Source of the DNA: Hyphomicrobiales bacterium
Lineage (GTDB): Bacteria; Pseudomonadota; Alphaproteobacteria; Rhizobiales; Hyphomicrobiaceae
Assembly: GCA_031367895.1 (NCBI GenBank)
Contig: JANLQP010000104.1
Span: forward strand, 6,375-70,374
DNA: 64,000 nt
Direction of reading: 5' to 3'
Shown: positions 1 through 64,000 of the stretch, piece by piece
How the letters are laid out: every line of letters starts with the position of its first letter
Numbering within the stretch: the stretch's first letter is position 1
The notes under the pieces: generated by a model
What the model saw: only the letters and a program-made list of their open reading frames with translations
Databases searched by the model: none
Told to the model about the DNA's origin: nothing
Made by a program: the position numbers and the translations under genes

Positions 1-206
1 GCACGTCATGTTTGATCAAGCTCCGGTCGGCTACTCCGAGATCGTGCTCGATTTCCTCGGACGCCACCCCGGTTGACCCGCTGCCGATGCGCGGCCCTTT
101 CCCTCCCTGCCTCCTGTGCTACGCTCGGCGCACAAACCAGAACCGGCACCCGTCTCGGCCGGCCCAGATCCAACGCATTTGCCATCACATCTGAGTGAGA
201 GAAAAC

Positions 207-1568
207 ATGTCAGCCACCACCGCCGCCGCCACCGAGGTCACCAAGGGCCTCGCCACCTGGGCCGCCGCCTACAACACCAAGCTCGCGACACCCGACGCCG
301 ATACCTGGGCGAAGCACGCCCTGCTCGACTGGTTCGCGTGCGCGATCGCTGGCGCCAGGGAGCCGTTGACCGACATCCTCGCCGAGGAATTCAAGAGTAG
401 CACCGGCGGGGCATCCACGTTGATCGCGCGTGGTGCCAAGGCAAGCCCTCATGACGCAGCGCTCGTGAACGGCGCGGCTTCGCACGCGCTCGACTACGAC
501 GACGTCAACCAGATGATGGGCGGCCATCCGACCGTGCCCGTTGCCGCCGCCGTGCTCGCCCTCGGTGAAGCGCTCGGCAAGAGCGGCCGCGACATGCTCA
601 CGGCGTTCATCGCCGGCTACGAGGTTGAATGTCAGCTCGGACAGATGGCCGGCGACAAGCACTATGATCTAGGGTTCCATGCGACTGGCACCTACGGCAC
701 GTTCGGCGCGACCGCCGGCGTCGCCAAGCTGATGGGCCTCGATGCCGACAAGACCATGATGGCGCTCGGCATCGCCGCGTCGCAGGCGTCCGGCTTGAAA
801 ATCAACTTCGGCACCATGACAAAACCGCTGCACGCCGGCAAAGCCGCCATGAACGGCCTCATCGCCGCCCGCCTCGCGGCGCGCGATTTCACGGCCCGCG
901 GCGATGCGATCGAGGCGCCGCAAGGCTTCATCGCCACACAGGTGCCGGGGTTCAAGCCGGCCACCGTCCGGCCGAATGCAAAAGCGCCGCTGGCCGTTGA
1001 ATCGAACCTCTTCAAGTACCACGCCGCCTGCTATCTGACGCACTCCTCGATCGAGGCGATCCGCGAGCTGAAGCGCCAGCACAACATCAGCGTCGACGAC
1101 ATGAAGGTGATGACGCTGCACGTCGACGCTGGTCACACCAAGGTCTGCGATATCGCCGAGCCGAAATCTGGCCTCGAGATCAAGTTCGCGATCCGGCATC
1201 TTTCAGGCATGGCGCTCGCGGGCGAGGACACGGCAGCGCTCGGCACGTACTCCGATCAGAACGCCCTCGACCAGCGTTTCGTTGCTCTCCGCGAGCGCAT
1301 CAAGCTCGACACCAAGCCGGACCCGAAGCGGCACCGTCATGGTGCCACCGTCTCGATCGAGCTGAAGGACGGCCGCACGCTCAAGACCGACTTCAATGTC
1401 GGCGTACCCGCGAAAGACGTGGCTGCGCAGGGCGAAAAACTCGAGGCCAAGTTCCACGCGCTCGCCGAGCCGGTGATCGGCCGCGCCAAAACGAAGACAG
1501 CGATCGGCCTCATCAACCGCTTCGAGTCGTTGCCGAACCTGAAGACGCTGATGGAAGCGATTGCGTGA
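207..1568 (+). CDS. MmgE/PrpD family protein (2-methylcitrate dehydratase-like)
   Basis: ORF 195..1568. ATG at 207 follows a GAGAG-like RBS. Family-typical stretches include SHALDYDDV and GFHATGTYGTFGA. Length is about 453 aa. Confidence 0.85.
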   Translation: MSATTAAATEVTKGLATWAAAYNTKLATPDADTWAKHALLDWFACAIAGAREPLTDILAEEFKSSTGGASTLIARGAKASPHDAALVNGAASHALDYDDVNQMMGGHPTVPVAAAVLALGEALGKSGRDMLTAFIAGYEVECQLGQMAGDKHYDLGFHATGTYGTFGATAGVAKLMGLDADKTMMALGIAASQASGLKINFGTMTKPLHAGKAAMNGLIAARLAARDFTARGDAIEAPQGFIATQVPGFKPATVRPNAKAPLAVESNLFKYHAACYLTHSSIEAIRELKRQHNISVDDMKVMTLHVDAGHTKVCDIAEPKSGLEIKFAIRHLSGMALAGEDTAALGTYSDQNALDQRFVALRERIKLDTKPDPKRHRHGATVSIELKDGRTLKTDFNVGVPAKDVAAQGEKLEAKFHALAEPVIGRAKTKTAIGLINRFESLPNLKTLMEAIA

Positions 1569-1704
1569 GTGCAGTTGTGAAGTCGTGAATTGGTGAATGC
1601 GTGAGTAGGCAGCTGTCGCTCCGAATTCAGGACCATTTCGCGACTTCACTATTTCAACAATTCACGTAACTCCCGCAGTCACGAATTCACGGCTCCTTCT
1701 GCAC

Positions 1705-2946
1705 ATGCCTCAACCCAAGCCCACCGGCGCGCTCGACGGCGTCGTCGTCATCGACTTCACACAGATGTTGTCCGGTCCGTTTGCGGCGATGCTGCTGGCG
1801 GATCAGGGCGCGCGCGTCATCAAGATCGAGCCGCCGGGCGGCGACCAGACGCGCAAGTTCGGACCGTTCCGCGCCGGGCAGTTGACGATGGCGGACGGCG
1901 GATACGGCGGTTATTTCGCCTCTACCAACCGCAACAAAGAATCGCTCGTCGTCGATCTCAAATCGCCGGAAGGCCGCGCGGTCATCGAGCGTTTGGTGGC
2001 GAAGGCCGACATACTGATCGAGAACTTCCGTTCCGGCGTCATGGAACGGCTCGGTCTTGGTTATGAAGCGCTTGCGAAAATCAACCCGCGTCTCGTCTAC
2101 GGCGCCATTCGCGGCTTCGGCGACGCCCGCACGGGCAAGAGCCCCTACGGCGAGTGGCCGGCTTACGACGTCGTCGCGCAGGCGATGGGCGGCATCATGG
2201 GCATTACATCCACGAAACCCGGCGGCCAGCCGACCAAGATCGGGCCCGGCGTCGGCGACATCGTGCCGGCGATGCAGTGCGCGTTCGGCCTCGTCTCGGC
2301 GCTCTATCGCGCACGCGGCACCGGCCAGGGCCAGTTCGTCGACGTCGCCATGGTCGATGGCGTGCTCGCCTTGTGCGAGCGCATCGTCTTCCAGCACAGT
2401 ATCGACGGCAGCGTCCCCGGCCCCGAGGGCAACAGCCACCCGTTGCTCTGCCCCTACGGTTTGTTTCAGGCGAAAGACGGTTGGGTCGCGATCGGCTGCC
2501 CGCACGACGAATTCTGGAAGCTGCTTGCACGCTCCATGGGCCTTGGTGAAATGGCGGACGATCCGCGCTATGCGGTAATTTCCGAGCGTTTGAAGCGCCG
2601 TGCCGATGTCGAGGGCGCCGTCACTGCCTGGACCAGCGCGCGCACGAAGGCCGAAATCTCAACCGTGCTTGGCGGCAAGGTTCCGTTTGGCCCCGTGCAG
2701 CAGGTGGACGAGATCTTCGCCGACCCGCACACCGCCGCACGCGGAATGCTTGCAACGGTTGAGTTGCCCGGCTGCCCCGATCACCCGCTCGTCATCGCCG
2801 GCACGGCCGTCAAAATGACCGCAACGCCCGGCGGTGTCCGCACACGTGCCCCACTCACAGGCGAACACACGGCGAGGGTGCTCGGCGACTTCGGATTTAC
2901 AGAGATCGAGGTCGCCAAGCTGCGCACAGCGAAGGCGGTGGGCTGA
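1705..2946 (+). CDS. Family III CoA-transferase (CaiB/BaiF-like)
   Basis: 413-aa ORF. N-terminal LDGVVVIDFTQMLSGPFAAMLLADQGARVIKIEPPGGD is typical of class III CoA transferases. It lies directly downstream of the PrpD-like gene. Confidence 0.9.
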   Translation: MPQPKPTGALDGVVVIDFTQMLSGPFAAMLLADQGARVIKIEPPGGDQTRKFGPFRAGQLTMADGGYGGYFASTNRNKESLVVDLKSPEGRAVIERLVAKADILIENFRSGVMERLGLGYEALAKINPRLVYGAIRGFGDARTGKSPYGEWPAYDVVAQAMGGIMGITSTKPGGQPTKIGPGVGDIVPAMQCAFGLVSALYRARGTGQGQFVDVAMVDGVLALCERIVFQHSIDGSVPGPEGNSHPLLCPYGLFQAKDGWVAIGCPHDEFWKLLARSMGLGEMADDPRYAVISERLKRRADVEGAVTAWTSARTKAEISTVLGGKVPFGPVQQVDEIFADPHTAARGMLATVELPGCPDHPLVIAGTAVKMTATPGGVRTRAPLTGEHTARVLGDFGFTEIEVAKLRTAKAVG

Positions 2947-3021
2947 CGCTCTCAATCACCTACGGGTTGCCCGGTCTAATACCGTTGTGCAGATTGTTTG
3001 ACCTGTGCTTCGCCGCTGCCC

Positions 3022-3062
3022 GCGCCATCCGGCCGGCTCCCTGCAGGGGAGTCGGATGGCGC
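3022..3062. terminator. Strong hairpin between convergent genes (possible bidirectional terminator)
   Basis: GCGCCATCCG (3022..3031) pairs perfectly with CGGATGGCGC (3053..3062). There is also an inner CTCCC/GGGAG stem. It sits between the stop of the CoA-transferase and the stop of the DegP-like gene. No clear U-tract. Confidence 0.4.
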
Positions 3063-3165
3063 AAAGTAAAAGCGATACCGGCGCCTGGCTGATCGATGAC
3101 AGGTCGAACATTTTGCTCGCCGGTCTAACGCTCTGCAAGCGGCGCGTAGGCCGGGAACCGGACGC

Positions 3166-4677
3166 TCACTCGATCGGGACGGCGACGAAGCGCAAATCAC
3201 CCTTGCCTTCTTCGATCCGCAGCAACACTTGCTTGCGGCCGGCCTTCTTCACCTTCTCGATTGCCTTGCTGACATCCTCGACAGAGGTCACCGGGTCCTG
3301 CGCGGCTTCAACGATGACATCGCCGGCCTTGATGCCCTTCTGCGCCGCCTGACTGGCCGGATCGACCTCGACGACGACCACACCCTTCACTTTCGGATCG
3401 ATCTTGTGCTTGGTGCGCAGTTCGTCGGTGATCGCCGAAAGGCCGAGACCGATCAGTGCCTTGCCCGGGGCCTTGTCCGCGCCGGGCTTCTTTGAATCCT
3501 TGTCGTCCTTCTTGTCCTCGTCCTCCTGCAGGCGTCCGACGACGGCCTTCAGCACCTTCTTCTGGCCCTTGCGCAGCACCTCGACGTCGACTGTGCGGCC
3601 GACCGGCGTCTGCGAGACGACACGCGGCAGCCCGCGCATGGTGGATACATCCTTGCCGTCGAACTTGGTCACCACGTCGCCCGCCTCGATGCCGGCCTTG
3701 GCGGCCGGGCCGTCCGGCGTCACGCCGGAGATCAGCGCGCCGGTGTTCTCCTTGACGCCGAGCGTCTCGGCGATGTCGTCGGTGACGGACTGGATCTTGA
3801 CGCCGAGCCAGCCACGGCGTGTCTCGCCGAACTGCTTCAACTGCTCGACGACGGACATGACCGTGTCGGACGGGACCGCGAAACCGATACCGATCGAGCC
3901 ACCAGTCGGGGAGATGATGGCCGTGTTCACGCCGATCACTTCGCCGTCCATGCTGAACAGCGGACCACCGGAGTTGCCCTTGTTGATCGCGGCGTCCGTC
4001 TGCAGGAAGTCGTCGTAGGGTCCCGAATTGATATCGCGCTGCTTGGCCGAGATAATGCCGACCGTCACCGAACCGCCGAGGCCGAACGGGTTGCCGATCG
4101 CCATCACCCAATCACCGACCTTCATGCCCTGTGAGCTGCCGAACGGCACAGACTTGAGCGGTTTTTTCGGCGTCACCTTGAGCAATGCCAGATCCGTCTT
4201 GGTGTCCTTGCCGAGAACCTTGTCGACCTTCAGTTTCGAGCCGTCGGAAAAGTTGATGATGATCTCGTCTGCGCCTTCGATCACGTGATGGTTGGTGACG
4301 ATCAGACCTTCCTTGGCGTCGATGACGAAGCCGGAGCCGAGTGAGGAGACCTTGCGGTCAGTCGGCTGGCGGCCGCCGCGCTTATTGAAGAAGTCCTCGA
4401 AGAACTCTTCGAAGGGCGATCCCTTCGGCACGTTCGGCAGTGGCACGCCCTGCGGGCCCTTCACGGTCTGACTGGTCGAAATATTGACCACCGCGTCGAT
4501 CAGCCTCTCCGCGAGCGGTGCAACCGACTGCGGACCGATGCGCCCCTGCGCCAGCACGGGTGCGGTCATCGGCAGGGTCAATGGTAGAGAAACGGCTAGG
4601 ACCGCCAGCACTGAGGTGGCGCATGCCCAGCGCGACGTGGCCGACTTCGCTGTGCGGGCGTTGGCAATAGGTGTCAT
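3166..4677 (-). CDS. Do/DegP/HtrA family periplasmic serine endoprotease with two PDZ domains
   Basis: ORF 3166..4755. I prefer the ATG at 4677, which has GAGGA 6 nt upstream. Signal-peptide-like N-terminus, His motif TNHHV and catalytic Ser motif GNSGGPL. The two C-terminal repeats look like PDZ domains. Confidence 0.9.
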   Translation of the reverse strand: MTPIANARTAKSATSRWACATSVLAVLAVSLPLTLPMTAPVLAQGRIGPQSVAPLAERLIDAVVNISTSQTVKGPQGVPLPNVPKGSPFEEFFEDFFNKRGGRQPTDRKVSSLGSGFVIDAKEGLIVTNHHVIEGADEIIINFSDGSKLKVDKVLGKDTKTDLALLKVTPKKPLKSVPFGSSQGMKVGDWVMAIGNPFGLGGSVTVGIISAKQRDINSGPYDDFLQTDAAINKGNSGGPLFSMDGEVIGVNTAIISPTGGSIGIGFAVPSDTVMSVVEQLKQFGETRRGWLGVKIQSVTDDIAETLGVKENTGALISGVTPDGPAAKAGIEAGDVVTKFDGKDVSTMRGLPRVVSQTPVGRTVDVEVLRKGQKKVLKAVVGRLQEDEDKKDDKDSKKPGADKAPGKALIGLGLSAITDELRTKHKIDPKVKGVVVVEVDPASQAAQKGIKAGDVIVEAAQDPVTSVEDVSKAIEKVKKAGRKQVLLRIEEGKGDLRFVAVPIE

Positions 4678-4907
4678 GTGCATTCCTCGCTGGGCCGGGC
4701 GCTCGCGGACCCCCGTGTTGCCGGGTTGAATTCGTCCGTGTGGCCGGTTTGGCACTCCGGGCTATCCATTGGTGCGAAAATGACCGGAGTCAACGGCAGG
4801 ACTAGGGCAAACAGCCGTGATCGCCGGTCATATAACGAAGGGGCGGACGAGCGCTCTGCCCCTCCGTCCCTGAGATTGCCCCGAGATTGCGCTGAGGTTT
4901 CCCGTTC

Positions 4908-5915
4908 TCAGCTACCCGGCAGATCGTGGATCTCTGGAAAGAACAGGTCCTTCCAGTCGGCCGTCTTCACCTTGATCGTGCCAACAGAATGCATGAACTC
5001 GACGAATTTCAGCGTGTGCTCCGGCACCATGGTCCACTTGACCTGCGGGCCGCCGGCGATCTCCGTCACCTTCTCGATCGTCATCTTGGCCTTGTTGGCA
5101 TCGATCCAGTACTGCGAGGCCTTCTTCAGGTCCTTGTTCACCAGTTCCGTTGCCTCGCGCATGGCACTGACGATCGCCTTGAACAGGACCGGGTTCTTGG
5201 CGCGGAACTCCGAAGTCGCCCAGCCCACCGTCAATGTATGCGGCCCGCCGAACACATCGAACGAATTGAGCACCGTGTGGATGCCGGGCGTCTCGAGTTG
5301 TTGCGACTGATAGGGTGGCACCGAGAACACGCTGTTGATGCCCGAGCCGGCGAGCAGAGCCACCGTCGAGTCGGGCGGCGACATTGCAACCGTCAGCGGA
5401 TCGAGCTTGGCGTACTCGGCATTGCCCCACTGCTTGGCTGCTGCCATATGCAGGATGATCGCCTGGATCGAGACCTTCACCGAGGGCAGCGCGATCTTGT
5501 CCTCGGTCGTGAAGTCCGCGATCGTCTTCGCTTTCGGATTGCGCGTGTTGAGCAGGATGGGTTGCGAGGTGAAGGCACCGAAGCTCTTCACCGCCTGCGG
5601 CGTGCCCCGCGTCTTGGCCCAGAGTGTGAGCAATCCCGGCACGCCACCCGCAACGAGCTCCACCGAGCCCGACAGCAGTGCATCGTTGATGGCGGCCGGG
5701 CCGCTGATGATGGTCCAGTTCACCTTCACATCAGGAAGACCGGCAGCCTTCGCGTGCTTCTCGATCAACCCCTCGCGTTCCATCACGTTGAACTGCAGGT
5801 AGCCCATCGAGAATTGCCGCACGATCTTGATCTCGGACACCTCGGCCGCGGCGCTTCCCGCCCAGGCGAGCAGCGAAACCATGCCTGCCGCCGCCTTCAA
5901 CCACTTCGCCAACAT
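4908..5915 (-). CDS. ABC transporter substrate-binding protein (NMT1/THI5-like, nitrate/sulfonate/bicarbonate type)
   Basis: This is the C-terminal 335 aa of the 622-aa ORF, starting at MLAKWLKAAAGMVSLLAWAGSAAAE (signal peptide). The upstream part of the ORF is an Arg-rich read-through of the next gene region. Confidence 0.75.
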   Translation of the reverse strand: MLAKWLKAAAGMVSLLAWAGSAAAEVSEIKIVRQFSMGYLQFNVMEREGLIEKHAKAAGLPDVKVNWTIISGPAAINDALLSGSVELVAGGVPGLLTLWAKTRGTPQAVKSFGAFTSQPILLNTRNPKAKTIADFTTEDKIALPSVKVSIQAIILHMAAAKQWGNAEYAKLDPLTVAMSPPDSTVALLAGSGINSVFSVPPYQSQQLETPGIHTVLNSFDVFGGPHTLTVGWATSEFRAKNPVLFKAIVSAMREATELVNKDLKKASQYWIDANKAKMTIEKVTEIAGGPQVKWTMVPEHTLKFVEFMHSVGTIKVKTADWKDLFFPEIHDLPGS

Positions 5916-5980
5916 CGTTGGTCTTCTCCCTGGTCGTTTCTGTCGCGTTTCGTCAGACCTCGGCTGGCGCCTGTTGGGCA

Positions 5981-6730
5981 TCAGAGCATCTGTCCGCCGT
6001 CGACGCTGATCGTCTGCCCCGTAACCCAGCCTGCCGTGTCGCTGAGCAGGAAGGCAGCCACGCTCGCGATCTCTTCGGCCGTGCCCATGCGTCCCCACGG
6101 AATGCTCTTCAGCGTGCCTTCGTACAGTTTCGGATCGGTGGTCTTGCGCTGGTCCCAGACGCCGCCCGGAAACTCGATCGAGCCTGGCGCGATGGCATTG
6201 ACGCGAATGCGCTTTGGCGACAACGTCAGCGCTTGGCTCTGTGTGTAGTTGATGATCGCGCATTTGACCGCAGCATAGGGGGCGCTGCGCACGGAAGCGG
6301 CATAGCCGGCGATCGATGAGATATTGAGGATCGAGCTGCCCTTGTTGCGTTCCAGATGCGGGATCGCAGCGTGCGATGCGCGCACTGTCGCCATCAAGTC
6401 GACGTTGAGCCCGGCCGCCCAACCCGCCTCGTCGTCCTTCATACCGAAGCCGGACGCATTGTTGACGAGAATGTCGATGCCGCCGAGCGCGGCTGCTGCA
6501 GCTCCGACATACTGCGTGACAGCGGGACCGTTGCCGAGATCGCAAGCGGCCGTGTGCACTTTTCCACCATGCGCGGAGAGCGCTTTCTCGGCCTGCCCGA
6601 GACTCTCCGCGCCGCGCGCGCAGATCGACACGCTGGCACCGTCGCGTGCGAGCACCGTTGCAATCGCGAGGCCGATGCCGCGGCTGCCACCGCAAATGAC
6701 GGCGCGTTTGCCCTTGAATGAAATCTGCAT
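5981..6730 (-). CDS. SDR family oxidoreductase
   Basis: Starts at MQISFKGKRAVICGGSRGIG (Rossmann glycine motif). It has NNAS and YAAVK (YxxxK) motifs. 249 aa, a typical classical SDR size. Confidence 0.9.
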   Translation of the reverse strand: MQISFKGKRAVICGGSRGIGLAIATVLARDGASVSICARGAESLGQAEKALSAHGGKVHTAACDLGNGPAVTQYVGAAAAALGGIDILVNNASGFGMKDDEAGWAAGLNVDLMATVRASHAAIPHLERNKGSSILNISSIAGYAASVRSAPYAAVKCAIINYTQSQALTLSPKRIRVNAIAPGSIEFPGGVWDQRKTTDPKLYEGTLKSIPWGRMGTAEEIASVAAFLLSDTAGWVTGQTISVDGGQML

Positions 6731-6842
6731 GTCGGATCCTTCCCGTTCCGTTGGCGTTTCGGGGGGACCATGGCACCGCAAACTAGGGCTGACAATGCCG
6801 AATGGGCAGAGCTGGCGAACTGTCCGCGATGCCGAGCTGGCG

Positions 6843-9800
6843 CTACTTCTTCTGGCTCTTGCCATCCGTGGTGACGGTTCCGGACGACCAGCCGTCGCTG
6901 ACCTCGGGCTCCGCTCGCGGCTTGGGAGCGCTCTTGCTCTTGCGGCGCAACTCAGTTGGCTGGCTGGCACGCACCTGCGGCACGGCCTCGGGGTTGGCGA
7001 CGGGGTTCTCGGCACGCGGCGTGACGCGCGGATTGCTCGGTGTCATCTGCATCAGTTCGCGCGTGATGCCCGGCGTCAGCGCCGACAACGGATTGACGAC
7101 AACCTGTGGATCGGATGTCGAGCCTTCAACCGCGAATGTGATCCCGAACACGCCTTCGCCGCGCGGGCCCGTCAGGATTGGTCCGAACAGCGGCAACTGA
7201 CTGAAGAGGCGGTTGAGGCCGGACAGTGGCACGTAGGTTCCGCCGAGATGCATGCGCTTTGCACGGAAATCGACCTTGCCTTGCGCGCTCGCCCCGATCA
7301 GCGGTCCCTTCGCGAGGGCGCGGTGAATGACGAGCTGCGAGTTGCCGATCGAGAAAGCACCGTCGAAGCTTTCGAAGTCGAACTGCTCGCGCACGACAGT
7401 GCGCCTGCCGCCGGGCGCGATGGATTTCATGGTCTGGGTGCCGTCCGGCGACTGTAGAACTTCGGCGATGATCGGATCGCCGAGGACCTTGAAGTTCTCG
7501 ATCTGGATCTTGCCGCTCTTTTCGGCAGCGCCGCTGTTGTCTATGTTGACGCTGATATGGCCCTTGCCCCCGATCATGTTCGAATAGAGCCCGATCAGCT
7601 TCAGTGCTTGGCCGGTGTCGGGCGTATCGACGATGAGCACCCTTGGCTGGCCGGGGGTGACCTGCATCATGGCGGTCAATGGCGCGCCGCCATCGAGCTT
7701 GCCTTTCAATTCGAGCGCCGTGAACAGACCTGCTCGCTTCTTGGCTTTCACTGTCAACTGCTTGAGCGAGGTATCGTTCGGGCCGAGTATCGTCGCGATT
7801 TCGGCGCTTACGTCGATGCCCGGCTTGCCCTTGCGCGGTGGCTTTGGCGGTTCCGTCTCGAACGAGAACAGCGAGCGGAAGAGATCGGCGCCATCGAAGG
7901 TCTTGCCGGTCGCCTTGATGTCCCAGACGCGATCCGGACGCAGTGTCCCCTTGACCTCGAGATTGGTCACCACGTTCAACGAGAACTCGGGGAAATCGTA
8001 GGCACGCGCCTTGTTGTCCGGGCCGATCGAAACCCAACCCTCGATGGCGATGTTCTCGCCGGAAATCTTGAAGTTCTGCAGCTCGATACCCTTGCCCTGG
8101 GCACCTTTGCCGACATCGAACTCGAGGCGCGCGGGACGGCCGACAGGTTTGCGCCACTGAACCTCGTCGAGCATCAGTGTTGCCGATGTCAGGTCGCCGA
8201 TGACATGGACTCGCGCAGGCTCGTCGTTTGCGCCGCGCTCGATCGTGACCTCGAACGGTACTTCGCCCTGCACGAGCTCTTCGAGCTCGAGGCCAAACTG
8301 CGCGCGATCCGCGTTGTCCAGGCGCGCCGTAATGCGCAACGGCGGCTGGCGACCATCGGGTGTATTTGCGAACCATTGGCCGGAAACCTTGGCGATCACG
8401 CCGGCCAGCAGCATGTCGCCCTTCAACTCGACGCCCTTCTCGTTCACGTCAATCGTCATCGTGGCGCCGCTGACATCGTGTGTCCCGATAATATCCTTGA
8501 TGCGGCCGTCCGTGACGCGCGCTTTGCCCTCGATACGAGCATCGGCGAGCGTCACCGTGTCGTCGAGCGGAATTGCGACCTTGAACTGGGCCTCGACTTT
8601 GCCGTCGATGTTCGCCAGCGGCAGGCTCGGCTTGGCGATACCGAACTGGCCGCGCTCTATAAGATCGATCACGGCCGGCAGAGGGCCTTGCAGGCGCCCG
8701 GCGATCTCGGCAACCGGACGGGCCTGATCGATGCCGATCAGCGTGATGCGTCCACCTTTCAAGGCGATCTTGCGGTTGGCTGCCGAAGTGATTGCCGCTT
8801 CCGGGATCGTCACCTCGACGCTCGCGCCTTCGACCCGGAGCAGCGCGCGTGGCACTTGGAGCGGCGGCAAGCCTTTGCGCAACTCGATCTCGAGATCGTT
8901 GGCCTCCAGCGAGACGGATATACGGCGATCACGGCCAGCCGCGCCGTTCGAAACGATGAACGCGCCGCCCTTCAATTGGCCCTTGATCAGGCTTTCCTGG
9001 ATGCGCGCCCGGTGTTGCGGCGCGAGATTGACCGGCCAGAACGCCCGCAACGTCTCGATCGAGGCGGCACCGATTCGGCCTTCGAGTGCCGTGTCGTCAC
9101 CGATGCGGCCATTCATCGTCAGCTCTGCGCCGCCAGCCTTGATGGTGAACTCACTCAGTTCGATCGCATTGCCTGCGCCGCCCACACCACCACTGGCGCG
9201 AAACCGATCGATCGGAATCGCTGCGCCGCCGGCCGGCTTGAGGAATGATCCACCTGCGCCGCGAAGCTCGAACAGAAATGGCTTTGGTGCTGCCGCCGGC
9301 GCCGACGTGACGTGACCTTCGAACGCCAGCGCACCGCTGCCAGACACGACGTTGGCCGCTGCGATCTCGAGCCGGCGGGCCGCGCCGTCGAAGCGCAACG
9401 TCACCGTTGCCGTTTCAACAAGCAATGGCGAACCATCGGGAAGCGTGACGTCGACCTTGCCCGCGCCGGCGGCAACGTCGATCTTGGCTTCGAGAATGTC
9501 GCCTTCCGGCGTCAACTCGATCACGGCTTCGCCTTTCAGAGGCGATTCGATGCCGGAAAAGCCGCTGATGCCAGGCAAAGCCATGGCCAGCTCGGCTGGA
9601 ATCAAGCGGTCGAACTTGATGCTGAGCGGGATCGTTTTAGACTTCTGTCCTTCGTCGGCGCGGACGCTCAAGGTCCACGGCTCGCGCCCGGATTGAATGG
9701 TGGCATCAAGCGTCAGGCGGCTGCGCTTCTGGCGATGGGCGAGCCCGAGCCGCATCTCAGGCACCTGCCAAACATGGCGGCGGCCGCGATCGTCGAGAAT

Positions 9801-10652
9801 GACGCTGGCGTCACGTAGGCCGATGGATTCCAGGTGCGAGGCGACTTCGCCCGACTGCCGGCTGCGGGCCAGCATCTGCGCCAGTGACCGGGCGATATCG
9901 AAATGCGCGGCAGCAGTGCTCGTCGCGATCGGGGCTGTTTGCGTTGGCGATGGGCCCGGTGTGGCTGCCACAGTTGTCGATGGGGCGTGCGTCGCGTTTG
10001 GCGCAGCCGTAACGGTTGCGTCGGCTTTCGGCCCTTCGCTGATGCTGATCGAGATGTTGCCTTGCTCGTCGTGGGCGAGCAGCATGCGCGGCTCGATCAA
10101 GTCGATCCGCGCTGGCGCAATGCGGCCGGACCACATGGCCCGCCAGCTCAACTCGATGCCGGCGAAGGCCGCCATCGCCACTGGCACGTCCTGAGCATCG
10201 GCGACGCGGACCGATTTCAGGCGGAATTCCAGTCCGCCGCGCGGAGAGAGATGCAACATCGCATCCTCGACCGTCACGATCAGGCCATGCAACTCGGCAT
10301 TGAGCGCCCGCGTGATTGGATCGACCAGGAACGGAACCGTCAGCGGCGACGAAAGCAGTTTCAGATAAAGGAGGCCGCCGGCCACTAGGAGTAGGGGCAC
10401 GACGACGGCAATGCAGCGGACGCAGATGCCGAGCGGACGCAGGCAAAACGCCCAGAGAGGACCGCGCGCAGGCTGGGTCGAACGCTGCGGTATGCGTTTA
10501 CCCGTTGCTAGGACACCGCCGGTTCTGGTCGGCGAATCCACAGGGCGCGCCGCCCGTGCGGCCGGATGCGCCGGCCCTGTTGGGGCAGGACGGCCACGGC
10601 TCTCGTTGCCATCGCCCGTTGACGTCGCCAAGTACCCCACCCTCGTATGCAA
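6843..10652 (-). CDS. AsmA-like / YhdP-like (DUF3971-type) large envelope protein
   Basis: 1269-aa ORF with a single N-terminal TM segment (ICVRCIAVVVPLLLVAGGLLYLKLL). The long repetitive body looks beta-rich. Position next to bcp matches related alphaproteobacteria. The true start is uncertain because there is no internal ATG before the TM segment. Confidence 0.7.
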   Translation of the reverse strand: MHTRVGYLATSTGDGNESRGRPAPTGPAHPAARAARPVDSPTRTGGVLATGKRIPQRSTQPARGPLWAFCLRPLGICVRCIAVVVPLLLVAGGLLYLKLLSSPLTVPFLVDPITRALNAELHGLIVTVEDAMLHLSPRGGLEFRLKSVRVADAQDVPVAMAAFAGIELSWRAMWSGRIAPARIDLIEPRMLLAHDEQGNISISISEGPKADATVTAAPNATHAPSTTVAATPGPSPTQTAPIATSTAAAHFDIARSLAQMLARSRQSGEVASHLESIGLRDASVILDDRGRRHVWQVPEMRLGLAHRQKRSRLTLDATIQSGREPWTLSVRADEGQKSKTIPLSIKFDRLIPAELAMALPGISGFSGIESPLKGEAVIELTPEGDILEAKIDVAAGAGKVDVTLPDGSPLLVETATVTLRFDGAARRLEIAAANVVSGSGALAFEGHVTSAPAAAPKPFLFELRGAGGSFLKPAGGAAIPIDRFRASGGVGGAGNAIELSEFTIKAGGAELTMNGRIGDDTALEGRIGAASIETLRAFWPVNLAPQHRARIQESLIKGQLKGGAFIVSNGAAGRDRRISVSLEANDLEIELRKGLPPLQVPRALLRVEGASVEVTIPEAAITSAANRKIALKGGRITLIGIDQARPVAEIAGRLQGPLPAVIDLIERGQFGIAKPSLPLANIDGKVEAQFKVAIPLDDTVTLADARIEGKARVTDGRIKDIIGTHDVSGATMTIDVNEKGVELKGDMLLAGVIAKVSGQWFANTPDGRQPPLRITARLDNADRAQFGLELEELVQGEVPFEVTIERGANDEPARVHVIGDLTSATLMLDEVQWRKPVGRPARLEFDVGKGAQGKGIELQNFKISGENIAIEGWVSIGPDNKARAYDFPEFSLNVVTNLEVKGTLRPDRVWDIKATGKTFDGADLFRSLFSFETEPPKPPRKGKPGIDVSAEIATILGPNDTSLKQLTVKAKKRAGLFTALELKGKLDGGAPLTAMMQVTPGQPRVLIVDTPDTGQALKLIGLYSNMIGGKGHISVNIDNSGAAEKSGKIQIENFKVLGDPIIAEVLQSPDGTQTMKSIAPGGRRTVVREQFDFESFDGAFSIGNSQLVIHRALAKGPLIGASAQGKVDFRAKRMHLGGTYVPLSGLNRLFSQLPLFGPILTGPRGEGVFGITFAVEGSTSDPQVVVNPLSALTPGITRELMQMTPSNPRVTPRAENPVANPEAVPQVRASQPTELRRKSKSAPKPRAEPEVSDGWSSGTVTTDGKSQKK

Positions 10653-10791
10653 TCGCAGCCGGCCCGGCTGCGCTCGACCGGGACTGAGCCATCCCTGGCT
10701 CTGAAATCACTGGTCAATCCGCCCCACGCGAGCTTACGTAAAGCCTATGTGATCACACAATAGAGACGATAGGGACAAAAGGAAGGCGCAC

Positions 10792-11256
10792 ATGGTCGAA
10801 GAAGGCAAAATGGCACCCGATTTCGATCTGCTGACGGATGCGGGCACGTCGATCAAGCTCTCGAAGCTGAAGGGCAAGCCTGTCGTGGTGTATTTTTACC
10901 CGAAGGACGATACCCCAGGTTGCACCAAGGAGGCGCAGGATTTCACCTGCCTCGCCGATCAGTTCAAAGGCGCGGGCATCGAGGTCATCGGCATCTCGCC
11001 GGACAGCGTCGCCGCACACGCGAAGTTCCGCAAGAAATACGACTTGAGCGTGCATCTGGCGGCGGATGAGGAAAAGGCAGCCGCCACGGCCTATGGCGTC
11101 TGGGTGGAAAAATCGATGTATGGCAAGACCTACATGGGCGTCGAGCGAGCGACGTTCCTGATCGACGGCAAGGGAAAGGTCGCCAAGGCCTGGCGCAAGG
11201 TGAAAGTGCCGGGGCACGCCGACGAAGTGTTGACTGCGGCCAAAGCCATCAAGTGA
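10792..11256 (+). CDS. bcp: Thioredoxin-dependent thiol peroxidase (peroxiredoxin Bcp)
   Basis: 154 aa. AGGAAGG RBS. The motif YFYPKDDTPGCTKEA contains the peroxidatic Cys in the PxxxTxxC context. Confidence 0.9.
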   Translation: MVEEGKMAPDFDLLTDAGTSIKLSKLKGKPVVVYFYPKDDTPGCTKEAQDFTCLADQFKGAGIEVIGISPDSVAAHAKFRKKYDLSVHLAADEEKAAATAYGVWVEKSMYGKTYMGVERATFLIDGKGKVAKAWRKVKVPGHADEVLTAAKAIK

Positions 11257-11269
11257 GGATTGATCGCAA

Positions 11270-12148
11270 GTGACCGGCGATCCGCGACCAACCCAATGGT
11301 TGCTTTTGCATTCGGGCGATCACGGGCCTCCGGCAGAAAGCCTGATTGCTGCCGCACGCCAGATCGTCATGACGCCTGATACGACCGCCAAGGTTCGGCT
11401 CGCGCACCAGACAGCGGACGCTTGGAACGAGCGCCGCCTCTCGCTCGGCCCATTGAGCACGCGAGAGGAGATGCTGGAGCGGCCGGGGCGGCCAGACAAG
11501 CCGCTGCTGCTGCCGCCAAAAGCCATGCCTCGCCGTTCCGCGCACGGCCTCGAAAACCGCATCGCGCTGCTCCATTCGTTGGCGCATATCGAGCTCAACG
11601 CCGTCGATATGACGTGGGACCTGATCGGCCGTTTCGCGCACGTCCCCATGCCGCGCGCCTACTACGACGATTGGGTGCGGGTCGGCGCCGAAGAAGCTTA
11701 TCATTTCAAACTGTTGAGCGAGCGGCTTGCAGACTTCGGCGCGGCCTACGGTGATCATCCGGCGCATGACGGGCTCTGGCAGTCGGCGCAAGCTACGGGG
11801 GGCAGTCTGCTGGCCCGGCTGGCAGTGGTGCCACTCGTCCTCGAGGCGCGCGGACTGGACGTCAGCCCCTCGATCATCGCCAACCTGGAGTCGGCCGGCG
11901 ACGAGAAATCCGCAGCCGTGCTCGGCATTATTTATCGCGACGAGAAGCACCACGTTGCGTTCGGCGCCAAGTGGTTCCGCCACCTTTGCGAGCAAGAGGG
12001 CCGCGCACCCGAGCCGACGTTCCATGACATGGTACGTCGGTATTTCCGCGGTCCCGTGAAGCCGCCATTCAACGACAAGGCACGCGCCGAAGCCGGCCTG
12101 ACGCCAGGCTTCTACCGGCCGCTGGTCGCTGTCGGCCGCGTGAAATGA
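11270..12148 (+). CDS. Ferritin-like DUF455 family protein
   Basis: 292-aa ORF with a GTG start. HIELNAVDMTWDLIGRF and EARGLDV stretches match my recollection of DUF455. Start codon uncertain. Confidence 0.7.
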   Translation: MTGDPRPTQWLLLHSGDHGPPAESLIAAARQIVMTPDTTAKVRLAHQTADAWNERRLSLGPLSTREEMLERPGRPDKPLLLPPKAMPRRSAHGLENRIALLHSLAHIELNAVDMTWDLIGRFAHVPMPRAYYDDWVRVGAEEAYHFKLLSERLADFGAAYGDHPAHDGLWQSAQATGGSLLARLAVVPLVLEARGLDVSPSIIANLESAGDEKSAAVLGIIYRDEKHHVAFGAKWFRHLCEQEGRAPEPTFHDMVRRYFRGPVKPPFNDKARAEAGLTPGFYRPLVAVGRVK

Positions 12149-12235
12149 GTGCTGCAATGCGGCGCGTTGTCGACGCCTGCCTGCCCGATTAATGGTGTCG
12201 CCATATCGTGTTCAGATCAGCAGCCGAGGTGACAC

Positions 12236-13207
12236 ATGCGTCGTCGTGACTTTCTGGGACTGGCCGGCGCCTCACTTGCTGCAGGCCTTCCGAACCCGGC
12301 CCTCGCGCAAGGCGCCAAATGGCCCGAGCGGACCGTCAAATTCGTCCTCCCCTATGCTCCTGGTGGTGCCACAGACTTGATCGGGCGGCCCTGGGCCGAC
12401 AAGCTGACACAGGCCTTCGGGCAGCAATTCGTGATCGAAAACCGGGGTGGCGCCTCCGGCGTGATCGGCACCGAAGCAGTCGCGAAATCGGCCCCTGACG
12501 GCTACACGTTCCTGCTGACGCCGAACGCGCCGCTCTCGGTCCAGACGCAACTGCGCAAGCTCTCCTACGACGCCTTCAAAAGCTTCGCGCCGGTCGGCCG
12601 CGTCGGCGATCTGATCAGCGGTTTCGCCATCCATCCGGCGGTCGGCGTCTCGACGTTCGCGGAGATGATCGATTACGCCAAGAAAAATCCCGGCAAGCTG
12701 GCCTATGGCTCGGCTGGCAATGGCACCAACTCGCACCTTCGGCTGGAGACCCTGAAAGCTGCAGCGGGCCTCGATATCCTGCACGTGCCCTATCGCGGCA
12801 ATGCCGACGCGCTGAACGATCTCCTCGCCAACAACGTGCAGATGATGAACGAGATCAATCCGATGCCACACGTGAAGGCTGGCAAGCTGAAGCTGCTCGA
12901 CATCAGCTACCCCGAGCGGCATCCGGATTTCCCGGGCGTACCAACGCTTTGGGAGGTCGGCTATGGCGAAACCTATATTCCGAGCTGGTATGCAATTTGG
13001 GCGCCGGCCGGCACTCCCCAAGCAATAATTGACATGCTCAACGCCAAGATGATCGAAATCGCCAAGACACCGGAGATGAAGGCCCAGTTGCTGGCCATCA
13101 ACGTTGCGCTCAAGCCACAAACTGCCGACGAGATGGGCGAGCACCTGGTGAAGGACTACGAGCGGATCGGCGCGCTCTTGAAGCGGATCGAGATCAAGAT
13201 CGAATAG
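12236..13207 (+). CDS. Bug family tripartite tricarboxylate transporter substrate-binding protein (TctC-like)
   Basis: 323 aa. Tat-like signal MRRRDFLGLAGASLAAGLPNPALA. Typical Bug motifs PGGATD and GSAGNGTNSHL. Confidence 0.9.
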   Translation: MRRRDFLGLAGASLAAGLPNPALAQGAKWPERTVKFVLPYAPGGATDLIGRPWADKLTQAFGQQFVIENRGGASGVIGTEAVAKSAPDGYTFLLTPNAPLSVQTQLRKLSYDAFKSFAPVGRVGDLISGFAIHPAVGVSTFAEMIDYAKKNPGKLAYGSAGNGTNSHLRLETLKAAAGLDILHVPYRGNADALNDLLANNVQMMNEINPMPHVKAGKLKLLDISYPERHPDFPGVPTLWEVGYGETYIPSWYAIWAPAGTPQAIIDMLNAKMIEIAKTPEMKAQLLAINVALKPQTADEMGEHLVKDYERIGALLKRIEIKIE

Positions 13208-13314
13208 GCAGTGCAGGCGGTTACAGGGAACAGGGGTGACAGGTTACGCCTCCGCGTCCCGTACTTCCCCGCCACCTGGAACCTGTCAGCATCTTCCCCT
13301 CCTCCTGCACTGCC
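13207..13314. other. Long imperfect palindrome / structured element downstream of the Bug gene
   Basis: GGCAGTGCAGG (13207..13217) is the exact reverse complement of CCTGCACTGCC (13304..13314). An inner pair TGACAGGTT (13237..13245) / AACCTGTCA (13280..13288) is also exact. Confidence 0.4.
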
Positions 13315-13595
13315 TTCTGCGGCATCCCGCCATCCGTGCGCCGGGTTGAACCCCTGCCGAGCACGTGCTAAGTGGTCCACCGTCTTTACAAGGTGCCGCT
13401 GCCGCTCGTCGGTGTGCCGGCCCTTTGATGTTGAACCTCCCTCCAATTGGGTGCCCGCACGGGCTTCCAGCAAGGGGCTGACCTGATGGCCTGATGCCGA
13501 AGTGGGCATCCGCGGCTAAAGGGCACCGGCCGGGTTTCCTTGCGAAATGGGGCATTTGGCGAGAGCGCGAGCACGTGGCGAACGACGATCCAATC

Positions 13596-14137
13596 ATGGC
13601 GAGCGTGCCGGGCAGATATGCCTCGGCGCTGTTTGATCTCGCGAACGACGAGCGCAAGCTGGTCGACGTCGAAGGCGATATGATCCGCGTGCAACAGCTG
13701 CTGGATGCCAATCCGGATCTGGTGCGCATGGTGCGAAGCCCGGTGTTCTCAGCGGACGAGCAAGGCAAAGCGATCACCGCGATTGCCGCCAAGGCTGGGC
13801 TCGGCCCGCTGACGGTCAACTTCCTCAAGCTGCTGGCGCGCAATCGTCGCCTGTTTGCCCTTGCAGACATCGTCAAGGCCTTCCGCGGCATCACCGCGCG
13901 CCACCGCGGCGAAGTGATCGCCGAGGTGACGTCGGCACACCCGCTGACGGAAGCGCAGGCAAACGCGCTCACCGACACGCTGACCGGCACCGCCGGCGGC
14001 AAGAAAGTCCAGATCACCACGAAGGTCGACCCGGCATTGCTCGGCGGCCTGACCGTGAAGATGGGCAGCCGTCTCATCGACAGCTCGCTCCGCACCAAGC
14101 TCAACAGCCTCAAGATGCGCATGAAAGAGGTCCGCTG

Positions 14138-14138
<1 letters not shown>
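13596..14138 (+). CDS. atpH: F0F1 ATP synthase subunit delta (OSCP)
   Basis: Starts at [16 protein letters not shown], a typical delta N-terminus. Its stop overlaps the atpA start (TGATG). ORF in the track is 13494..14138. Confidence 0.85.
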
Positions 14139-15667
<1,529 letters not shown>

Positions 15668-15940
15668 AAGTAGTTGCTATTGCCAACATCGACGATACTC
15701 AAGTGGGCTGCGCTGTTGTTGGTTCTGGTCGTCATGGTTGCTTCTGGCGGATTGGCCTACACACGGTATGAATGGCGGCAATACCAGGTTACGACGGCGG
15801 CTTAGCGGGCGGCCTCGACCCAAGCATGGGATGCTGGGTCAGACTTCCGAGTGGTGGAATGGAGCGCATTGACCCCCGCGCGGCGAAATGAGATCACACG
15901 CTCGACTAGGTTGCTACGCAGAGAATAAGCGAGAAGTGCA

Positions 15941-16159
15941 ATGGACGTTGAACTCATCAGCGATCAGAAAGGGAAGCTTCAGGACCTTGTGGGATCTACG
16001 CGGTCCATTGGCCCCGACGGACCGACCTACCAGGTCCTTCGTATCATCGACGAAACACGCGCCCTTATCTCTATTCTCGAGGCCGAGCGTCAGGTCGAGT
16101 ACGACATCGCGGACATCCTGAAAGATCCTGGACCCGACGCGGCTTGGAAAAATCGCTGA
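15941..16159 (+). CDS. Small protein (72 aa), putative partner/antitoxin of the downstream VapD-like gene
   Basis: Its stop overlaps the next start (TGATG at 16157..16161). It is a paralogue of the 80-aa ORF 17404..17646: 15 identities in a 52-residue ungapped hand alignment, sharing GPxGPxYxV and L.DP. Confidence 0.6.
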   Translation: MDVELISDQKGKLQDLVGSTRSIGPDGPTYQVLRIIDETRALISILEAERQVEYDIADILKDPGPDAAWKNR

Positions 16160-16446
16160 TGTTTGGGCTGGCGTTCGATCTCGACACAGTGGCCGCAAAA
16201 CGAAATCATCCCCGCGGGTCGTCGGCGCAGGCATACACAGACATCAGGATGACGCTGGCCCCCTATGGGTTCGAACGCATTCAGGGCAGCACGTATGCAG
16301 CGAGCCATGAAGATCATGGCAAGCTCTTTCTCGCGCTGACTGCCCTGCGAAATTTGACTTGGCTCGGTACCAGCTTGCACAACGTCCGGGTGTCCCGGAT
16401 GGAACAGGGAACGGACTTCACCGAAATCATGAAGTCTCCACGTTAA
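16159..16446 (+). CDS. VapD-like (Cas2-fold endoribonuclease family) protein, divergent copy
   Basis: 95 aa starting MFGLAFDL. It keeps the AYTDI..L.P.GFERIQGS.Y core of VapD. The C-terminal motif is degenerate (SRMEQGTDFT instead of F.VE.WSDFT). About 36 identical positions in my hand alignment to the copy at 17657..17935. Confidence 0.8.
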   Translation: MFGLAFDLDTVAAKRNHPRGSSAQAYTDIRMTLAPYGFERIQGSTYAASHEDHGKLFLALTALRNLTWLGTSLHNVRVSRMEQGTDFTEIMKSPR

Positions 16447-16473
16447 CGAAAAAGACGCGCAGGATTCAAATCG

Positions 16474-17349
16474 ATGGCCTCACTCAAAGAGATGCGAAAC
16501 CGCATTGCCTCCGTTAAGGCGACGCGGAAAATTACCAAGGCCATGCAGATGGTCGCAGCCGCCAAGCTGCGTCGCGCACAGGAAGCGGCCCAGGCCGCGC
16601 GTCCCTACGCCGAGCGCATGGACCGCGTGCTCGCCAATCTGGCATCGAAAGCCAGCAAGGAGGGCGCCTCGCCGCTTCTCGTTGGCACTGGCAAGGACCA
16701 GGTGCACCTGCTCGTCGTCATGACCGCCGAGCGCGGCCTGTGCGGCGGCTTCAACTCGAACATCGCCCGTCTCGCACGCGCGGATATTCAGCGGCTGAAT
16801 CGTGACGGCAAGACGGTCAAGATCATGTGCGTCGGTCGCAAAGGTGCGGACAACCTGCGCCGGGACTTCGCCCGCCAGATCGTCGACCGCATCGACCTCA
16901 AGGCTGTGAAGCAGATGAGCTTCACCAATGCCGAGGATATCAGCCGGAAGGTGATGGCGATGTTCGAGGCGAAAGAGTTCGACATCTGCACGATCTACTT
17001 CTCGCAGTTCCAGAGCGTGATCGCGCAAAAGCCGACCGCGTTGCAGCTGATTCCAGCCAAAGTGCCCGAGGCGAAGGCCGACGCGGGCGCGAAATCGGCC
17101 GTCGAATACGAGCCCTCCGAGGAAGAGGTGCTTGGCGATCTCTTGGTCCGCAACATTTCGACACAGATCTTCCGCGGCCTCCTGGAGAACGCGGCGTCCG
17201 AGCAGGGCGCGCGGATGTCGGCCATGGACAATGCGACGCGTAACGCCGGCGACATGATCAACAAGCTGACGATCAAGTACAACCGCCAGCGTCAGGCGAA
17301 CATCACGAAGGAGTTGATCGAGATCATTTCGGGCGCCGAGGCGCTTTGA
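16474..17349 (+). CDS. atpG: F0F1 ATP synthase subunit gamma
   Basis: 291 aa. N-terminal [36 protein letters not shown] and C-terminal [15 protein letters not shown] are classic gamma-subunit ends. Confidence 0.97.
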
Positions 17350-17403
17350 CATCCGAATTGATTTCGTATTTGGTTTGTTCTCGTCAACCAGCAGGAGCGG
17401 GAC

Positions 17404-17646
17404 ATGGCTTCACAAGGTCGAGCAACGCGGGGCGGTTATCGCGAGGCACAAGCAAAGTACGGCTTTGCAGAACAGCGCGCTTTCATCGGCGATGTCCGTC
17501 GCTTCGGGCCGTTCGGACCGGCCTACGAGGTGGTTGATGTAAAGGCGAACGGTGACGTCCGCATTGTCGTGATCGAGACAGGCGAGCGCTTGGACTACGC
17601 GCAAGCTGAGTATCTCGCCGATCCTGTCGCCGAAACGGTTCCATGA
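17404..17646 (+). CDS. Small protein (80 aa), putative partner/antitoxin of the downstream VapD gene
   Basis: AGGAG RBS 6 nt upstream. Paralogue of 15941..16159 (GPFGPAYEVV vs GPDGPTYQVL). It ends 10 nt before the VapD start. Confidence 0.65.
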   Translation: MASQGRATRGGYREAQAKYGFAEQRAFIGDVRRFGPFGPAYEVVDVKANGDVRIVVIETGERLDYAQAEYLADPVAETVP

Positions 17647-17656
17647 GGTCTGTGTC

Positions 17657-17935
17657 GTGTTCGCCATAGCATTCGTCATGGTCGTCGCCGATATCAGGCA
17701 GCACTATCCCAAGGGGATATCGAGCGCCTACACGGAAATCGGGAAAACGCTCACGCCGCATGGGTTCGAGCGGGTTCAGGGGAGTGTCTACCTGACGCAT
17801 AACGCCAGCTTGGCGAACCTGTTCGATGCGATCGACGCATTGAAAGCAATGAAGTGGTTCAAGCTTTGTGCCCGCGACGTCCGCGGCTTCAAGGTCGAGA
17901 ACTGGTCGGATTTCACAGCGTCCGTTAAGCGCTGA
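17657..17935 (+). CDS. vapD: Virulence-associated protein D (VapD) family endoribonuclease-like protein
   Basis: 92 aa with a GTG start. MFAIAF...YPKG.S.AYTEI...L...GFERVQGSVY...LF.AI.ALK...WF...VRGFKVENWSDFT matches the VapD family pattern, as recalled from Helicobacter and Haemophilus VapD, along the full length. Confidence 0.9.
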   Translation: MFAIAFVMVVADIRQHYPKGISSAYTEIGKTLTPHGFERVQGSVYLTHNASLANLFDAIDALKAMKWFKLCARDVRGFKVENWSDFTASVKR

Positions 17936-17975
17936 ACGAATGCGCGGCTACCCCACCGGCGCCGCATGGGAATGA

Positions 17976-19436
<1,461 letters not shown>

Positions 19437-19469
19437 ACCGCGGCATGCGCCGCAGAAAGTGAGACCGTC

Positions 19470-19721
19470 ATGGCCGCCGACGACAAGAAGTTCGGCTCGT
19501 GCTGCGAACTGTTGCGCGATGCGATGAGCGACGAGGATTTCGATCCGCTCATCACAGTCGGCGAAGATGACGGCATCCTCTATCTCTCTGTCGGCCTGAT
19601 CGACGTCGAGGAAGAGCAGCCGGGCTCGGTCGAGTATCCGATGCTGCACTGCCCGTTCTGCGGCACCGCACTGCAGACGCAGGACGAGATCGACGCGAAG
19701 AGCGCCGGTAAGGCCAACTGA
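19470..19721 (+). CDS. Acidic 83-aa protein with a C-terminal CPFCG motif, function unknown
   Basis: Strong GC3 codon bias like the neighbouring atp genes. It lies on the same strand between atpD and atpC. Cys residues are CC near the N-terminus and CPFC near the C-terminus. Confidence 0.65.
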   Translation: MAADDKKFGSCCELLRDAMSDEDFDPLITVGEDDGILYLSVGLIDVEEEQPGSVEYPMLHCPFCGTALQTQDEIDAKSAGKAN

Positions 19722-19761
19722 GCTGAACGGCTGCGGCCGCTGACAAGAGCATGGGACCGAT

Positions 19762-20190
19762 ATGGCAGGTACGTTCAAGTTCGAGCTGGTGACGCCCGAG
19801 CGCATGATTATCCCGGAGCTTGCGGGCGACCCTAAATCACCCGCCTCGGCCGATGCCGAACAGGTGGTTGTGCCCGGCGCCGACGGGCAGTTCACGGTGC
19901 TCGCCGGCCATGCGCCTGTGATCGCGGCACTGCGCCCCGGCGTGCTCGACATCAAGCTCACCAACGGTCAGCGGCGCATCTTTGTGCGGGGCGGCTTTGC
20001 CGAGGTGGAGCCGGACCGCCTCACCGTGCTGGCGCAGCACTACATCGACCTGGACGGCAAGGACCGCGGCAAGATCGAATCTGAGCTCAAGTCGGCGGAA
20101 GCACAGCTGGCGGACGCGAAGGACGACTCTTCCCGGCTCGCCGCGCGGGACGCCGTCGACGCACTCCGGTCGCTTGCGGCGGCCGGCTGA
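19762..20190 (+). CDS. atpC: F0F1 ATP synthase subunit epsilon
   Basis: 142 aa. FKFELVTPE...VVVPGADGQFTVLAGHAP is typical of epsilon. There is an extra stretch of about 12 aa (PELAGDPKSPASAD) near the N-terminus. Confidence 0.9.
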   Translation: MAGTFKFELVTPERMIIPELAGDPKSPASADAEQVVVPGADGQFTVLAGHAPVIAALRPGVLDIKLTNGQRRIFVRGGFAEVEPDRLTVLAQHYIDLDGKDRGKIESELKSAEAQLADAKDDSSRLAARDAVDALRSLAAAG

Positions 20191-20332
20191 GTCCTGTAGG
20201 GCGCGTTAAGCAACCCCGTAATGCGCCGATGCGGTATCAAGGTCGGCGTAATTAAGGCTTCGCCTATTGCGCCCACCGGCATGGAATCTGCGAAGCGAAG
20301 CCGTCAACCCTTGCGCGCGAAGGACCGACCCC

Positions 20333-20905
20333 ATGGCCCGCATTCCCTATCCCGATCTTGCCAAGGCGTCGCCCGAAGTCCGCGACATGCTCGGCCGACT
20401 GCCGTCGCCGGCTAACATTTTCAACATGATGGCGCATGCCGAGACGTGCCTGAAGCCCGTCATGAAGCTTGGCGGTACCCTGCTCGGCAAACTGAAACTC
20501 GCTCCGATGCTGCGCGAGTTGTGCCTGCTGCACGCGGTCAAGCTCGAAGGCGGAGATTACGAGTGGGTGCAACATGTGCCGATCGCGCTCGATCTCGGCG
20601 CGACGCAGCCGCAAATCGATGCGCTCGCCAAGGGCGACGACAAGGCCGGCTGTTTCAACGCGCTGGAGAAGGCCGCGCTCGCTTTCACGCGCGAGGTGGT
20701 CGTCGACGCCAAGGCGTCTGAAACAACGCTCGCAGAACTGCGCCGACATCTGTCGGAGCGTGAGGTCGTAGAGCTGATTCTGATGTCGGGCTTCTACATC
20801 ACTTTGGCGCGGCTCACCGAAACGCTTGGTGTCGAGAACGATCCGCCGATGGGCAGCGCCCTCATTCGCGGCATCGAGAAGAGGGTTGCCGCGAAGAAGC
20901 CGTGA
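20333..20905 (+). CDS. Carboxymuconolactone decarboxylase (AhpD-like) family protein
   Basis: Starts at MARIPYPDL, inside ORF 20267..20905. CMD-type helical repeat including YEWVQH. Confidence 0.85.
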   Translation: MARIPYPDLAKASPEVRDMLGRLPSPANIFNMMAHAETCLKPVMKLGGTLLGKLKLAPMLRELCLLHAVKLEGGDYEWVQHVPIALDLGATQPQIDALAKGDDKAGCFNALEKAALAFTREVVVDAKASETTLAELRRHLSEREVVELILMSGFYITLARLTETLGVENDPPMGSALIRGIEKRVAAKKP

Positions 20906-21012
20906 ACGGTCCCGCAGCCGCGCCGCGGGCAGACCCTGGTCACGGCGCCGGGGGCAGACCCAGATCGAGGTCCGGCTTGCCGAACGGGCAAGGGTCTGGC
21001 CCCGTTCAATCG

Positions 21013-21282
21013 TCAATACTTCTTGCCGACTATCAGCCTGACGCCTGCCGGCCCAATCTCCTCGAAGTGCAGCCGCCCCTCGGCCACCTCGAACACGTCG
21101 CCCGTGCGATAGGTCGTCGGTTTGCCTTCCAGCGTGACGGTGAAATCGCCCTCCAGGATCAGACCGCGCACCGAGAAATGGTGCCCGTGCTCGCCGTTGG
21201 CCGGGCGCGGCTCGTAGCGCTTGGTCTCGATCTCCCGGTAACCGTCGGCGTTGAGGCCTGATTCGAAGATTTGTGTATCCAT
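21013..21282 (-). CDS. Cupin domain protein
   Basis: 89 aa. GEHGHHF...G.....G....Y..GD.F.V is a cupin two-motif pattern. Confidence 0.7.
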   Translation of the reverse strand: MDTQIFESGLNADGYREIETKRYEPRPANGEHGHHFSVRGLILEGDFTVTLEGKPTTYRTGDVFEVAEGRLHFEEIGPAGVRLIVGKKY

Positions 21283-21399
21283 GGCAAGTCTCCGTTGACG
21301 TGATGTGCTGCACCCAATTCTGCTCGTTTATGCCACGCTTTGTTGTTCCGTGGTAGTCGGTTGGGAACTGCCCGATCAAATCCGAGCGAGACCGAGCCG

Positions 21400-22719
21400 A
21401 TGACCGAAGTCCCTGCCAATGACCAAGTACCATGGGTTGCTTCGGTCGCAGGCCTGCGCGAAAAGCTCGCGATCGACCCGGGCGCCGTCCGGGCTGTCGG
21501 CTGGTCGTTCGCCTACTTCTTCTCGGTGCTCTGCAGCTATTACATCATCCGGCCGTTGCGCGACGAGATGGGCGTCACCGTTGGCGTGGATGGACTGGAG
21601 CGCCTCTTCTTCATCGTCTTCGGCGTGATGCTCGCAGCCGTGCCACTGTTCGGCTGGCTCGTCTCGACGTTTCCGAAGAAGCACGTGGCGCCGGTCGTCT
21701 ACCTGTTTTTCATCGCCAATCTCGTGGTGTTCTGGCTGGTGCTCTCGGCTTGGAAAACCAGCGCACTGGTCGCTTCGATGTTCTTCGTCTGGGTCAGCGT
21801 CTTCAACCTGTTCGTCGTGTCGCTGTTCTGGATCGTGATGGCGGACCTTTGGTCGACAGCCGACGCTAAACGCTACTACGGCATGATCGCGGCGGGCGGC
21901 AGTGCCGGAGCGTTTTGCGGCCCGCTGATTACGCAGAGCATCGTGCACAAGCTCGGAGCGGCGAATCTGCTGCTGGTGTCGGCGCTGTTCCTCGGCATTG
22001 CAGTCGCCTGCGTATTTGCGCTCCGCCGCGAGCTCGGTCACGCGCATCAGGCGGATCACGACAAGCCAGCTGGAGACGGGATACTCGCCGGTGCCGAACG
22101 CGTCTTCAAGTCGCCGTACCTGTTCCAGATCGCCATGTGGATCCTGGTCGCCAACCTGATTTCGACGTTCTTCTATTTCGAGCAGGCGCGAATCATTGGC
22201 GCCGCGCTGCCGGAGCGGGCCGACCGGGTGCAGCTCTTTGCGCGTATGGACCTGACGGTCAGTGTGTTCACGATCATGGCGCAACTTTTCATCACGGCGG
22301 CGGTGATGCGGTGGCTGCCGGTCGGCTACTGCGTCGCCGCATTGCCAGTGAGCGCGACACTCGGGTTGCTGGCGTTGGCGGTTGCACCGTCGCTTTGGGT
22401 GGTCGTCGGCGTCATCGTCGCCGAGCGCGCGATCGGCTTCGCCATCTCGAACCCTGCAGCGCGCGTGCTCTATACGGTCGTCGACCCGCAGGACAAGTAC
22501 AAGGCGCAGAACTTCATCGACACCGTCGTGTTCCGCGGCGGCGATGCGGCCAGCGGCTGGCTCTTCAACAGCGTCGCGAAGGCAGCGGGTCTCGCGACTC
22601 CGGCGGTCGCCATGCTGACCGTGCCGTTCGCGTTACTCTGGGTGTTCCTCAGCCTGCGGCTCGGACGTGCGCAAGAGGAGCAGGCGGCAAAGCAGACAGT
22701 GGCGAAGGGCAACGCGTAG
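21400..22719 (+). CDS. MFS-type transporter (NTP/NDP exchange transporter-like)
   Basis: About 12 predicted TM segments. N-terminal YYIIRPLRDEMG resembles Npt/Tlc-like MFS proteins. The subfamily assignment is tentative. Start taken at MTEVPAND. Confidence 0.8.
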   Translation: MTEVPANDQVPWVASVAGLREKLAIDPGAVRAVGWSFAYFFSVLCSYYIIRPLRDEMGVTVGVDGLERLFFIVFGVMLAAVPLFGWLVSTFPKKHVAPVVYLFFIANLVVFWLVLSAWKTSALVASMFFVWVSVFNLFVVSLFWIVMADLWSTADAKRYYGMIAAGGSAGAFCGPLITQSIVHKLGAANLLLVSALFLGIAVACVFALRRELGHAHQADHDKPAGDGILAGAERVFKSPYLFQIAMWILVANLISTFFYFEQARIIGAALPERADRVQLFARMDLTVSVFTIMAQLFITAAVMRWLPVGYCVAALPVSATLGLLALAVAPSLWVVVGVIVAERAIGFAISNPAARVLYTVVDPQDKYKAQNFIDTVVFRGGDAASGWLFNSVAKAAGLATPAVAMLTVPFALLWVFLSLRLGRAQEEQAAKQTVAKGNA

Positions 22720-22742
22720 GTGTCTGGCGTCAGCCTGACACC

Positions 22743-23276
22743 TCAGCCAACCTGCGGGCTCATTGTGCGCGCAAATAGCTTCGAGCGCTTGACATAGTCG
22801 TCGACACCCCAGGCGATCAGTTCGCGGTCCTTGTCGTTGACCTCGCGGATGATTTTGCCCGGCGCGCCCATGACGAGCGAGTTTGGCGGGATCTCCTTGC
22901 CCTGCGGGATCAACGCACCAGCGCCGATCAGACACCCGCCGCCGATCTTCGCGCCGTTGAGCACGATCGCACCGATGCCGATCAGCGCCCCTTTGCCGAT
23001 CGTGCAGCCGTGCAGCATGACCATATGGCCAACGGTGACCTCGTCCTCGATCAGCATCGGGAAACCGGGGTCGACGTGCAGGACCGCGCCTTCCTGCACA
23101 TTGCAACGTGCGCCGATGCGGATCGTTTCGTTGTCGCCGCGGATCACCGCATTGAACCAGACGCTGGTGTCTTCACCCAACGTGACGCGGCCGATCACAG
23201 CAGCACTCGGCGCGACCCAATACCGGCCGGGCCCAGGTATTTGCACCTCGGCGCCGTCGAGCGCATAAAGCGGCAT
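22743..23276 (-). CDS. Gamma carbonic anhydrase family protein (hexapeptide repeat, YrdA/PaaY-like)
   Basis: 177 aa. Left-handed beta-helix hexapeptide repeats and the conserved H..MLHGC region. Confidence 0.9.
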   Translation of the reverse strand: MPLYALDGAEVQIPGPGRYWVAPSAAVIGRVTLGEDTSVWFNAVIRGDNETIRIGARCNVQEGAVLHVDPGFPMLIEDEVTVGHMVMLHGCTIGKGALIGIGAIVLNGAKIGGGCLIGAGALIPQGKEIPPNSLVMGAPGKIIREVNDKDRELIAWGVDDYVKRSKLFARTMSPQVG

Positions 23277-23305
23277 GAATTCCCCCGCGAAGATGTCGAC
23301 AATCG

Positions 23306-23533
23306 CTACTCGAGATCGATATCGAGAATGGTCATGTTGAACTGGAAGCAGAGCTCCCCGTCCTCGGTATCCTTGGCGACGAGGCCGATGAAGTCGTCGC
23401 CAACAAAAACCTCGGCGGCGTCGGCAGCCTTCTGGCGGCCTTTCACCTTGATCTTCGGGTTGCCGAAGGTCTTTTGCATGTACTGCTCGACGCGCTTCAA
23501 TTCGTCAGGCGTCACTGTTACGGGTTTAGCCAC
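23306..23533 (-). CDS. DUF3126 family protein
   Basis: 75 aa immediately downstream of cysE, the usual alphaproteobacterial arrangement. The sequence is typical: VEQYMQKTFGNPKIKVKGR... Confidence 0.8.
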   Translation of the reverse strand: MAKPVTVTPDELKRVEQYMQKTFGNPKIKVKGRQKAADAAEVFVGDDFIGLVAKDTEDGELCFQFNMTILDIDLE

Positions 23534-23572
23534 GCAAAGTCCCTCTTGGCGTTGTGAATTGGAAAGCCCGGT

Positions 23573-24418
23573 TCAGCAGCCGCAGCCGCAGTCGTCCGGG
23601 GAAAGTCTCTGATCCATGGCGCGCGACGGCTCAGGGCAGCCCGAGTCTCCGACGACCTTGGCGGGTACACCCGCCACCGTCTTGTTCGGCGGCACGTCTT
23701 TCAGTACGACCGAGCCGGCGGCCACCTTCGAGCAGTTGCCGACGCGGATATTGCCGAGCACCTTGGCACCAGCTGCGAGCAACACGTTGTCGCCGATCTT
23801 GGGGTGCCTGTCACCCGTGTCCTTGCCGTTACCACCGAGCGTGACATTCTGCAGGATCGAACAGTTGTCGCCGACCACCGCGGTCTCGCCAATGACAATA
23901 CCGGTGCCGTGGTCGAGCATGAGGCCAACGCCGAGCCGGGTCGCCGGATGGATGTCGACGGCAAAGATGCGCGAACTCTGGCTTTGCAGATAAAAGGCGA
24001 AGTCGTGTCGACCTTCGAGCCACAATGCGTGCGCGAAGCGATGCGTCACGAGCGCGTGGAAGCCTTTAAAATAGAGCAGCGGCTCGATGTAGCGGTGGCA
24101 AGCCGGGTCGCGATCGAATACGGCTGCCAGATCTGCGCGGAAGGCATTGCCGAGGTCCGGCTTGCTGGTGAGGACGTCGGCGAACATCTGGCCGATCAGG
24201 CCAGCATCGACGTCCGAGTGGTTGAGGCGCTGCGCCAGGCGATGGCAGATCGCCTCCTCCAGCCGCTCATGAGACAGAACGGTCGCATAGATGAAGCCGC
24301 CGAGCGCCCGCTCCGAGGCAATGATGTCCTCGGCTTCGGCACGGACCGCGGTCCAGATCGGGTCGACTGCCTCGATGCGCCCGCGTAAGGGCGCGCTCTT
24401 GGATGCCGTCATAAGCAA
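23573..24418 (-). CDS. cysE: Serine O-acetyltransferase
   Basis: 281 aa. N-terminal SATase helical domain, VDIHPA motif and hexapeptide repeats. Unusual Cys-rich C-terminal tail (DDCGCGC). Confidence 0.9.
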   Translation of the reverse strand: MLMTASKSAPLRGRIEAVDPIWTAVRAEAEDIIASERALGGFIYATVLSHERLEEAICHRLAQRLNHSDVDAGLIGQMFADVLTSKPDLGNAFRADLAAVFDRDPACHRYIEPLLYFKGFHALVTHRFAHALWLEGRHDFAFYLQSQSSRIFAVDIHPATRLGVGLMLDHGTGIVIGETAVVGDNCSILQNVTLGGNGKDTGDRHPKIGDNVLLAAGAKVLGNIRVGNCSKVAAGSVVLKDVPPNKTVAGVPAKVVGDSGCPEPSRAMDQRLSPDDCGCGC

Positions 24419-24571
24419 CTCTCCTCGCCGCGAACTCCGGCGATCATTTTGAGGCAGCCGCTCGATCGGGGCGCCTGTTGCACTGCACGTAATCTGGTAC
24501 TGCGGCTCGCGTCAATCAACCATAAGCCTCCTCATTCCAGGCCTGAGGAAAGCTTGCGCCTGCCCCCATGA

Positions 24572-24868
24572 AGGGCTGCACGTCGCTCCGGAGCGGCCGA
24601 GGCCTTGCAAATGCGGCTGGTTGGTCAGGTGGTGCCTGCCACAGACCACATGGTGGAAACGTTGAAGCTCGCGGGCGAAATCGCGGACAATGCGCCGCTC
24701 TCGATCGATGCCGCGAAGGTCGCCGTGGTCGAGATGACGCGGTATCCGGAAAGTGCCGATATGGCTCGCCTCGAGGCGCTCGCGGCGGCCTGTTTCGACA
24801 GCGAGGACTACAAGGAAGGCCAGCGCGCATTCCTGGACAAGCGGAAGCCGGTTTTTCGTGGGCGATAG
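24572..24868 (+). pseudogene. C-terminal remnant of an enoyl-CoA hydratase/crotonase gene
   Basis: The frame reads ...SGAAEALQMRLVGQVVPATD...NAPLSIDAAK...FDSEDYKEGQRAFLDKRKPVFRGR. This is only the last third or so of a crotonase. There is an in-frame stop at 24569..24571, and only about 150 nt separate it from divergent cysE. Confidence 0.6.
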
Positions 24869-25309
24869 GAGAGGGGACAGCCATCCAATTGATTCGGTTG
24901 GAGTGACCAATGGAAGCCAGAACTCTGCAGATTATCAACAGATATCGGCGTGCAGCGCTTTTGGACAAAGGCATTAGACCCCTATCCGCGTCGCCAGCGC
25001 CCGCAAGGGACATCTACCTGGCAGCAATGCAGGCGATGCACCCGCGGCTTCCGTGAATCAGAGGACTCGCGCCGTGATTTCGCCTGATTTTACAGGCCAA
25101 AAGCATGCCGAGGCACTCGATCACATCCGCGATCGACAGTCGCCGGCTGCAAGCCTTATGACCAGCGTCGGGTATCGCTTTCTTGCGATCATGGTCTCGC
25201 CGTGGTTAGGAATCACATATCTTTTGTTGTGAACAGTTATTCACTGCCCCGCCGTGTTTTTGACCCCAACGCAGATGATATAGTCGTCCTCGGCATCAAC
25301 CAACTGGAG

Positions 25310-25795
25310 ATGACTGCCGTGAAGAAGAACATTCGTTGGGGGGTAAGCGCGTGTGTAGCTGCTCTGGCACTCGCTCTGGGCAGCGGTGTCGCGAGCGCAC
25401 AACAGAAGGCGCCTGATGCGCCGGCAAAGGCCGACGTGAAGAAGGCCGAACCGCCGAAGGCCGAAGCCAAGAAGGCAGAGGCTCCGAAAGCAGCGCCGGT
25501 GAAGAAGGCGGAACCGAAGAAGGCTGCGTCTGCTTGCGCCGGCGTCGAGCCTGAGGCGACCTGCATCGGCAACACCGAATGCATGTGGGTGAAGGAAGTG
25601 ACGACGAAGGCTGGGCAGAAGCGCAAGGCGCACTGCCAGAAGAAGCCGACGCCGCCGGCCGCCAAGAAGGCAGCCGAGCCGAAGAAGGCAGAGCCCGCGA
25701 AGGCTGCTCCGGCAGCTGCTCCGAAGGCTGCTGCTCCGGCTGCGCCTGCTCCTGCAGCCCCAAAGGCTGCAGCCCCGGCTGCTCCGAAGCAGTAA
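25310..25795 (+). CDS. Secreted Lys/Ala/Pro-rich repeat protein with a central 4-Cys segment
   Basis: Signal peptide (VSACVAALALALGSGVASA), KKAEPPKAEAKKAEAPKA-type repeats, and CAGVEPEATCIGNTECMWV...HCQKK. The start could instead be GTG at 25319, which has better RBS spacing. Confidence 0.6.
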   Translation: MTAVKKNIRWGVSACVAALALALGSGVASAQQKAPDAPAKADVKKAEPPKAEAKKAEAPKAAPVKKAEPKKAASACAGVEPEATCIGNTECMWVKEVTTKAGQKRKAHCQKKPTPPAAKKAAEPKKAEPAKAAPAAAPKAAAPAAPAPAAPKAAAPAAPKQ

Positions 25796-25835
25796 TTCGG
25801 GTTCGGTCTCGCGAGAGACGGCCGAAGCACACGAT

Positions 25836-25873
25836 GACCGCGGCACCTCAGGGTGCTGCGGTCATTTTCGTTT
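25836..25873 (+). terminator. Rho-independent terminator
   Basis: GACCGCGGCACC / GGTGCTGCGGTC stem (one G-U pair) around a TCAG loop, followed by ATTTTCGTTT. It lies 40 nt after the stop of the KAP-rich gene. Confidence 0.6.
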
Positions 25874-26038
25874 GGCGGACCGAACTCTTCCCGGCCCCAG
25901 TCGGTGATGCCGGTGAAGGATGCGTCAGCGATGCGTCAGCGATAGCGGTTGCCAGCTGACGAGTTTGCGGGTAAATACCTCGTTGCTCGCGGCATGCTCC
26001 GCGAAGCGTCCGCTTGCCTATGGCAGGCCACTATGTGA

Positions 26039-26114
26039 GCCGCAATAGCTCAGCTGGTAGAGCACCGCATTCGTAATGCGGGGGTCACAGGTTCAAGTCC
26101 TGTTTGCGGCACCA
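26039..26114 (+). tRNA. tRNA-Thr (anticodon CGU)
   Basis: Hand-folded cloverleaf. Acceptor GCCGCAA/TTGCGGC, D stem GCTC/GAGC, anticodon stem CCGCA/TGCGG with loop TTCGTAA, T arm ACAGG-TTCAAGT-CCTGT, and an encoded CCA. Confidence 0.95.
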
Positions 26115-26192
26115 TATAAATCAATGACTTGGATGTATTGGAGGACAAATCGCAACCTCAATACGCTCACCGTGGGGTTATTGGACGAGCTG

Positions 26193-27371
26193 CTAGGCGC
26201 GTTTTGCATGACTGGCTGATTGCCCCCGCTCGCGTATTTCCGATGAGGAGGTGTCAAGGCGGAAACGGTGCTCTGAGATTGCGGTAAAGAGATCGGCATA
26301 GCGTCGCGGCACGGGGATGTCGGCCAGAGCGCGTACGCGCCCTGCGGCGTCGATGCGCACGGCAACCAGAAAACTGCCGCCGGAGTTGCCGATTTCGTCG
26401 AGCGCAACGTGCATCCGATCCTCATCGTCGCCATAATATCTCGGCGCAACCAGCCGCTCCGCCGTATCCGCCCCGATCACAAACGTCGTCCTTGGAAACA
26501 ACCGCGACTTCTCGAGAAAGGTGGGCGCCCTCGTGAGTTCGACCGCCGATTGCCAGGCGAATTGCGCGAGCCGGTGTCGCAGCGTCGTACCCGCCAGTGG
26601 CGGCTTGTCGACGTTCGTCACAGAGATTTCGAACGCCAATGGCTGCTGCCTCAGTTCTTCGGCGACCCGCGCCAGCAACAGATGTCCTGAGTGCACCGGG
26701 TTGAACGATCCCGGCAACAGCACGACGGGACGTGGCGCTGACAGCATCATCTGGCCATCGGGCTGGGCAGTGACGCGATCAAACGCGCCCGCGAGCAGCT
26801 GATCGATAACATCCGAAGTCGCGACGACCGTCTCGGCGAAGTGTTCATCCGCATCGAGCAGGCTGCGTGGTGAGGGTGCGGCGATCCCGCAGGCTTTGGC
26901 TAGCCACAGGACGATCGCGCGCGAAACGACGTCTTCTTCAGCGGCGCGATCACGTCGGCCCTTGGCCATCACGCCTGTGCAGTGCGCAATGCGAGCAGAG
27001 TTGGCGAATGCGATGTGAAAACGGTGCTCGCCCTTACGTGGACGGTCGCTCGCCAGTGCCGCCGTTGCGCCGAGGCCAACCAGATCTGTCCCCGTCGGTA
27101 TCAATCTCGCTGCGCGCGCCTGTACGCTCTGTGCCATCGCGATTGCGGTGTCGGCACTGCATGCCTGTGCCGGTGCAAAGCCGAGAAACGTCTCGAGCGC
27201 CAGCGCATCGTATGGAACTTGCGCTTCGAGCAGCAGACGCGAGCCCCCCGGAATACGGAGTAACTCGCCGATCGCCCCGGTGCCCCCCCCGGTGATTGCG
27301 AGTGCAGCCTTGCGGCCGGACGCGTGTAAATTGGCGATCAATGTATGCCACGGAGCGTGCGACGAGCTCAT
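26193..27371 (-). CDS. Fusion protein: CinA/PncC-like N-terminal domain plus NadD-like nucleotidyltransferase domain
   Basis: 392 aa. The N-terminal half (ALAITGGGTGAIGELLRIPGGSRLLLEAQVPY...) resembles the CinA C-terminal/PncC fold. The C-terminal half has GSFNPVHSGH ((H/T)xGH motif) and TSSSEIR (the ISSTxIR-like motif of NaMN/NMN adenylyltransferases). Confidence 0.7.
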   Translation of the reverse strand: MSSSHAPWHTLIANLHASGRKAALAITGGGTGAIGELLRIPGGSRLLLEAQVPYDALALETFLGFAPAQACSADTAIAMAQSVQARAARLIPTGTDLVGLGATAALASDRPRKGEHRFHIAFANSARIAHCTGVMAKGRRDRAAEEDVVSRAIVLWLAKACGIAAPSPRSLLDADEHFAETVVATSDVIDQLLAGAFDRVTAQPDGQMMLSAPRPVVLLPGSFNPVHSGHLLLARVAEELRQQPLAFEISVTNVDKPPLAGTTLRHRLAQFAWQSAVELTRAPTFLEKSRLFPRTTFVIGADTAERLVAPRYYGDDEDRMHVALDEIGNSGGSFLVAVRIDAAGRVRALADIPVPRRYADLFTAISEHRFRLDTSSSEIRERGQSASHAKRA

Positions 27372-27491
27372 GGTGAGTGTGTGTTCCGAAGCTGAAAAGT
27401 ACCATGCTGACGGTGAAAGACAATTCGGACAGAGTCAACCAGCTCCGCTCAAGGTGCGTGGACGGTGGGATCGGCCGCCGCTACACCCGGC

Positions 27492-27818
27492 CTATGGACC
27501 GTTTCGATTGATGAGATCCGTGATGCGCGCCTGGACGTCTTCGGGCTGTTCCGCTACCGCTGAAACGAGCGCCGCGAGCGTGCGCCTCGTGGCATAAAGC
27601 TGATCCATCAGCGAGAGGACGACCGACATACTGTCTTCTTCGATGCACAGATCATAATGGAGCTCGCAGATAAGATGCACGCGGGCCACGTCGGACGGAT
27701 CGAATTGCAACTCTTCGTTTTCGTGCACCGGAATGACCCAGCCCAATTCGATCCAACGGTGGAGCGCGGCGGCTTCCAGCTCCTCGATTGCGTCAACAAG
27801 TTCGCGGGCGGTGATCAT
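27492..27818 (-). CDS. cbpM: Chaperone modulator CbpM (MerR-like)
   Basis: 108 aa. Its start overlaps the cbpA stop by 4 nt, and it lies downstream of a CbpA-type J protein. MerR-like helical pattern. Confidence 0.75.
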   Translation of the reverse strand: MITARELVDAIEELEAAALHRWIELGWVIPVHENEELQFDPSDVARVHLICELHYDLCIEEDSMSVVLSLMDQLYATRRTLAALVSAVAEQPEDVQARITDLINRNGP

Positions 27819-28723
27819 GACGGCGCTCCCGGCTCTTTGCGGGGATCGTAAGGATGCTTTGCTTCCCAGTCGACCACGGCCTGGACGAGCGCGTCGTCCG
27901 GCTGATCGGGAAGCATCACGCGAAGCTCCACAATGTGATCGCCGCTGCCGCCCTTAGTCGGTGCACCTTTGCCCCGCAGCCGAAGCTTGGTGCCCGTGTT
28001 GGAGCCCTTGGGGACTGTCAGGTTGACCGAACCAGACACGGTTGCCACTGCCACCTTCGCGCCGGCCATCGCTTCGCCGAGTGTGACAGACAGCGTCGAA
28101 TGGATGTTGTCGCCCTCGCGGCGGAACAGCGGGTGCGGCTTGACTAGGATCTGGACCAGAACGTCACCGGGTTCACCGTTACCTCGACCGGGGTTCCCCT
28201 GTCCCCGCAAGCGCAGGATCTGGCCCTCCATCACCCCGGCAGGAATGGTGATGTCCAGCGTTCGCCCATCGCTCATGATGACCCGTTGCTTGGCCCCATT
28301 GATTGCGTCAGTGAACTCGACAGCAAACGCAGAATTGACGTCCTCCCCACGCACATCGGTCCTGGCGTGCCGCCGGAAAAGTTCGGCAAACAAGTCGTCC
28401 TCGTCTTGACCGGCCCCGGACCCCTGCCGCTCATACTTGAAGCCTGAGTTCGCCTCGGCATGCTGGCGATAGGAACGGCGTTCCGGGTGATCCTGCCGTT
28501 CTGTACCGCTGTCATCGATCTTGCCGGCGTCGAAAAGCGCACGTCGTGTGCTATCGCCGACGATCGCATAGGCTGAGGCAATAGCCTTGAAGCGCGTTTC
28601 TGCCGCCTTGTCGCCGGGATGCAGATCCGGGTGGTTTTTCTTGGCGAGCGCGCGATAAGCCTTGCGGATCTCGTCATCTGTTGCCGCTCGGCTGACACCC
28701 AGTATTTGATACGGATCCGCCAT
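27815..28723 (-). CDS. cbpA: DnaJ-like curved-DNA-binding protein CbpA
   Basis: 302 aa. J domain (YQILGVSRAATDDEIRKAYRALAKKNHPD), no zinc-finger Cys repeats, and DnaJ C-terminal domains. Confidence 0.85.
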   Translation of the reverse strand: MADPYQILGVSRAATDDEIRKAYRALAKKNHPDLHPGDKAAETRFKAIASAYAIVGDSTRRALFDAGKIDDSGTERQDHPERRSYRQHAEANSGFKYERQGSGAGQDEDDLFAELFRRHARTDVRGEDVNSAFAVEFTDAINGAKQRVIMSDGRTLDITIPAGVMEGQILRLRGQGNPGRGNGEPGDVLVQILVKPHPLFRREGDNIHSTLSVTLGEAMAGAKVAVATVSGSVNLTVPKGSNTGTKLRLRGKGAPTKGGSGDHIVELRVMLPDQPDDALVQAVVDWEAKHPYDPRKEPGAPS

Positions 28724-28751
28724 TGCATTGTTTCTCCGTCAGCGCCGAAAG

Positions 28752-28780
28752 GAATGGGTGGCCGACGCCGCGTTCCCAAC
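28752..28780 (-). promoter_or_regulatory. Possible RpoH (sigma-32)-type promoter of cbpA
   Basis: The minus strand reads GTTGGGA-N14-ACCCATTC, against the consensus CTTGAAA-N13-17-CCCCATNT. It ends about 28 nt upstream of the cbpA ATG. Confidence 0.3.
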
Positions 28781-28910
28781 CTGCTGCGCAACGACTCTAG
28801 CGCCCCGGCAGGTGAACCGCATTTGATTTCCATCGTGGTCCTGAGTGCTGGAGGTTCTGTGCCGAGATCTGTCAGTAATCGGCGCGGTTCCAGCAGCAAT
28901 GTTCCCGCAC

Positions 28911-28939
28911 AAAAAAGCCGACGGGAGGGGGCCGCCGGC
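28911..28939 (-). terminator. Rho-independent terminator ending the hydantoinase/ABC operon
   Basis: Minus-strand RNA: GCCGGCGG-CCCCCTC-CCGUCGGC (8-bp stem with one G-U pair) followed by UUUUUU. It starts 12 nt after the stop of the 162-aa ORF. Confidence 0.7.
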
Positions 28940-28951
28940 TCCACCGATGCA

Positions 28952-29440
28952 TCACTTTGCTACCGGCGCATAAATGCCGACGTTCATGCCATCGCATTCG
29001 GCCCTTCTGGATGAACCGGCGACAGCGATGCCGCGATACGGGGTCGACCGGTCGATACCCACCGAGTGGAGCCAGGTCATGGCGGGGAGGCAGGGATCGG
29101 GCTGGCTCCGATCGGCCACGACCAGCACGTCGTCGCTTGAAACGTCGGGTGCGGTTGCGAGCCCATCGAATAGATTCCGGTGATAATGGCGTGGATCAAT
29201 CAACGGCTTCCACTCCCCCATGCCGCGAATGCTCAAGTAATAGGGGTCGCGAAAGACGGCCTCGGATACGACGGTGTACATCGCGAGCGAGGGTGGGAAT
29301 CCGGCGGCGCCAGTCGTGAAACGTTGAGCCGATGTAATGCCCGGCACGGTCCGCATTATGCGCAGGTGCTCGACATACCAGGTATCCCATTGGGCTTGGC
29401 GCGTAGTGTCCATCAATCCGCTTTGGCTCATGAAAATCAT
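28952..29440 (-). CDS. Hypothetical protein (162 aa), last gene of the hydantoinase operon
   Basis: Good GC3 bias, same strand as the operon, followed by a terminator. I recognise no family. Start uncertain (M1, M4 or M10). Confidence 0.6.
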   Translation of the reverse strand: MIFMSQSGLMDTTRQAQWDTWYVEHLRIMRTVPGITSAQRFTTGAAGFPPSLAMYTVVSEAVFRDPYYLSIRGMGEWKPLIDPRHYHRNLFDGLATAPDVSSDDVLVVADRSQPDPCLPAMTWLHSVGIDRSTPYRGIAVAGSSRRAECDGMNVGIYAPVAK

Positions 29441-29552
29441 GCGTGCGCCTCCAAGGTTTCCGCGTCACGCGACGTTGAAAATGCTGCAATCAGCAGAACG
29501 CTGGCGCGACGAAGCCTGCGATCACTAACTCGGCTCGATCATGAATAGACCG

Positions 29553-31271
29553 TCACCCTTCCACCTTTCCATCGGCAATGTCGCGACGGGCGGCATCTGG
29601 ATCCCGGGCTTCCGGTGGGCCGTATCCGCCGCCGCCGGCCGTCGTGATGACGACGCGGTCGCCGGGTGCCAGTCGCGTCACCGTCTTCGACGGGATCACC
29701 TCCTCGTGGCCGTCGGCGCGCGTGATCCATGAGCGGGCCAGGCCGCCCGGCTTGCCGCCCGCCAATCCGTCGGAAGCGACGAAATGGCGCTCGCCGCGAT
29801 GCGAGTAGGACATGGTGCCGGCGACATCGTCGAGCACCTCGTACTCCTTGAGCTGACCGCGCCCGCCGCGGAACTGCCCCTCGCCGCCCGAGTTGGTCAC
29901 CAGCTCCCAGCGGCGCACCCGGATCGGCGCATCGAGCTCCATCGCTTCGACCGGCAGGTTCATGCAGTTGGTGGCGTCCGTTTCGATGGCATCGACGCCA
30001 TCGAAACCGTTGCCGGCACCAGCGCCACCCGCGAGCAATTCGCCGGTGACGAACATCCTACCGTCGCGGCGCTGGCCACCCCAGGCCATGACGAGAAGTT
30101 CGCCGGAGTTGGGCGCCGGCACGCGGTCTGGCGCCACGCCCGCAAGCGCCTTCAACATCGTGTTCGTCACGCGCTTGATCGTTGCGGTGCGCGCGTTGAC
30201 AGGCGCAGGCTCGCGCGGATTGACGATCGAGCCCTCCGGCAGCGTCAGCGTGATCGGGCGGAAACAGCCGCCGTTGTTCGGGATCGCCGGGTCGGTAATG
30301 GCGCGCACGGCAAAACACGCGGCGGCGAGGCTGCCCGAAGGGACACAGTTGATCGGCCCTTTGACTTGAGGACTGGAGCCCGTGAGATCGAAATGGATCG
30401 TGCCCTCCTTGATCGTGGCCGCCACTTCGATGCGAATCCGGCGATCGAGGTCGATGCCGTCATTGTCGAGGAAATCGACGGCGCGATAGGTGCCGGGTTG
30501 CAGTTTCTGCAGCGCGGCACGCGTCATCGCTTCGGCCCGGTCGAGCAGGTGCCAGAACGACGCCAGCAGCGCGTTGTGGCCAAACTTTCCGGCGGCCTCG
30601 CAAAGGCGCACGGCGGCGATCTTGCAGGCGGCGACCTGGGCGTGGAGATCGCCGATGAAGATGTCGGGGATACGAACATTCTGGCGGAGCACCGCTGTCA
30701 AGGTTTCGTCGAAAACGCCCGCGCGGGCCCAGGCGACCGGCGGGATGCGAATGCCCTCCTGATAGATCTCGGTCGAGTCGGTCGGGACCGAACCCGCCGT
30801 CTTGCCGCCGACGTCCTGGTGGTGGGTCATGGTGGCCGCCAGTGCGATCGGTCGAGAGCTTTGTCCGCCTTCAGTTGCCGACCCGCTATCGGCGTCAGCA
30901 AAGATCGGCATAACGACTGCGAAATCCGGCAAATGCGTGCCGCCGCAATAGGGATCATTCAAGATGTAAATGTCGCCCTCGCACATCTGCTCGACCGGGA
31001 ACTTGGCGATGATCGCGGCGACGGCCGGTATCAACGTGCCCAGGTGGATGGCGATGGCGCAGGCCTGTGCCAGCGTGGTGCCGTCGAGCGTAAACAGGCT
31101 TGCCGAGGCGTCGAGGCCTTCCTTCACGATCGGCGAGCACGATGACTTGAGCAGTGTCGCCTGCATCTCCTCGGCAATTTTGTCGAGCCGATGCCGGATC
31201 ACCTCGAGCGTGATGGGATCGAAGCGGTCGCCGGCGGCCTCGATGCGATGCGTGGGTGTTGCAGCAGTCAT
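29553..31271 (-). CDS. Hydantoinase B/oxoprolinase family protein (HyuB-like)
   Basis: 572 aa. Family-typical sequence throughout, and a 4-nt overlap with the upstream HyuA-like gene. Confidence 0.9.
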   Translation of the reverse strand: MTAATPTHRIEAAGDRFDPITLEVIRHRLDKIAEEMQATLLKSSCSPIVKEGLDASASLFTLDGTTLAQACAIAIHLGTLIPAVAAIIAKFPVEQMCEGDIYILNDPYCGGTHLPDFAVVMPIFADADSGSATEGGQSSRPIALAATMTHHQDVGGKTAGSVPTDSTEIYQEGIRIPPVAWARAGVFDETLTAVLRQNVRIPDIFIGDLHAQVAACKIAAVRLCEAAGKFGHNALLASFWHLLDRAEAMTRAALQKLQPGTYRAVDFLDNDGIDLDRRIRIEVAATIKEGTIHFDLTGSSPQVKGPINCVPSGSLAAACFAVRAITDPAIPNNGGCFRPITLTLPEGSIVNPREPAPVNARTATIKRVTNTMLKALAGVAPDRVPAPNSGELLVMAWGGQRRDGRMFVTGELLAGGAGAGNGFDGVDAIETDATNCMNLPVEAMELDAPIRVRRWELVTNSGGEGQFRGGRGQLKEYEVLDDVAGTMSYSHRGERHFVASDGLAGGKPGGLARSWITRADGHEEVIPSKTVTRLAPGDRVVITTAGGGGYGPPEARDPDAARRDIADGKVEG

Positions 31272-33340
31272 GACTGGCTCCGTGTGAGCAGAAGGGCGGC
31301 GCCGCCTGTGACCTCGGCGGACCAGCCTGGAGGCAGCAGCGTCGTCGAATCGGTTTGCTCGATGATGGCGGGGCCGGTCAGCTGCTCGCCTTCGGCAAGG
31401 CGTGCACGGTCATGGAGAGCGGTTTCGAGGCGGACGGTCTCGCCCGGGAACAGCACTGACCGGCGCCCTTTTAGTGACCGGCCCTTGGTCACTGGCGGCT
31501 TGGCGCCAACAGACACCGGCGGGCGATGGGCGCGGTGGACGACGCGGAGGTTGACGATTTTCGCCAGCGCGCCGGTCTTGTGGCCGTTGAGCTTTTGATG
31601 TGCCGCTTCGAAGGCCCGGTAAAGGCTGGCGAGCGCATCGCCTGCAGCAAGATCGATCGGCACCTCGATATAGTGGCTCTGCCCCATGTAACCGACATCG
31701 GCGAGCGCGAGGCGCTCGCGGCGCAGCCCGTCGACACGCTCGGCCTGCATGAGGGTTGCCGCCCGCCGGTCGAGAGCAGCAAGCGCATCGGCCAGTTCTG
31801 CGACCCTCGCGTCGGCGATAGGCGTGAGGAATGCGCCGGAGACCTCGTGCTCGATGGGCGCGGCCAGCAGACCGGCAGCGGCGAGGACGCCGGGAAAGCG
31901 CGGAACCAGGACGCGGTTGATGCTGAGTTCCAATGCAAGCGGAACGGCGTGCAGCCCACCCGCGCCACCGAGCGGCACCAGCACGAACTCGCGCGGATCG
32001 TAGCCGCGATTGATCGACACGAGCCGGATACCGTCGGCCATGTGTGCATTGGCGATGCGATGGATGCCGAGCGCCGCCGCTTCGACGCTGAGCCCGAGAG
32101 GCACAGCGACGCGTTCTTCAATGGCCTTTCGCGCCAGCGACGGGTCGAGCTTCATGGAACCGCCGACAAAGTAGGAAGGGTCGAGAAGTCCGAGCACGAT
32201 CGAGGCATCGGTGACGGTCGGCTCGCGACCGCCGCGCCCATAGCAAGCGGGACCGGGATCAGCGCCGGCCGACTGTGGCCCGACACGCAAGCCGCCACCG
32301 CTGTCGATCCAGCCAAGCGACCCGCCGCCGGCGCCGAGCGTCGTGACATCGAGCATCGGCACGCGCACCTGATAGCCGGCGATATCCGTCTCGGCCTTTA
32401 CCAGGACGCGGCCCTGGTCGATCAGCGCGATGTCGCTCGACGTGCCGCCGACGTCGATGGTGATGAGGTTGTCGTGTCCGGCCTCGCGACCAGCGGCCTG
32501 GCCGCCGATGGCACCCGCTGCGGGCCCCGAGAGAAACAGTCGTACCGGCCGCTGCCGTGCGATCTCGCCACCGGCGAGGCCACCGCGCGACTGCATGATC
32601 TGCAAGGGTGCGGCAACACCAGCTTCTGCGAGATTACGGTCCAGGTTGCTGAGATAGCGTGCGACCACGGGCTTCACATAAGCGTCGAATGCGGTCACAA
32701 CGGTGCGCTCATACTCGCGGAAGACAGGATCGACCTCACTGGAGATCGAAACCGGGATGCCGGGCATGGCGACTTCCAGTGCCGTGCGCACCTGACGCTC
32801 GTGCTCCGGCGCCAGGAACGAAAACAGCAGGGCGACGGCGACGGACTCGACGTTTTCAGAAGCGAGGGTTGCGATCGCGGCATCCAGTGATCCGGCATCG
32901 AGCGGGATGAGAACTTCGCCGCCCGCGTCGATCCGCTCCGTCACCTCCACACGGCGTGCACCCGGCGCGAGCCAACCCGGCGTCTCGGGCTTCAGATTGA
33001 GATCGTACATCTGGCGGCGGATCTGCCGACCGATCTCCAGGATGTCGCGAAAGCCCTTTGTGGTGACGAGGCCGACACGGGCACCCTTTCGTTCGAGCAC
33101 AGCGTTGGTTGCGATCGTGGTGCCGTGGACGAAGCTCGTGATCGAGGCTGGCGCTATGGCAAAACGGTCGCGGAGGACATCGAGCGCGGCCATCACTGCG
33201 CGCCCCGGATCATCGCGCGTTGTCGGCAGTTTCAGAATATGCGTGCCGGTCGCGGTTACGCAGACGACATCGGTGAATGTGCCGCCGATATCTATGCCGA
33301 TGCTGACGGCTGCCCCCGATGATGTCCTATTCGTGGTCAT
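31268..33340 (-). CDS. Hydantoinase/oxoprolinase family protein (HyuA-like)
   Basis: 690 aa. N-terminal IGIDIGGTFTDVV is an ASKHA-fold ATPase motif. Confidence 0.9.
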   Translation of the reverse strand: MTTNRTSSGAAVSIGIDIGGTFTDVVCVTATGTHILKLPTTRDDPGRAVMAALDVLRDRFAIAPASITSFVHGTTIATNAVLERKGARVGLVTTKGFRDILEIGRQIRRQMYDLNLKPETPGWLAPGARRVEVTERIDAGGEVLIPLDAGSLDAAIATLASENVESVAVALLFSFLAPEHERQVRTALEVAMPGIPVSISSEVDPVFREYERTVVTAFDAYVKPVVARYLSNLDRNLAEAGVAAPLQIMQSRGGLAGGEIARQRPVRLFLSGPAAGAIGGQAAGREAGHDNLITIDVGGTSSDIALIDQGRVLVKAETDIAGYQVRVPMLDVTTLGAGGGSLGWIDSGGGLRVGPQSAGADPGPACYGRGGREPTVTDASIVLGLLDPSYFVGGSMKLDPSLARKAIEERVAVPLGLSVEAAALGIHRIANAHMADGIRLVSINRGYDPREFVLVPLGGAGGLHAVPLALELSINRVLVPRFPGVLAAAGLLAAPIEHEVSGAFLTPIADARVAELADALAALDRRAATLMQAERVDGLRRERLALADVGYMGQSHYIEVPIDLAAGDALASLYRAFEAAHQKLNGHKTGALAKIVNLRVVHRAHRPPVSVGAKPPVTKGRSLKGRRSVLFPGETVRLETALHDRARLAEGEQLTGPAIIEQTDSTTLLPPGWSAEVTGGAALLLTRSQS

Positions 33341-33403
33341 TCCGATTCCATCACTAAAGTTGGATCCGCGGACGTTGTTCGCCCGAGAGATTGCAGCTCG
33401 TCG

Positions 33404-34168
33404 TCAGTATTTCGCAATACCCAGCGAGAAGCCACCGTCGGCGGTAAAAAGGCTGCCCGTCGAATAGGATGCCGCAGGCGAGAGCAGGAATGCGGCCAAT
33501 TCTGCGATCTCGTCTGGAGTTCCGAGCCGGCCCATCGGGATGCGGGATTGCTTTGCAGCCATCTCGTCGCGCGCGGCGGCGGTGGTGAGAGCCGCCGTAA
33601 CGGTCGCGGTCTCGATCACGCCCGGCAGGATCGCATTGACGCGGATACCGTGCGGGGCGAGCTCGACAGCGAGCACGCGGGTCAGCTGGTTCAATCCGGC
33701 CTTGGAGGCGCCGTAGTGGGCGATGCCGGGTCGCGCCAGCACGCTTGCCGTCGACGAAATGTTGACGATAGCGCCGCCCTTGCCGGTGGCAAGCATGCCC
33801 TTTGCAACGGCGCGGGTCAGCAGAAACGGCGCGCGCAGATTGATGTTCAGCACCCGATCCCACTCATCGACTGACAGATCCAGGACCGGGGTCACCGGAT
33901 AAGCGCCGGCGCAATTGACGAGGCCGTCGAGGGGGCCCGCGTCCCGCGCAAGCTGATCGATGATGGTTGCATCGCAGAGGTCGCCGGGCAAGAGCGTTAC
34001 CCGAGTACCGGTCGCCGATAGCACCTGCGCGGCGGCATCGAGCGCTGTTGCGTCCTTGTCGGACAGAATGAGCTCCGCATTCTCGCGGCCAAGGCGGCGT
34101 GCGATGGCGAGGCCGATACCGGCTGCAGCGCCGGTGATCAGAATGCGCGATCGTACCGCCTCAGGCAT
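33404..34168 (-). CDS. SDR family oxidoreductase
   Basis: Starts at MPEAVRSRILITGAAAGIGLA. YGASKAG (YxxxK). Its start overlaps the stop of the upstream ABC ATPase by 8 nt. Confidence 0.9.
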   Translation of the reverse strand: MPEAVRSRILITGAAAGIGLAIARRLGRENAELILSDKDATALDAAAQVLSATGTRVTLLPGDLCDATIIDQLARDAGPLDGLVNCAGAYPVTPVLDLSVDEWDRVLNINLRAPFLLTRAVAKGMLATGKGGAIVNISSTASVLARPGIAHYGASKAGLNQLTRVLAVELAPHGIRVNAILPGVIETATVTAALTTAAARDEMAAKQSRIPMGRLGTPDEIAELAAFLLSPAASYSTGSLFTADGGFSLGIAKY

Positions 34169-35159
34169 TGGCCCCTCCCTGCGACTGCCCGGCGAAGTGA
34201 CATGCCGTCTGGTGTGCGGCGCCAGCCGGCCCAAGCGCCGGGTCCACGTCGACGCAGACGGCTGCGGCCCGTGGACAGCGACTACGAAACCGGCAGCCCG
34301 ATGGCAGGTTACTCGCGTCCGCAGGCTCGCCCTCGAGGTTGAACGTATCCGTGACCCGCCGGCCACCGATCCGCGGAATGGCCGACAGCAGCGAACGCGT
34401 ATAGGGATGGCGCGGGTCCGAGAACAACGCAGAGGCCGGAGCGATTTCGACGATGCGGCCGAGATACATGACGGCGATTCGGTCGCACATGATCTGCACA
34501 ACCGATAAGTCATGCGAGATGAAGAGGTAGGTGAGCTGGAACTCGGCTTGCAAAGTCCGCAACAGCTTGAGGATTGTCGCCTGTACAGAGACGTCCAGAC
34601 CGGACGTAGGCTCATCCAGGATCACCAGGCGCGGCTGTAGCGTCAGGATCCGGGCGAGACCGACGCGCCGCTGCTGACCGCCCGAGATCTCGTGCGGGTA
34701 GAGGTCCAGATGTGTCTCGGGAAGTCCAACAGAGGCCAAAATCTTGCGGACGCGGAGCATGCGCTCGGGTCGAGACAATGGTGTGTGGATCGCCAGTGGC
34801 TCCTCCAGCGAGCGCCCGATCGTCCAGCGCGGATCGAGCGCGTTGCCGGGATCCTGATGGATGTACTGCAGCCGAGGCGCGATCCGACGGCGCTCCATGT
34901 CTCCGAGCGAGGTGATGTCGGCGCCTTCGAGATGAATGCTGCCGGCATTGGCTTGATGAATTCCGGCCAGCAGCTTGCCGAGCGTGGTCTTGCCGCAACC
35001 GGATTCCCCGACGATGCCGAGGGTCTCACCCGGTCGTAGTTCGAAGCTGACGTCGTCTAGCGCCTTGATCGTGCGCGTCGTGACACCGAAGGCATTCCGA
35101 ACCGGGAAGTAACGACGCAGGCCGTCGACGCGCAGGAGCGGACGCGTGTCGGGGCTCAT
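34161..35159 (-). CDS. ABC transporter ATP-binding protein (oligopeptide/dipeptide DppF/OppF-like)
   Basis: Walker A GESGCGKTT, signature ISGGQQQRV, and a C-terminal oligopeptide-type extension. ATGA overlap with the upstream ATPase. Confidence 0.9.
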   Translation of the reverse strand: MSPDTRPLLRVDGLRRYFPVRNAFGVTTRTIKALDDVSFELRPGETLGIVGESGCGKTTLGKLLAGIHQANAGSIHLEGADITSLGDMERRRIAPRLQYIHQDPGNALDPRWTIGRSLEEPLAIHTPLSRPERMLRVRKILASVGLPETHLDLYPHEISGGQQRRVGLARILTLQPRLVILDEPTSGLDVSVQATILKLLRTLQAEFQLTYLFISHDLSVVQIMCDRIAVMYLGRIVEIAPASALFSDPRHPYTRSLLSAIPRIGGRRVTDTFNLEGEPADASNLPSGCRFRSRCPRAAAVCVDVDPALGPAGAAHQTACHFAGQSQGGANA

Positions 35160-36193
35160 GACCGACTCTCCGCTGCGACCGTCAGCGGATGAAAACAGCG
35201 CACGATGTGCTGCCCTGTTCCGGTCGCAGGCGGCCGGCTGGCCTTGCATTCTGTCGTTGCACGATCGCAGCGGGGATGAAACCGGCAGCCTTGGGGAGGC
35301 GCTAGCAAGCTCGGCACCTCGCCGCCGATTTCTCTGATCTCGCGGTTCGGGTTCGGGAGGCTTTCGAGCAGCCGCGCGGTGTAGGGGTGACGCGGATGCG
35401 TGAAAAACTCTCCGACGGGGGCGGTCTCCACTTCCTGGCCGGCATACATCACCGTGATCTCGTCGCAGATCTCATAGGCCGTGCCGAGGTCATGTGTGGT
35501 CAGTAGGATGGAGACGTTTTTCTGGCGCGCGAGCCGTTTCAGCAACTTCAGGATTTGAGCCTGGATCGTGACGTCGAGCGCCGTAGTCGGTTCGTCGGCG
35601 ATGATGAGATCCGGGTTGGTCATAAGGGCCATGGCGATCAGCAAACGTTGCCGCTGGCCACCCGAGAACTCGCCGGGAAGTTTTGTCAGTGAACGCTCGG
35701 GATCGGGGATCTGCACTTCATCCAACAGCGCGAGCACAGCTTCCCGGTCGGCCTTGCGGCGCGAACTTGGAAAACGCGTCAACAGCGGGCCGAGACCCAG
35801 CTCGCCCGGATCCCGGCGGGGCGATTTCCACTTCATCAGCTCCATCATCTGGTCGCCGACGCAAAACAGCGGATTGAATGCGCCGTAGGGGTCTTGCGGC
35901 ACGAAAGTGATGCGACGGCCCTTTACGTCGCGTTCGAAGCGCGCTCGTGGCAGATTGAGCAGATCGAGGTCGTCGAAGCGGATCGAGCCGCCTTCGATCA
36001 CGGCGTTGGGCGACAGGACCGAAAGGATCGCACGGGCGAGCGTGGTCTTGCCGCAACCCGACTCACCGACCAGGCCCATGATGCGGCCGCGCCCAACCGA
36101 CACGTTGACGCGATCGAGGACACGCGCGACGCCCTGACCCGTTCGGTAGCCGATGCCCAGGTCGGCAATCTCGAGCAGTGGCTCAGCGGTCAT
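35156..36193 (-). CDS. ABC transporter ATP-binding protein (DppD/OppD-like)
   Basis: Walker A GESGCGKTT, signature FSGGQRQRL. Starts at MTAEPLLEIADL. Confidence 0.9.
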   Translation of the reverse strand: MTAEPLLEIADLGIGYRTGQGVARVLDRVNVSVGRGRIMGLVGESGCGKTTLARAILSVLSPNAVIEGGSIRFDDLDLLNLPRARFERDVKGRRITFVPQDPYGAFNPLFCVGDQMMELMKWKSPRRDPGELGLGPLLTRFPSSRRKADREAVLALLDEVQIPDPERSLTKLPGEFSGGQRQRLLIAMALMTNPDLIIADEPTTALDVTIQAQILKLLKRLARQKNVSILLTTHDLGTAYEICDEITVMYAGQEVETAPVGEFFTHPRHPYTARLLESLPNPNREIREIGGEVPSLLAPPQGCRFHPRCDRATTECKASRPPATGTGQHIVRCFHPLTVAAESRS

Positions 36194-37040
36194 GCGAGCG
36201 CCTGAGACGGGGATCGAGCGCGTCGCGCAGGCCATCGCCGAGCAGGTTGAAGCCCATGACGACAATGAAGAAGGCAAGACCGGGTGCCAGTGCGTACCAC
36301 CAGGCCTCGGGCAGGAACTCGCGCGATTCCGAGATCATGCGGCCCCATTCCGGCGCCGGCGGCGGCGCACCAAGGCCGAGGAATCCAAGCGAGGCGGCGG
36401 TCAGGATCGTGAATCCCATGCCGATCGAGGCGCGCACGATGATCGGCGAGGCGACATTGGGCAGCACATGCTGGAGGACAATCCGGCGAGGCGGCACGCC
36501 GAGTGCGATCGCTGCCTCGATGAAAGTCTCGCGCTTCAGTGCCTGCACTTCGGCATAGACCAAGCGCGCGAACCACGGCCAATAGGTGACTGAAAGTGCC
36601 AGAATGACGTTCTCGATCGAGGGGCCGAGCGTTTGGGCGATGGCGATTGCCAGCACGATTTGCGGCACGGCGAGGAAAACGTCGGAAATACGCATCAGGG
36701 CTTCGCCGATCCACCATTCGCTCCAGCCGGCCCACAATCCGATCGGCACGCCGATCAGCAGCGACGCGCCGACCGCGACCAGGGCAATCAGCAGCGTGAT
36801 GCGGGCGCCGAACAAGACGCGGCTGAAGATATCGGCGCCCATCCGATCCGTGCCGAACAGCCAATCCCGGCCCGGCGGCTTCAGCCGGTTGACCGGGTTC
36901 ATGTCCCAGACCGCCTCGGGATGGGTCGAGATCCAGGGCGCGAGTACGGCCGCGAGCACGACGATTGCGACCAGGATGAAGCCGAGGGCGGCTGATCGAT
37001 CGCGGGCGAGCCGACGCAGGGCATGCGTGGCGCCGTTCAT
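36183..37040 (-). CDS. ABC transporter permease (DppC/OppC-like)
   Basis: 285 aa, multiple TM segments, with the BPD-transporter EAA-like region. Confidence 0.9.
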   Translation of the reverse strand: MNGATHALRRLARDRSAALGFILVAIVVLAAVLAPWISTHPEAVWDMNPVNRLKPPGRDWLFGTDRMGADIFSRVLFGARITLLIALVAVGASLLIGVPIGLWAGWSEWWIGEALMRISDVFLAVPQIVLAIAIAQTLGPSIENVILALSVTYWPWFARLVYAEVQALKRETFIEAAIALGVPPRRIVLQHVLPNVASPIIVRASIGMGFTILTAASLGFLGLGAPPPAPEWGRMISESREFLPEAWWYALAPGLAFFIVVMGFNLLGDGLRDALDPRLRRSHDR

Positions 37041-38044
37041 ACGGTGCCTCCGCGCGGATCGATCAGACCGTGGACAATATCGACAAGAAGATTAACCAGC
37101 ATGAAAATCCCACCCGCATAAACGGTAAATCCCATGACGGCCGCATAGTCGGAATGCAGTATGGACTCGAAGGCGTAGGTGCCGATACCCGGCCACTGAA
37201 ACACGGTCTCGATCACGACGGCGCCGGCCAGCAAAATGCCGAACAACAGCCCGATCTGCGTAACCGTTGAGGTCAGGGCGTTGCGCAGGACATACTTCCA
37301 CACGATCAAGGCCTGCGGAATGCCGGTTGCCCGCTGGTAGTCGACGAACGGCCGCCCGAGCGTGTCGAGGACGCCGGCACGGGTGAAGCGGACGATGGTG
37401 GCGAGCGCTGGCACCGCGAGGGTGATTGCAGGCAGTGCCAGGTGGGCTAGTGCGCTCCAGAGCCGGTCGGGGCGCCCAGCGATCAGAGCATCGATGGTCA
37501 TGAAACCGGTCACGGGCCTTGGCGGAAAGCCCGAGATGCGCCCTTGCAAGGGCAGCACGCCGAGCTTCATCGCGAACAACAATTGCAGGATCAGCGCCAG
37601 CCAGAAGCTGGCGATCGCCAATCCTGCCACCGAGGCGATGCGTAGGCCATGATCGATCCCTGAGTTGCGGCGGGTCGCGGAAACCACACCGAGCGGGATG
37701 CCGAACAATACGGCGATCAACATTGCCGCGATCGTCAACTCGATGGTCGCCGGTAGCCGCGCCAGCAGATCGTCCGCAACTGGTCGCGTTGTGAACAGGC
37801 TCGTGCCGAGATCACCCTTAAGGAGCTGCCGGTAGTAATCGGCGAGTTGGATCGGCAGCGGCCTGTCGAGACCCAGCTTTACACGCAGCGCTTCGATCTG
37901 CGCGCGGCTCGCGGTCTCGCCGGCGATCAGAGCCACCGGATCCGACGGGATGACGCGGGAGATGAAGAAAACCACCGCAATCAATCCAGCCGCCGTCGGC
38001 ACGAACCAGAACAGACGCTTGGCGATCAAGGCGAGGATGCGCAT
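37037..38044 (-). CDS. ABC transporter permease (DppB/OppB-like)
   Basis: 335 aa. Typical N-terminus MRILALIAKRLFWFVPT. 4-nt overlap with the next permease. Confidence 0.9.
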   Translation of the reverse strand: MRILALIAKRLFWFVPTAAGLIAVVFFISRVIPSDPVALIAGETASRAQIEALRVKLGLDRPLPIQLADYYRQLLKGDLGTSLFTTRPVADDLLARLPATIELTIAAMLIAVLFGIPLGVVSATRRNSGIDHGLRIASVAGLAIASFWLALILQLLFAMKLGVLPLQGRISGFPPRPVTGFMTIDALIAGRPDRLWSALAHLALPAITLAVPALATIVRFTRAGVLDTLGRPFVDYQRATGIPQALIVWKYVLRNALTSTVTQIGLLFGILLAGAVVIETVFQWPGIGTYAFESILHSDYAAVMGFTVYAGGIFMLVNLLVDIVHGLIDPRGGTV

Positions 38045-38108
38045 GGGGTCGGCATTACTCCCTTATCGGACAACCCAAGCACTCGCCATCTTCGCCTGGC
38101 CCGAACGG

Positions 38109-39695
38109 TCATTCGTAGTAAGCCGTCCGCATCTCCTGGGCGTTGCCGATCGGGCAGAACACGATGCCGGCAAGGTTTTTGGAATAGGGGCCGTACCACT
38201 TGGTATTGTAGATCCACAGTCCCGGCGCGTCATCGACCACGATGCGCACCGCTTCCTCATAGAACTTGGCGCGCTCGGCCTGATCGGTCGCCTGCACGGC
38301 CTTGTCGAGGAGTTCATCGACCTTGGGGTTCTTGTAGTGGTGCGCGTTCTTGAAAGTGCCGGCGCCCGACGAATGGAACATCTCGCCGATCCAGTTGTGC
38401 GGGTCGGCGTAGTAGGTCGAGATCCAATAGATCGAGATGTCGGGCGTCGTCTCAGGCTTGCCGAAACGCTCGACGATGGTCGGCCAGGGCGTGCCGACCA
38501 CCTTCGATTGGATACCCATCTTCTGCAGTCCGTTCTGGAAGAGCTGGGCGGCCTGCTCGCTCTGGGCAAAACCGGTCAGGAAGTGGATTTCCAGCGGACG
38601 GTCGACCTTGGCCGATGCCTTGGCCAGTCCGGCCTTACCCTTCTCGATATCGAATACGTAGCCTTTAACGTCCTTCGGATTGCCCCAGATGGTATTGGGC
38701 AACGGCGTCGGATTGCGCTCGACCTGACCGCCGAGGATGTTCTTGTTGAAACCGTCGTAATCGAAAGCCTGGTTGAGCGCGCGGCGCACATCCGGGTCAT
38801 TGAGCGGCGCGCGCGTCGTGTTGAACTGCATCATCATGACACGCATGGATTCGGCTTCGAGCACCTTGGCCTTGCCCGACTCCTCGATGCGCTTCAACTG
38901 GTCGGTCTGCAGATAGCCGCCGATGCCGTTGAAATCACCCTTCATCAGCCCGAGCACCCGCGTATTGGTGTCCTTGACGCCGCGGAACTCGATTTCATCG
39001 ATGAACTTCGGCCCCCAGCCCTTGAAATGGTCCGCATTGCGTGCGGCCACGAACCCGATGGCCGGATCGAACTGCGTGAGCTTGTAGGCACCCGAACCGG
39101 CGGCATTCTTCGACAGCCAAGCGGCGCCCCAGTCGTTGTTGGCCTCGTTCTTTTTGACCTGCGCGGCATTGACGATGTGGATCTCGGGTACGATGGCGAG
39201 GAAGATCGCCGACGGTTTCTTGAGCGTGAACTCGACCGTGTAGTCATCGATAGCCTTGGCCTTGCCGGGATCGATCATCGTCTTGAACAAGGACGCAGCG
39301 CCCTTGCCGAGCGCAAGGATGCGCTCGAGCGAGTAGACGACGTCGGCTGCCTTCACCTCGCTGCCATCGTGGAACTTGACGCCTTTGCGCATCTTGAATG
39401 TGTACGTGAGGCCATCCTTCGAGATGGCATGGCTCTCCGCGATCCACGGCTCGAGTTTGGCCGGGTTCGATTGCCACCGCATCAAACCGTCATAGACGTT
39501 GAGGCGCACGGCGATGCGGCCAACGTCGAAGGCCGCGTGCGGATCCATCGTGTCGTAGTCGCTCTCGTTGGCGAAGACGAAGCGGGTCTGCGCCACCGAC
39601 GCTTGGCCGAGGCAACCAAGAAGCGCGAAGCTTGCAAGTCCCGCCAGGACTAGGCGACGCGCAATGCTGGTACCGATCGATCTCAGAATAGGCAT
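38109..39695 (-). CDS. ABC transporter substrate-binding protein, family 5 (peptide/nickel type)
   Basis: 528 aa with a signal peptide. First gene of the operon. Confidence 0.9.
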   Translation of the reverse strand: MPILRSIGTSIARRLVLAGLASFALLGCLGQASVAQTRFVFANESDYDTMDPHAAFDVGRIAVRLNVYDGLMRWQSNPAKLEPWIAESHAISKDGLTYTFKMRKGVKFHDGSEVKAADVVYSLERILALGKGAASLFKTMIDPGKAKAIDDYTVEFTLKKPSAIFLAIVPEIHIVNAAQVKKNEANNDWGAAWLSKNAAGSGAYKLTQFDPAIGFVAARNADHFKGWGPKFIDEIEFRGVKDTNTRVLGLMKGDFNGIGGYLQTDQLKRIEESGKAKVLEAESMRVMMMQFNTTRAPLNDPDVRRALNQAFDYDGFNKNILGGQVERNPTPLPNTIWGNPKDVKGYVFDIEKGKAGLAKASAKVDRPLEIHFLTGFAQSEQAAQLFQNGLQKMGIQSKVVGTPWPTIVERFGKPETTPDISIYWISTYYADPHNWIGEMFHSSGAGTFKNAHHYKNPKVDELLDKAVQATDQAERAKFYEEAVRIVVDDAPGLWIYNTKWYGPYSKNLAGIVFCPIGNAQEMRTAYYE

Positions 39696-40278
39696 CCGTC
39701 CCTCCGTAGAGCCATATTAAGTGCCGAAAGCTGGTGCTGCACGCGCAAGCGGGCAGAAATGCCAAGCCCAGCAGACCGCAGTCATACTGCCCAGAAATGC
39801 TCCGTTGCGGCAAGCATTCCGGATGGCGCCATTTGCGTCATGTGCCTGGCGAGTGCGGGCAGAGCCTCGAGCGGGCGGACCCGCATCGGGTTCAGCATCA
39901 ACCAACATCCACCGGCTCAGGCCCAATGCCTTCTTGGCGGATGCGGGGTTGATCGCGTTTCATGGAGCCTGCCAAGCAGCGAGACGGTCTCGATGCAGGA
40001 ACCACTGGCTCGAAGCCGTGTGCGGGAAACCGCCTGGCCGGCTCAGAGGGCGGGGTGGCGCGAGCCATCCCGACCACTATCATGGACGCATGGGGAGAGG
40101 GGACGCGCGTGCCGCACCGCTTCGCCCGCCGTAGCTTTGCCCAGCCGCGCGGCCCCCCAGCCCCGATTCCCGGCCACGCGCAAGCGCTTCCTGGCGCGCC
40201 TGTGCATAGCGGGGACGAGTGTGGCCAATTCGGGCTTGACGGCCGGGGTGGGGCCCGAATCGTTTTAAGCCTCTGGCC

Positions 40279-41790
40279 ATGGCACAAGAGCTCACCAAAT
40301 CGCCTCCCCCGCGCGCAAGCGCCGCCGAAGAAACGCAGACGTTCCGCGCGGCACCGCACAACATCGAGGCCGAGCAGGCGTTGCTCGGCGCGATTCTCGT
40401 CAACAACGAGGCGCACGACCGCGTTTCGGGGTTCCTTGACCCCGGTCACTTCTTCGATCCGCTACATGCCCAGATCTACGAGACCGCAGCGAAACTGATC
40501 GCGGCTGGCAAACAAGCCAATCCGATCACGCTGCGCACGTTCTTCGAGAACAGCGAGCCGATCGACCAGACGACGACAGTACCGCAATATCTCGGCAGGC
40601 TCTCGGCCAACGCGACGACGGTGATCAACGCGCGCGACTACGGCCGTACGATCTACGACCTCGGCATCCGCCGCCAGCTGATCGTGATCGGCGAGGACAT
40701 GGTCAACGGTGCCTATGACAGCACCGTCGATCAGCCTCCGGACGAGCAGATCGAGGACGCCGAGAACCGCCTCTATTCGCTCGCCGAGAACGGCAAGTAC
40801 GGCCAGGGCTTCATGGGCTTCAATACGGCCCTGACACATGCCATCGACATGGCGAACAACGCCTACCAGCGCCAGGGTGGCCTCTCCGGCATCTCGACGG
40901 GGTTGCGCGACCTCGACGGCAAGATGGGCGGCCTGCAGCATTCGGACTTGATCGTCCTCGCCGGTCGTCCCTCGATGGGCAAGACCGCGCTCGTCACCAA
41001 CATCGCCTACAACGTCGCCAAGGCCCACCGCACAGAAAGGCAGGCCGATGGCTCCGACAAGGCGGTCGAGGGCGCGGTGGTCGGCTTCTTCTCGCTCGAA
41101 ATGTCGGCCGAACAGCTCGCAACTCGTATTCTCGCCGAGCAGGCCGAGATCTCGTCGGAGAAGATCCGCCGCGGGATGATCGACGAGGACGAGTTCAAGC
41201 GTCTCGTCTCCGCCTCGCAGGAAATGGCGAAGGTGCCGCTCTTCATCGACCAGACCGGCGGCATCTCGATCGCACAGCTTTCGGCGCGCGCGCGCAAGCT
41301 GAAGCGCCAGCACGGCCTCGGCCTGCTGATCGTCGACTATCTCCAGCTGCTCTCGGGCTCGTCGAAGAGTTCACAGGGCGGCCGCGTGCAGGAAATCACG
41401 GAAATCACGACCGGCCTGAAGGCGCTCGCCAAGGAATTACAGGTGCCGGTGATCGCGCTCTCGCAGCTCTCGCGTCAGGTCGAGCAGCGCGAGGACAAAC
41501 GCCCACAGCTTTCCGACCTGCGTGAATCCGGGTCGATCGAGCAGGACGCCGACGTCGTGATCTTCGTTTTCCGCGAGGAGTACTACGTCGAGCGCACCAA
41601 ACCCCAGGAGGGAACGGCAGAGTTCCAGGAGTGGATGGCCAAGATGCAGATTGTCTCCGGCAAGGCCGAGGTGATCATCGGCAAGCAGCGTCACGGACCC
41701 GTCGGTACCGTCACGCTGGCGTTCGAGGGCCAGTACACGCGCTTCTCGAACCTGGCACAGGATCAGTATCTGCCCGAACGCCACGAGTAG
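40279..41790 (+). CDS. dnaB: Replicative DNA helicase
   Basis: 503 aa. N-terminal PHNIEAEQALLGAIL, Walker A GRPSMGKTALV, and RecA-like C-terminal domain motifs. Confidence 0.95.
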   Translation: MAQELTKSPPPRASAAEETQTFRAAPHNIEAEQALLGAILVNNEAHDRVSGFLDPGHFFDPLHAQIYETAAKLIAAGKQANPITLRTFFENSEPIDQTTTVPQYLGRLSANATTVINARDYGRTIYDLGIRRQLIVIGEDMVNGAYDSTVDQPPDEQIEDAENRLYSLAENGKYGQGFMGFNTALTHAIDMANNAYQRQGGLSGISTGLRDLDGKMGGLQHSDLIVLAGRPSMGKTALVTNIAYNVAKAHRTERQADGSDKAVEGAVVGFFSLEMSAEQLATRILAEQAEISSEKIRRGMIDEDEFKRLVSASQEMAKVPLFIDQTGGISIAQLSARARKLKRQHGLGLLIVDYLQLLSGSSKSSQGGRVQEITEITTGLKALAKELQVPVIALSQLSRQVEQREDKRPQLSDLRESGSIEQDADVVIFVFREEYYVERTKPQEGTAEFQEWMAKMQIVSGKAEVIIGKQRHGPVGTVTLAFEGQYTRFSNLAQDQYLPERHE

Positions 41791-41811
41791 AATCCGCGCG
41801 TTGGTCCGCCT

Positions 41812-42543
41812 CTAAATCTCGTAGAGCCCTTTGGCTCGATACAACCCGGCCGTCGCCGGACCTGAGATCGCGCCCAGGAATTGCCGGGCACGTTCGACGT
41901 TTCCCGACGCGAAGATGCCGCCGGAGAAGATCAGGTCGTCCTGAATCTCGGGTGGCAGCGGGCCGAGGATGTCGACATCAGGCACTGCCATCAGCTCGCT
42001 CACCTGTTGCACCGCGAGCGCGGCGCGGCCGTCTTTCAGCAATTCGCCGGTGAAGCCCGCCGGAATGACCGTCGCCTTGGCGTCGACCATCTGCCGCAAG
42101 CCCAGCCGGTCCAGCACACCCGCGAAGAAGATACCGCTGGCGCCAGCCTTGGAGTAGGCGATCGACGGCGTCGCTTTGAGCAATGCCGTCACCGCCGCCG
42201 TGCTCGATATGTCCGGCCGTGCTGCGCCTTTCGGTACCGCGAGACCAACCTGAGAGCGGGCGAGATCGACCCGGCTGCCCTTGGCGAGGACGCCCGAGGC
42301 CATCAGTGTGTCGACCGCCTCAGACGTCAGCAGCGCGACGTCGCCGGTCTCTCCCGCAGCAATGCGCTTCACCAGCATCGCCGTCGGATCGAAGCTGGCA
42401 TCGACTTTGACGCCAGCCTCCTTCTCGAAGCGCGGCAACAGCACCTCGAGCACGCCCTTGACGCCGAGCGTGCTCAACACTTTCAACGTGCCCACCTGCG
42501 ACGAGCCCACCTTCGACGAGACCGGCTGCGCTGTCCCGCTCAC
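41812..42543 (-). CDS. ModA-like (type II periplasmic-binding fold) substrate-binding domain protein without an obvious signal peptide
   Basis: 243 aa. LKVLSTLGVKGVLEVLLPRFEKEAGVKV resembles molybdate/tungstate-type binding proteins. No hydrophobic N-terminus. ATGA-type 4-nt overlap with the upstream amidohydrolase. Confidence 0.7.
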   Translation of the reverse strand: MSGTAQPVSSKVGSSQVGTLKVLSTLGVKGVLEVLLPRFEKEAGVKVDASFDPTAMLVKRIAAGETGDVALLTSEAVDTLMASGVLAKGSRVDLARSQVGLAVPKGAARPDISSTAAVTALLKATPSIAYSKAGASGIFFAGVLDRLGLRQMVDAKATVIPAGFTGELLKDGRAALAVQQVSELMAVPDVDILGPLPPEIQDDLIFSGGIFASGNVERARQFLGAISGPATAGLYRAKGLYEI

Positions 42544-44072
42544 GAGAAAATTCCGTGGTTGAAGGTTTGGCCCGGCGACGGCGCGACATAGCCGTAGCGC
42601 AGGTTCGAGCGGCCCTCCCCGCTCTTCTCGTAGTCGGCTTTCAGCGTCGCAAACCGATCGGTTGACAGTTCCGCGCGCTTTTGTGGCGTGACATCGTAGA
42701 GGCGGGCATTGTTCTCGCCGAAGATGGCGCGCTTCACCGGGCTGTCAGGGCCGCCGAGCGGCTTGAAGCCGAACTTCTTCTGCATATCGGCTGGGATCTC
42801 GAGCCGGCGCAGCCCCTCGATCTGCCACTGCGGCGAGCCGGTCCAAACTGCGTCCGTGCCCCAGTTGACGTGATCGGCGCCGAGGCCCTTGATCAGGATG
42901 CCCATCAGCGCGGCGCAGACGCGCGGCTGTGCGATGAGTGTCGTTGCGAACAATTGCCCGACGTCGCCGTAGACGTTTTTCACGCCGTATTGCGCGGGGA
43001 TATCCGCGAGGTCGCTGGTCCAGGAGACGCGGCCCGTGCGCTCGAATTCGGCAAGTGCCACCGCTGGATCGCCGCCGACGTGGCGGTAGGCCGAGTGGTA
43101 GATGACGAAATTCAGCTGCGGCCAGTCCTTCGCGGCTTGGCCGACGTCGTCGACCGCGCAGAAACCGCGCAGGTGCGGGAACTGCTTTTCCACCGATGGC
43201 GCGAACAGGCCTTTGTGGATGCAGACATTCTTGACGCCCGCCTTCACCATCTTCTCGTAACCCTTGTAGGCGACCTTCTCGTCGTCGAGCCGCCACGGGA
43301 ACCTGCTGGTTGCCTTGTGCGTGTTGTCGCCGATCGTGTAGCCCTTGGCCGAATTGGGCTTCAGCGCGAGGCCGGCATCGAGCTTGTCGAGCCAGCCGTC
43401 CTGGCCGGGCGTAAAGATGATGTGCGACATCAATCGTGTCGTGCCGCCGGCTTCCTTGTTCACCTTTTCGCGCGCCGCCGCCATCTGCTCGTTCGTCAGG
43501 AACCAGTCGGCCTCGGTGTCCGACGGGGCGGACGAGATCAGCGCGATCTTGGTGTCGCTGTCGAGGAACATCTCCTTCATGTAGTTGGCGTACTTCAGGT
43601 CCTCGATCGTCTGCTCCTTCTCGGCGAGCTTCTTGTTCCAGCCGGCCTTGCCGACGGAGTTGCGCATGTTGACGAAGTTGGTGATGCGGGTGTCGTCGCG
43701 CAGGAAATGCGTGTGCATGTCCATGATGAACTGACCCTTCAACACGTCGGCGCGCGCCTGGGCTTGGGCCGGTGTGGCGGCCTCGGCGGCGCCGACTTCG
43801 AAGATGTCGCCATAGACCTGGTTCATCGCCAGGAACGAGGCGGCCATGCCTGAAGCCGTCTGGAAGAAGCGGCGGCGATCGAGGCCCTGCTTTTTGCCGA
43901 GGTCGTCGGCCATGGCGAGGAGGCGGGCTTCCACCTCCTTCTGTTTGCCGTTCTGCGGATCGGGGTAGTACTCGTCGCTGGAAACCATCTGGGTCGGGAT
44001 CGGCGTGCGCTCCTGCACGAGTTCCGACGGCATCAGCCCGGCGATTTCGTCATCCGACAGCAAGCCACTCAT
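42540..44072 (-). CDS. Amidohydrolase family protein with an internal twin-arginine motif
   Basis: 510 aa. Metal-dependent hydrolase (TIM barrel) pattern, e.g. FIMDMHTHF. The RRRFFQTASGMAASFLAM Tat-like motif begins near residue 65. An alternative start (MADDLGKK, 43913) would make it a canonical Tat signal. Confidence 0.85.
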   Translation of the reverse strand: MSGLLSDDEIAGLMPSELVQERTPIPTQMVSSDEYYPDPQNGKQKEVEARLLAMADDLGKKQGLDRRRFFQTASGMAASFLAMNQVYGDIFEVGAAEAATPAQAQARADVLKGQFIMDMHTHFLRDDTRITNFVNMRNSVGKAGWNKKLAEKEQTIEDLKYANYMKEMFLDSDTKIALISSAPSDTEADWFLTNEQMAAAREKVNKEAGGTTRLMSHIIFTPGQDGWLDKLDAGLALKPNSAKGYTIGDNTHKATSRFPWRLDDEKVAYKGYEKMVKAGVKNVCIHKGLFAPSVEKQFPHLRGFCAVDDVGQAAKDWPQLNFVIYHSAYRHVGGDPAVALAEFERTGRVSWTSDLADIPAQYGVKNVYGDVGQLFATTLIAQPRVCAALMGILIKGLGADHVNWGTDAVWTGSPQWQIEGLRRLEIPADMQKKFGFKPLGGPDSPVKRAIFGENNARLYDVTPQKRAELSTDRFATLKADYEKSGEGRSNLRYGYVAPSPGQTFNHGIFS

Positions 44073-44141
44073 TGCATTTCTCCCGAAAACGCCGATCTAA
44101 GGTTGCGACCATCCTCTTCAAGAACAAGAAACGGCAGGCTA

Positions 44142-44174
44142 CCACCACATTCCCTGGGACCGGAAGTGTGGTGG
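44142..44174. promoter_or_regulatory. Inverted repeat, candidate operator in the divergent amidohydrolase/GntR promoter region
   Basis: CCACCACATTCC (44142..44153), an 8-nt spacer, then GGAAGTGTGGTGG (44162..44174). 12 bp pair, with a 1-nt bulge. Confidence 0.35.
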
Positions 44175-44327
44175 ATGCGCGGTGGGCGCCCTGCACTCTG
44201 CTGCTTGACGGATGGTCTGTGATCGGCAACATGGCATGACATGGCGAAGGCCATCGACAAAACCGCTCCGTCCGTTATGCCTCCGCTCTATTTTCACGTT
44301 TTCAATCCCAATCGATAACAGACCTGC

Positions 44328-45050
44328 ATGGCTACCCATTCATCGAAGACACCCACTCGTAAACCACGACGTTCCGTCAATCCAGATGCCGCCGCTGTCA
44401 CAGCCACCGACCACGCCTACGCCGAGATCAAGCGCCGCATCAACGCCAATGAGTTGCGCGCCGGCATGGTCGTCAAGCAGGACGTGCTGGCGAAAATGCT
44501 GGAGTTGAGCCGAACGCCAGTACGCGAGGCATTGATCCGCATCGCCGAGGAAGGCCTCGTCGAGCTCCGGCCGCGCTATGGCGTGCTGATCCGACCGTTC
44601 ACGCTGGACGAGCTTGCGGCCACCTACGACGTGCTGATGGTGCTCGAGGCGCATGCGGCTCGGCGCGTTGCTGAGCAAGGCGCCACACGCGAAGTGCTGG
44701 CAGCGCTCGAAGCGGCGCAAACGGTCATGGAGTCGGCGGTCGCGACGCAGGATATCGCGGCCTGGGTCAAGGCGGATGAATCGTTTCACAGGTTGCTGGC
44801 CAAGGAGTGCGGCAACGCTCAGCTGTGCAAGATCGTGCACGGGCTTTGGGACCGGCTGAAACGGGTTCGCAACCAGATCCAGAGGCATCGTGCGATCTCA
44901 GTGGCGGCGAACCGGGAACACGCGAACCTCATTCACGCCATCCGCCGGCGCAATGCCGGGCGCGCGTTCGACGTGCAGTTGCAGCATCGGGTCCGTGGCA
45001 CGGCCGGCATGCTCGAATTGTTGAACAACCAAGGCTTCAAGGAGATCTGA
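44328..45050 (+). CDS. GntR family transcriptional regulator (FadR/FCD subfamily)
   Basis: 240 aa. wHTH region LAKMLELSRTPVREALIRIAEEGLVE, with an all-helical FCD-like C-terminal domain. Confidence 0.9.
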   Translation: MATHSSKTPTRKPRRSVNPDAAAVTATDHAYAEIKRRINANELRAGMVVKQDVLAKMLELSRTPVREALIRIAEEGLVELRPRYGVLIRPFTLDELAATYDVLMVLEAHAARRVAEQGATREVLAALEAAQTVMESAVATQDIAAWVKADESFHRLLAKECGNAQLCKIVHGLWDRLKRVRNQIQRHRAISVAANREHANLIHAIRRRNAGRAFDVQLQHRVRGTAGMLELLNNQGFKEI

Positions 45051-45279
45051 AGCGACGGGTGGTCAGTGCGGCCGGTACCCCATTCCCCGGCTGAGAATAA
45101 TCCCTAGCCAAGTTCGGGAGCCAGCTGTCTAGACCGGTAGAAACCGCTTGACGCACCCCAAGCCCGCATTTTCGACGTTTGTGGCAGGTCGCAATCTTTC
45201 AGCCCGGGAATAAGCCGATATATGTCCGGTGGACGGGTCGCTGTCGCCGACGCACAATGCCCGCGCGAGGTCGTAAGGA

Positions 45280-46086
45280 TTGACGGAGGCGGACATGGCA
45301 GGTGAGACGGTGCTGGTCACCAGGACGGGCGGTATTACGCGGCTGACGCTGAACCGGCCGGAACGGCTCAATGCGCTGAACCAATCGCTGTACGAGGCGA
45401 TGATGGCGGCGCTCGCCGACGCTGCCCGCGAGGAGACCTGTCGTGTCGTCGTGCTGACGGGCGCCGGCCGCGCCTTCTGCGCCGGCCAGGACCTCTCCGA
45501 CGAGGTCTACAGCAAGACAGGACCACAGCCGGATCTCGGCCCCGTACTCGACCGCTACAACGGCATGATCGAACGCATGCGCGGGCTGGGTAAACCCATC
45601 GTCTGCGCCGTCAACGGGATCGCGGCCGGCGGCGGGGCGAGTCTGGCGCTCGCCTGCGACATCGTCATCGCCAAGAAGTCCGCGAGCTTCCTGCAGGCCT
45701 TCGCCAAGATCGGGTTGGTGCCGGATTGCGGTGGTACGTATTTCCTGCCGCGTCTCATCGGCGAAGCCCGCGCCAAGGGGCTGTCGCTTCTGGCCGAACC
45801 GTTGAAGGCGGAGCAGGCCGAAGCCTGGGGGCTGATCTGGAAGGCGGTCGACGACGACAAATTCGAGGCCGAGACGGCGGCGATCGCCGGCCGCCTCGCG
45901 GAGGCGGCGACATATGCGCTCGGGCTGACCAAGGCAGCGTTGCAGGCTTCGCTCGACAACGATCTTTCGACCCAGTTGCGGCTCGAGCGGGATGTGCAGC
46001 GCAAGGCCGGCCGTTCGCCCGATTACGTCGAGGGCGTCGGCGCGTTCCAGGCGAAGCGGCCAGCGCGCTTCACCGGCAACGGTTGA
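45280..46086 (+). CDS. paaG: Enoyl-CoA hydratase/isomerase family protein, probably PaaG
   Basis: 268 aa. Crotonase motifs VVLTGAGRAFCAGQDL. It lies directly upstream of paaI and paaK. The start may be ATG at 45295. Confidence 0.7.
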   Translation: MTEADMAGETVLVTRTGGITRLTLNRPERLNALNQSLYEAMMAALADAAREETCRVVVLTGAGRAFCAGQDLSDEVYSKTGPQPDLGPVLDRYNGMIERMRGLGKPIVCAVNGIAAGGGASLALACDIVIAKKSASFLQAFAKIGLVPDCGGTYFLPRLIGEARAKGLSLLAEPLKAEQAEAWGLIWKAVDDDKFEAETAAIAGRLAEAATYALGLTKAALQASLDNDLSTQLRLERDVQRKAGRSPDYVEGVGAFQAKRPARFTGNG

Positions 46087-46095
46087 GCAGCACCG

Positions 46096-46527
46096 ATGAC
46101 AACCGACGCAAACGAGATTGCGCGGCGCTCGGCCGCAGCGATGTGGGCCGACGACAAGGCGAGCCCGTCGCTCGGCATGGAAATCGTCTCGGTCGGACCG
46201 GGTAGCGCCGTCATCGCCATGAGCGTGGGCGAGACGATGGTCAACGGCCTCGGCATCTGCCACGGCGGCTTCATTTTCACACTTGCCGACAGCGCTTGCG
46301 CCTTCGCGTCCAACAGCTACAACCAGCGCGCCGTGCTGCAGTCAGGCCAGATCTTGCTCCTGTCGCCGGCAAAACGCGGCATGCGCCTGGTCGCCCGCGC
46401 GAACGAGCGTCATCGTGCCGACCGCAACGGCGTCTACGACGTGACTGTCTCTGCGGAGACGGGCGAGGCGATCGCCGAGTTCCGCGGCCATATCCGCATC
46501 GTGCCGGGGACGCTGGTCGAGATGTGA
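46096..46527 (+). CDS. paaI: Hydroxyphenylacetyl-CoA thioesterase PaaI
   Basis: 143 aa. Hot-dog fold with the GICHGGFIFTLADSACAFA motif. Confidence 0.85.
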   Translation: MTTDANEIARRSAAAMWADDKASPSLGMEIVSVGPGSAVIAMSVGETMVNGLGICHGGFIFTLADSACAFASNSYNQRAVLQSGQILLLSPAKRGMRLVARANERHRADRNGVYDVTVSAETGEAIAEFRGHIRIVPGTLVEM

Positions 46528-46588
46528 CGTTGGCTGGGATCGGCTGAACGGCTGGCGCGGCAGAACCGAGACTTCTGAGGAAACTGCC

Positions 46589-47899
46589 ATGCACGACCTG
46601 ACGCCGAAACGCTTCGAGCTGGAGCCGATCGAGATCGCCCCGCGCGAGGTTCTGCTGGACCTTCAGTTGCACCGCATGAAGTGGTCGCTCCGGCACGCCT
46701 ACGAGAACGTGGCCCATTACCGGCAGGCGTTCGACGCGAAGGGTGTCCGGCCGGAGGATCTGCAATCGCTCGCCGATCTCGCGAAGTTCCCGTTCACGAC
46801 CAAGCAGGATTTGCGCGCCAACTACCCGTTCGGCATGTTCGCGGTGCCGAAGACCCAGATTGCGCGGATCCATGCCTCGTCCGGTACCACGGGGAAACCG
46901 ACCGTCGTCGGCTACACGAAGCAGGACCTCGTCACCTGGGGGCAGGTCGTCGGGCGCTGTATCCGCGCGTCCGGTGGGCGTCCTGGCATGACGCTGCACA
47001 ACGCCTACGGCTATGGTCTGTTCACGGGTGGCCTCGGCTACCATTCGGGCGCTGAGCAGTTCGGCCTTGCTGTGGTTCCGGTGTCCGGCGGCATGACCGA
47101 GCGTCAGGTGCAGCTGATCGGCGATTTCGAACCTGATATCATCACTGTCACGCCATCTTACATGCTGGCGATCCTGGACGAGTTCCGCCGTTTGGGGCTG
47201 GATCCGCGCAAGACGTCGCTGAAGGTCGGCATCTTCGGTGCCGAGCCCTGGACGATTGCGATGCGCGAGGAGATCGAGGCGGCCTTCGACATGCACGCTG
47301 TCGACACCTACGGCCTCTCGGAGGTGATCGGCCCAGGCGTCGCCAACGAGTGCATCGAGACCAAGGACGGCCCGACGATCTGGGAAGACCATTTCTACCC
47401 CGAGGTGATCAACCCCGACACGGGCGAGGTGCTGTCGGACGGCCAAGTGGGCGAACTCGTCTTTACGTCGCTGACCAAGGAGGCGATGCCCGTCATCCGC
47501 TATCGCACGCGCGATATCACGCGACTGCTGCCCGGCACCGCACGCACGATGCGCCGCATGCAGCGTGTCACCGGCCGCTCCGACGACATGATGATTATCC
47601 GCGGCGTCAACGTGTTCCCGACGCAGATCGAGGAGCAGATCCTGAAGGTGAAGGGGTTGGCGCCGCATTATCAAATCCATCTGACGCGCGAAGGCCGCAT
47701 GGACGAAATCGAGATCGTCGTCGAAGCGGCGGCCGATCAGGTTGCGAGCGAGGCGCGGACGCGGGCTGGTGGCGAACTCGCACATCTGGTGAAGAGCCTG
47801 ATCGGCGTGACGGCCAAGGTCACGGTGGCCGATCCGAAGGGCGTCGAGCGCAGCCAAGGCAAGGCGCGGCGTGTTATCGACAAGCGCGGAATCGCGTGA
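46589..47899 (+). CDS. paaK: Phenylacetate-CoA ligase
   Basis: 436 aa. SSGTTGKPT AMP-binding motif and a PaaK-typical N-terminus (...LQLHRMKWSLRHAYENVAHYRQAFD). Confidence 0.93.
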   Translation: MHDLTPKRFELEPIEIAPREVLLDLQLHRMKWSLRHAYENVAHYRQAFDAKGVRPEDLQSLADLAKFPFTTKQDLRANYPFGMFAVPKTQIARIHASSGTTGKPTVVGYTKQDLVTWGQVVGRCIRASGGRPGMTLHNAYGYGLFTGGLGYHSGAEQFGLAVVPVSGGMTERQVQLIGDFEPDIITVTPSYMLAILDEFRRLGLDPRKTSLKVGIFGAEPWTIAMREEIEAAFDMHAVDTYGLSEVIGPGVANECIETKDGPTIWEDHFYPEVINPDTGEVLSDGQVGELVFTSLTKEAMPVIRYRTRDITRLLPGTARTMRRMQRVTGRSDDMMIIRGVNVFPTQIEEQILKVKGLAPHYQIHLTREGRMDEIEIVVEAAADQVASEARTRAGGELAHLVKSLIGVTAKVTVADPKGVERSQGKARRVIDKRGIA

Positions 47900-47986
47900 G
47901 GACTGGTGCCGCGACGCCAGCAACGATGACGCTATAGTGATGACGCCTTGCGAGACGCGGTGGCGTGCTCGGCCTATAGTGACATT

Positions 47987-48029
47987 CGGACGCAGGGGGG
48001 CGGACGCAGGGGGGGGCGGACGCAGGGGA
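47987..48029. repeat. Three tandem copies of CGGACGCAGGGG with variable G-tract length
   Basis: CGGACGCAGGGGGG (47987..48000), CGGACGCAGGGGGGGG (48001..48016) and CGGACGCAGGGGA (48017..48029). The G runs are 6, 8 and 4 nt. Confidence 0.8.
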
Positions 48030-48054
48030 TCAGGAACTCTAACGGAGCAACCCC

Positions 48055-48192
48055 ATGGACCAGAACCGAAGCGATCTCTCAGTCGATGCGGCCCGGCAAG
48101 GCGTCACAGGGCACGGCGTGCGTTATGTCTTGGCCTACAGCCTGCTGCTCACGATTTGTGCCTTGGCGCTGACGATGGTCTTCGCCCGGTAG
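48055..48192 (+). CDS. Possible 45-aa single-TM micro-protein
   Basis: ATG at 48055 is preceded by ACGGAG 7 nt upstream. It reads MDQNRSDLSVDAARQGVTGHGVRYVLAYSLLLTICALALTMVFAR. Below the ORF-track cutoff, and support is weak. Confidence 0.35.
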   Translation: MDQNRSDLSVDAARQGVTGHGVRYVLAYSLLLTICALALTMVFAR

Positions 48193-48242
48193 TACCGACC
48201 GCGAACACGCGTCTGGATCAACCGGCGGCGCAGAAAATGCAT

Positions 48243-49712
48243 TCAGCTTCGCCGCCAGTTGTTCCAAACGGCGATATCGAGGCCGAGGCGCCGCTTGGCG
48301 ACGATCGTGTTCAAGCCGGCACCGAGGATCAGGCACGTCGCGGTTGCAAGTGCCGCTCCCATCAAACCCAACAGCGGTATTGCGATGAACTGCAGCACGA
48401 TGTTGAGCGCCGCCATCGAAGCGATGACAGCGGCGCAAGCCTTCTGCTGGCCGAGCATATTGAGCAGGAACTCTGACGGTCCCATTGCGGCGCGGCCGAG
48501 GAAGCCCAGCACCAGCACGAACATTACGGGATAACCTGCAACGAACTGCGGGCCGAACAGCCACAGCAGCGGCTTGCCCATCGCCAGCAGGCCGATGGCG
48601 GCTGCAAGTGACGGCCAGAACGTCCAGTTCACGGCATTGCGGGTGATCGCCGTCAGCGCCGCTTGGTCGCCACGCGCGTTCAGCGCCGAGAAGCGTTTTG
48701 CCATAGCGCTGCCGACGGCGTAGTGGATGAACATCACCAGCGCCATGGTCTTGGCGGCGGCGAAGTAGATGGCGACCTGATCGGGCTTCATGAAATACGA
48801 GACGATCAGCACGTCGGTGTTCTGCAGCAGCAGCTCGGCGCCGCCGATGACGAGCAAAGGCAGCGAAGTCCGCAACCACAGGTCCGGGCGGCGCTCGACA
48901 GGGCCTTTCGGCACCTCGGCGCGGAAGCGGCGATGCACGAGGAACGTCTGAATGGCGGCCGTGACCCAGGTCGAGATCACGGCCGCGGCTGTTGCAGTGA
49001 CTGCATTCATCGGCCAGCCGAACTCATGCGCGGCGAACATGCCGACCAGCACCAGCAGCGGACGCAACACGTAGGGCGGCAGCAGCGCCACGCCCATCCA
49101 GCCGCTGCCGCGGCCGACGCCGTCCTGGACATCTGAGAGCGTGATCATCGGCAGGCAGACGAGACCGATATAGAGCGGCAGTAGATGTGTCTCGGCAAAT
49201 ACCGAGCCGAAGAAGTGGAGCCCGGCCAGGCCGAGCAGAGCAACGGTCGTCGAAGCCCCGAAAGCAATCAGGCGGCCGTAGCGGAGCAGCCCGCGCATCA
49301 GCGGCAGTGACTTGGTTTCCCGGTACTCGGGTAACAGGCGGATCATCGCCATGCCGAGGCCGAGGTTCGACATGCCGCCGAGCACCAAGACCCACGTCCA
49401 CACGAACACGTAGATGCCGTACTGGAAGCTGCCCATCCAGCGGGCGAGTACGATCTGCGAGAGATAGAGGATCGCGGCACTGACGACGCGCACGGAAAAC
49501 GCCAGAAGCGCGCTACGCATCGTGCGCGCATGCTCGCCGTCGTCGAGCCACAGGCTCACGATCGTCTCGCGCACGCGATCGAGTGCAAGCGGTGCCCGTT
49601 CGGCCGCAATGGCTTTTTCGGAGACTGTCGTCACATCAACGTCCTGACCCTGCACGCAACCCTCCGGATGCGCGAACCGCATGCCGGCCGCACTCTTGCC
49701 CAGAGAGGCCAT
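48243..49712 (-). CDS. MOP-superfamily polysaccharide/oligosaccharide flippase (Wzx-like)
   Basis: 489-aa ORF with about 12-14 TM segments and the typical polysaccharide-biosynthesis-protein pattern. Start uncertain. Confidence 0.8.
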   Translation of the reverse strand: MASLGKSAAGMRFAHPEGCVQGQDVDVTTVSEKAIAAERAPLALDRVRETIVSLWLDDGEHARTMRSALLAFSVRVVSAAILYLSQIVLARWMGSFQYGIYVFVWTWVLVLGGMSNLGLGMAMIRLLPEYRETKSLPLMRGLLRYGRLIAFGASTTVALLGLAGLHFFGSVFAETHLLPLYIGLVCLPMITLSDVQDGVGRGSGWMGVALLPPYVLRPLLVLVGMFAAHEFGWPMNAVTATAAAVISTWVTAAIQTFLVHRRFRAEVPKGPVERRPDLWLRTSLPLLVIGGAELLLQNTDVLIVSYFMKPDQVAIYFAAAKTMALVMFIHYAVGSAMAKRFSALNARGDQAALTAITRNAVNWTFWPSLAAAIGLLAMGKPLLWLFGPQFVAGYPVMFVLVLGFLGRAAMGPSEFLLNMLGQQKACAAVIASMAALNIVLQFIAIPLLGLMGAALATATCLILGAGLNTIVAKRRLGLDIAVWNNWRRS

Positions 49713-49769
49713 CCGGGGGCGTATGCAACCCGCGGTCCGAAAGCCGGACGAGGGCTTGTCCGTACGCTA

Positions 49770-50003
49770 TCAGTCCTTGGTTAGCGATCCGTAGCGTTGC
49801 CTTTCACGCTTCCGAATGGTTTCGGCCACGCCGAGCCAGGCCCAACAGCGCCCAGCGTCGCCGCCGAGCGAGTGGAACGTCGAGAAGAACTCGGCGACGT
49901 CGACGGCGTGGAAGCCGTGCCGGCCTTCCAACACGCAGGCCATCGATTCGACATCGGCGGGAGTGGGCGTTGCGTCTTCGTCCGGGTGCCAGGTCGCAGC
50001 CAT
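49770..50003 (-). CDS. Hypothetical protein (77 aa)
   Basis: The internal ATG at 50003 of the 126-aa ORF gives MAATWHPDEDATPTPADVE.... Weak RBS, and I recognise no family. Confidence 0.3.
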   Translation of the reverse strand: MAATWHPDEDATPTPADVESMACVLEGRHGFHAVDVAEFFSTFHSLGGDAGRCWAWLGVAETIRKRERQRYGSLTKD

Positions 50004-50232
50004 TGTCTGAAGCTCTTTGTCGCTGTTGCTCTGGCCTGGACAAGAGCAAGATCGGCGCCAGTTTCGGGCCGTGCCGCATTGAAAGTCGGCAGTTCCACAG
50101 GCGGCGAAGTTGGCACAGCCTGTAACTTGCGCTTGGCTCTGACGTGCCAATACGGCACACTACAGGCTGATTGATTTGCGAATGCCGCCCTGGATGTGAC
50201 TTGCCCGGGCGCTCCAATGAGGGAGTGCTGCC

Positions 50233-50505
50233 ATGCCGTGGACGTTCCGGATTGCTTTGGCCGCCGTGATGGCCTTGGCCGCATTGCCTGGCCCGGCGCT
50301 GAGCCAGTGGGTCGTGACTCCACCGACGCCGCCCAGCGAATGGCGCTCGATCGAGGTTCCAATGTCGCAGCCGCGCGATCCCGCGACGGCCGGCCAGGGG
50401 TCGCCGGGCGCATCAAACGACGGTAGCGATGACAACGGGAACGCCGCGCAGCAGCCGAATGCCGGTTGCCCTTATCAAGAGCGTAGGCTGGAGTTGCTGG
50501 TCTGA
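50233..50505 (+). CDS. Small secreted protein (90 aa), unknown function
   Basis: GAGGGAG RBS 8 nt upstream. Signal peptide MPWTFRIALAAVMALAALPGPALSQ. Low-complexity mature part. Confidence 0.45.
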   Translation: MPWTFRIALAAVMALAALPGPALSQWVVTPPTPPSEWRSIEVPMSQPRDPATAGQGSPGASNDGSDDNGNAAQQPNAGCPYQERRLELLV

Positions 50506-50599
50506 TGATTAATTCGGAACCGTCAGCGATTTCGACATTCAGGGCGAGACCGAGCACGCCCACGGCAGAGACGAAATCGATCACTGTCCCGCTTTAAAC

Positions 50600-51667
50600 C
50601 TACTCCGCAGCCTTCGGCTGAGCGCGGCTGGCGGCCTTTTGCTTCGCTGGCGGCGGCGTGGAGCCGGTTTCGGTCGCGGCTTTGGCGGCCTTTGCTTTCC
50701 CGGCCTTGTCTTTCGCGCTGGCGACCGCTTGACCGGCCTTCTTCTTGGCGACGGGCCGCTTGCGGGCACCGCATTCCCAGCCGGTCACCGTTTGCCGCAT
50801 GCTCTGCACGCCCTTGGCGTCGGCGGGGATCGGCAGGTTATCGATTGTCGGCGGCGAGTTGAAAAGCAGTTTCCACCCTTGTGCCTGGAAGCCGTGATCG
50901 AGCAGGCTCGCGGCGCGAATGCTGCGCTCGCGGCCAGAGGGTTCGCCGAGTACCACGGCGACCAGCTTGCGGCCGTCGCGCGTGGCGCTGGAGACGACAT
51001 TGAAGCCACTGTCGCAGATGAAGCCGGTCTTGATGCCGTCCGCGCCCTCGAAGGTTTTCAGCAGGTGATTGTGCGTTGCGAGCTTGAGCTTGCCGATCTG
51101 CACCTCCGGCAGCGTCCAGAGCGGAGCATGCTCGGGGAAATCGCGCAGTATCGCGCGTGAAAGCCGGGCAAGGTCGCGGGCTGTGGTCACCTGCTCGGGC
51201 GCCGGCAAGCCATTCGGGTTGACGAACTTGGTCCGCGTCATGCCAAGGCGCAGCGCGGTGTCGTTCATCAGTTTGACGAAGTTCTCTTCCGAGCCGCCGA
51301 TGGCCTCGGCCAGCATGACGGCAACGTCGTTCGCCGACTTCACGATCACCGCCTTGATGGCGAGATCGACGGTCATCTCGGCGCCGACGGGCAATCCGAC
51401 CTTGCTCGGCGGCTGGACGAAGGCGTGCTGGCTGACCGGGATCTTCTGTTCGAGCGTGATGCGACCTGTCTTCAGCGCCTCGAACGTCAGATAGGCGGTC
51501 ATGATCTTGGTTAGCGATGCCGGATGCCAGAGATTGTCCTGGTCCTCGGCATAGAAAATGCGGCCGGTCGCTGGTTCGAACAGCAGTGCAGGCCCGGCAA
51601 CAGCCGTCGCCGCGGCGAGGCCCGCAAGCAGGACACCCGAAAGGCAGGCAGCGATTTTGGCGCGCAT
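50600..51667 (-). CDS. D-alanyl-D-alanine carboxypeptidase (PBP5/6-type serine hydrolase) with a Lys/Ala-rich C-terminal tail
   Basis: Signal peptide, then SxxK (ASLTK), SxN (SAND) and KTG (IKTGF) motifs. Starts at MRAKIAACL. Confidence 0.9.
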   Translation of the reverse strand: MRAKIAACLSGVLLAGLAAATAVAGPALLFEPATGRIFYAEDQDNLWHPASLTKIMTAYLTFEALKTGRITLEQKIPVSQHAFVQPPSKVGLPVGAEMTVDLAIKAVIVKSANDVAVMLAEAIGGSEENFVKLMNDTALRLGMTRTKFVNPNGLPAPEQVTTARDLARLSRAILRDFPEHAPLWTLPEVQIGKLKLATHNHLLKTFEGADGIKTGFICDSGFNVVSSATRDGRKLVAVVLGEPSGRERSIRAASLLDHGFQAQGWKLLFNSPPTIDNLPIPADAKGVQSMRQTVTGWECGARKRPVAKKKAGQAVASAKDKAGKAKAAKAATETGSTPPPAKQKAASRAQPKAAE

Positions 51668-51886
51668 CGGGTTTTCCGCTGAATTTCTCTCGAACGAATC
51701 ACGGCATTCACGACAACGGAACGCCTTATACATGAACGGCTTAGTCCCGGCGAGCCGGGATTAGGCGGTTGGATTCGGACATTCCCTTGCGGTATCGCCA
51801 CCGCATCGCTGCCTCCAGCTCCCCGTTTGCCAAGTCGCGTCGACGAAATGATGGCAAGCGCGTTGGCTGCAACTCGAGCGCTGGTA

Positions 51887-52162
51887 TCACTCGATCTTGA
51901 AGCGTTCCCGCAGTTGCTCGAAGAGCCCGGCCGGCCCCCAGTGGCGCATCGCCTGGTCCCAATCGCTGGCGGTCTCGGCGAGCCAAGCGCAAACGCTGTT
52001 CGACGGCAGGCTTTGCGTCCATTTGGCAAGCCCGGCCGAATTGAACACCACCAGCATTGCAACGGCGATCAGACCGATCTTCAGGGCATCCCGGGTCCGG
52101 CCGGGTGTCATGCCCCTTTCGAGTTCCAGGGCGCCCCATTTCTGTTCCGTTGGCTGCTGCAT
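51887..52162 (-). CDS. Small membrane protein (91 aa) coupled to the MBOAT gene
   Basis: ATG at 52162 lies 11 nt after the MBOAT stop, with GAGGA 8 nt upstream. One TM segment (LKIGLIAVAMLVVFNSAGL). Confidence 0.45.
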   Translation of the reverse strand: MQQPTEQKWGALELERGMTPGRTRDALKIGLIAVAMLVVFNSAGLAKWTQSLPSNSVCAWLAETASDWDQAMRHWGPAGLFEQLRERFKIE

Positions 52163-52173
52163 GGAATTCGTCC

Positions 52174-53625
52174 TCAGAACTGGAAGTAGATGAAAGCCGC
52201 CGTGCCGTCGCCGCCGATGATCTCGAAGGTGAGCAGCAACAACCCCGCGATGACACCGACCACCCAGACCGGCAGGCGCTGATAGAGCCGATCCAAGCGT
52301 TCGAGCAGATCGGGCGGCGTGAACTGAATGGCGAGACCGAAGGCAATGAGGCTCACGAGGAACGGCGTGACCAGCGTCGCCGGACTGGTGAGACGCCCAA
52401 GGCCCGCCAGCACCTCGATCGCCCGCGGCACGTTTTCGGCGCGGAAAAAGATCCAGCAAAAGCAGACGAAGTGGAAGATCGCGAGCACCGCCACGAAGCG
52501 CCGCCACAATGGCCGCTCCGGCATCGGCGGTCCAGCGGCAGCCCCGCGCACGTTCGAGATCGCCCGCTCGGCGGCTAGCATGCCACCGTGCAGCGCCCCC
52601 CAGATGACGAACTTCCAGGCCGCGCCATGCCAGATGCCGCCGAGCACCATCGTCAGCAACAGGTTGCGATTGGTCCGCCAGCCGCCGCCACGATTTCCCC
52701 CGAGCGGGATGTAGAGATAGTCGCGCAGCCAACTCGACAGCGACAAATGCCAGCGCCGCCAGAAATCGCTGAGCGACATGGCGCGGTAGGGCTGGTTGAA
52801 ATTGCGCTGGAACCGGTAGCCGAGCAGGGCCGCGACGCCGATGGCGATGTCGCTGTAGGCCGAAAAATCGCAGTAGATCTGCACCGCGTAACCGTAGACC
52901 GCAGCCGTCAGATCAATCGCACCGAAGGCCGTCGGGTCGAAGAACGCCTTGTCGACGAGATGCACCGCCAGCCAGTGCGCGATGACGGCCTTTTTGAACA
53001 CGCCCCACAGGATCAGCAGCATGCCGAGCCCGACGAACACGCGTTCCGGGTTCGGCGGCTTTTCCAGTTGCGGCAGAAAACTTGCCGCTCGCACAATCGG
53101 CCCGGCAACGAGATGCGGGAAGAACGAGATGAAGAACATCACGTCGATCAGCGGCCGGGCACGGTCGAGATCACCGCGGTGCAGATCGACGATGTAGGAG
53201 ATGCCCTGGAACGTGAAGAACGAGATGCCGACCGGCAGAACGATCTCGAAGAGCGGGATTTCGCGCGCAAGGCCGGCCGCGCGCAGCAGCGTGTTCATTT
53301 CCTCCGCGAACCAGCCGAAATACTTGAAGAAGCCGAGCACCACAAGATTGAGCGCGACGCCGGCAGCGACAATGCGGGATTGGACGATGCGGGATTGTTT
53401 GTCGGGACCGCGGAACGCCTCGATCAGGCGAGCCGTACCCCAATTGAGCAAGACGCTCGCAAACAGCAGGAATGCCAGCTTCCAGTTCCAGAAGGCATAG
53501 AAGAAATAGCTGGCCGCAATGATGACCAGCTTGTGCATTGTGTGGTGGCCGAGCAGCACCGCCCCCCAGGACAGCGGCCAGACCACCAGGTAGAACAGTA
53601 GGAACGACAGCGTCGGAAAGACCAC
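52174..53625 (-). CDS. MBOAT family O-acyltransferase (AlgI/PatA-like)
   Basis: GTG start at 53625 (VVFPTLSFLLFYL, the typical MBOAT N-terminus), 19 nt after the upstream stop, with GGAAAGGG as RBS. Signature FWRRWHLSLSSWLRDYLYIPLGGNRGG. Confidence 0.9.
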   Translation of the reverse strand: MVFPTLSFLLFYLVVWPLSWGAVLLGHHTMHKLVIIAASYFFYAFWNWKLAFLLFASVLLNWGTARLIEAFRGPDKQSRIVQSRIVAAGVALNLVVLGFFKYFGWFAEEMNTLLRAAGLAREIPLFEIVLPVGISFFTFQGISYIVDLHRGDLDRARPLIDVMFFISFFPHLVAGPIVRAASFLPQLEKPPNPERVFVGLGMLLILWGVFKKAVIAHWLAVHLVDKAFFDPTAFGAIDLTAAVYGYAVQIYCDFSAYSDIAIGVAALLGYRFQRNFNQPYRAMSLSDFWRRWHLSLSSWLRDYLYIPLGGNRGGGWRTNRNLLLTMVLGGIWHGAAWKFVIWGALHGGMLAAERAISNVRGAAAGPPMPERPLWRRFVAVLAIFHFVCFCWIFFRAENVPRAIEVLAGLGRLTSPATLVTPFLVSLIAFGLAIQFTPPDLLERLDRLYQRLPVWVVGVIAGLLLLTFEIIGGDGTAAFIYFQF

Positions 53626-53644
53626 GTTTGCCCAACCCTTTCCG

Positions 53645-55180
53645 TCAGCGTTTCGGTGGCGGATAACCAGCCAGCAACCGCGCGTAGAGCTGATCTGCCG
53701 CCCGCCAATAGCCATCCTGCTTGAAATGCACCCGGTCCTTGTGCGCAAGCCCCTGCCGGAACCAGCGGTCGGCACCACATTCGGTCTCGAACAGCGCGAA
53801 CCAATCGTAGAAAAGGGCACCCTGGCGTGCTGCAACCTCACGCTGCAGTGCGCGCACGACAGGAATCGCGGGTGGCGTATGCCAGCGGCAGAGGCGCCGG
53901 TCCTTGTCCGCCAGCATCTGCTCATAGGCTTGCCGTTCCGCGACGTCGAGCGTCTGGCAGATGGCGTCGGCCGGTGGTTCAGGCGGTGGCGGGCGCACGA
54001 TCTTGGTTCGCACGCCGCCGCCATTTGCGGCTCCTGACGGCGCGACCTGTATCGGCCCGGACGGTAGGTCGGCGGCGGCCGCTCCGCTGCCGCCAGGTGC
54101 GGGCGTTGCTCGCGATGATGCGGACATTTCAGGCTGCAACGATGCAATTGGCGGCGTTGGCGGCAGGCAGAACCGAGGATAGCGATTTGCGTCCGGCGTG
54201 CCGACGACGACCAGCGAGGCATTGGGTGCTGCGACCTTCAGCGCGGCCAGTCGCTCCTCCAGCTGCCGTGCATAGCGCGCCTCGATGCTGCCGACCGGGG
54301 CATGTCCCTCGTTGGTGCCGAACGCGACGATGATCAGCGCCGGATCGAGGCTTGCGATCTGGGCGGCGGCACGCGGCCAGTCCCAGCGTGACATGATTGA
54401 GACCTGCGCGCCGATGAAGCCGAGGTTCGACAGCGTCAAGCCGCGCGCCTCACCGAGCAGCGTGTGATCCGTGATCTCGACGGGGCCGTCGCCGTATGTG
54501 CGCAACACGATCCGCTGCACGAGGCGGGGCACGGCGATCCGGTAGCTCTCGGTTCCTGTCTCCGCCGCGGCGGTCGTGATCGCGGAGAGTGGCTGTCCGT
54601 CCGCGTAAATCTCGAACGCACCGCCACCCGGCTGCGTATTGACGCCAATCTCGAACGCCTTCAGCCGGCCAGCGCTGCGATTATCGATCGTGATCATTTC
54701 GTCGGCAGCTGTGGCCCGCGCGACCTGGCCCGAAAGACCAAACGGCACGGCGTCAGGCGTGGTTTTGTTGCTGGTCAGCGTCTTCCAGCCAGCCGATTGC
54801 GCCACCGCGACCTGATGCGGCCGATAGTAGTCATGCGGTGCGCCCGGCGGCAGAAAACCGCGCCCCCCATTGCCGAAACGCAGTTGCAGCAGGGTCCGCA
54901 ACCGGCCCGTGAAGTGATCGGCGGCTGTGTGACTGTCACCGATCTGCAAGATTGCGATGTCGCTGCGCTTGCCCGCGTCGAAGCCCGAGAGGTAGGCGTG
55001 GAACTTGGCCAGCGCCTCGAGATCGCCGGCGTCTGCCGTCCGCGCCGCCGCGGGGCTTGCCAGCGTCTTGCGCCGCGTCACGGATTGCGCTTCAGCTGCC
55101 ACAATCGAGAGGGCGAAGCAGACGAGCACCGTTAACCAGCGGCACATCCCCCCCGCATTGCTCGGCCGGAGCTTGGTCAT
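53645..55180 (-). CDS. SGNH/GDSL hydrolase family protein with inserted domain and Pro/Ala-rich linker
   Basis: 511 aa with a signal peptide. Block I is QIGDSHTA, block III is FGTNE, and the block V-like motif is DRVHF. About 200 aa are inserted between blocks I and III. Confidence 0.75.
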   Translation of the reverse strand: MTKLRPSNAGGMCRWLTVLVCFALSIVAAEAQSVTRRKTLASPAAARTADAGDLEALAKFHAYLSGFDAGKRSDIAILQIGDSHTAADHFTGRLRTLLQLRFGNGGRGFLPPGAPHDYYRPHQVAVAQSAGWKTLTSNKTTPDAVPFGLSGQVARATAADEMITIDNRSAGRLKAFEIGVNTQPGGGAFEIYADGQPLSAITTAAAETGTESYRIAVPRLVQRIVLRTYGDGPVEITDHTLLGEARGLTLSNLGFIGAQVSIMSRWDWPRAAAQIASLDPALIIVAFGTNEGHAPVGSIEARYARQLEERLAALKVAAPNASLVVVGTPDANRYPRFCLPPTPPIASLQPEMSASSRATPAPGGSGAAAADLPSGPIQVAPSGAANGGGVRTKIVRPPPPEPPADAICQTLDVAERQAYEQMLADKDRRLCRWHTPPAIPVVRALQREVAARQGALFYDWFALFETECGADRWFRQGLAHKDRVHFKQDGYWRAADQLYARLLAGYPPPKR

Positions 55181-55905
55181 TCGGCCAGGCTCGCGAAACG
55201 AGGCGACACTTCGCGGAGGCGCTTCATCACTTGGTCGCCGATCAGTTCATAGGCCGGCTGCTCGAAATGTACGCCGTCACTCGCCCGCATCAAGCGTTTC
55301 TGGCCTGAAAGGTCGTTGAAATGCGCCATGTAGGCGCCTTTCTCGTTGGCGGTTATCGTTGCCGTATCGATCAGCGTCACGAACGGACGGCTCTTCGCCG
55401 CCTCGACGATGACACCGTTGACCAAGACCGCATCCCGTGTTGCATCCGCCGTCTTCATGACGGGCAGCAGTATCCAGACCAGCGGCACTTGGCGTTTGCC
55501 GGCGTGATCCATAAATTTCTCGACGCGCCCGCGATAGAGCTCGATCCAGGTCGGCGTGCCGAGCAGAGCCTTTGCCTTGCCGTCGGCGAAAAAGCTGCGC
55601 CGATCGTTGGCGCCGATCATCATGACGATGGCGTGCGCTGGAGCCGCCGCGAACGCCTTGTCGATCAGCTCGGTCAGGTCTGCGCCGGTGAAACCGATTG
55701 AGTTCTTGGCGCCGCGATGCAGCTGATAGCGCTTGTTCGTCTGCAGCAGCTTGTAGAGGCCGCCCCACATGCCGTCGGCAAGACTGTCGCCGACGAGCGC
55801 AATGATGGTCGGGGCGGTCGGTGGCGCCACGCTTTCAGCATGCCCTGTCGGGGGAAAAGACAGGACGAGCGCGAGGAGGCAAACGATGGGGGTGGGCAGG
55901 CGCAT
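55177..55905 (-). CDS. DUF459-type SGNH/GDSL-like hydrolase
   Basis: Start at 55905 with GGAGG 7 nt upstream. Signal peptide, VGDSLADGMWGG (block I) and SDGVHF (block V). ATGA overlap with the next gene. Confidence 0.8.
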   Translation of the reverse strand: MRLPTPIVCLLALVLSFPPTGHAESVAPPTAPTIIALVGDSLADGMWGGLYKLLQTNKRYQLHRGAKNSIGFTGADLTELIDKAFAAAPAHAIVMMIGANDRRSFFADGKAKALLGTPTWIELYRGRVEKFMDHAGKRQVPLVWILLPVMKTADATRDAVLVNGVIVEAAKSRPFVTLIDTATITANEKGAYMAHFNDLSGQKRLMRASDGVHFEQPAYELIGDQVMKRLREVSPRFASLAE

Positions 55906-56377
55906 ACACAAACCTCCGTGCCTCGAGGAAATTCCAGGAGACAATTGCGAACTGGAGAATCACCATCGTTGTAAAGTAGATGGTTCTGTCGGCTCGCGGC
56001 AATTGCAGGCTTGCAACAGCCGGCCGTATTGACACGTGGCGCGCGGCCGGCACCACCGGCTACACGCCTGCCGCAGATTTCGGCATCACCTCGGGACATT
56101 CGGGACAATCGCCTTGCAATCGGCAGCAGTTTGTTGTCCCAATGGCGCGGGGAGCTTCGATCCGATTGGCGGCGGGGCTTGGCCATCGGGTCCGCTGGGG
56201 GTTGACCAGCATTCGGCTTGGCCGGAAGCTGCAGAACCTGTGCAACTAATCGAGCGCTGCATCGGTATCCGCGGCGCAGTTCAATCGCCCCGTCGTCCTG
56301 ACGAAGACTGGTGCCGACGGGTTCTGTCGCCCCGGTCGCAATCCAAACTGGCCCCGCCGGCGCATTGAAGGAGCCCG

Positions 56378-57304
56378 ATGACGTTCTATCTGCCCATTGC
56401 CGAGATGTCCGCCAGCATCTTGCTGTTCGTCGGGATGGGCGCGGCAGTTGGGTTTCTGTCTGGCCTGTTCGGAGTTGGTGGCGGCTTTCTGATGACGCCG
56501 CTGCTGATCTTCTCGGGCGTACCTTCAGCAGTCGCCGTCGGCACCGAAACCGCGCAGATCGTCGCCTCCTCCGTATCGGGGGCGCTGGCGCAGTGGCGAC
56601 GCAACAACATCGACATCAAAATGGGCACCGTGCTGATGACCGGCGGCATCGCCGGCTCGACGCTCGGCGTCTTTGTCGTCAGCGAACTGCGCAAGGCCGG
56701 CCATTTCGAATTCTTCGTGACAATCTGCTACGTCCTGTTCCTCGGCGTCATCGGCTCTCTGATGCTGATCGAGAGCCTGCATGCGATCAACAAGGTCCGT
56801 GCCGGCAAAACCCCCTCCATGCGCCGCCCTGGCCAGCACAACTGGGTGCACGGCCTGCCCTTCAAGATGCGCTTCCACCGCTCGAAGCTCTACATCAGCG
56901 CCATCCCGCCGCTGTTGATCGGATTGTTCGTCGGCATTCTCGCCGGCATCATGGGCGTCGGCGGCGGCTTCATCATCGTGCCGGCGATGATCTACATTCT
57001 GCGCATGCCGACCAACGTCGTCATCGGCACTTCGCTGTTCCAGATCGTGTTCGTCACTGCCGCCACCACCATCATGCACGCCAAGCAGAACTTCACCGTC
57101 GACGTGATTCTGGCATTGCTGCTGATGCTCGGAGGTGTGATCGGGGCCCAATTCGGTGCCGTTGCTGGCGAGCGCCTGAAGGGTGAGCAGCTCCGTTTCC
57201 TGCTGGCGGCGCTGGTGCTGCTCGTCGCAGTGCGGATGGCGTGGAGCCTGATCGCCGACCCGGGCGAGCTGTTCTCGCTGTCCTCCGGCATCAGGGGGCA
57301 TTGA
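56378..57304 (+). CDS. TauE/SafE (DUF81) family anion exporter-like membrane protein
   Basis: 308 aa. GAAGGAG RBS. Two internal repeats with G(V)GGGF motifs. Confidence 0.9.
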   Translation: MTFYLPIAEMSASILLFVGMGAAVGFLSGLFGVGGGFLMTPLLIFSGVPSAVAVGTETAQIVASSVSGALAQWRRNNIDIKMGTVLMTGGIAGSTLGVFVVSELRKAGHFEFFVTICYVLFLGVIGSLMLIESLHAINKVRAGKTPSMRRPGQHNWVHGLPFKMRFHRSKLYISAIPPLLIGLFVGILAGIMGVGGGFIIVPAMIYILRMPTNVVIGTSLFQIVFVTAATTIMHAKQNFTVDVILALLLMLGGVIGAQFGAVAGERLKGEQLRFLLAALVLLVAVRMAWSLIADPGELFSLSSGIRGH

Positions 57305-58221
57305 TGCAACGCTTCGCCAGCCCGCCCCGATTGCTCGCCGGCCTCGGGGCGCTGTGCGTGCTGCTGTCGCTGTCGCTGCTGGCCGCCGATGCCATCGCTC
57401 AACAACGCCGCGAGCGCGCCACGCCGGTGCCGGGCCTCGAACGGGCGCAGCCAGCGCCGCGCCAGGGCGATCCCGCGACGCCCGGCGCGCAATTGCCGCG
57501 CGAGACCGTGCAGGCCGACGTCTCGACCCGCCGTGTCGCCATCACATCGAGCTTTGCCGGCACCGAAATCGTGGTCTTCGGCGCCGTCGACAACAGCCGT
57601 CAGACCAGCCCCGAAGCCGGCCTCTACGATATCGTGACGGTAGTCACCGGCACGCCGACGCGTCTCGTTGCGCGCAAGAAAAACCGCGTGCTCGGCATCT
57701 GGCTCAACACCGACAAGCTCGAATTCCAGAGCGTGCCGAGCTACTACGCCATCGCCGCGACGCGCCCGCTCGACGAGGTGGCGTCCGAGGAGGTGCTGAA
57801 ATCATCCGGCATCGGCTTCCAGTACGTGCCGATGATTCTGGGCAAAGGCGAAGCCGAAGCGCGGTCGGCGGCCGAAATTAAGGAGTTCCGCGATGCGATC
57901 GTGCGCCTGAAGCGCAAAGAGAAGCTCTACAGCCTCGATGAATTCAGCGTCAGTTTCATCGGTCGCAGCCTCTTTCGTGCCGCCGTCGACGTGCCGGCGA
58001 ATGTGACGATCGGCTCTTTCGAGACGCGTGTCTTCCTGTTCCGCAACCGCGAACTGCTGCACCAGTACACGGCGCGGCTCGACCTCGAGCGCGAGGGCCT
58101 GGAAGACGCGCTGCACGCCTTCGCGTTCGGCTATCCGCTGCTCTACGGCATCTCGACGGTGCTGCTGGCGCTGGGCTCCGGCCTGCTGGCATCGTCGATC
58201 TTCCGTAAGGGCGCGCATTGA
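57304..58221 (+). CDS. TIGR02186 (Alph_Pro_TM) family membrane protein
   Basis: Its start overlaps the TauE stop (TGATG). Signal peptide plus a C-terminal TM segment. This matches my recollection of the alphaproteobacterial family usually found next to DUF81. Confidence 0.75.
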   Translation: MQRFASPPRLLAGLGALCVLLSLSLLAADAIAQQRRERATPVPGLERAQPAPRQGDPATPGAQLPRETVQADVSTRRVAITSSFAGTEIVVFGAVDNSRQTSPEAGLYDIVTVVTGTPTRLVARKKNRVLGIWLNTDKLEFQSVPSYYAIAATRPLDEVASEEVLKSSGIGFQYVPMILGKGEAEARSAAEIKEFRDAIVRLKRKEKLYSLDEFSVSFIGRSLFRAAVDVPANVTIGSFETRVFLFRNRELLHQYTARLDLEREGLEDALHAFAFGYPLLYGISTVLLALGSGLLASSIFRKGAH

Positions 58222-58354
58222 CGGCCCCTTGCAAGAGACCGCGAAAGCAGCGTTCGCTCGTCTCGCATCGCGCGCGCAAAAACAGCGGCAGCAGTTGCCG
58301 CACGGACTGCGATCACAGATCGCAAGCGAACCACATTTTTGAGGAGGATCTTCC

Positions 58355-59344
58355 TTGAGTGAGCGGGTTCTCGTTACCGGGGGCGCGGGCTTCATCGGCT
58401 CGCACGTCGCCATGGCCTTGGCCAAGGCCGGCCGCCAGCCTGTGGTCTACGACAGTCTCTCGCGCGGCAATCGCAAGGCCGTGCAATTCGGACCGTTGGA
58501 GGAGGGCGATGTCCGCGATGTCGAGCGGCTGACGGCCGCGATGAAACGGCACCGGATTGCCGGCGTCATCCATATGGCGGCATTCGCCTACGTGCGAGAA
58601 TCGGTCGAAAACCCTCTCCTCTATTATGACAACAACGTCATCGGCTCGATCCGCCTGGTGCAGGCCATGCAGGCCGCTGGCGTCGGCCGCATCGTGTTCT
58701 CGTCGACCTGCGCGATCTACGGCATGCCCTCCCGGCTCCCGATCGAAGAAACCGACGCGACGCTTCCGATCAGTCCCTATGGTGCGTCAAAGTTGATGAT
58801 GGAGCGCGTGCTGGCCGACGCCGAGCCGCGTGGTATCCATTCGGTCTCGCTGCGCTACTTCAATGCTGCTGGCTCCGATCCGGAGGGCCGCATCGGCGAG
58901 TGGCACCTGCCGGAGACGCACATCATACCCTCGGCACTGATGGCGGCGCGCGGCGAGATTCCCGCGCTCACCCTCTTCGGCGACCGTCACCCGACACCTG
59001 ACGGCACCACAATCCGCGACTACGTCCACGTCCAGGATCTGGCTGACGCCCACGTGCATGCGTTGGACTACCTCGGCCGTGGCGGCAAGAGCGACATCTT
59101 CAACCTCGGCGGCGGCAACGGCCATTCCATCCGTGATATCGTTGCAAGCGTCCAACGTGTCACCGGGCTCGGTGTGCCGCACAAAGTTGTCGCGGCCAAC
59201 CCTGGCGACCCGCCGATCTTGGTCGCCAGCGGCGACAAGGCGCGGCGGACACTCGGGTTCGCGCCGAAGCTGACCCGGCTCGACGACATGATCGCGCACG
59301 CCTGGGTATGGCGGCAAAAGGCGCAAGCTGCATATGGGAGTTGA
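58355..59344 (+). CDS. galE: UDP-glucose 4-epimerase
   Basis: TTG start with GAGGAGGA 6 nt upstream. VTGGAGFIGSH and YGASK motifs. 329 aa. Confidence 0.9.
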   Translation: MSERVLVTGGAGFIGSHVAMALAKAGRQPVVYDSLSRGNRKAVQFGPLEEGDVRDVERLTAAMKRHRIAGVIHMAAFAYVRESVENPLLYYDNNVIGSIRLVQAMQAAGVGRIVFSSTCAIYGMPSRLPIEETDATLPISPYGASKLMMERVLADAEPRGIHSVSLRYFNAAGSDPEGRIGEWHLPETHIIPSALMAARGEIPALTLFGDRHPTPDGTTIRDYVHVQDLADAHVHALDYLGRGGKSDIFNLGGGNGHSIRDIVASVQRVTGLGVPHKVVAANPGDPPILVASGDKARRTLGFAPKLTRLDDMIAHAWVWRQKAQAAYGS

Positions 59345-59378
59345 ACGCGCGCGCGATCTCGTCGCGAGTCTGAGGTTT

Positions 59379-59436
59379 TGGTGCGGACGGCGGGACTTGA
59401 ACCCGCAAGGCATTGCTGCCTCAAGATTTTAAGCCC
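59379..59436 (-). pseudogene. 3' fragment of a tRNA-Leu-like gene (anticodon loop to CCA); 5' half absent
   Basis: The minus strand reads GGGCTTAAAATCTTGAGGCAGCAATGCCTTGCGGGTTCAAGTCCCGCCGTCCGCACCA. Present are a long variable arm (AGGCA-GCAA-TGCCT), a T arm (GCGGG-TTCAAGT-CCCGC) and the 3' acceptor strand plus ACCA. The complementary 5' acceptor strand (GCGGACG) and 5' anticodon-stem strand are missing upstream. Confidence 0.6.
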
Positions 59437-59827
59437 TATCGGACCGGAGCCGAAGCTAAGCGCCTTGACGCACGGAGACGAAGTAATCCATTGATTATAT
59501 AATCATATCGTCGAGATCAATTGCGCCACCGTGCGCCATGAGTTGCCGCCATGCTTCACCGTTGTGCCGGTGGGAGGCCGAAAGCTTCTGTTTCATCAGC
59601 CACGCCGTATCCCACTTGACGTCGATATGGCGTGACAACTCAAGTGCCGCAGCGTGTTCCGGCGGTCAAGAATTTGCTCCATGGAACGCGTCGGAGTGGG
59701 ACAGCATTCGATCGCGCTTTGTGTCGAAGCCTGGAACAAGCGAACGGTTTATGGGGCTGCTCCAGGAATGGCCAAGGCAAGCGCGGCCTGAGCCGGTTCG
59801 GCCCGATGGAAACCGTGCCGAGCGATT

Positions 59828-60991
59828 TCACCGCACCGGCGCGGCTCGAGGCGCCACTGGCGGCCAACCGAGGGAGCCTTCTGGGCCGGGGCGGCTGCGC
59901 AGCCACCAGGACCAGTCCTCTGGGATCAGAGAGAATGGGTCGGTGTGCGACAACTCGCGCGCCGCCCAGACCGGCCAGTGCGGATTGGCCAACGCCGGAC
60001 GGCCAAGAAAGACGACGTCGACGAGCCCCTGACGGACGATCCGGTCAGCGACGGCGGGTATGCCCAGGTTCCAGCTGACACCGACCGGCAGGCCGACCTC
60101 CTGGCGCACGCGGGCCGCGCGGTCCACCATGAAGCCTATCTGATCGAAGGGCACGTCCTTCATGTCGTCGGTGTTCATACCGAGGCTGATGTCGGCAAAA
60201 TCGAGGCCGTGCTGCTTCAGCTCTCCGATCGCCCAGACGGCATCGTCGAACTGGATCCCGTGTTCGTTGAAGTCGTCCGAACCGAGCCGCAGGGTGAGCG
60301 GCAAATGCGCTGGCCAAACCTCGCGAACAGCGTCGAGTGCCTCCCGATGAAAGCGCAGTCGATTCTCACGGCTGCCGCCATATTGGTCCGTGCGTTGGTT
60401 GCCAAGCGGAGAGAAAAAGCTCGCTCCGAGGTAGCCGTGGGCGAAATGCATCTCGAGCCACTCGAACCCACATTCGAAGGCGCGCCGGGCGGCGCTGGCA
60501 TAGGCTTGGTGGATCTCCTTGATCTCAGCGATGCTCAACTGCTGCACGGGGAGCGTATAGCGGCGCCCATGCGGGATCGGCGAGGGGCCGCGCACCTGCC
60601 AGCCATCCGGGTCATCGGGCGGCAACTGCGTCTTGCCATGCCACGGCTTCTTCTCGCTGCCCCGCCGTCCGGTGTGCCCGAGCTGGATGGCGGGGACCGC
60701 GCCCATATCCTTGATGATGTGGGTTACCCTGCTCAAGCTGTTCTTCTGGGAGTCGTCCCAGATTCCGGCGCATCCGGTGCTGGTGCGGCCATCCGGCATG
60801 ATGGCGATTTGCTCGGGAAAAACGAGGCCGAAGCCGCCGGCCGCCCGCGATCCCATCAGCATGACGTGGAAGTCCGTCATCTTCCCGTCAATCGACCGGT
60901 ACATGGTCATCGGCGACATCGCAATGCGATTGCGCAAAGTCACGCCCTTGAGCGTGAACGGAGTGAACAGATCGGGCATTTCCGGAGGCAC
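59828..60991 (-). CDS. NADH:flavin oxidoreductase (Old Yellow Enzyme family)
   Basis: 387 aa. LRNRIAMSPM and HFAHGYL motifs are typical of OYE/YqjM-like enzymes. Confidence 0.9.
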   Translation of the reverse strand: MPPEMPDLFTPFTLKGVTLRNRIAMSPMTMYRSIDGKMTDFHVMLMGSRAAGGFGLVFPEQIAIMPDGRTSTGCAGIWDDSQKNSLSRVTHIIKDMGAVPAIQLGHTGRRGSEKKPWHGKTQLPPDDPDGWQVRGPSPIPHGRRYTLPVQQLSIAEIKEIHQAYASAARRAFECGFEWLEMHFAHGYLGASFFSPLGNQRTDQYGGSRENRLRFHREALDAVREVWPAHLPLTLRLGSDDFNEHGIQFDDAVWAIGELKQHGLDFADISLGMNTDDMKDVPFDQIGFMVDRAARVRQEVGLPVGVSWNLGIPAVADRIVRQGLVDVVFLGRPALANPHWPVWAARELSHTDPFSLIPEDWSWWLRSRPGPEGSLGWPPVAPRAAPVR

Positions 60992-61497
60992 CTAATCAGA
61001 TGGAAAACTGAACGCCCGCCTGGGCAGCCAGCAAAACGCGACGGCGGTCAGCCCGATTTTGCACGCCCATTCGATCTGCCGCGGCGAGACGTCCGCTGTC
61101 TCCCCGGGTCGATATTGAGCGAACCGCGGTGCACGCGATGGGTCACTTTCGACCGTTCTGACTTCCCGACTGCTATCCTACCACGAAGCCGACGAACGGC
61201 AAGCCTCTCCGCCATCTCCCCGCGAGCGTCGATATTGGCCCGTCGCGACTTGCCTCTAACGGACGGTATCAGACCAAACCGACCGTCGCCAAGCCAGATC
61301 GTGGTGCAAGATCGATGTGAGGCCCGACCGCCTCTGAGCGCGCCCCGGTGCAGCGCGACATCCCGAAGCCTACATTCTTGAGGACGGCGTCAGCGACGCT
61401 GGCCGCTCAGATGGCTGTGTCCGCAATCAGGAGTACAGCCGTCTTTTGTGGCGGCGATGGAGGCAGCGACGTTCGGCGGCGGAATCGTCAGCTCGAT

Positions 61498-62595
61498 TCA
61501 GCCCAAGATAGGCAATTCACTTTCTGGGTCGAAAAAGTGCAATCGACCTTGCTGGGCTGAGAGGTGGACCTGATCGCCCGCGGCAACTACCGTCTCGGCT
61601 GGGACGCGAGCGACCGTGACGCGGTTGTCGCCAACCTTGGTCTCCAGCAATATTTCGGAACCGAGTTGCTCGACGACTTCTACGCGCGCATCAAAGCCTG
61701 GCCCCGGTGCACCGCCCGTTAGGAACAGATGTTCGGGCCGCACGCCCATAGTCACCCGCCGGTTATTCTGGGCGGCGAGTGCTCGGGCATCACTGGCGGT
61801 AACCGTAAGGTTAAGTCCCGGTGCTTCGACCGTGATGGTGCCGCCCTCGCTGCGTAAAGTGACGTCGATGAAATTCATCGCCGGTGCGCCGATGAAGCCG
61901 GCAACGAACTTGTTGGCGGGCTTGCTGTAGACTGTCAGCGGCGAGCCAACCTGCTGCACCCGGCCGTCGCGCATGATCACCACCCGGTCGCCGAGCGTCA
62001 TGGCTTCGACCTGATCGTGCGTCACGAATACGGACGTGGTGGGCACCTGCGTGTGGAGGCGCTTGATCTCGATGCGCATCTGGGCGCGCAGCTTGGCGTC
62101 TAGGTTCGACAGGGGTTCGTCGAACAGGAATACCTGCGGATTGCGCACGATGCAGCGGCCGAGCGCGACGCGCTGCTGCTGCCCACCCGACAGCTGCTTG
62201 GGCTTGCGGTCGAGCATGCTGTGCAGGCCGAGCATTTCGGCGGCCCGGTCGATGGCGACTTTGATCTCAGGCTCGGGCGTTTTCTTGTTGCGAAGGCCAA
62301 ACGCCAGGTTGTCGTAAACGCTCATGTGCTGGTAGAGCGCGTAGTTCTGAAACACCATAGCGATATCACGATCGCGCGGCGGCAGATGATTGACCACACG
62401 ATCACCGATGCGGATCTCGCCACTGCTTATGTCCTCGAGCCCGGCGATCATCCGTAACGTTGTGGACTTGCCGCATCCGGACGGTCCGACGAGGGCCACG
62501 AACTCCTTGTCCGCGATGCTAAGGTCGACGTCCTTAACCGCGTGGAACAGCGAGCCGTAATGCTTGTTGAGTTTACTGAGGGTGATCGCTGCCAT
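61498..62595 (-). CDS. Sugar-type ABC transporter ATP-binding protein (UgpC/MalK-like)
   Basis: 365 aa. Walker A GPSGCGKST, signature LSGGQQQRV, and a C-terminal TOBE-like domain. Confidence 0.93.
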   Translation of the reverse strand: MAAITLSKLNKHYGSLFHAVKDVDLSIADKEFVALVGPSGCGKSTTLRMIAGLEDISSGEIRIGDRVVNHLPPRDRDIAMVFQNYALYQHMSVYDNLAFGLRNKKTPEPEIKVAIDRAAEMLGLHSMLDRKPKQLSGGQQQRVALGRCIVRNPQVFLFDEPLSNLDAKLRAQMRIEIKRLHTQVPTTSVFVTHDQVEAMTLGDRVVIMRDGRVQQVGSPLTVYSKPANKFVAGFIGAPAMNFIDVTLRSEGGTITVEAPGLNLTVTASDARALAAQNNRRVTMGVRPEHLFLTGGAPGPGFDARVEVVEQLGSEILLETKVGDNRVTVARVPAETVVAAGDQVHLSAQQGRLHFFDPESELPILG

Positions 62596-62665
62596 GTATC
62601 CGCCGGTCGAGGTCTGACGTGTATCCCCGCTGCGAGCCAGCGCAGCGGGGACATTTGTTCTGGGC

Positions 62666-63952
62666 TTACTGTGCGGCTTTACTCACCAGGGGTGCGCCCT
62701 CGGCGAGTATTTTTCCGATATCCTCGCGCTTGCCGGTGACGGCCTTGGTCACGGTATCGTTGAACGCTTTGTGCACCGCCGGCCATTGCGGGAAATAGTA
62801 GGCGCCCCGCACCTTCTCTTTGCTGTCCAGGACCGACTCCTTCAATAACGCCATGAACGGATCGGCAGCGGCAATCTTGGGCCAGAACGTCATGTTGGGC
62901 GGCGGCGCGCCGGTCGCCTTCCACAATTTGGTCTGACCTTCCTCATCCGTCATCATCGCTTCCAGCATCTTCTTGGCGATTGCCTTGCGTTCTGCGGGAA
63001 TCGACTTCGGGATCGCCCAGCCCCAGATGTCGTCCCAGGCGAACGACTTGGGATTGTCGGGCCCGACGGGGAAGCGCGCGGCGGCTACCTTGCCAGCAAC
63101 CTTCGACTTGGCCGGATCGTTGAACGTGCTCCACCACAGCGTGTCGGCAACCGTGAACGCGGCATCGCCGGCCATGAACACGGCGTTTGCTTCGTTGCGG
63201 TCATAGGCCGGCATGCCGCGCGGCGAGATCTTGTGAGTGTTGATCGCATCCCACCAGTACTCCACCGCCTCCTTCATGCACGGCTCAGTCAAACTCGACT
63301 TCCAGCCGGCTGCCGCGAGTTTCTTGTTGTCGCGCTCATAGGGCGGCAGCAGCACGTCGCAGGCGTTCCCCCACATCGACCAGAAGTACGTAAACCAGCT
63401 GTTGTTCATGGACATGCCGCCGACGTAGCCGAACTTGATCCGGTTGGCCGCCTGCAACTTGAGGCTCATGGCGACGAGTTCGGCGCGCGTCTTTGGCACT
63501 TCCTCCGGTTTGACCAGGTCGGAGCGGTAGAAAAACACGCTGAACGTCTGGCCCATCGGCACGACGGTGTTCTGCCCCTGCGCATTGGCGAACACGACTG
63601 GTGCGATGCCCCAGGGTTCCGCGAACTTGTTGGCGGCGACGTCGTCCATCGACTCCAGCAGGTGGGCCCAGGTTTGGCCCCAGTCGTCATTGTGCCAGAT
63701 AACGTCGTACTGGTCCGAGTTGGAGGTGAGCGACGCCGTCATCTTCTCGACGTAGACGCCGTAGGAGTTCGGCACCTTGATGATCTTGATGCCATTCTTG
63801 GCGCCCCAGGCCTCGAACATGGCAATAGACGCATCTTGGATCGGATTCGGCTGGTAGCCGATCCGCAATTCCTTCACCTGGGCCGTCGCGGCACCGGCCG
63901 CAACGGTCAGGGCTGTGGCTAGTGCCGCGCCCCACTTTGCAAGTCTGCACAT
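62666..63952 (-). CDS. ABC transporter substrate-binding protein (family 1, carbohydrate type)
   Basis: 428 aa. Signal peptide MCRLAKWGAALATALTVAAGAATAQ. Typical extracellular solute-binding pattern. Confidence 0.9.
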   Translation of the reverse strand: MCRLAKWGAALATALTVAAGAATAQVKELRIGYQPNPIQDASIAMFEAWGAKNGIKIIKVPNSYGVYVEKMTASLTSNSDQYDVIWHNDDWGQTWAHLLESMDDVAANKFAEPWGIAPVVFANAQGQNTVVPMGQTFSVFFYRSDLVKPEEVPKTRAELVAMSLKLQAANRIKFGYVGGMSMNNSWFTYFWSMWGNACDVLLPPYERDNKKLAAAGWKSSLTEPCMKEAVEYWWDAINTHKISPRGMPAYDRNEANAVFMAGDAAFTVADTLWWSTFNDPAKSKVAGKVAAARFPVGPDNPKSFAWDDIWGWAIPKSIPAERKAIAKKMLEAMMTDEEGQTKLWKATGAPPPNMTFWPKIAAADPFMALLKESVLDSKEKVRGAYYFPQWPAVHKAFNDTVTKAVTGKREDIGKILAEGAPLVSKAAQ

Positions 63953-64000
63953 CGCGTTTCCTCCTGGTTGCTTTCGTTTTTGTCGTCAGATCCGCAAACC

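Follow-up and report, generated by a model that had tools for sequence, protein, structure and literature searches.

A VapX/VapD-type gene pair lies between atpA and atpG

The window (the whole stretch of Hyphomicrobiales DNA that we analysed, 64,000 nt) carries an F1 ATP synthase operon in the order atpH-atpA-[vapX1-vapD1]-atpG-[vapX2-vapD2]-atpD-orf83-atpC. Two small genes thus sit between the genes for the alpha and gamma subunits, and a second, paralogous pair lies between those for gamma and beta. The features of the locus are as follows.

14138..15667, plus strand: atpA (F1 alpha), upstream neighbour in the same operon; Pfam ATP-synt_ab
15668..15940, plus strand: spacer from the atpA stop to the vapX1 start, 273 nt, lineage-specific
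15674..15805, plus strand: hydrophobic 43-aa ORF with a TTG start, inside that spacer
15817-15840: hairpin in the same spacer, from folding (dG -18 kcal/mol, z -1.98)
15941..16159, plus strand: vapX1, 72-aa VapX-like (DUF5397) putative antitoxin, SH3-like beta-barrel; stop TGA at 16157-16159
16157..16161, plus strand: TGATG, stop/start overlap of vapX1 and vapD1 (1-nt overlap)
16159..16446, plus strand: vapD1, 95-aa VapD-family (Cas2-fold) putative endonuclease toxin; ATG at 16159-16161, stop TAA at 16444-16446
16447..16473, plus strand: gap from the vapD1 stop to the atpG start, 27 nt; native atpG Shine-Dalgarno-like CAGGA, without a terminator
16474..17349, plus strand: atpG (F1 gamma), downstream neighbour, with a vapXD cassette on either side
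17404..17935, plus strand: second, paralogous cassette between atpG and atpD (vapX2 and vapD2)
17404..17646, plus strand: vapX2, 80 aa, DUF5397 above cut-off
17657..17935, plus strand: vapD2, 92 aa, GTG start

An earlier note on this DNA had described the 72-aa and 95-aa ORFs and the TGATG that they share, and we confirmed both; the same stop/start overlap recurs in the related loci L007, L010, L014, L017, L096 and L098, and is consistent with translational coupling. The strings MFGLAFDL, AYTDIRMTLAPYGFERIQGSTY and SRMEQGTDFT were all found in the 95-aa product. A mechanical ORF list offers an alternative vapD1 start, TTG at 16144 (100 aa), and we prefer the overlapping ATG at 16159 as the probable start because all orthologues begin with MF at that ATG. 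[quoted passage not shown] The products of the two cassettes are related to each other (BLASTP; VapD1 and VapD2, 38% identity, E=1e-22; VapX1 and VapX2, 31% identity, E=8e-9), and we found no further vapXD copies in the 64-kb window.

VapD1 is a VapD homologue and VapX1 resembles VapX

Searching all PDB sequences with VapD1 (phmmer) returned Haemophilus influenzae VapD (6ZN8_A, E=1.8e-19, residues 1-92) and Helicobacter pylori VapD (3UI3, E=2.6e-10). The NCBIfam VapD model NF041506 matched VapD1 with E=9e-9 at 35.6 bits, far under its 100-bit equivalog cut-off, and VapD2 at 33 bits, likewise under it. The AlphaFold2 (AF2) model of VapD1, built on 24 database homologues, had a mean pLDDT of 93.6 and the element order b1-a1'-a1-b2-b3-a2-a2'-b4-a3, a modified ferredoxin fold with a C-terminal extension; the same order has been reported for VapD (PMC11980593). 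Foldseek ranked 6ZN8_A first for this model (TM 0.86/0.90, rmsd 1.6 A), followed by other VapD structures and then by Cas2. VapD has a catalytic Asp and Ser, and the D7N substitution abolishes its toxicity (PMC11980593). VapD1 keeps Asp7 and Ser44, both of which are invariant in 72 ordinary VapX-linked VapDs and in 12 members of the atp-resident clade described below, and both are retained in every atp-embedded cassette-1 VapD but one, which has a nonsense codon. The 95-aa product is a VapD homologue, and the earlier proposal of a VapD-like protein with a VapD/Cas2-fold match was correct.

These searches also bear on whether the gene is a stray Cas2, or whether it arrived lately in a mobile or integron-type cassette. 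Weak Cas2 profile matches (Pfam E=0.031; PADLOC Cas2 E=1.5e-6) and a G+C content under that of the neighbouring genes speak for this reading. We regard it as scarcely credible: the VapD matches are far stronger, no cas1 lies beside the cassette, no flanking direct repeats, attC-like structure or recombinase were found there, and the insertion is common to lineages with saturated synonymous divergence. A CRISPR-Cas2 identity was rejected because the neighbours are atp genes and there is no CRISPR-like array in the 64-kb window; PHROG gave no match for the cassette, and PADLOC gave the weak Cas2 matches alone. An integron or mobile cassette was rejected on the lack of flanking repeats, the unstructured spacer and the mere 27 nt 3' of vapD1. 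Insertion scars and duplicated target sites were likewise sought in the window and not found, nor were direct or inverted repeats at the flanks.

VapX1 has a conserved core (LVG..RSIGPDGPTY) and a conserved tail (DPGPDAAWKNR). Pfam DUF5397 (PF17375.8) matched it at 15.3 bits (E=0.017), under the cut-off of 26, and an assignment to PF17375.10 is precomputed for an identical protein; VapX2 passes the DUF5397 cut-off at 30.8 bits. In hhalign, the profiles built from seven VapX1 orthologues and from ten VapX2-type partners matched with a probability of 99.3% (E=4.7e-20), and the X2 profile matched crystallised VapX (6ZN8_C, E=2.3e-4). By itself the X1 profile found nothing in the PDB, so it is the X2 profile and the fold that tie VapX1 to VapX. 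The AF2 model of VapX1 (pLDDT 77; core residues 20-60 at 82-90) has four strands and a C-terminal helix, and its best match among 350,542 PDB chains was VapX 6ZN8_C (prob 1.0, TM 0.56-0.60), followed by SH3 and Tudor domains. With moderate confidence, the model is a single-domain SH3-like beta-barrel. The 72-aa product is VapX-like (DUF5397), a putative antitoxin and the partner of VapD1. From the profile, fold and sequence matches, the 72-aa and 95-aa products are therefore a pair of VapX and VapD homologues. This bears out the TA-type pair proposed earlier and gives VapD1 a matching VapX/DUF5397 partner, a family that the earlier note had not named.

The vapXD-interleaved atp operon is an old trait

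The layout atpA-[vapXD]-atpG-[vapXD]-atpD recurs in roughly 20 distinct contigs or MAGs, the AtpA proteins of which are 8-16% different. Complete AtpA sequences are 84-92% identical to that of the window, and synonymous sites are saturated. Exact-sequence look-ups of VapD1 and six homologues (62-76% identical) placed all of them (7/7) between atpA and atpG. A scan of GTDB, with one genome per species, returned 80 VapD loci. Nine of the 80 were vapXD inside an atp operon, all in MAGs labelled Hyphomicrobiaceae, Hyphomicrobiales or Alphaproteobacteria; about 65 others, from many phyla, were vapXD loci of the ordinary kind, away from any atp genes. The genes beyond the atp operon vary between cassette-bearing lineages. 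The vapXD-interleaved atp layout is an old trait of an uncultured soil Hyphomicrobiales clade and not a recent one. The foreign origin suspected in the earlier note can hold for the deep past only, since the same site is occupied in lineages whose AtpA proteins are 8-16% apart and whose synonymous sites are saturated.

In pairwise NG86 comparisons VapD1 had dN of 0.14-0.42, dS above 1.5 or not computable, and omega of 0.05-0.23, alongside omega of 0.05-0.46 for VapX1 and 0.11-0.33 for atpG; between the window and L014, the closest locus with DNA, omega was 0.09. VapD1 thus appears to be under purifying selection comparable to that on atpG. Strong purifying selection on the toxin is not predicted under a purely selfish model, and survivorship bias, by which a cassette may be lost once its toxin is dead, could give the same impression of strong constraint.

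The atp-resident VapD clade shares Gly84, and Ser79 is confined to this species

The C-terminus of VapD1 departs from the consensus R-A-F-R-[VI]-E-Q-W-S-D-F-T, reading R-V-S-R-M-E-Q-G-T-D-F-T instead. The motif had been described as replaced; it is indeed unusual at Ser79 and Gly84, but apart from these two residues it is intact (R-V-x-R-M-E-Q-x-T-D-F-T). Residue 84 is Trp in 72/72 ordinary VapX-linked VapDs and Gly in 12/12 members of the atp-resident clade, and Trp84 is kept in six cassette-2 VapDs, the VapD2 of the window included. At residue 79, Phe is found in 72/72 ordinary VapDs and in 17/18 of those embedded in atp operons (89/90), and Ser in this species alone. A relative at 99% identity combines Ser79 with Ala84. 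Because all 10 contigs with this VapD1 encode an identical protein, Ser79 is not an assembly error.

The site of Phe79 lies in strand beta4, and site 84 comes after beta4, where the C-terminal extension begins; this extension mediates homodimerisation in VapD and Cas2 (PMC11980593). The Phe-to-Ser core change may attenuate or weaken the VapD1 toxin of this species, and F79S together with the G84A variant in the population, both in the C-terminal dimerisation region, could disable it. As Trp84 is missing across the whole clade, activity may also differ from that of the H. influenzae model. Gly84 itself is, as judged from sequence comparison, a clade-wide trait under purifying selection. The earlier suggestion of a degenerate gene is not supported: omega is 0.05-0.23, Gly84 is clade-wide, Asp7 and Ser44 are present, and the lost Asp7 is that of VapD2. 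The related suggestion of altered or lost activity survives in part, in that the core Phe79-to-Ser change could weaken the protein, but it would do so as one substitution and not as a replaced C-terminus.

To place these proteins we used a neighbour-joining (NJ) tree of 90 VapDs with 200 bootstraps. All cassette-1 VapDs grouped with the cassette-2 VapDs of L010, L018, L020 and L054 at 78% support, with a core cassette-1 group at 92%, and all 12 proteins of the larger group carry Gly84; support at the deep nodes (4-39%) is too low to tell one capture into the operon from two independent ones. When JGI metagenomes were scanned for R-[VA]-F-R-x-E-x-G-x-D-F-T, written as a degenerate pattern, they yielded 10 Gly84 stretches, of which nine were in atp operons, at either spacer, and the tenth was a fragment on an unrelated low-GC contig. 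VapD1 matched only 221 clusters at E<=1e-3 among 1.84 billion representatives clustered at 50% identity. Gly84 was present in 9 of the 50 full-length matching representatives inspected, a count made on the protein sequences. So far, the Gly84 VapXD lineage appears almost confined to the F1 atp operons of uncultured soil Hyphomicrobiales.

Toxin genes of the cassettes decay while vapX stays intact

In VapD2 of this strain the catalytic Asp7 is replaced by Val (D7V), and the C-terminus looks canonical. VapD2 shares 50-62% identity with ordinary VapX-linked VapDs, compared with 44-52% for VapD1. The D7V allele is polymorphic in the species: because two near-identical contigs of the same species retain Asp, an inactivating vapD2 allele is segregating. 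Across the clade, toxin genes have acquired nonsense, frameshift and deletion lesions and D7V, whereas none of these was found in the antitoxin genes. Lesions affect about 5 of 19 cassette-2 toxin copies and 1 of 14 cassette-1 copies:

L106/L107/L110, cassette 1: toxin nonsense at codon 22
L106/L107 (intact in L110), cassette 2: toxin nonsense at codon 45
L016, cassette 2: toxin frameshift
L113, cassette 2: toxin frameshift
L011, cassette 2: internal deletion in the toxin

Cassette 1 is missing altogether from L020, L054 and L108, where the atp operons are intact. L098 carries two tandem cassettes between atpA and atpG, one of each sub-type, and offers differential loss as the reason why cassette-1 similarities do not track those of AtpA and AtpG. 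Several VapX proteins are tandem double-domain forms. Toxin-only lesions and gain and loss of cassettes are the behaviour expected of TA modules, which argues against an indispensable housekeeping role.

Composition and expression signals of the cassette

The cassette genes have GC of 0.56-0.57 and GC3 of 0.64-0.67, as against GC of 0.62-0.63 and GC3 of 0.84-0.86 in atpA and atpG; genes of at least 200 aa in the window average GC 0.636 (sd 0.018) and GC3 0.78 (sd 0.07). The lower G+C hinted at earlier from a spot count is therefore real when measured. In all related lineages GC3 of the cassette (0.5-0.78) is likewise lower than that of atpG (0.75-0.92). The low GC3 may reflect weak codon selection or damped translation within a highly expressed operon, and it is no sign of recent transfer.

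The spacer between atpA and vapX1 showed no significant similarity to the spacers or cassette proteins of seven related loci (tblastn, blastn), and Rfam gave no match in the 273-nt spacer or the operon even at E<=1. We also considered whether the spacer preserves traces of another cassette, or of an N-terminal DUF5397 domain, that has decayed, and tblastn and blastn gave nothing credible. As a whole the spacer folds no better than its shuffles (z=+0.70), and its hairpin at 15817-15840 is modest, single and unique in the window. The gap from atpA to vapX1 is 28-42 nt in L007 and L014. On the other side, most cassette-bearing loci have 13-27 nt between the vapD1 stop and the atpG start. A CAGGAC-type element upstream of atpG is found in the cassette-free L020 and L054 as well, and the native atpG ribosome-binding site has been retained.

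Between the atp genes the plus strand showed no terminator-like site. One promoter-like match, inside vapD1, is at chance level, so that we found no above-chance promoter-like site to go with an autoregulated promoter and a DNA-binding antitoxin. VapX consists of one beta-barrel and has no DNA-binding domain (PMC11980593). Classical autoregulation is absent because VapX lacks such a domain and no promoter of its own was found.

A model for VapXD1 in the atp operon

We hypothesize that the pair is a VapXD type II module residing in the F1 atp operon, in which the nuclease cleft of a VapD1 dimer would be occluded by VapX1, and we consider this explanation likely. The module is most likely transcribed from the atp promoter: the cassette would be read through from it without a promoter of its own, translation of vapD1 would be coupled to that of vapX1, and atpG would re-initiate 27 nt past the vapD1 stop. 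As in the H. influenzae VapXD structure, VapD1 would dimerise through its C-terminal extension to form the nuclease cleft (PMC11980593), and one VapX1 beta-barrel would plug the cleft of the dimer, as in 6ZN8 (PMC11980593). If the supply of VapX1 fell, for example because phage or starvation had stopped transcription or translation in the host, VapD1 would be set free; going by the VapD literature, free VapD1 would cut nucleic acid and arrest growth (PMC11980593). The spacer between essential genes may serve as a safe, constantly transcribed harbour in which only precise deletions are tolerated, and an addictive module would persist in the operon. We infer the toxicity, the neutralisation and the co-transcription of VapXD1 alike.

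One alternative is that the cassette is a decaying remnant, a disabled toxin with a leftover antitoxin that is retained only because any deletion that was not exact would harm atpA or atpG. The Ser that this species alone has in place of an otherwise invariant Phe79, the G84A variant in its population, D7V in the neighbouring vapD2 and clear toxin decay in other lineages are what such a remnant would lead one to expect. However, the vapX1 and vapD1 ORFs are both full length, Asp7 and Ser44 of VapD1 are intact, all 10 carrying contigs encode the identical VapD1 protein, and omega between the window and L014 is 0.09. AF2 still gives a confident VapD fold as well, although AF2 is insensitive to single substitutions. 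We consider a remnant unlikely.

A second alternative is that the Gly84 VapXD has ceased to be a poison and its antidote and has been domesticated as an accessory of the operon. It might, for example, be an endoribonuclease that tunes gamma against alpha and beta output by processing the atpHAGDC transcript near atpG, or it might couple growth arrest to a fall in atp expression. The tie between the Gly84 clade and atp operons (12/12 tree members and 9/10 motif matches) would fit this, but vertical inheritance from one founder insertion explains that association without any function. Cassettes on both flanks of atpG, a distance in most loci of 13-27 nt between the vapD1 stop and the atpG start, a VapD1 omega as low as that of atpG, and the functional shift suggested by a clade-wide change at an otherwise fixed Trp would fit it too. 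Against it, the close relatives L020, L054 and L108 have intact atp operons without cassette 1, copy number varies (L098), the toxin has been knocked out repeatedly (nonsense, frameshift, deletion, D7V), and the codon usage of the cassette is unlike that of the atp genes in every lineage. Domestication in either form seems to us improbable. Slighter still are the prospects of a bolder form of co-option, in which the Gly84 lineage has specialised for residence in the F1 atp operon, the host has taken it over and VapD acts on the atp polycistron, or on RNA in general, according to atp expression. Were that true, growth arrest or gamma-subunit output would be wired to the cell's investment in ATP synthase, and a TA pair would have turned into an operon-embedded energy-status switch.

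Comparison with known systems

Like the locus described here, H. influenzae vapXD (6ZN8) has a small antitoxin gene followed by a toxin gene of about 92 aa. In the Foldseek structural alignment, H. influenzae VapD and VapD1 are 43% identical along their full length, and they have in common the modified ferredoxin fold and the catalytic Asp7 and Ser. VapX and VapX1 likewise share an SH3-like barrel, the DUF5397/VapX family and a C-terminal tail with ...DP..., a resemblance seen through profile and fold comparisons only. Unlike the stand-alone H. influenzae vapXD, the pair in the window lies inside the F1 atp operon with its own promoter undetected, and the Trp of H. influenzae EQWSDFT is Gly in VapD1, the preceding Phe being Ser in this species. 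The ordinary chromosomal vapXD loci of the GTDB scan (~65, from Alphaproteobacteria and other phyla; Methylobacterium, Methylocystis and Acetobacteraceae are examples) are the same two-gene module, but none lies beside atp genes and 72/72 of their VapDs have Trp84 and Phe79.

In VapWD systems (Campylobacter jejuni, 9KAN) a catalytically dead VapD homologue is the antitoxin (PMC11980593). The Val at the catalytic Asp of VapD2 is the same substitution as in VapW of C. jejuni (V11). Unlike VapW, VapD2 is otherwise a normal VapX-linked VapD in which D7V is a within-species polymorphism, and VapD1 keeps both catalytic residues.

TA modules are usually seen as mobile, self-regulated islands; here they have resided over the long term between the genes for the alpha, gamma and beta subunits, and vapXD apparently borrows the promoter of an essential-enzyme operon. 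In Escherichia coli relA-mazEF, a TA pair is co-transcribed downstream of a housekeeping gene; mazEF closes its operon and is served by an autoregulated promoter of its own. As with vapXD here, the mazEF module is on a transcript shared with core metabolism genes, but the modules of the window are interleaved between essential structural genes of a single enzyme complex. We take the atp operon of Rhodopseudomonas blastica to have an extra gene between those for gamma and beta. In the literature searched, no paper linked VapD/VapX or TA modules to atp operons, and neither conserved residence in the F1 atp operon, twin cassettes around atpG nor the Gly84 signature was found. The family is known, and what appears to be new is residence in the atp operon, twin cassettes bracketing atpG and the Gly84 signature.

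If confirmed, these loci would offer a natural case for testing how selfish or defensive modules endure in the 'safe-harbour' spacers of essential operons. They would also supply a naturally occurring set of toxin genes at intermediate stages of decay (Asp7-to-Val, nonsense, frameshift, deletion), some still polymorphic. They would further define a VapD sub-family without the otherwise fixed Trp of the dimerisation extension, which bears on how dimerisation and activity are tuned. For annotators, they are a caution that the extra small ORFs in the atp operons of soil Hyphomicrobiales are real genes and not noise. A small Cys-rich ORF between atpD and atpC belongs to the layout of the clade. 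L010 has a duplicated 5' end of atpG, the sole such case among the loci.

Toxin-only lesions in atp-embedded cassettes

The VapD encoded by the second cassette of the window, between atpG and atpD, carries Val at the catalytic Asp7 position.

17657..17935, forward strand: vapD2, putative endonuclease toxin gene, GTG start

L001 and L002, a pair of near-identical contigs from the window's species, still encode Asp7, and judging from these sequences, a toxin-inactivating vapD2 allele thus appears to be segregating in the species' population. VapW of C. jejuni has the identical substitution, Val at the catalytic Asp. In related atp-embedded cassettes, lesions (nonsense codons, frameshifts and one internal deletion) hit vapD alone and leave the neighbouring putative antitoxin gene, vapX, intact. 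One of the nonsense codons is polymorphic, differing between assemblies.

Related loci with toxin-only vapD lesions
L106, 2400..4143
L113, 640..940
L016, 7400..7700
L011, 7590..7841

Cassette arrangements in relatives

Two relatives have the following between atpA and atpG.

L098, 3654..4997: two tandem vapXD cassettes
L010, 3546..3659: duplicate of atpG codons 1-38, 82% identical, between atpA and cassette 1

One L098 cassette pairs a double-domain VapX with a VapD whose C-terminal motif is of the EAGADFT type; the other pairs a VapX ending in the DPGPDAAWK tail with an EQGTDFT-type VapD. This pair of differing cassettes suggests that the ancestor had cassettes in tandem and that its descendants later lost different copies. 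The atpG duplicate in L010 is possibly the scar of a cassette insertion or of a recombination event.

Small ORFs and other elements of the atp operon

The spacer between atpA and vapX1 in the window holds two predicted features.

15674..15805, forward strand: predicted 43-aa hydrophobic ORF directly 3' of atpA, TTG start
15817..15840, forward strand: hairpin GACCCAAGCAT-GGG-ATGCTGGGTC, dG ~ -18 kcal/mol, z -1.98

Putative small membrane-like ORFs of 65 aa and 109 aa occupy the same post-atpA place in L094 and L011, respectively, and the ORFs are non-homologous. The hairpin, which occurs once within the 64-kb window, could be an intercistronic mRNA-stability element; GACCCAAC/GTTGGGTC repeats are present in the atpA-atpG spacer of L054, which has no cassette there.

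A further ORF separates atpD from atpC.

19470..19721, forward strand: 83-aa acidic, Cys-rich ORF (FGSCCE...HCPFCGTALQT)

Searches of Pfam, NCBIfam, PADLOC and PHROG returned zero matches to this ORF. Its GC3 is host-like (0.83) and it lies at the same position in all seven related loci seen (L007, L010, L018, L020, L054, L077 and L096); it may be an undescribed small protein encoded by the atp operon.

The sole RNA gene detected in the window is a tRNA.

26039..26114, forward strand: tRNA-Thr (CGT)

The clade's atp operons also hold insertions other than vapXD.

L063, 2709..3275: GNAT acetyltransferase gene between vapD2 and atpD
L094, 2734..4053: IS66-type remnants 3' of atpG, at the expected place of atpD

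Follow-up and report, generated by a model that had tools for sequence, protein, structure and literature searches.

A chromosomal VapXD module in the ATP-synthase operon of a Hyphomicrobiales bacterium, probably disarmed by an Asp7-to-Val change in its toxin

Two gene pairs in the spacers of an F1 ATP-synthase operon

The stretch of Hyphomicrobiales DNA analysed here (64,000 nt; hereafter the window) carries an F1 ATP-synthase operon in which open reading frame (ORF) calls and reading of the sequence place every gene around a small two-gene insertion, cassette 2, on the + strand. The ORF calls comprise atpH (13494–14138), atpA (14138–15667), atpG (16474–17349), atpD (17997–19436), an 83-aa ORF (19470–19721) and atpC (19762–20190). 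The gamma-subunit gene atpG, for which the call is backed by Pfam ATP-synt matches to identical genes in two surveyed loci (L001 and L083), forms the upstream flank of cassette 2, and the beta-subunit gene atpD forms the downstream flank. Between them lie an 80-aa gene with an ATG start (17404–17646) and a 92-aa gene with a GTG start (17657–17935). The TGA stop codon of the first (17644–17646) is followed by exactly 10 nt before the GTG of the second, and an AGGAG Shine-Dalgarno sequence (17393–17397) stands 6 nt before the ATG; a sequence-only reading of this DNA had reported both the gap and the AGGAG site, and had them right. The adjacent atpA/atpG spacer holds cassette 1 (15941–16446), in which a VapX-like 72-aa gene (15941–16159) precedes a gene for a divergent VapD (16159–16446; 95/100 aa). 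Both cassettes are thus on the + strand with the atp genes.

The 92-aa product of cassette 2 had been read as VapD over its whole length, and database searches agree. It aligns with Haemophilus influenzae VapD (PDB 6ZN8_A) across residues 1–90 (E 4.3e-27), a likeness well outside what chance would give, and end to end with HP0315 of Helicobacter pylori (E 1.5e-17), and 468 homologues were found in all. Both motifs picked out earlier, GFERVQGSVY and VRGFKVENWSDFT, are present in the translation. An AF2 model made with 21 homologues in the alignment (pLDDT 94.4) backs the proposed Cas2 fold: its top Foldseek matches are 6ZN8_A and 6ZN8_B at TM 0.83–0.87 (0.85, with about 50% identity, for 6ZN8_A), and across H. 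influenzae and H. pylori structures, including 6ZI1 and 3UI3, TM ranges from 0.72 to 0.87. Among family models, Pfam CRISPR_Cas2 is narrowly passed (23.9 bits, cut-off 23.8), the PADLOC Cas2 model gives 38.7 bits, and the NCBIfam VapD equivalog NF041506 gives 33 bits, below its cut-off of 100. Alignment and model together identify the protein as a full-length VapD of the Cas2 fold. The description "canonical-looking", by contrast, has to be withdrawn: Val occupies residue 7, at which Asp is invariant in the family, a difference visible in the alignments at codon 7 (17675–17677; GTC in place of GAC, the altered base being 17676) and overlooked in the earlier reading.

That reading had also stated that the upstream partner does not resemble VapX, which a Pfam threshold, a profile search of the PDB and the predicted fold all contradict. 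The 80-aa protein scores 30.8 bits on Pfam DUF5397 (PF17375; gathering cut-off 26). H. influenzae VapX itself, as the fragment shown in the PDB alignment, reaches 106.7 bits there, and DUF5397 can therefore be equated with the VapX family. A single-sequence search matched the VapX chain 6ZN8_C at E 0.013, and a profile of 23 homologues run against the whole PDB retrieved VapX alone (6ZN8_C, E 0.0019). The AF2 model of the 80-aa protein (pLDDT 79.9, core above 90) takes the form of a predicted SH3-like beta-barrel; Foldseek matched it to 6ZN8_C and 6ZN8_F (E 5e-4, 33–35% identity). No other match falls below E 0.001, and Tudor and PWWP barrels, themselves SH3-like small barrels, come next at E 0.05 or above. 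All residues that are invariant in the VapX family are present. Sequence and predicted structure make the 80-aa protein a homologue of VapX, and it would be expected to bind and neutralise VapD.

Elsewhere the two genes go together as well: in a genome survey made with VapD, almost every one of the best 80 loci has a VapX-like ORF immediately upstream of vapD. Given this general pairing and the identity of the partner, cassette 2 can be regarded as a standard VapXD type II module, and its membership of the VapXD family is close to certain. The earlier proposal of a two-gene module with a small upstream gene therefore stands, on the pattern of H. influenzae VapXD. That system (6ZN8; VapD structures 6ZI0 and 6ZI1) has the same order, vapX then vapD, and proteins of similar size; its VapD is about 50% identical to the window VapD over the full length, and its VapX, likewise a DUF5397 protein, matches the window VapX in fold with 35% identity over 60 columns. 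In H. influenzae VapX sits in the cleft of the VapD dimer and occludes it (PMC11980593), and by analogy a single VapX may block the dimer cleft here too. The setting differs, since the H. influenzae pair is a stand-alone locus of a pathogen whereas the window pair sits inside an atp operon of an environmental alphaproteobacterium, and the window VapD, unlike its counterpart, has a GTG start and Val7, comparable in the latter respect to the engineered D7N variant of 6ZI1. The same two-gene module is also found on the cryptic plasmid of Neisseria gonorrhoeae, where VapD is 56% identical to that of the window and RefSeq names the products "endoribonuclease VapD" and "DUF5397 family protein". Plasmid-borne VapXD pairs (199 plasmid records) would be addiction modules, whereas the window pair lies on the chromosome, with essential genes on either side. 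A literature search on DUF5397 returned nothing relevant; the evidence above makes a case for renaming "DUF5397 family protein" entries as VapX antitoxins.

Scans of the locus for other kinds of element were negative. PADLOC returned Cas2-model matches only, with no defence-system context around them, and the PHROGs library gave no meaningful match. An RNA element at cassette 2 was considered and finds no support: an Rfam scan of 13000–20500 at E up to 1 matched no RNA family, and the folding of the atpG–vapX spacer is no stronger than that of shuffled sequence (z = -0.08).

Expression signals around cassette 2

Besides the AGGAG ahead of vapX, sequence reading shows a GAGG Shine-Dalgarno for vapD (17645–17648, + strand) that overlaps the vapX stop codon and ends 8 nt before the GTG, and a TGAGG element is kept at the vapX/vapD junction of orthologous loci. 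Conservation further picks out a promoter-like motif on the + strand at 17346–17380, 24–58 nt upstream of the vapX start, made up of TTGACA, 14–17 nt and GTATYY-GKTTTGTTC. In the window the TGA stop codon of atpG (17347–17349) falls within the TTGACA hexamer, and the GTATYY part reads GTATTT (17366–17371). The window, L001–L008 and L019 all keep the motif ahead of vapX; its position is further downstream in L007 and L019, where it travels with the cassette and away from the atpG stop. Its core occurs once in the window. TTGACA...GGTTTGTTC is absent upstream of about 60 non-atp vapXD loci (L014–L081) and upstream of cassette 1, and the motif is specific to the atp-embedded cassette-2 lineage. 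It is probably cassette 2's own promoter or operator. A generic sigma-70 scan, which allows 16–18 nt between hexamers, called no canonical promoter at cassette 2, and the motif would have been missed because its 14–17 nt spacer before GTAT is mostly shorter than that range.

A terminator scan of the + strand called none between the atp genes, the vapD–atpD interval included. Since the genes share a strand and no + strand terminator interrupts the operon, read-through from atpG is to be expected, and cassette 2 is most likely co-transcribed with the atp genes.

Distribution and descent of the cassettes

In the VapD survey (best 80 loci, labelled L001 and so on), vapX-vapD lies between atpG and atpD at 14 loci (L003–L013, L019, L035 and L082), so that no fewer than 14 species-level genomes share the arrangement. 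All but one of these carriers are metagenome assemblies labelled Hyphomicrobiales, Hyphomicrobiaceae or Devosia; L010 bears the label Betaproteobacteria. Identities to the window at these loci are 60–84% for VapD, 70–87% for AtpG and 83–91% for AtpD. The remaining 66 loci come from many phyla and have no atp genes nearby. The atp-embedded VapD2 proteins form one clade (neighbour-joining bootstrap 61%), and their distances correlate with those of atpG and atpD (Spearman 0.52–0.53, Mantel p about 0.005). Within the atp-embedded group, inheritance thus seems to have been mostly vertical. Estimated dN/dS is about 0.14 for vapD, about 0.2 for vapX and 0.16 for atpG, rough values given that dS is saturated for many pairs; at about 0.1–0.2 overall, the sequence comparisons indicate that cassette 2 is under purifying selection.

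A second survey, through atpG (80 relatives), gives the view from the host operon. Only 2 of the 80 have vapD in the atpG/atpD spacer. Among the eight closest relatives with atpD in view (75–85% atpG identity), the spacer is empty in seven, at 35–135 nt; in the eighth (L100) atpG and atpD stand 645 nt apart with no vapD between them. On the atpG tree, cassette-filled and empty lineages interleave. Because most close relatives are empty and the two states interleave, cassette 2 is an accessory, dispensable element, whose patchiness could reflect either repeated loss or recombination-driven spread through the conserved atp flanks. Comparison of filled with empty spacers of close relatives revealed no recognisable boundaries or target-site duplications. 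The same atp spacers of relatives hold unrelated cargo, including a GNAT acetyltransferase and small ORFs, which would make the atp spacers of this Hyphomicrobiales group a hot spot for small cargo genes. Third-position GC is lower in the cassette (0.59 in vapX, 0.77 in vapD) than in the atp genes (0.83–0.87), consistent with a foreign origin or with weaker codon selection.

The two VapD copies of the operon are only distantly related. BLASTP finds 35 of 92 residues identical (38%), close to the roughly 36 positions counted by hand in the sequence-only reading, and the cassette-1 partner, which matches DUF5397 weakly, is homologous to the 80-aa VapX, with 31% identity over 48 residues. The cassette-1 VapDs (D1) form a clade of their own with 98% bootstrap. 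Four further D1 homologues had their contigs examined; in each the gene occupies the atpA/atpG interval and is preceded by a DUF5397 gene, and D1 orthologues were found at that position only. Mean identity is 58% among D1 proteins and 66% among the cassette-2 VapDs (D2), as against 41% between D1 and D2; to other VapDs it is 45% for D1 and 57% for D2. Positional orthologues are thus much closer to each other than D1 is to D2, so the split predates the separation of these species and a recent duplication, which the earlier reading had already argued against, is excluded. In the family tree proposed there as a check, a joint D1+D2 clade appears in only 27% of 200 neighbour-joining bootstraps, and the two copies may descend either from an ancient in-operon duplication followed by fast divergence or from independent acquisitions. 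By sequence, the cassette-1 VapD belongs to a separate, older lineage.

The replaced aspartate and the state of the toxin

Asp7 is close to universal in VapD. An alignment of the 120 best homologues shows it in 119, the sole Val being the window's own protein, and 83 of 85 non-D1 VapDs from the genome loci have it too, the exceptions being the same Val allele only. Homologues 97–99% identical to the window VapD carry Asp7; codon 7 reads GAC in the near-identical contigs L083 and L085, as against GTC in the window and in L001 and L002. The source metagenomes belong to a series that includes SAMN19433739, SAMN19433731 and SAMN19433719. D7V is the only departure of the window VapD from the close-strain consensus, and one or two residues separate the protein from Asp7 alleles. 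Ser43 and Asp74 (Asp76 of HP0315) are kept. The GTG start is shared by all close strains, more distant orthologues having ATG.

Work on characterised VapDs gives this substitution its weight. In HP0315, the VapD of H. pylori, the D7A, L13A, S43A and D76A changes strongly lowered RNase activity, and D76 was put forward as a second nucleophile (PMC3351183). In VapD-Mur, D7N abolished both toxicity and SOS induction, and VapW paralogues, which are naturally inactive, have Val at exactly the Asp7 position; VapD toxins have shown RNase activity in vitro, and SOS induction has been seen for other VapD clades (PMC11980593). The residue-7 substitutions assayed in VapDs are Asn and Ala. Because Val here replaces a near-invariant Asp, the toxin of this strain is probably dead, and we consider it quite likely that D7V abolishes toxicity, leaving VapD catalytically dead or strongly attenuated. 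On present evidence cassette 2 is most likely a recently disarmed module whose antitoxin is still intact.

We therefore favour, at a probability of roughly 70%, a chromosomal type II VapXD module within the atp operon that has been disarmed in this strain by D7V. VapX, a small SH3-like beta-barrel made first, would bind the cleft of the VapD dimer and block its active site, by analogy with H. influenzae; VapD would be a nuclease of the Cas2 fold that needs Asp7 and Ser43 to be toxic. The cassette would be transcribed with the atp genes and, in addition, from a promoter of its own overlapping the atpG stop codon. It may have been gained once, in an ancestor of an uncultured Hyphomicrobiales/Hyphomicrobiaceae group, and have descended mostly vertically since then under purifying selection, being lost or never fixed in many relatives. 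Addiction would be the simplest cause of purifying selection in carriers. In this strain a single A-to-T change would then have turned Asp7 into Val and inactivated the toxin.

How far the toxin is affected is the point at which other accounts enter. Val7 might be tolerated, with Asp74, Ser43 and Asp12 providing catalysis, so that the pair would be fully active in this strain too. The intact Ser43 and Asp74 and a cassette-2 VapX that shows no sign of decay speak for this, as does the HP0315 work, in which D7A cut activity "significantly", abolition was not reported and a second nucleophile, D76, was suggested (PMC3351183). The non-toxicity of VapD-Mur D7N and the Val found there in inactive VapW paralogues (PMC11980593) weigh in the other direction, together with the near-invariance of Asp7 documented above (119 of 120 homologues and 83 of 85 non-D1 VapDs, all exceptions being this same allele), and we judge a fully active pair rather unlikely. 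VapW suggests another role for a VapD with Val7. VapW proteins are inactivated VapD paralogues, and in Campylobacter jejuni VapW (PDB 9KAN) the catalytic Asp is lost and Val stands in its place (V11) (PMC11980593); the window protein could by that precedent neutralise the cassette-1 VapD, which is encoded 1.2 kb upstream with its Asp7 intact, or Asp7 alleles, through mixed oligomers. VapWs are old and divergent paralogues that act as antitoxins, usually lack the Ser and are without the C-terminal dimerisation interface (PMC11980593), whereas the window VapD is of full length, keeps Ser43 and its whole C-terminus and, being one or two residues (97–99% identity) from Asp7 alleles, is a point variant of what is otherwise an ordinary VapD paired with VapX. 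Its upstream neighbour, moreover, is vapX and not another vapD, and the two VapDs of the operon share just 38% identity, which makes such a role highly improbable. As for the codon itself, a one-base difference in metagenome-derived sequence could be a sequencing or assembly error in an ordinary Asp7 vapD, and L001 and L002 may be one sample assembled twice. But three assemblies carry GTC (the window, L001 and L002), and two positions in vapX distinguish the window from L001, which places the Val7 allele on at least two haplotypes and for that reason makes an assembly error unlikely; we give this explanation next to no credence.

A different kind of account concerns the site more than the residue. 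The host may have taken the cassette over, with VapX-held VapD cleaving or controlling the polycistronic atp mRNA, or coupling ATP-synthase expression to growth arrest, and that function would then be the reason why the cassette stays at one operon site. The filling of the same intergenic site, under purifying selection, across 14 or more species-level genomes, the second VapXD cassette in the neighbouring spacer and the probable co-transcription with the atp genes are what such a role would lead one to expect. Yet purifying selection would equally mark a selfish addiction module, the mostly empty spacers of close atpG relatives (75–85%), interleaved with filled ones, show the cassette to be dispensable, and the unrelated cargo in the same spacers fits an insertion hot spot. 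That a presumed catalytic knockout allele circulates naturally also counts against it, and we regard a host function of this kind as improbable. If it were true, it would mean toxin-antitoxin control of energy metabolism, for which D7V would be a ready-made loss-of-function variant.

The host benefit of chromosomal toxin-antitoxin modules is still disputed. In Staphylococcus aureus the type II toxin-antitoxin pair mazEF, located upstream of the sigB operon, is co-transcribed with this core operon. The VapXD module of the window resembles it in sitting within a conserved housekeeping or regulatory operon and differs in its toxin family, in having an ATP-synthase operon as host, in the two cassettes in adjoining spacers and in its patchy occupancy. 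A full-text literature search for toxin-antitoxin modules in atp operons turned up nothing comparable. Both proteins belong to described families; what is new is the recurrent atp-operon niche, the second cassette adjoining it and the circulating allele that is probably a catalytic knockout, and should the more speculative readings all fail, this is simply one more VapXD locus. A VapXD pair between essential ATP-synthase genes nonetheless offers a natural system in which to compare addiction, hitch-hiking on an essential operon and host function. The probable Val7 knockout and the Asp7 wild type coexist in near-identical strains from the same metagenome sample series.

Residue states and allele combinations of the vapXD genes

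Orthologues of the cassette-1 VapD (window 16159-16446, the copy encoded between atpA and atpG) are present in the related loci L007, L009, L012 and L082, and both Asp7 and Ser43 are retained across this lineage. The second acidic residue, which is Asp74 in the cassette-2 VapD encoded between atpG and atpD and Asp76 in the H. pylori VapD HP0315, is Asn in seven of the eight cassette-1 VapD sequences. Residues that are invariant in other VapDs are also replaced in this lineage: Arg73 by His, Gln, Lys or Thr, Trp83 by Gly, and Ser84 by Thr or Ala. As the cassette-2 VapD of the window carries Val in place of the catalytic Asp7 (D7V), each VapD copy in this genome is therefore missing a different one of the pair of acidic residues important to HP0315 activity.

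The vapX gene of cassette 2 (window 17404-17646) is variable at two residues, Tyr22/Phe and Ile57/Val, when the window is compared with the near-identical strains L001, L083 and L085. Together with the D7V polymorphism of vapD, four of the eight possible combinations were found among near-identical strains. D7V is linked to neither vapX variant, a pattern suggesting that the population undergoes recombination or that mutations have recurred in it.

A fused VapD-VapX protein

In the related locus L013, a single ORF in the atpG|atpD spacer (1211-1735) fuses VapD and VapX, with the toxin first, the opposite of the usual vapX-vapD order. Protein P0085 (160 aa) is also a VapD-VapX fusion.

Other ORFs in and around the atp spacers

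Directly 3' of atpA, within the 273-nt spacer preceding cassette 1, lies a hydrophobic ORF of 43 aa (window 15674-15805) that apparently forms one transmembrane helix; it showed weak matches to DUF2537 and PRK13682 and no others, and it may not be a gene. The atpD|atpC spacer holds a conserved 83-aa ORF (window 19470-19721) with host-like GC3 (0.83) and a dN/dS of about 0.27, whose product bears an HCPFCG motif in its C-terminal part and had no match in a Pfam scan. This protein occurs in the same spacer of many relatives, some of them devoid of vapXD, and a search of 1.84 billion representative proteins returned 133 clusters for it.

More broadly, the atp spacers have the look of a hot spot for insertions. 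The vapD|atpD spacer of relatives contains GNAT acetyltransferases in L082 (5281-5919) and L019 (2709-3275), both assigned to Pfam Acetyltransf_3, and a GNAT-like ORF, called by eye alone, in L008 (5284-5742). An ORF between atpG and vapX in L010 (487-1029) weakly resembles DUF2059, its 22.8 bits falling slightly below the Pfam cut-off of 23.6, and unannotated ORFs of 79 aa (L089, 5767-6006) and 109 aa (L087, 3211-3540) occupy further atp spacers. In L091, a carrier of cassette 1, opposite-strand genes that include an IS66-family transposase fragment follow atpG where atpD is expected (2734-4053), which suggests that the operon is disrupted or rearranged there.
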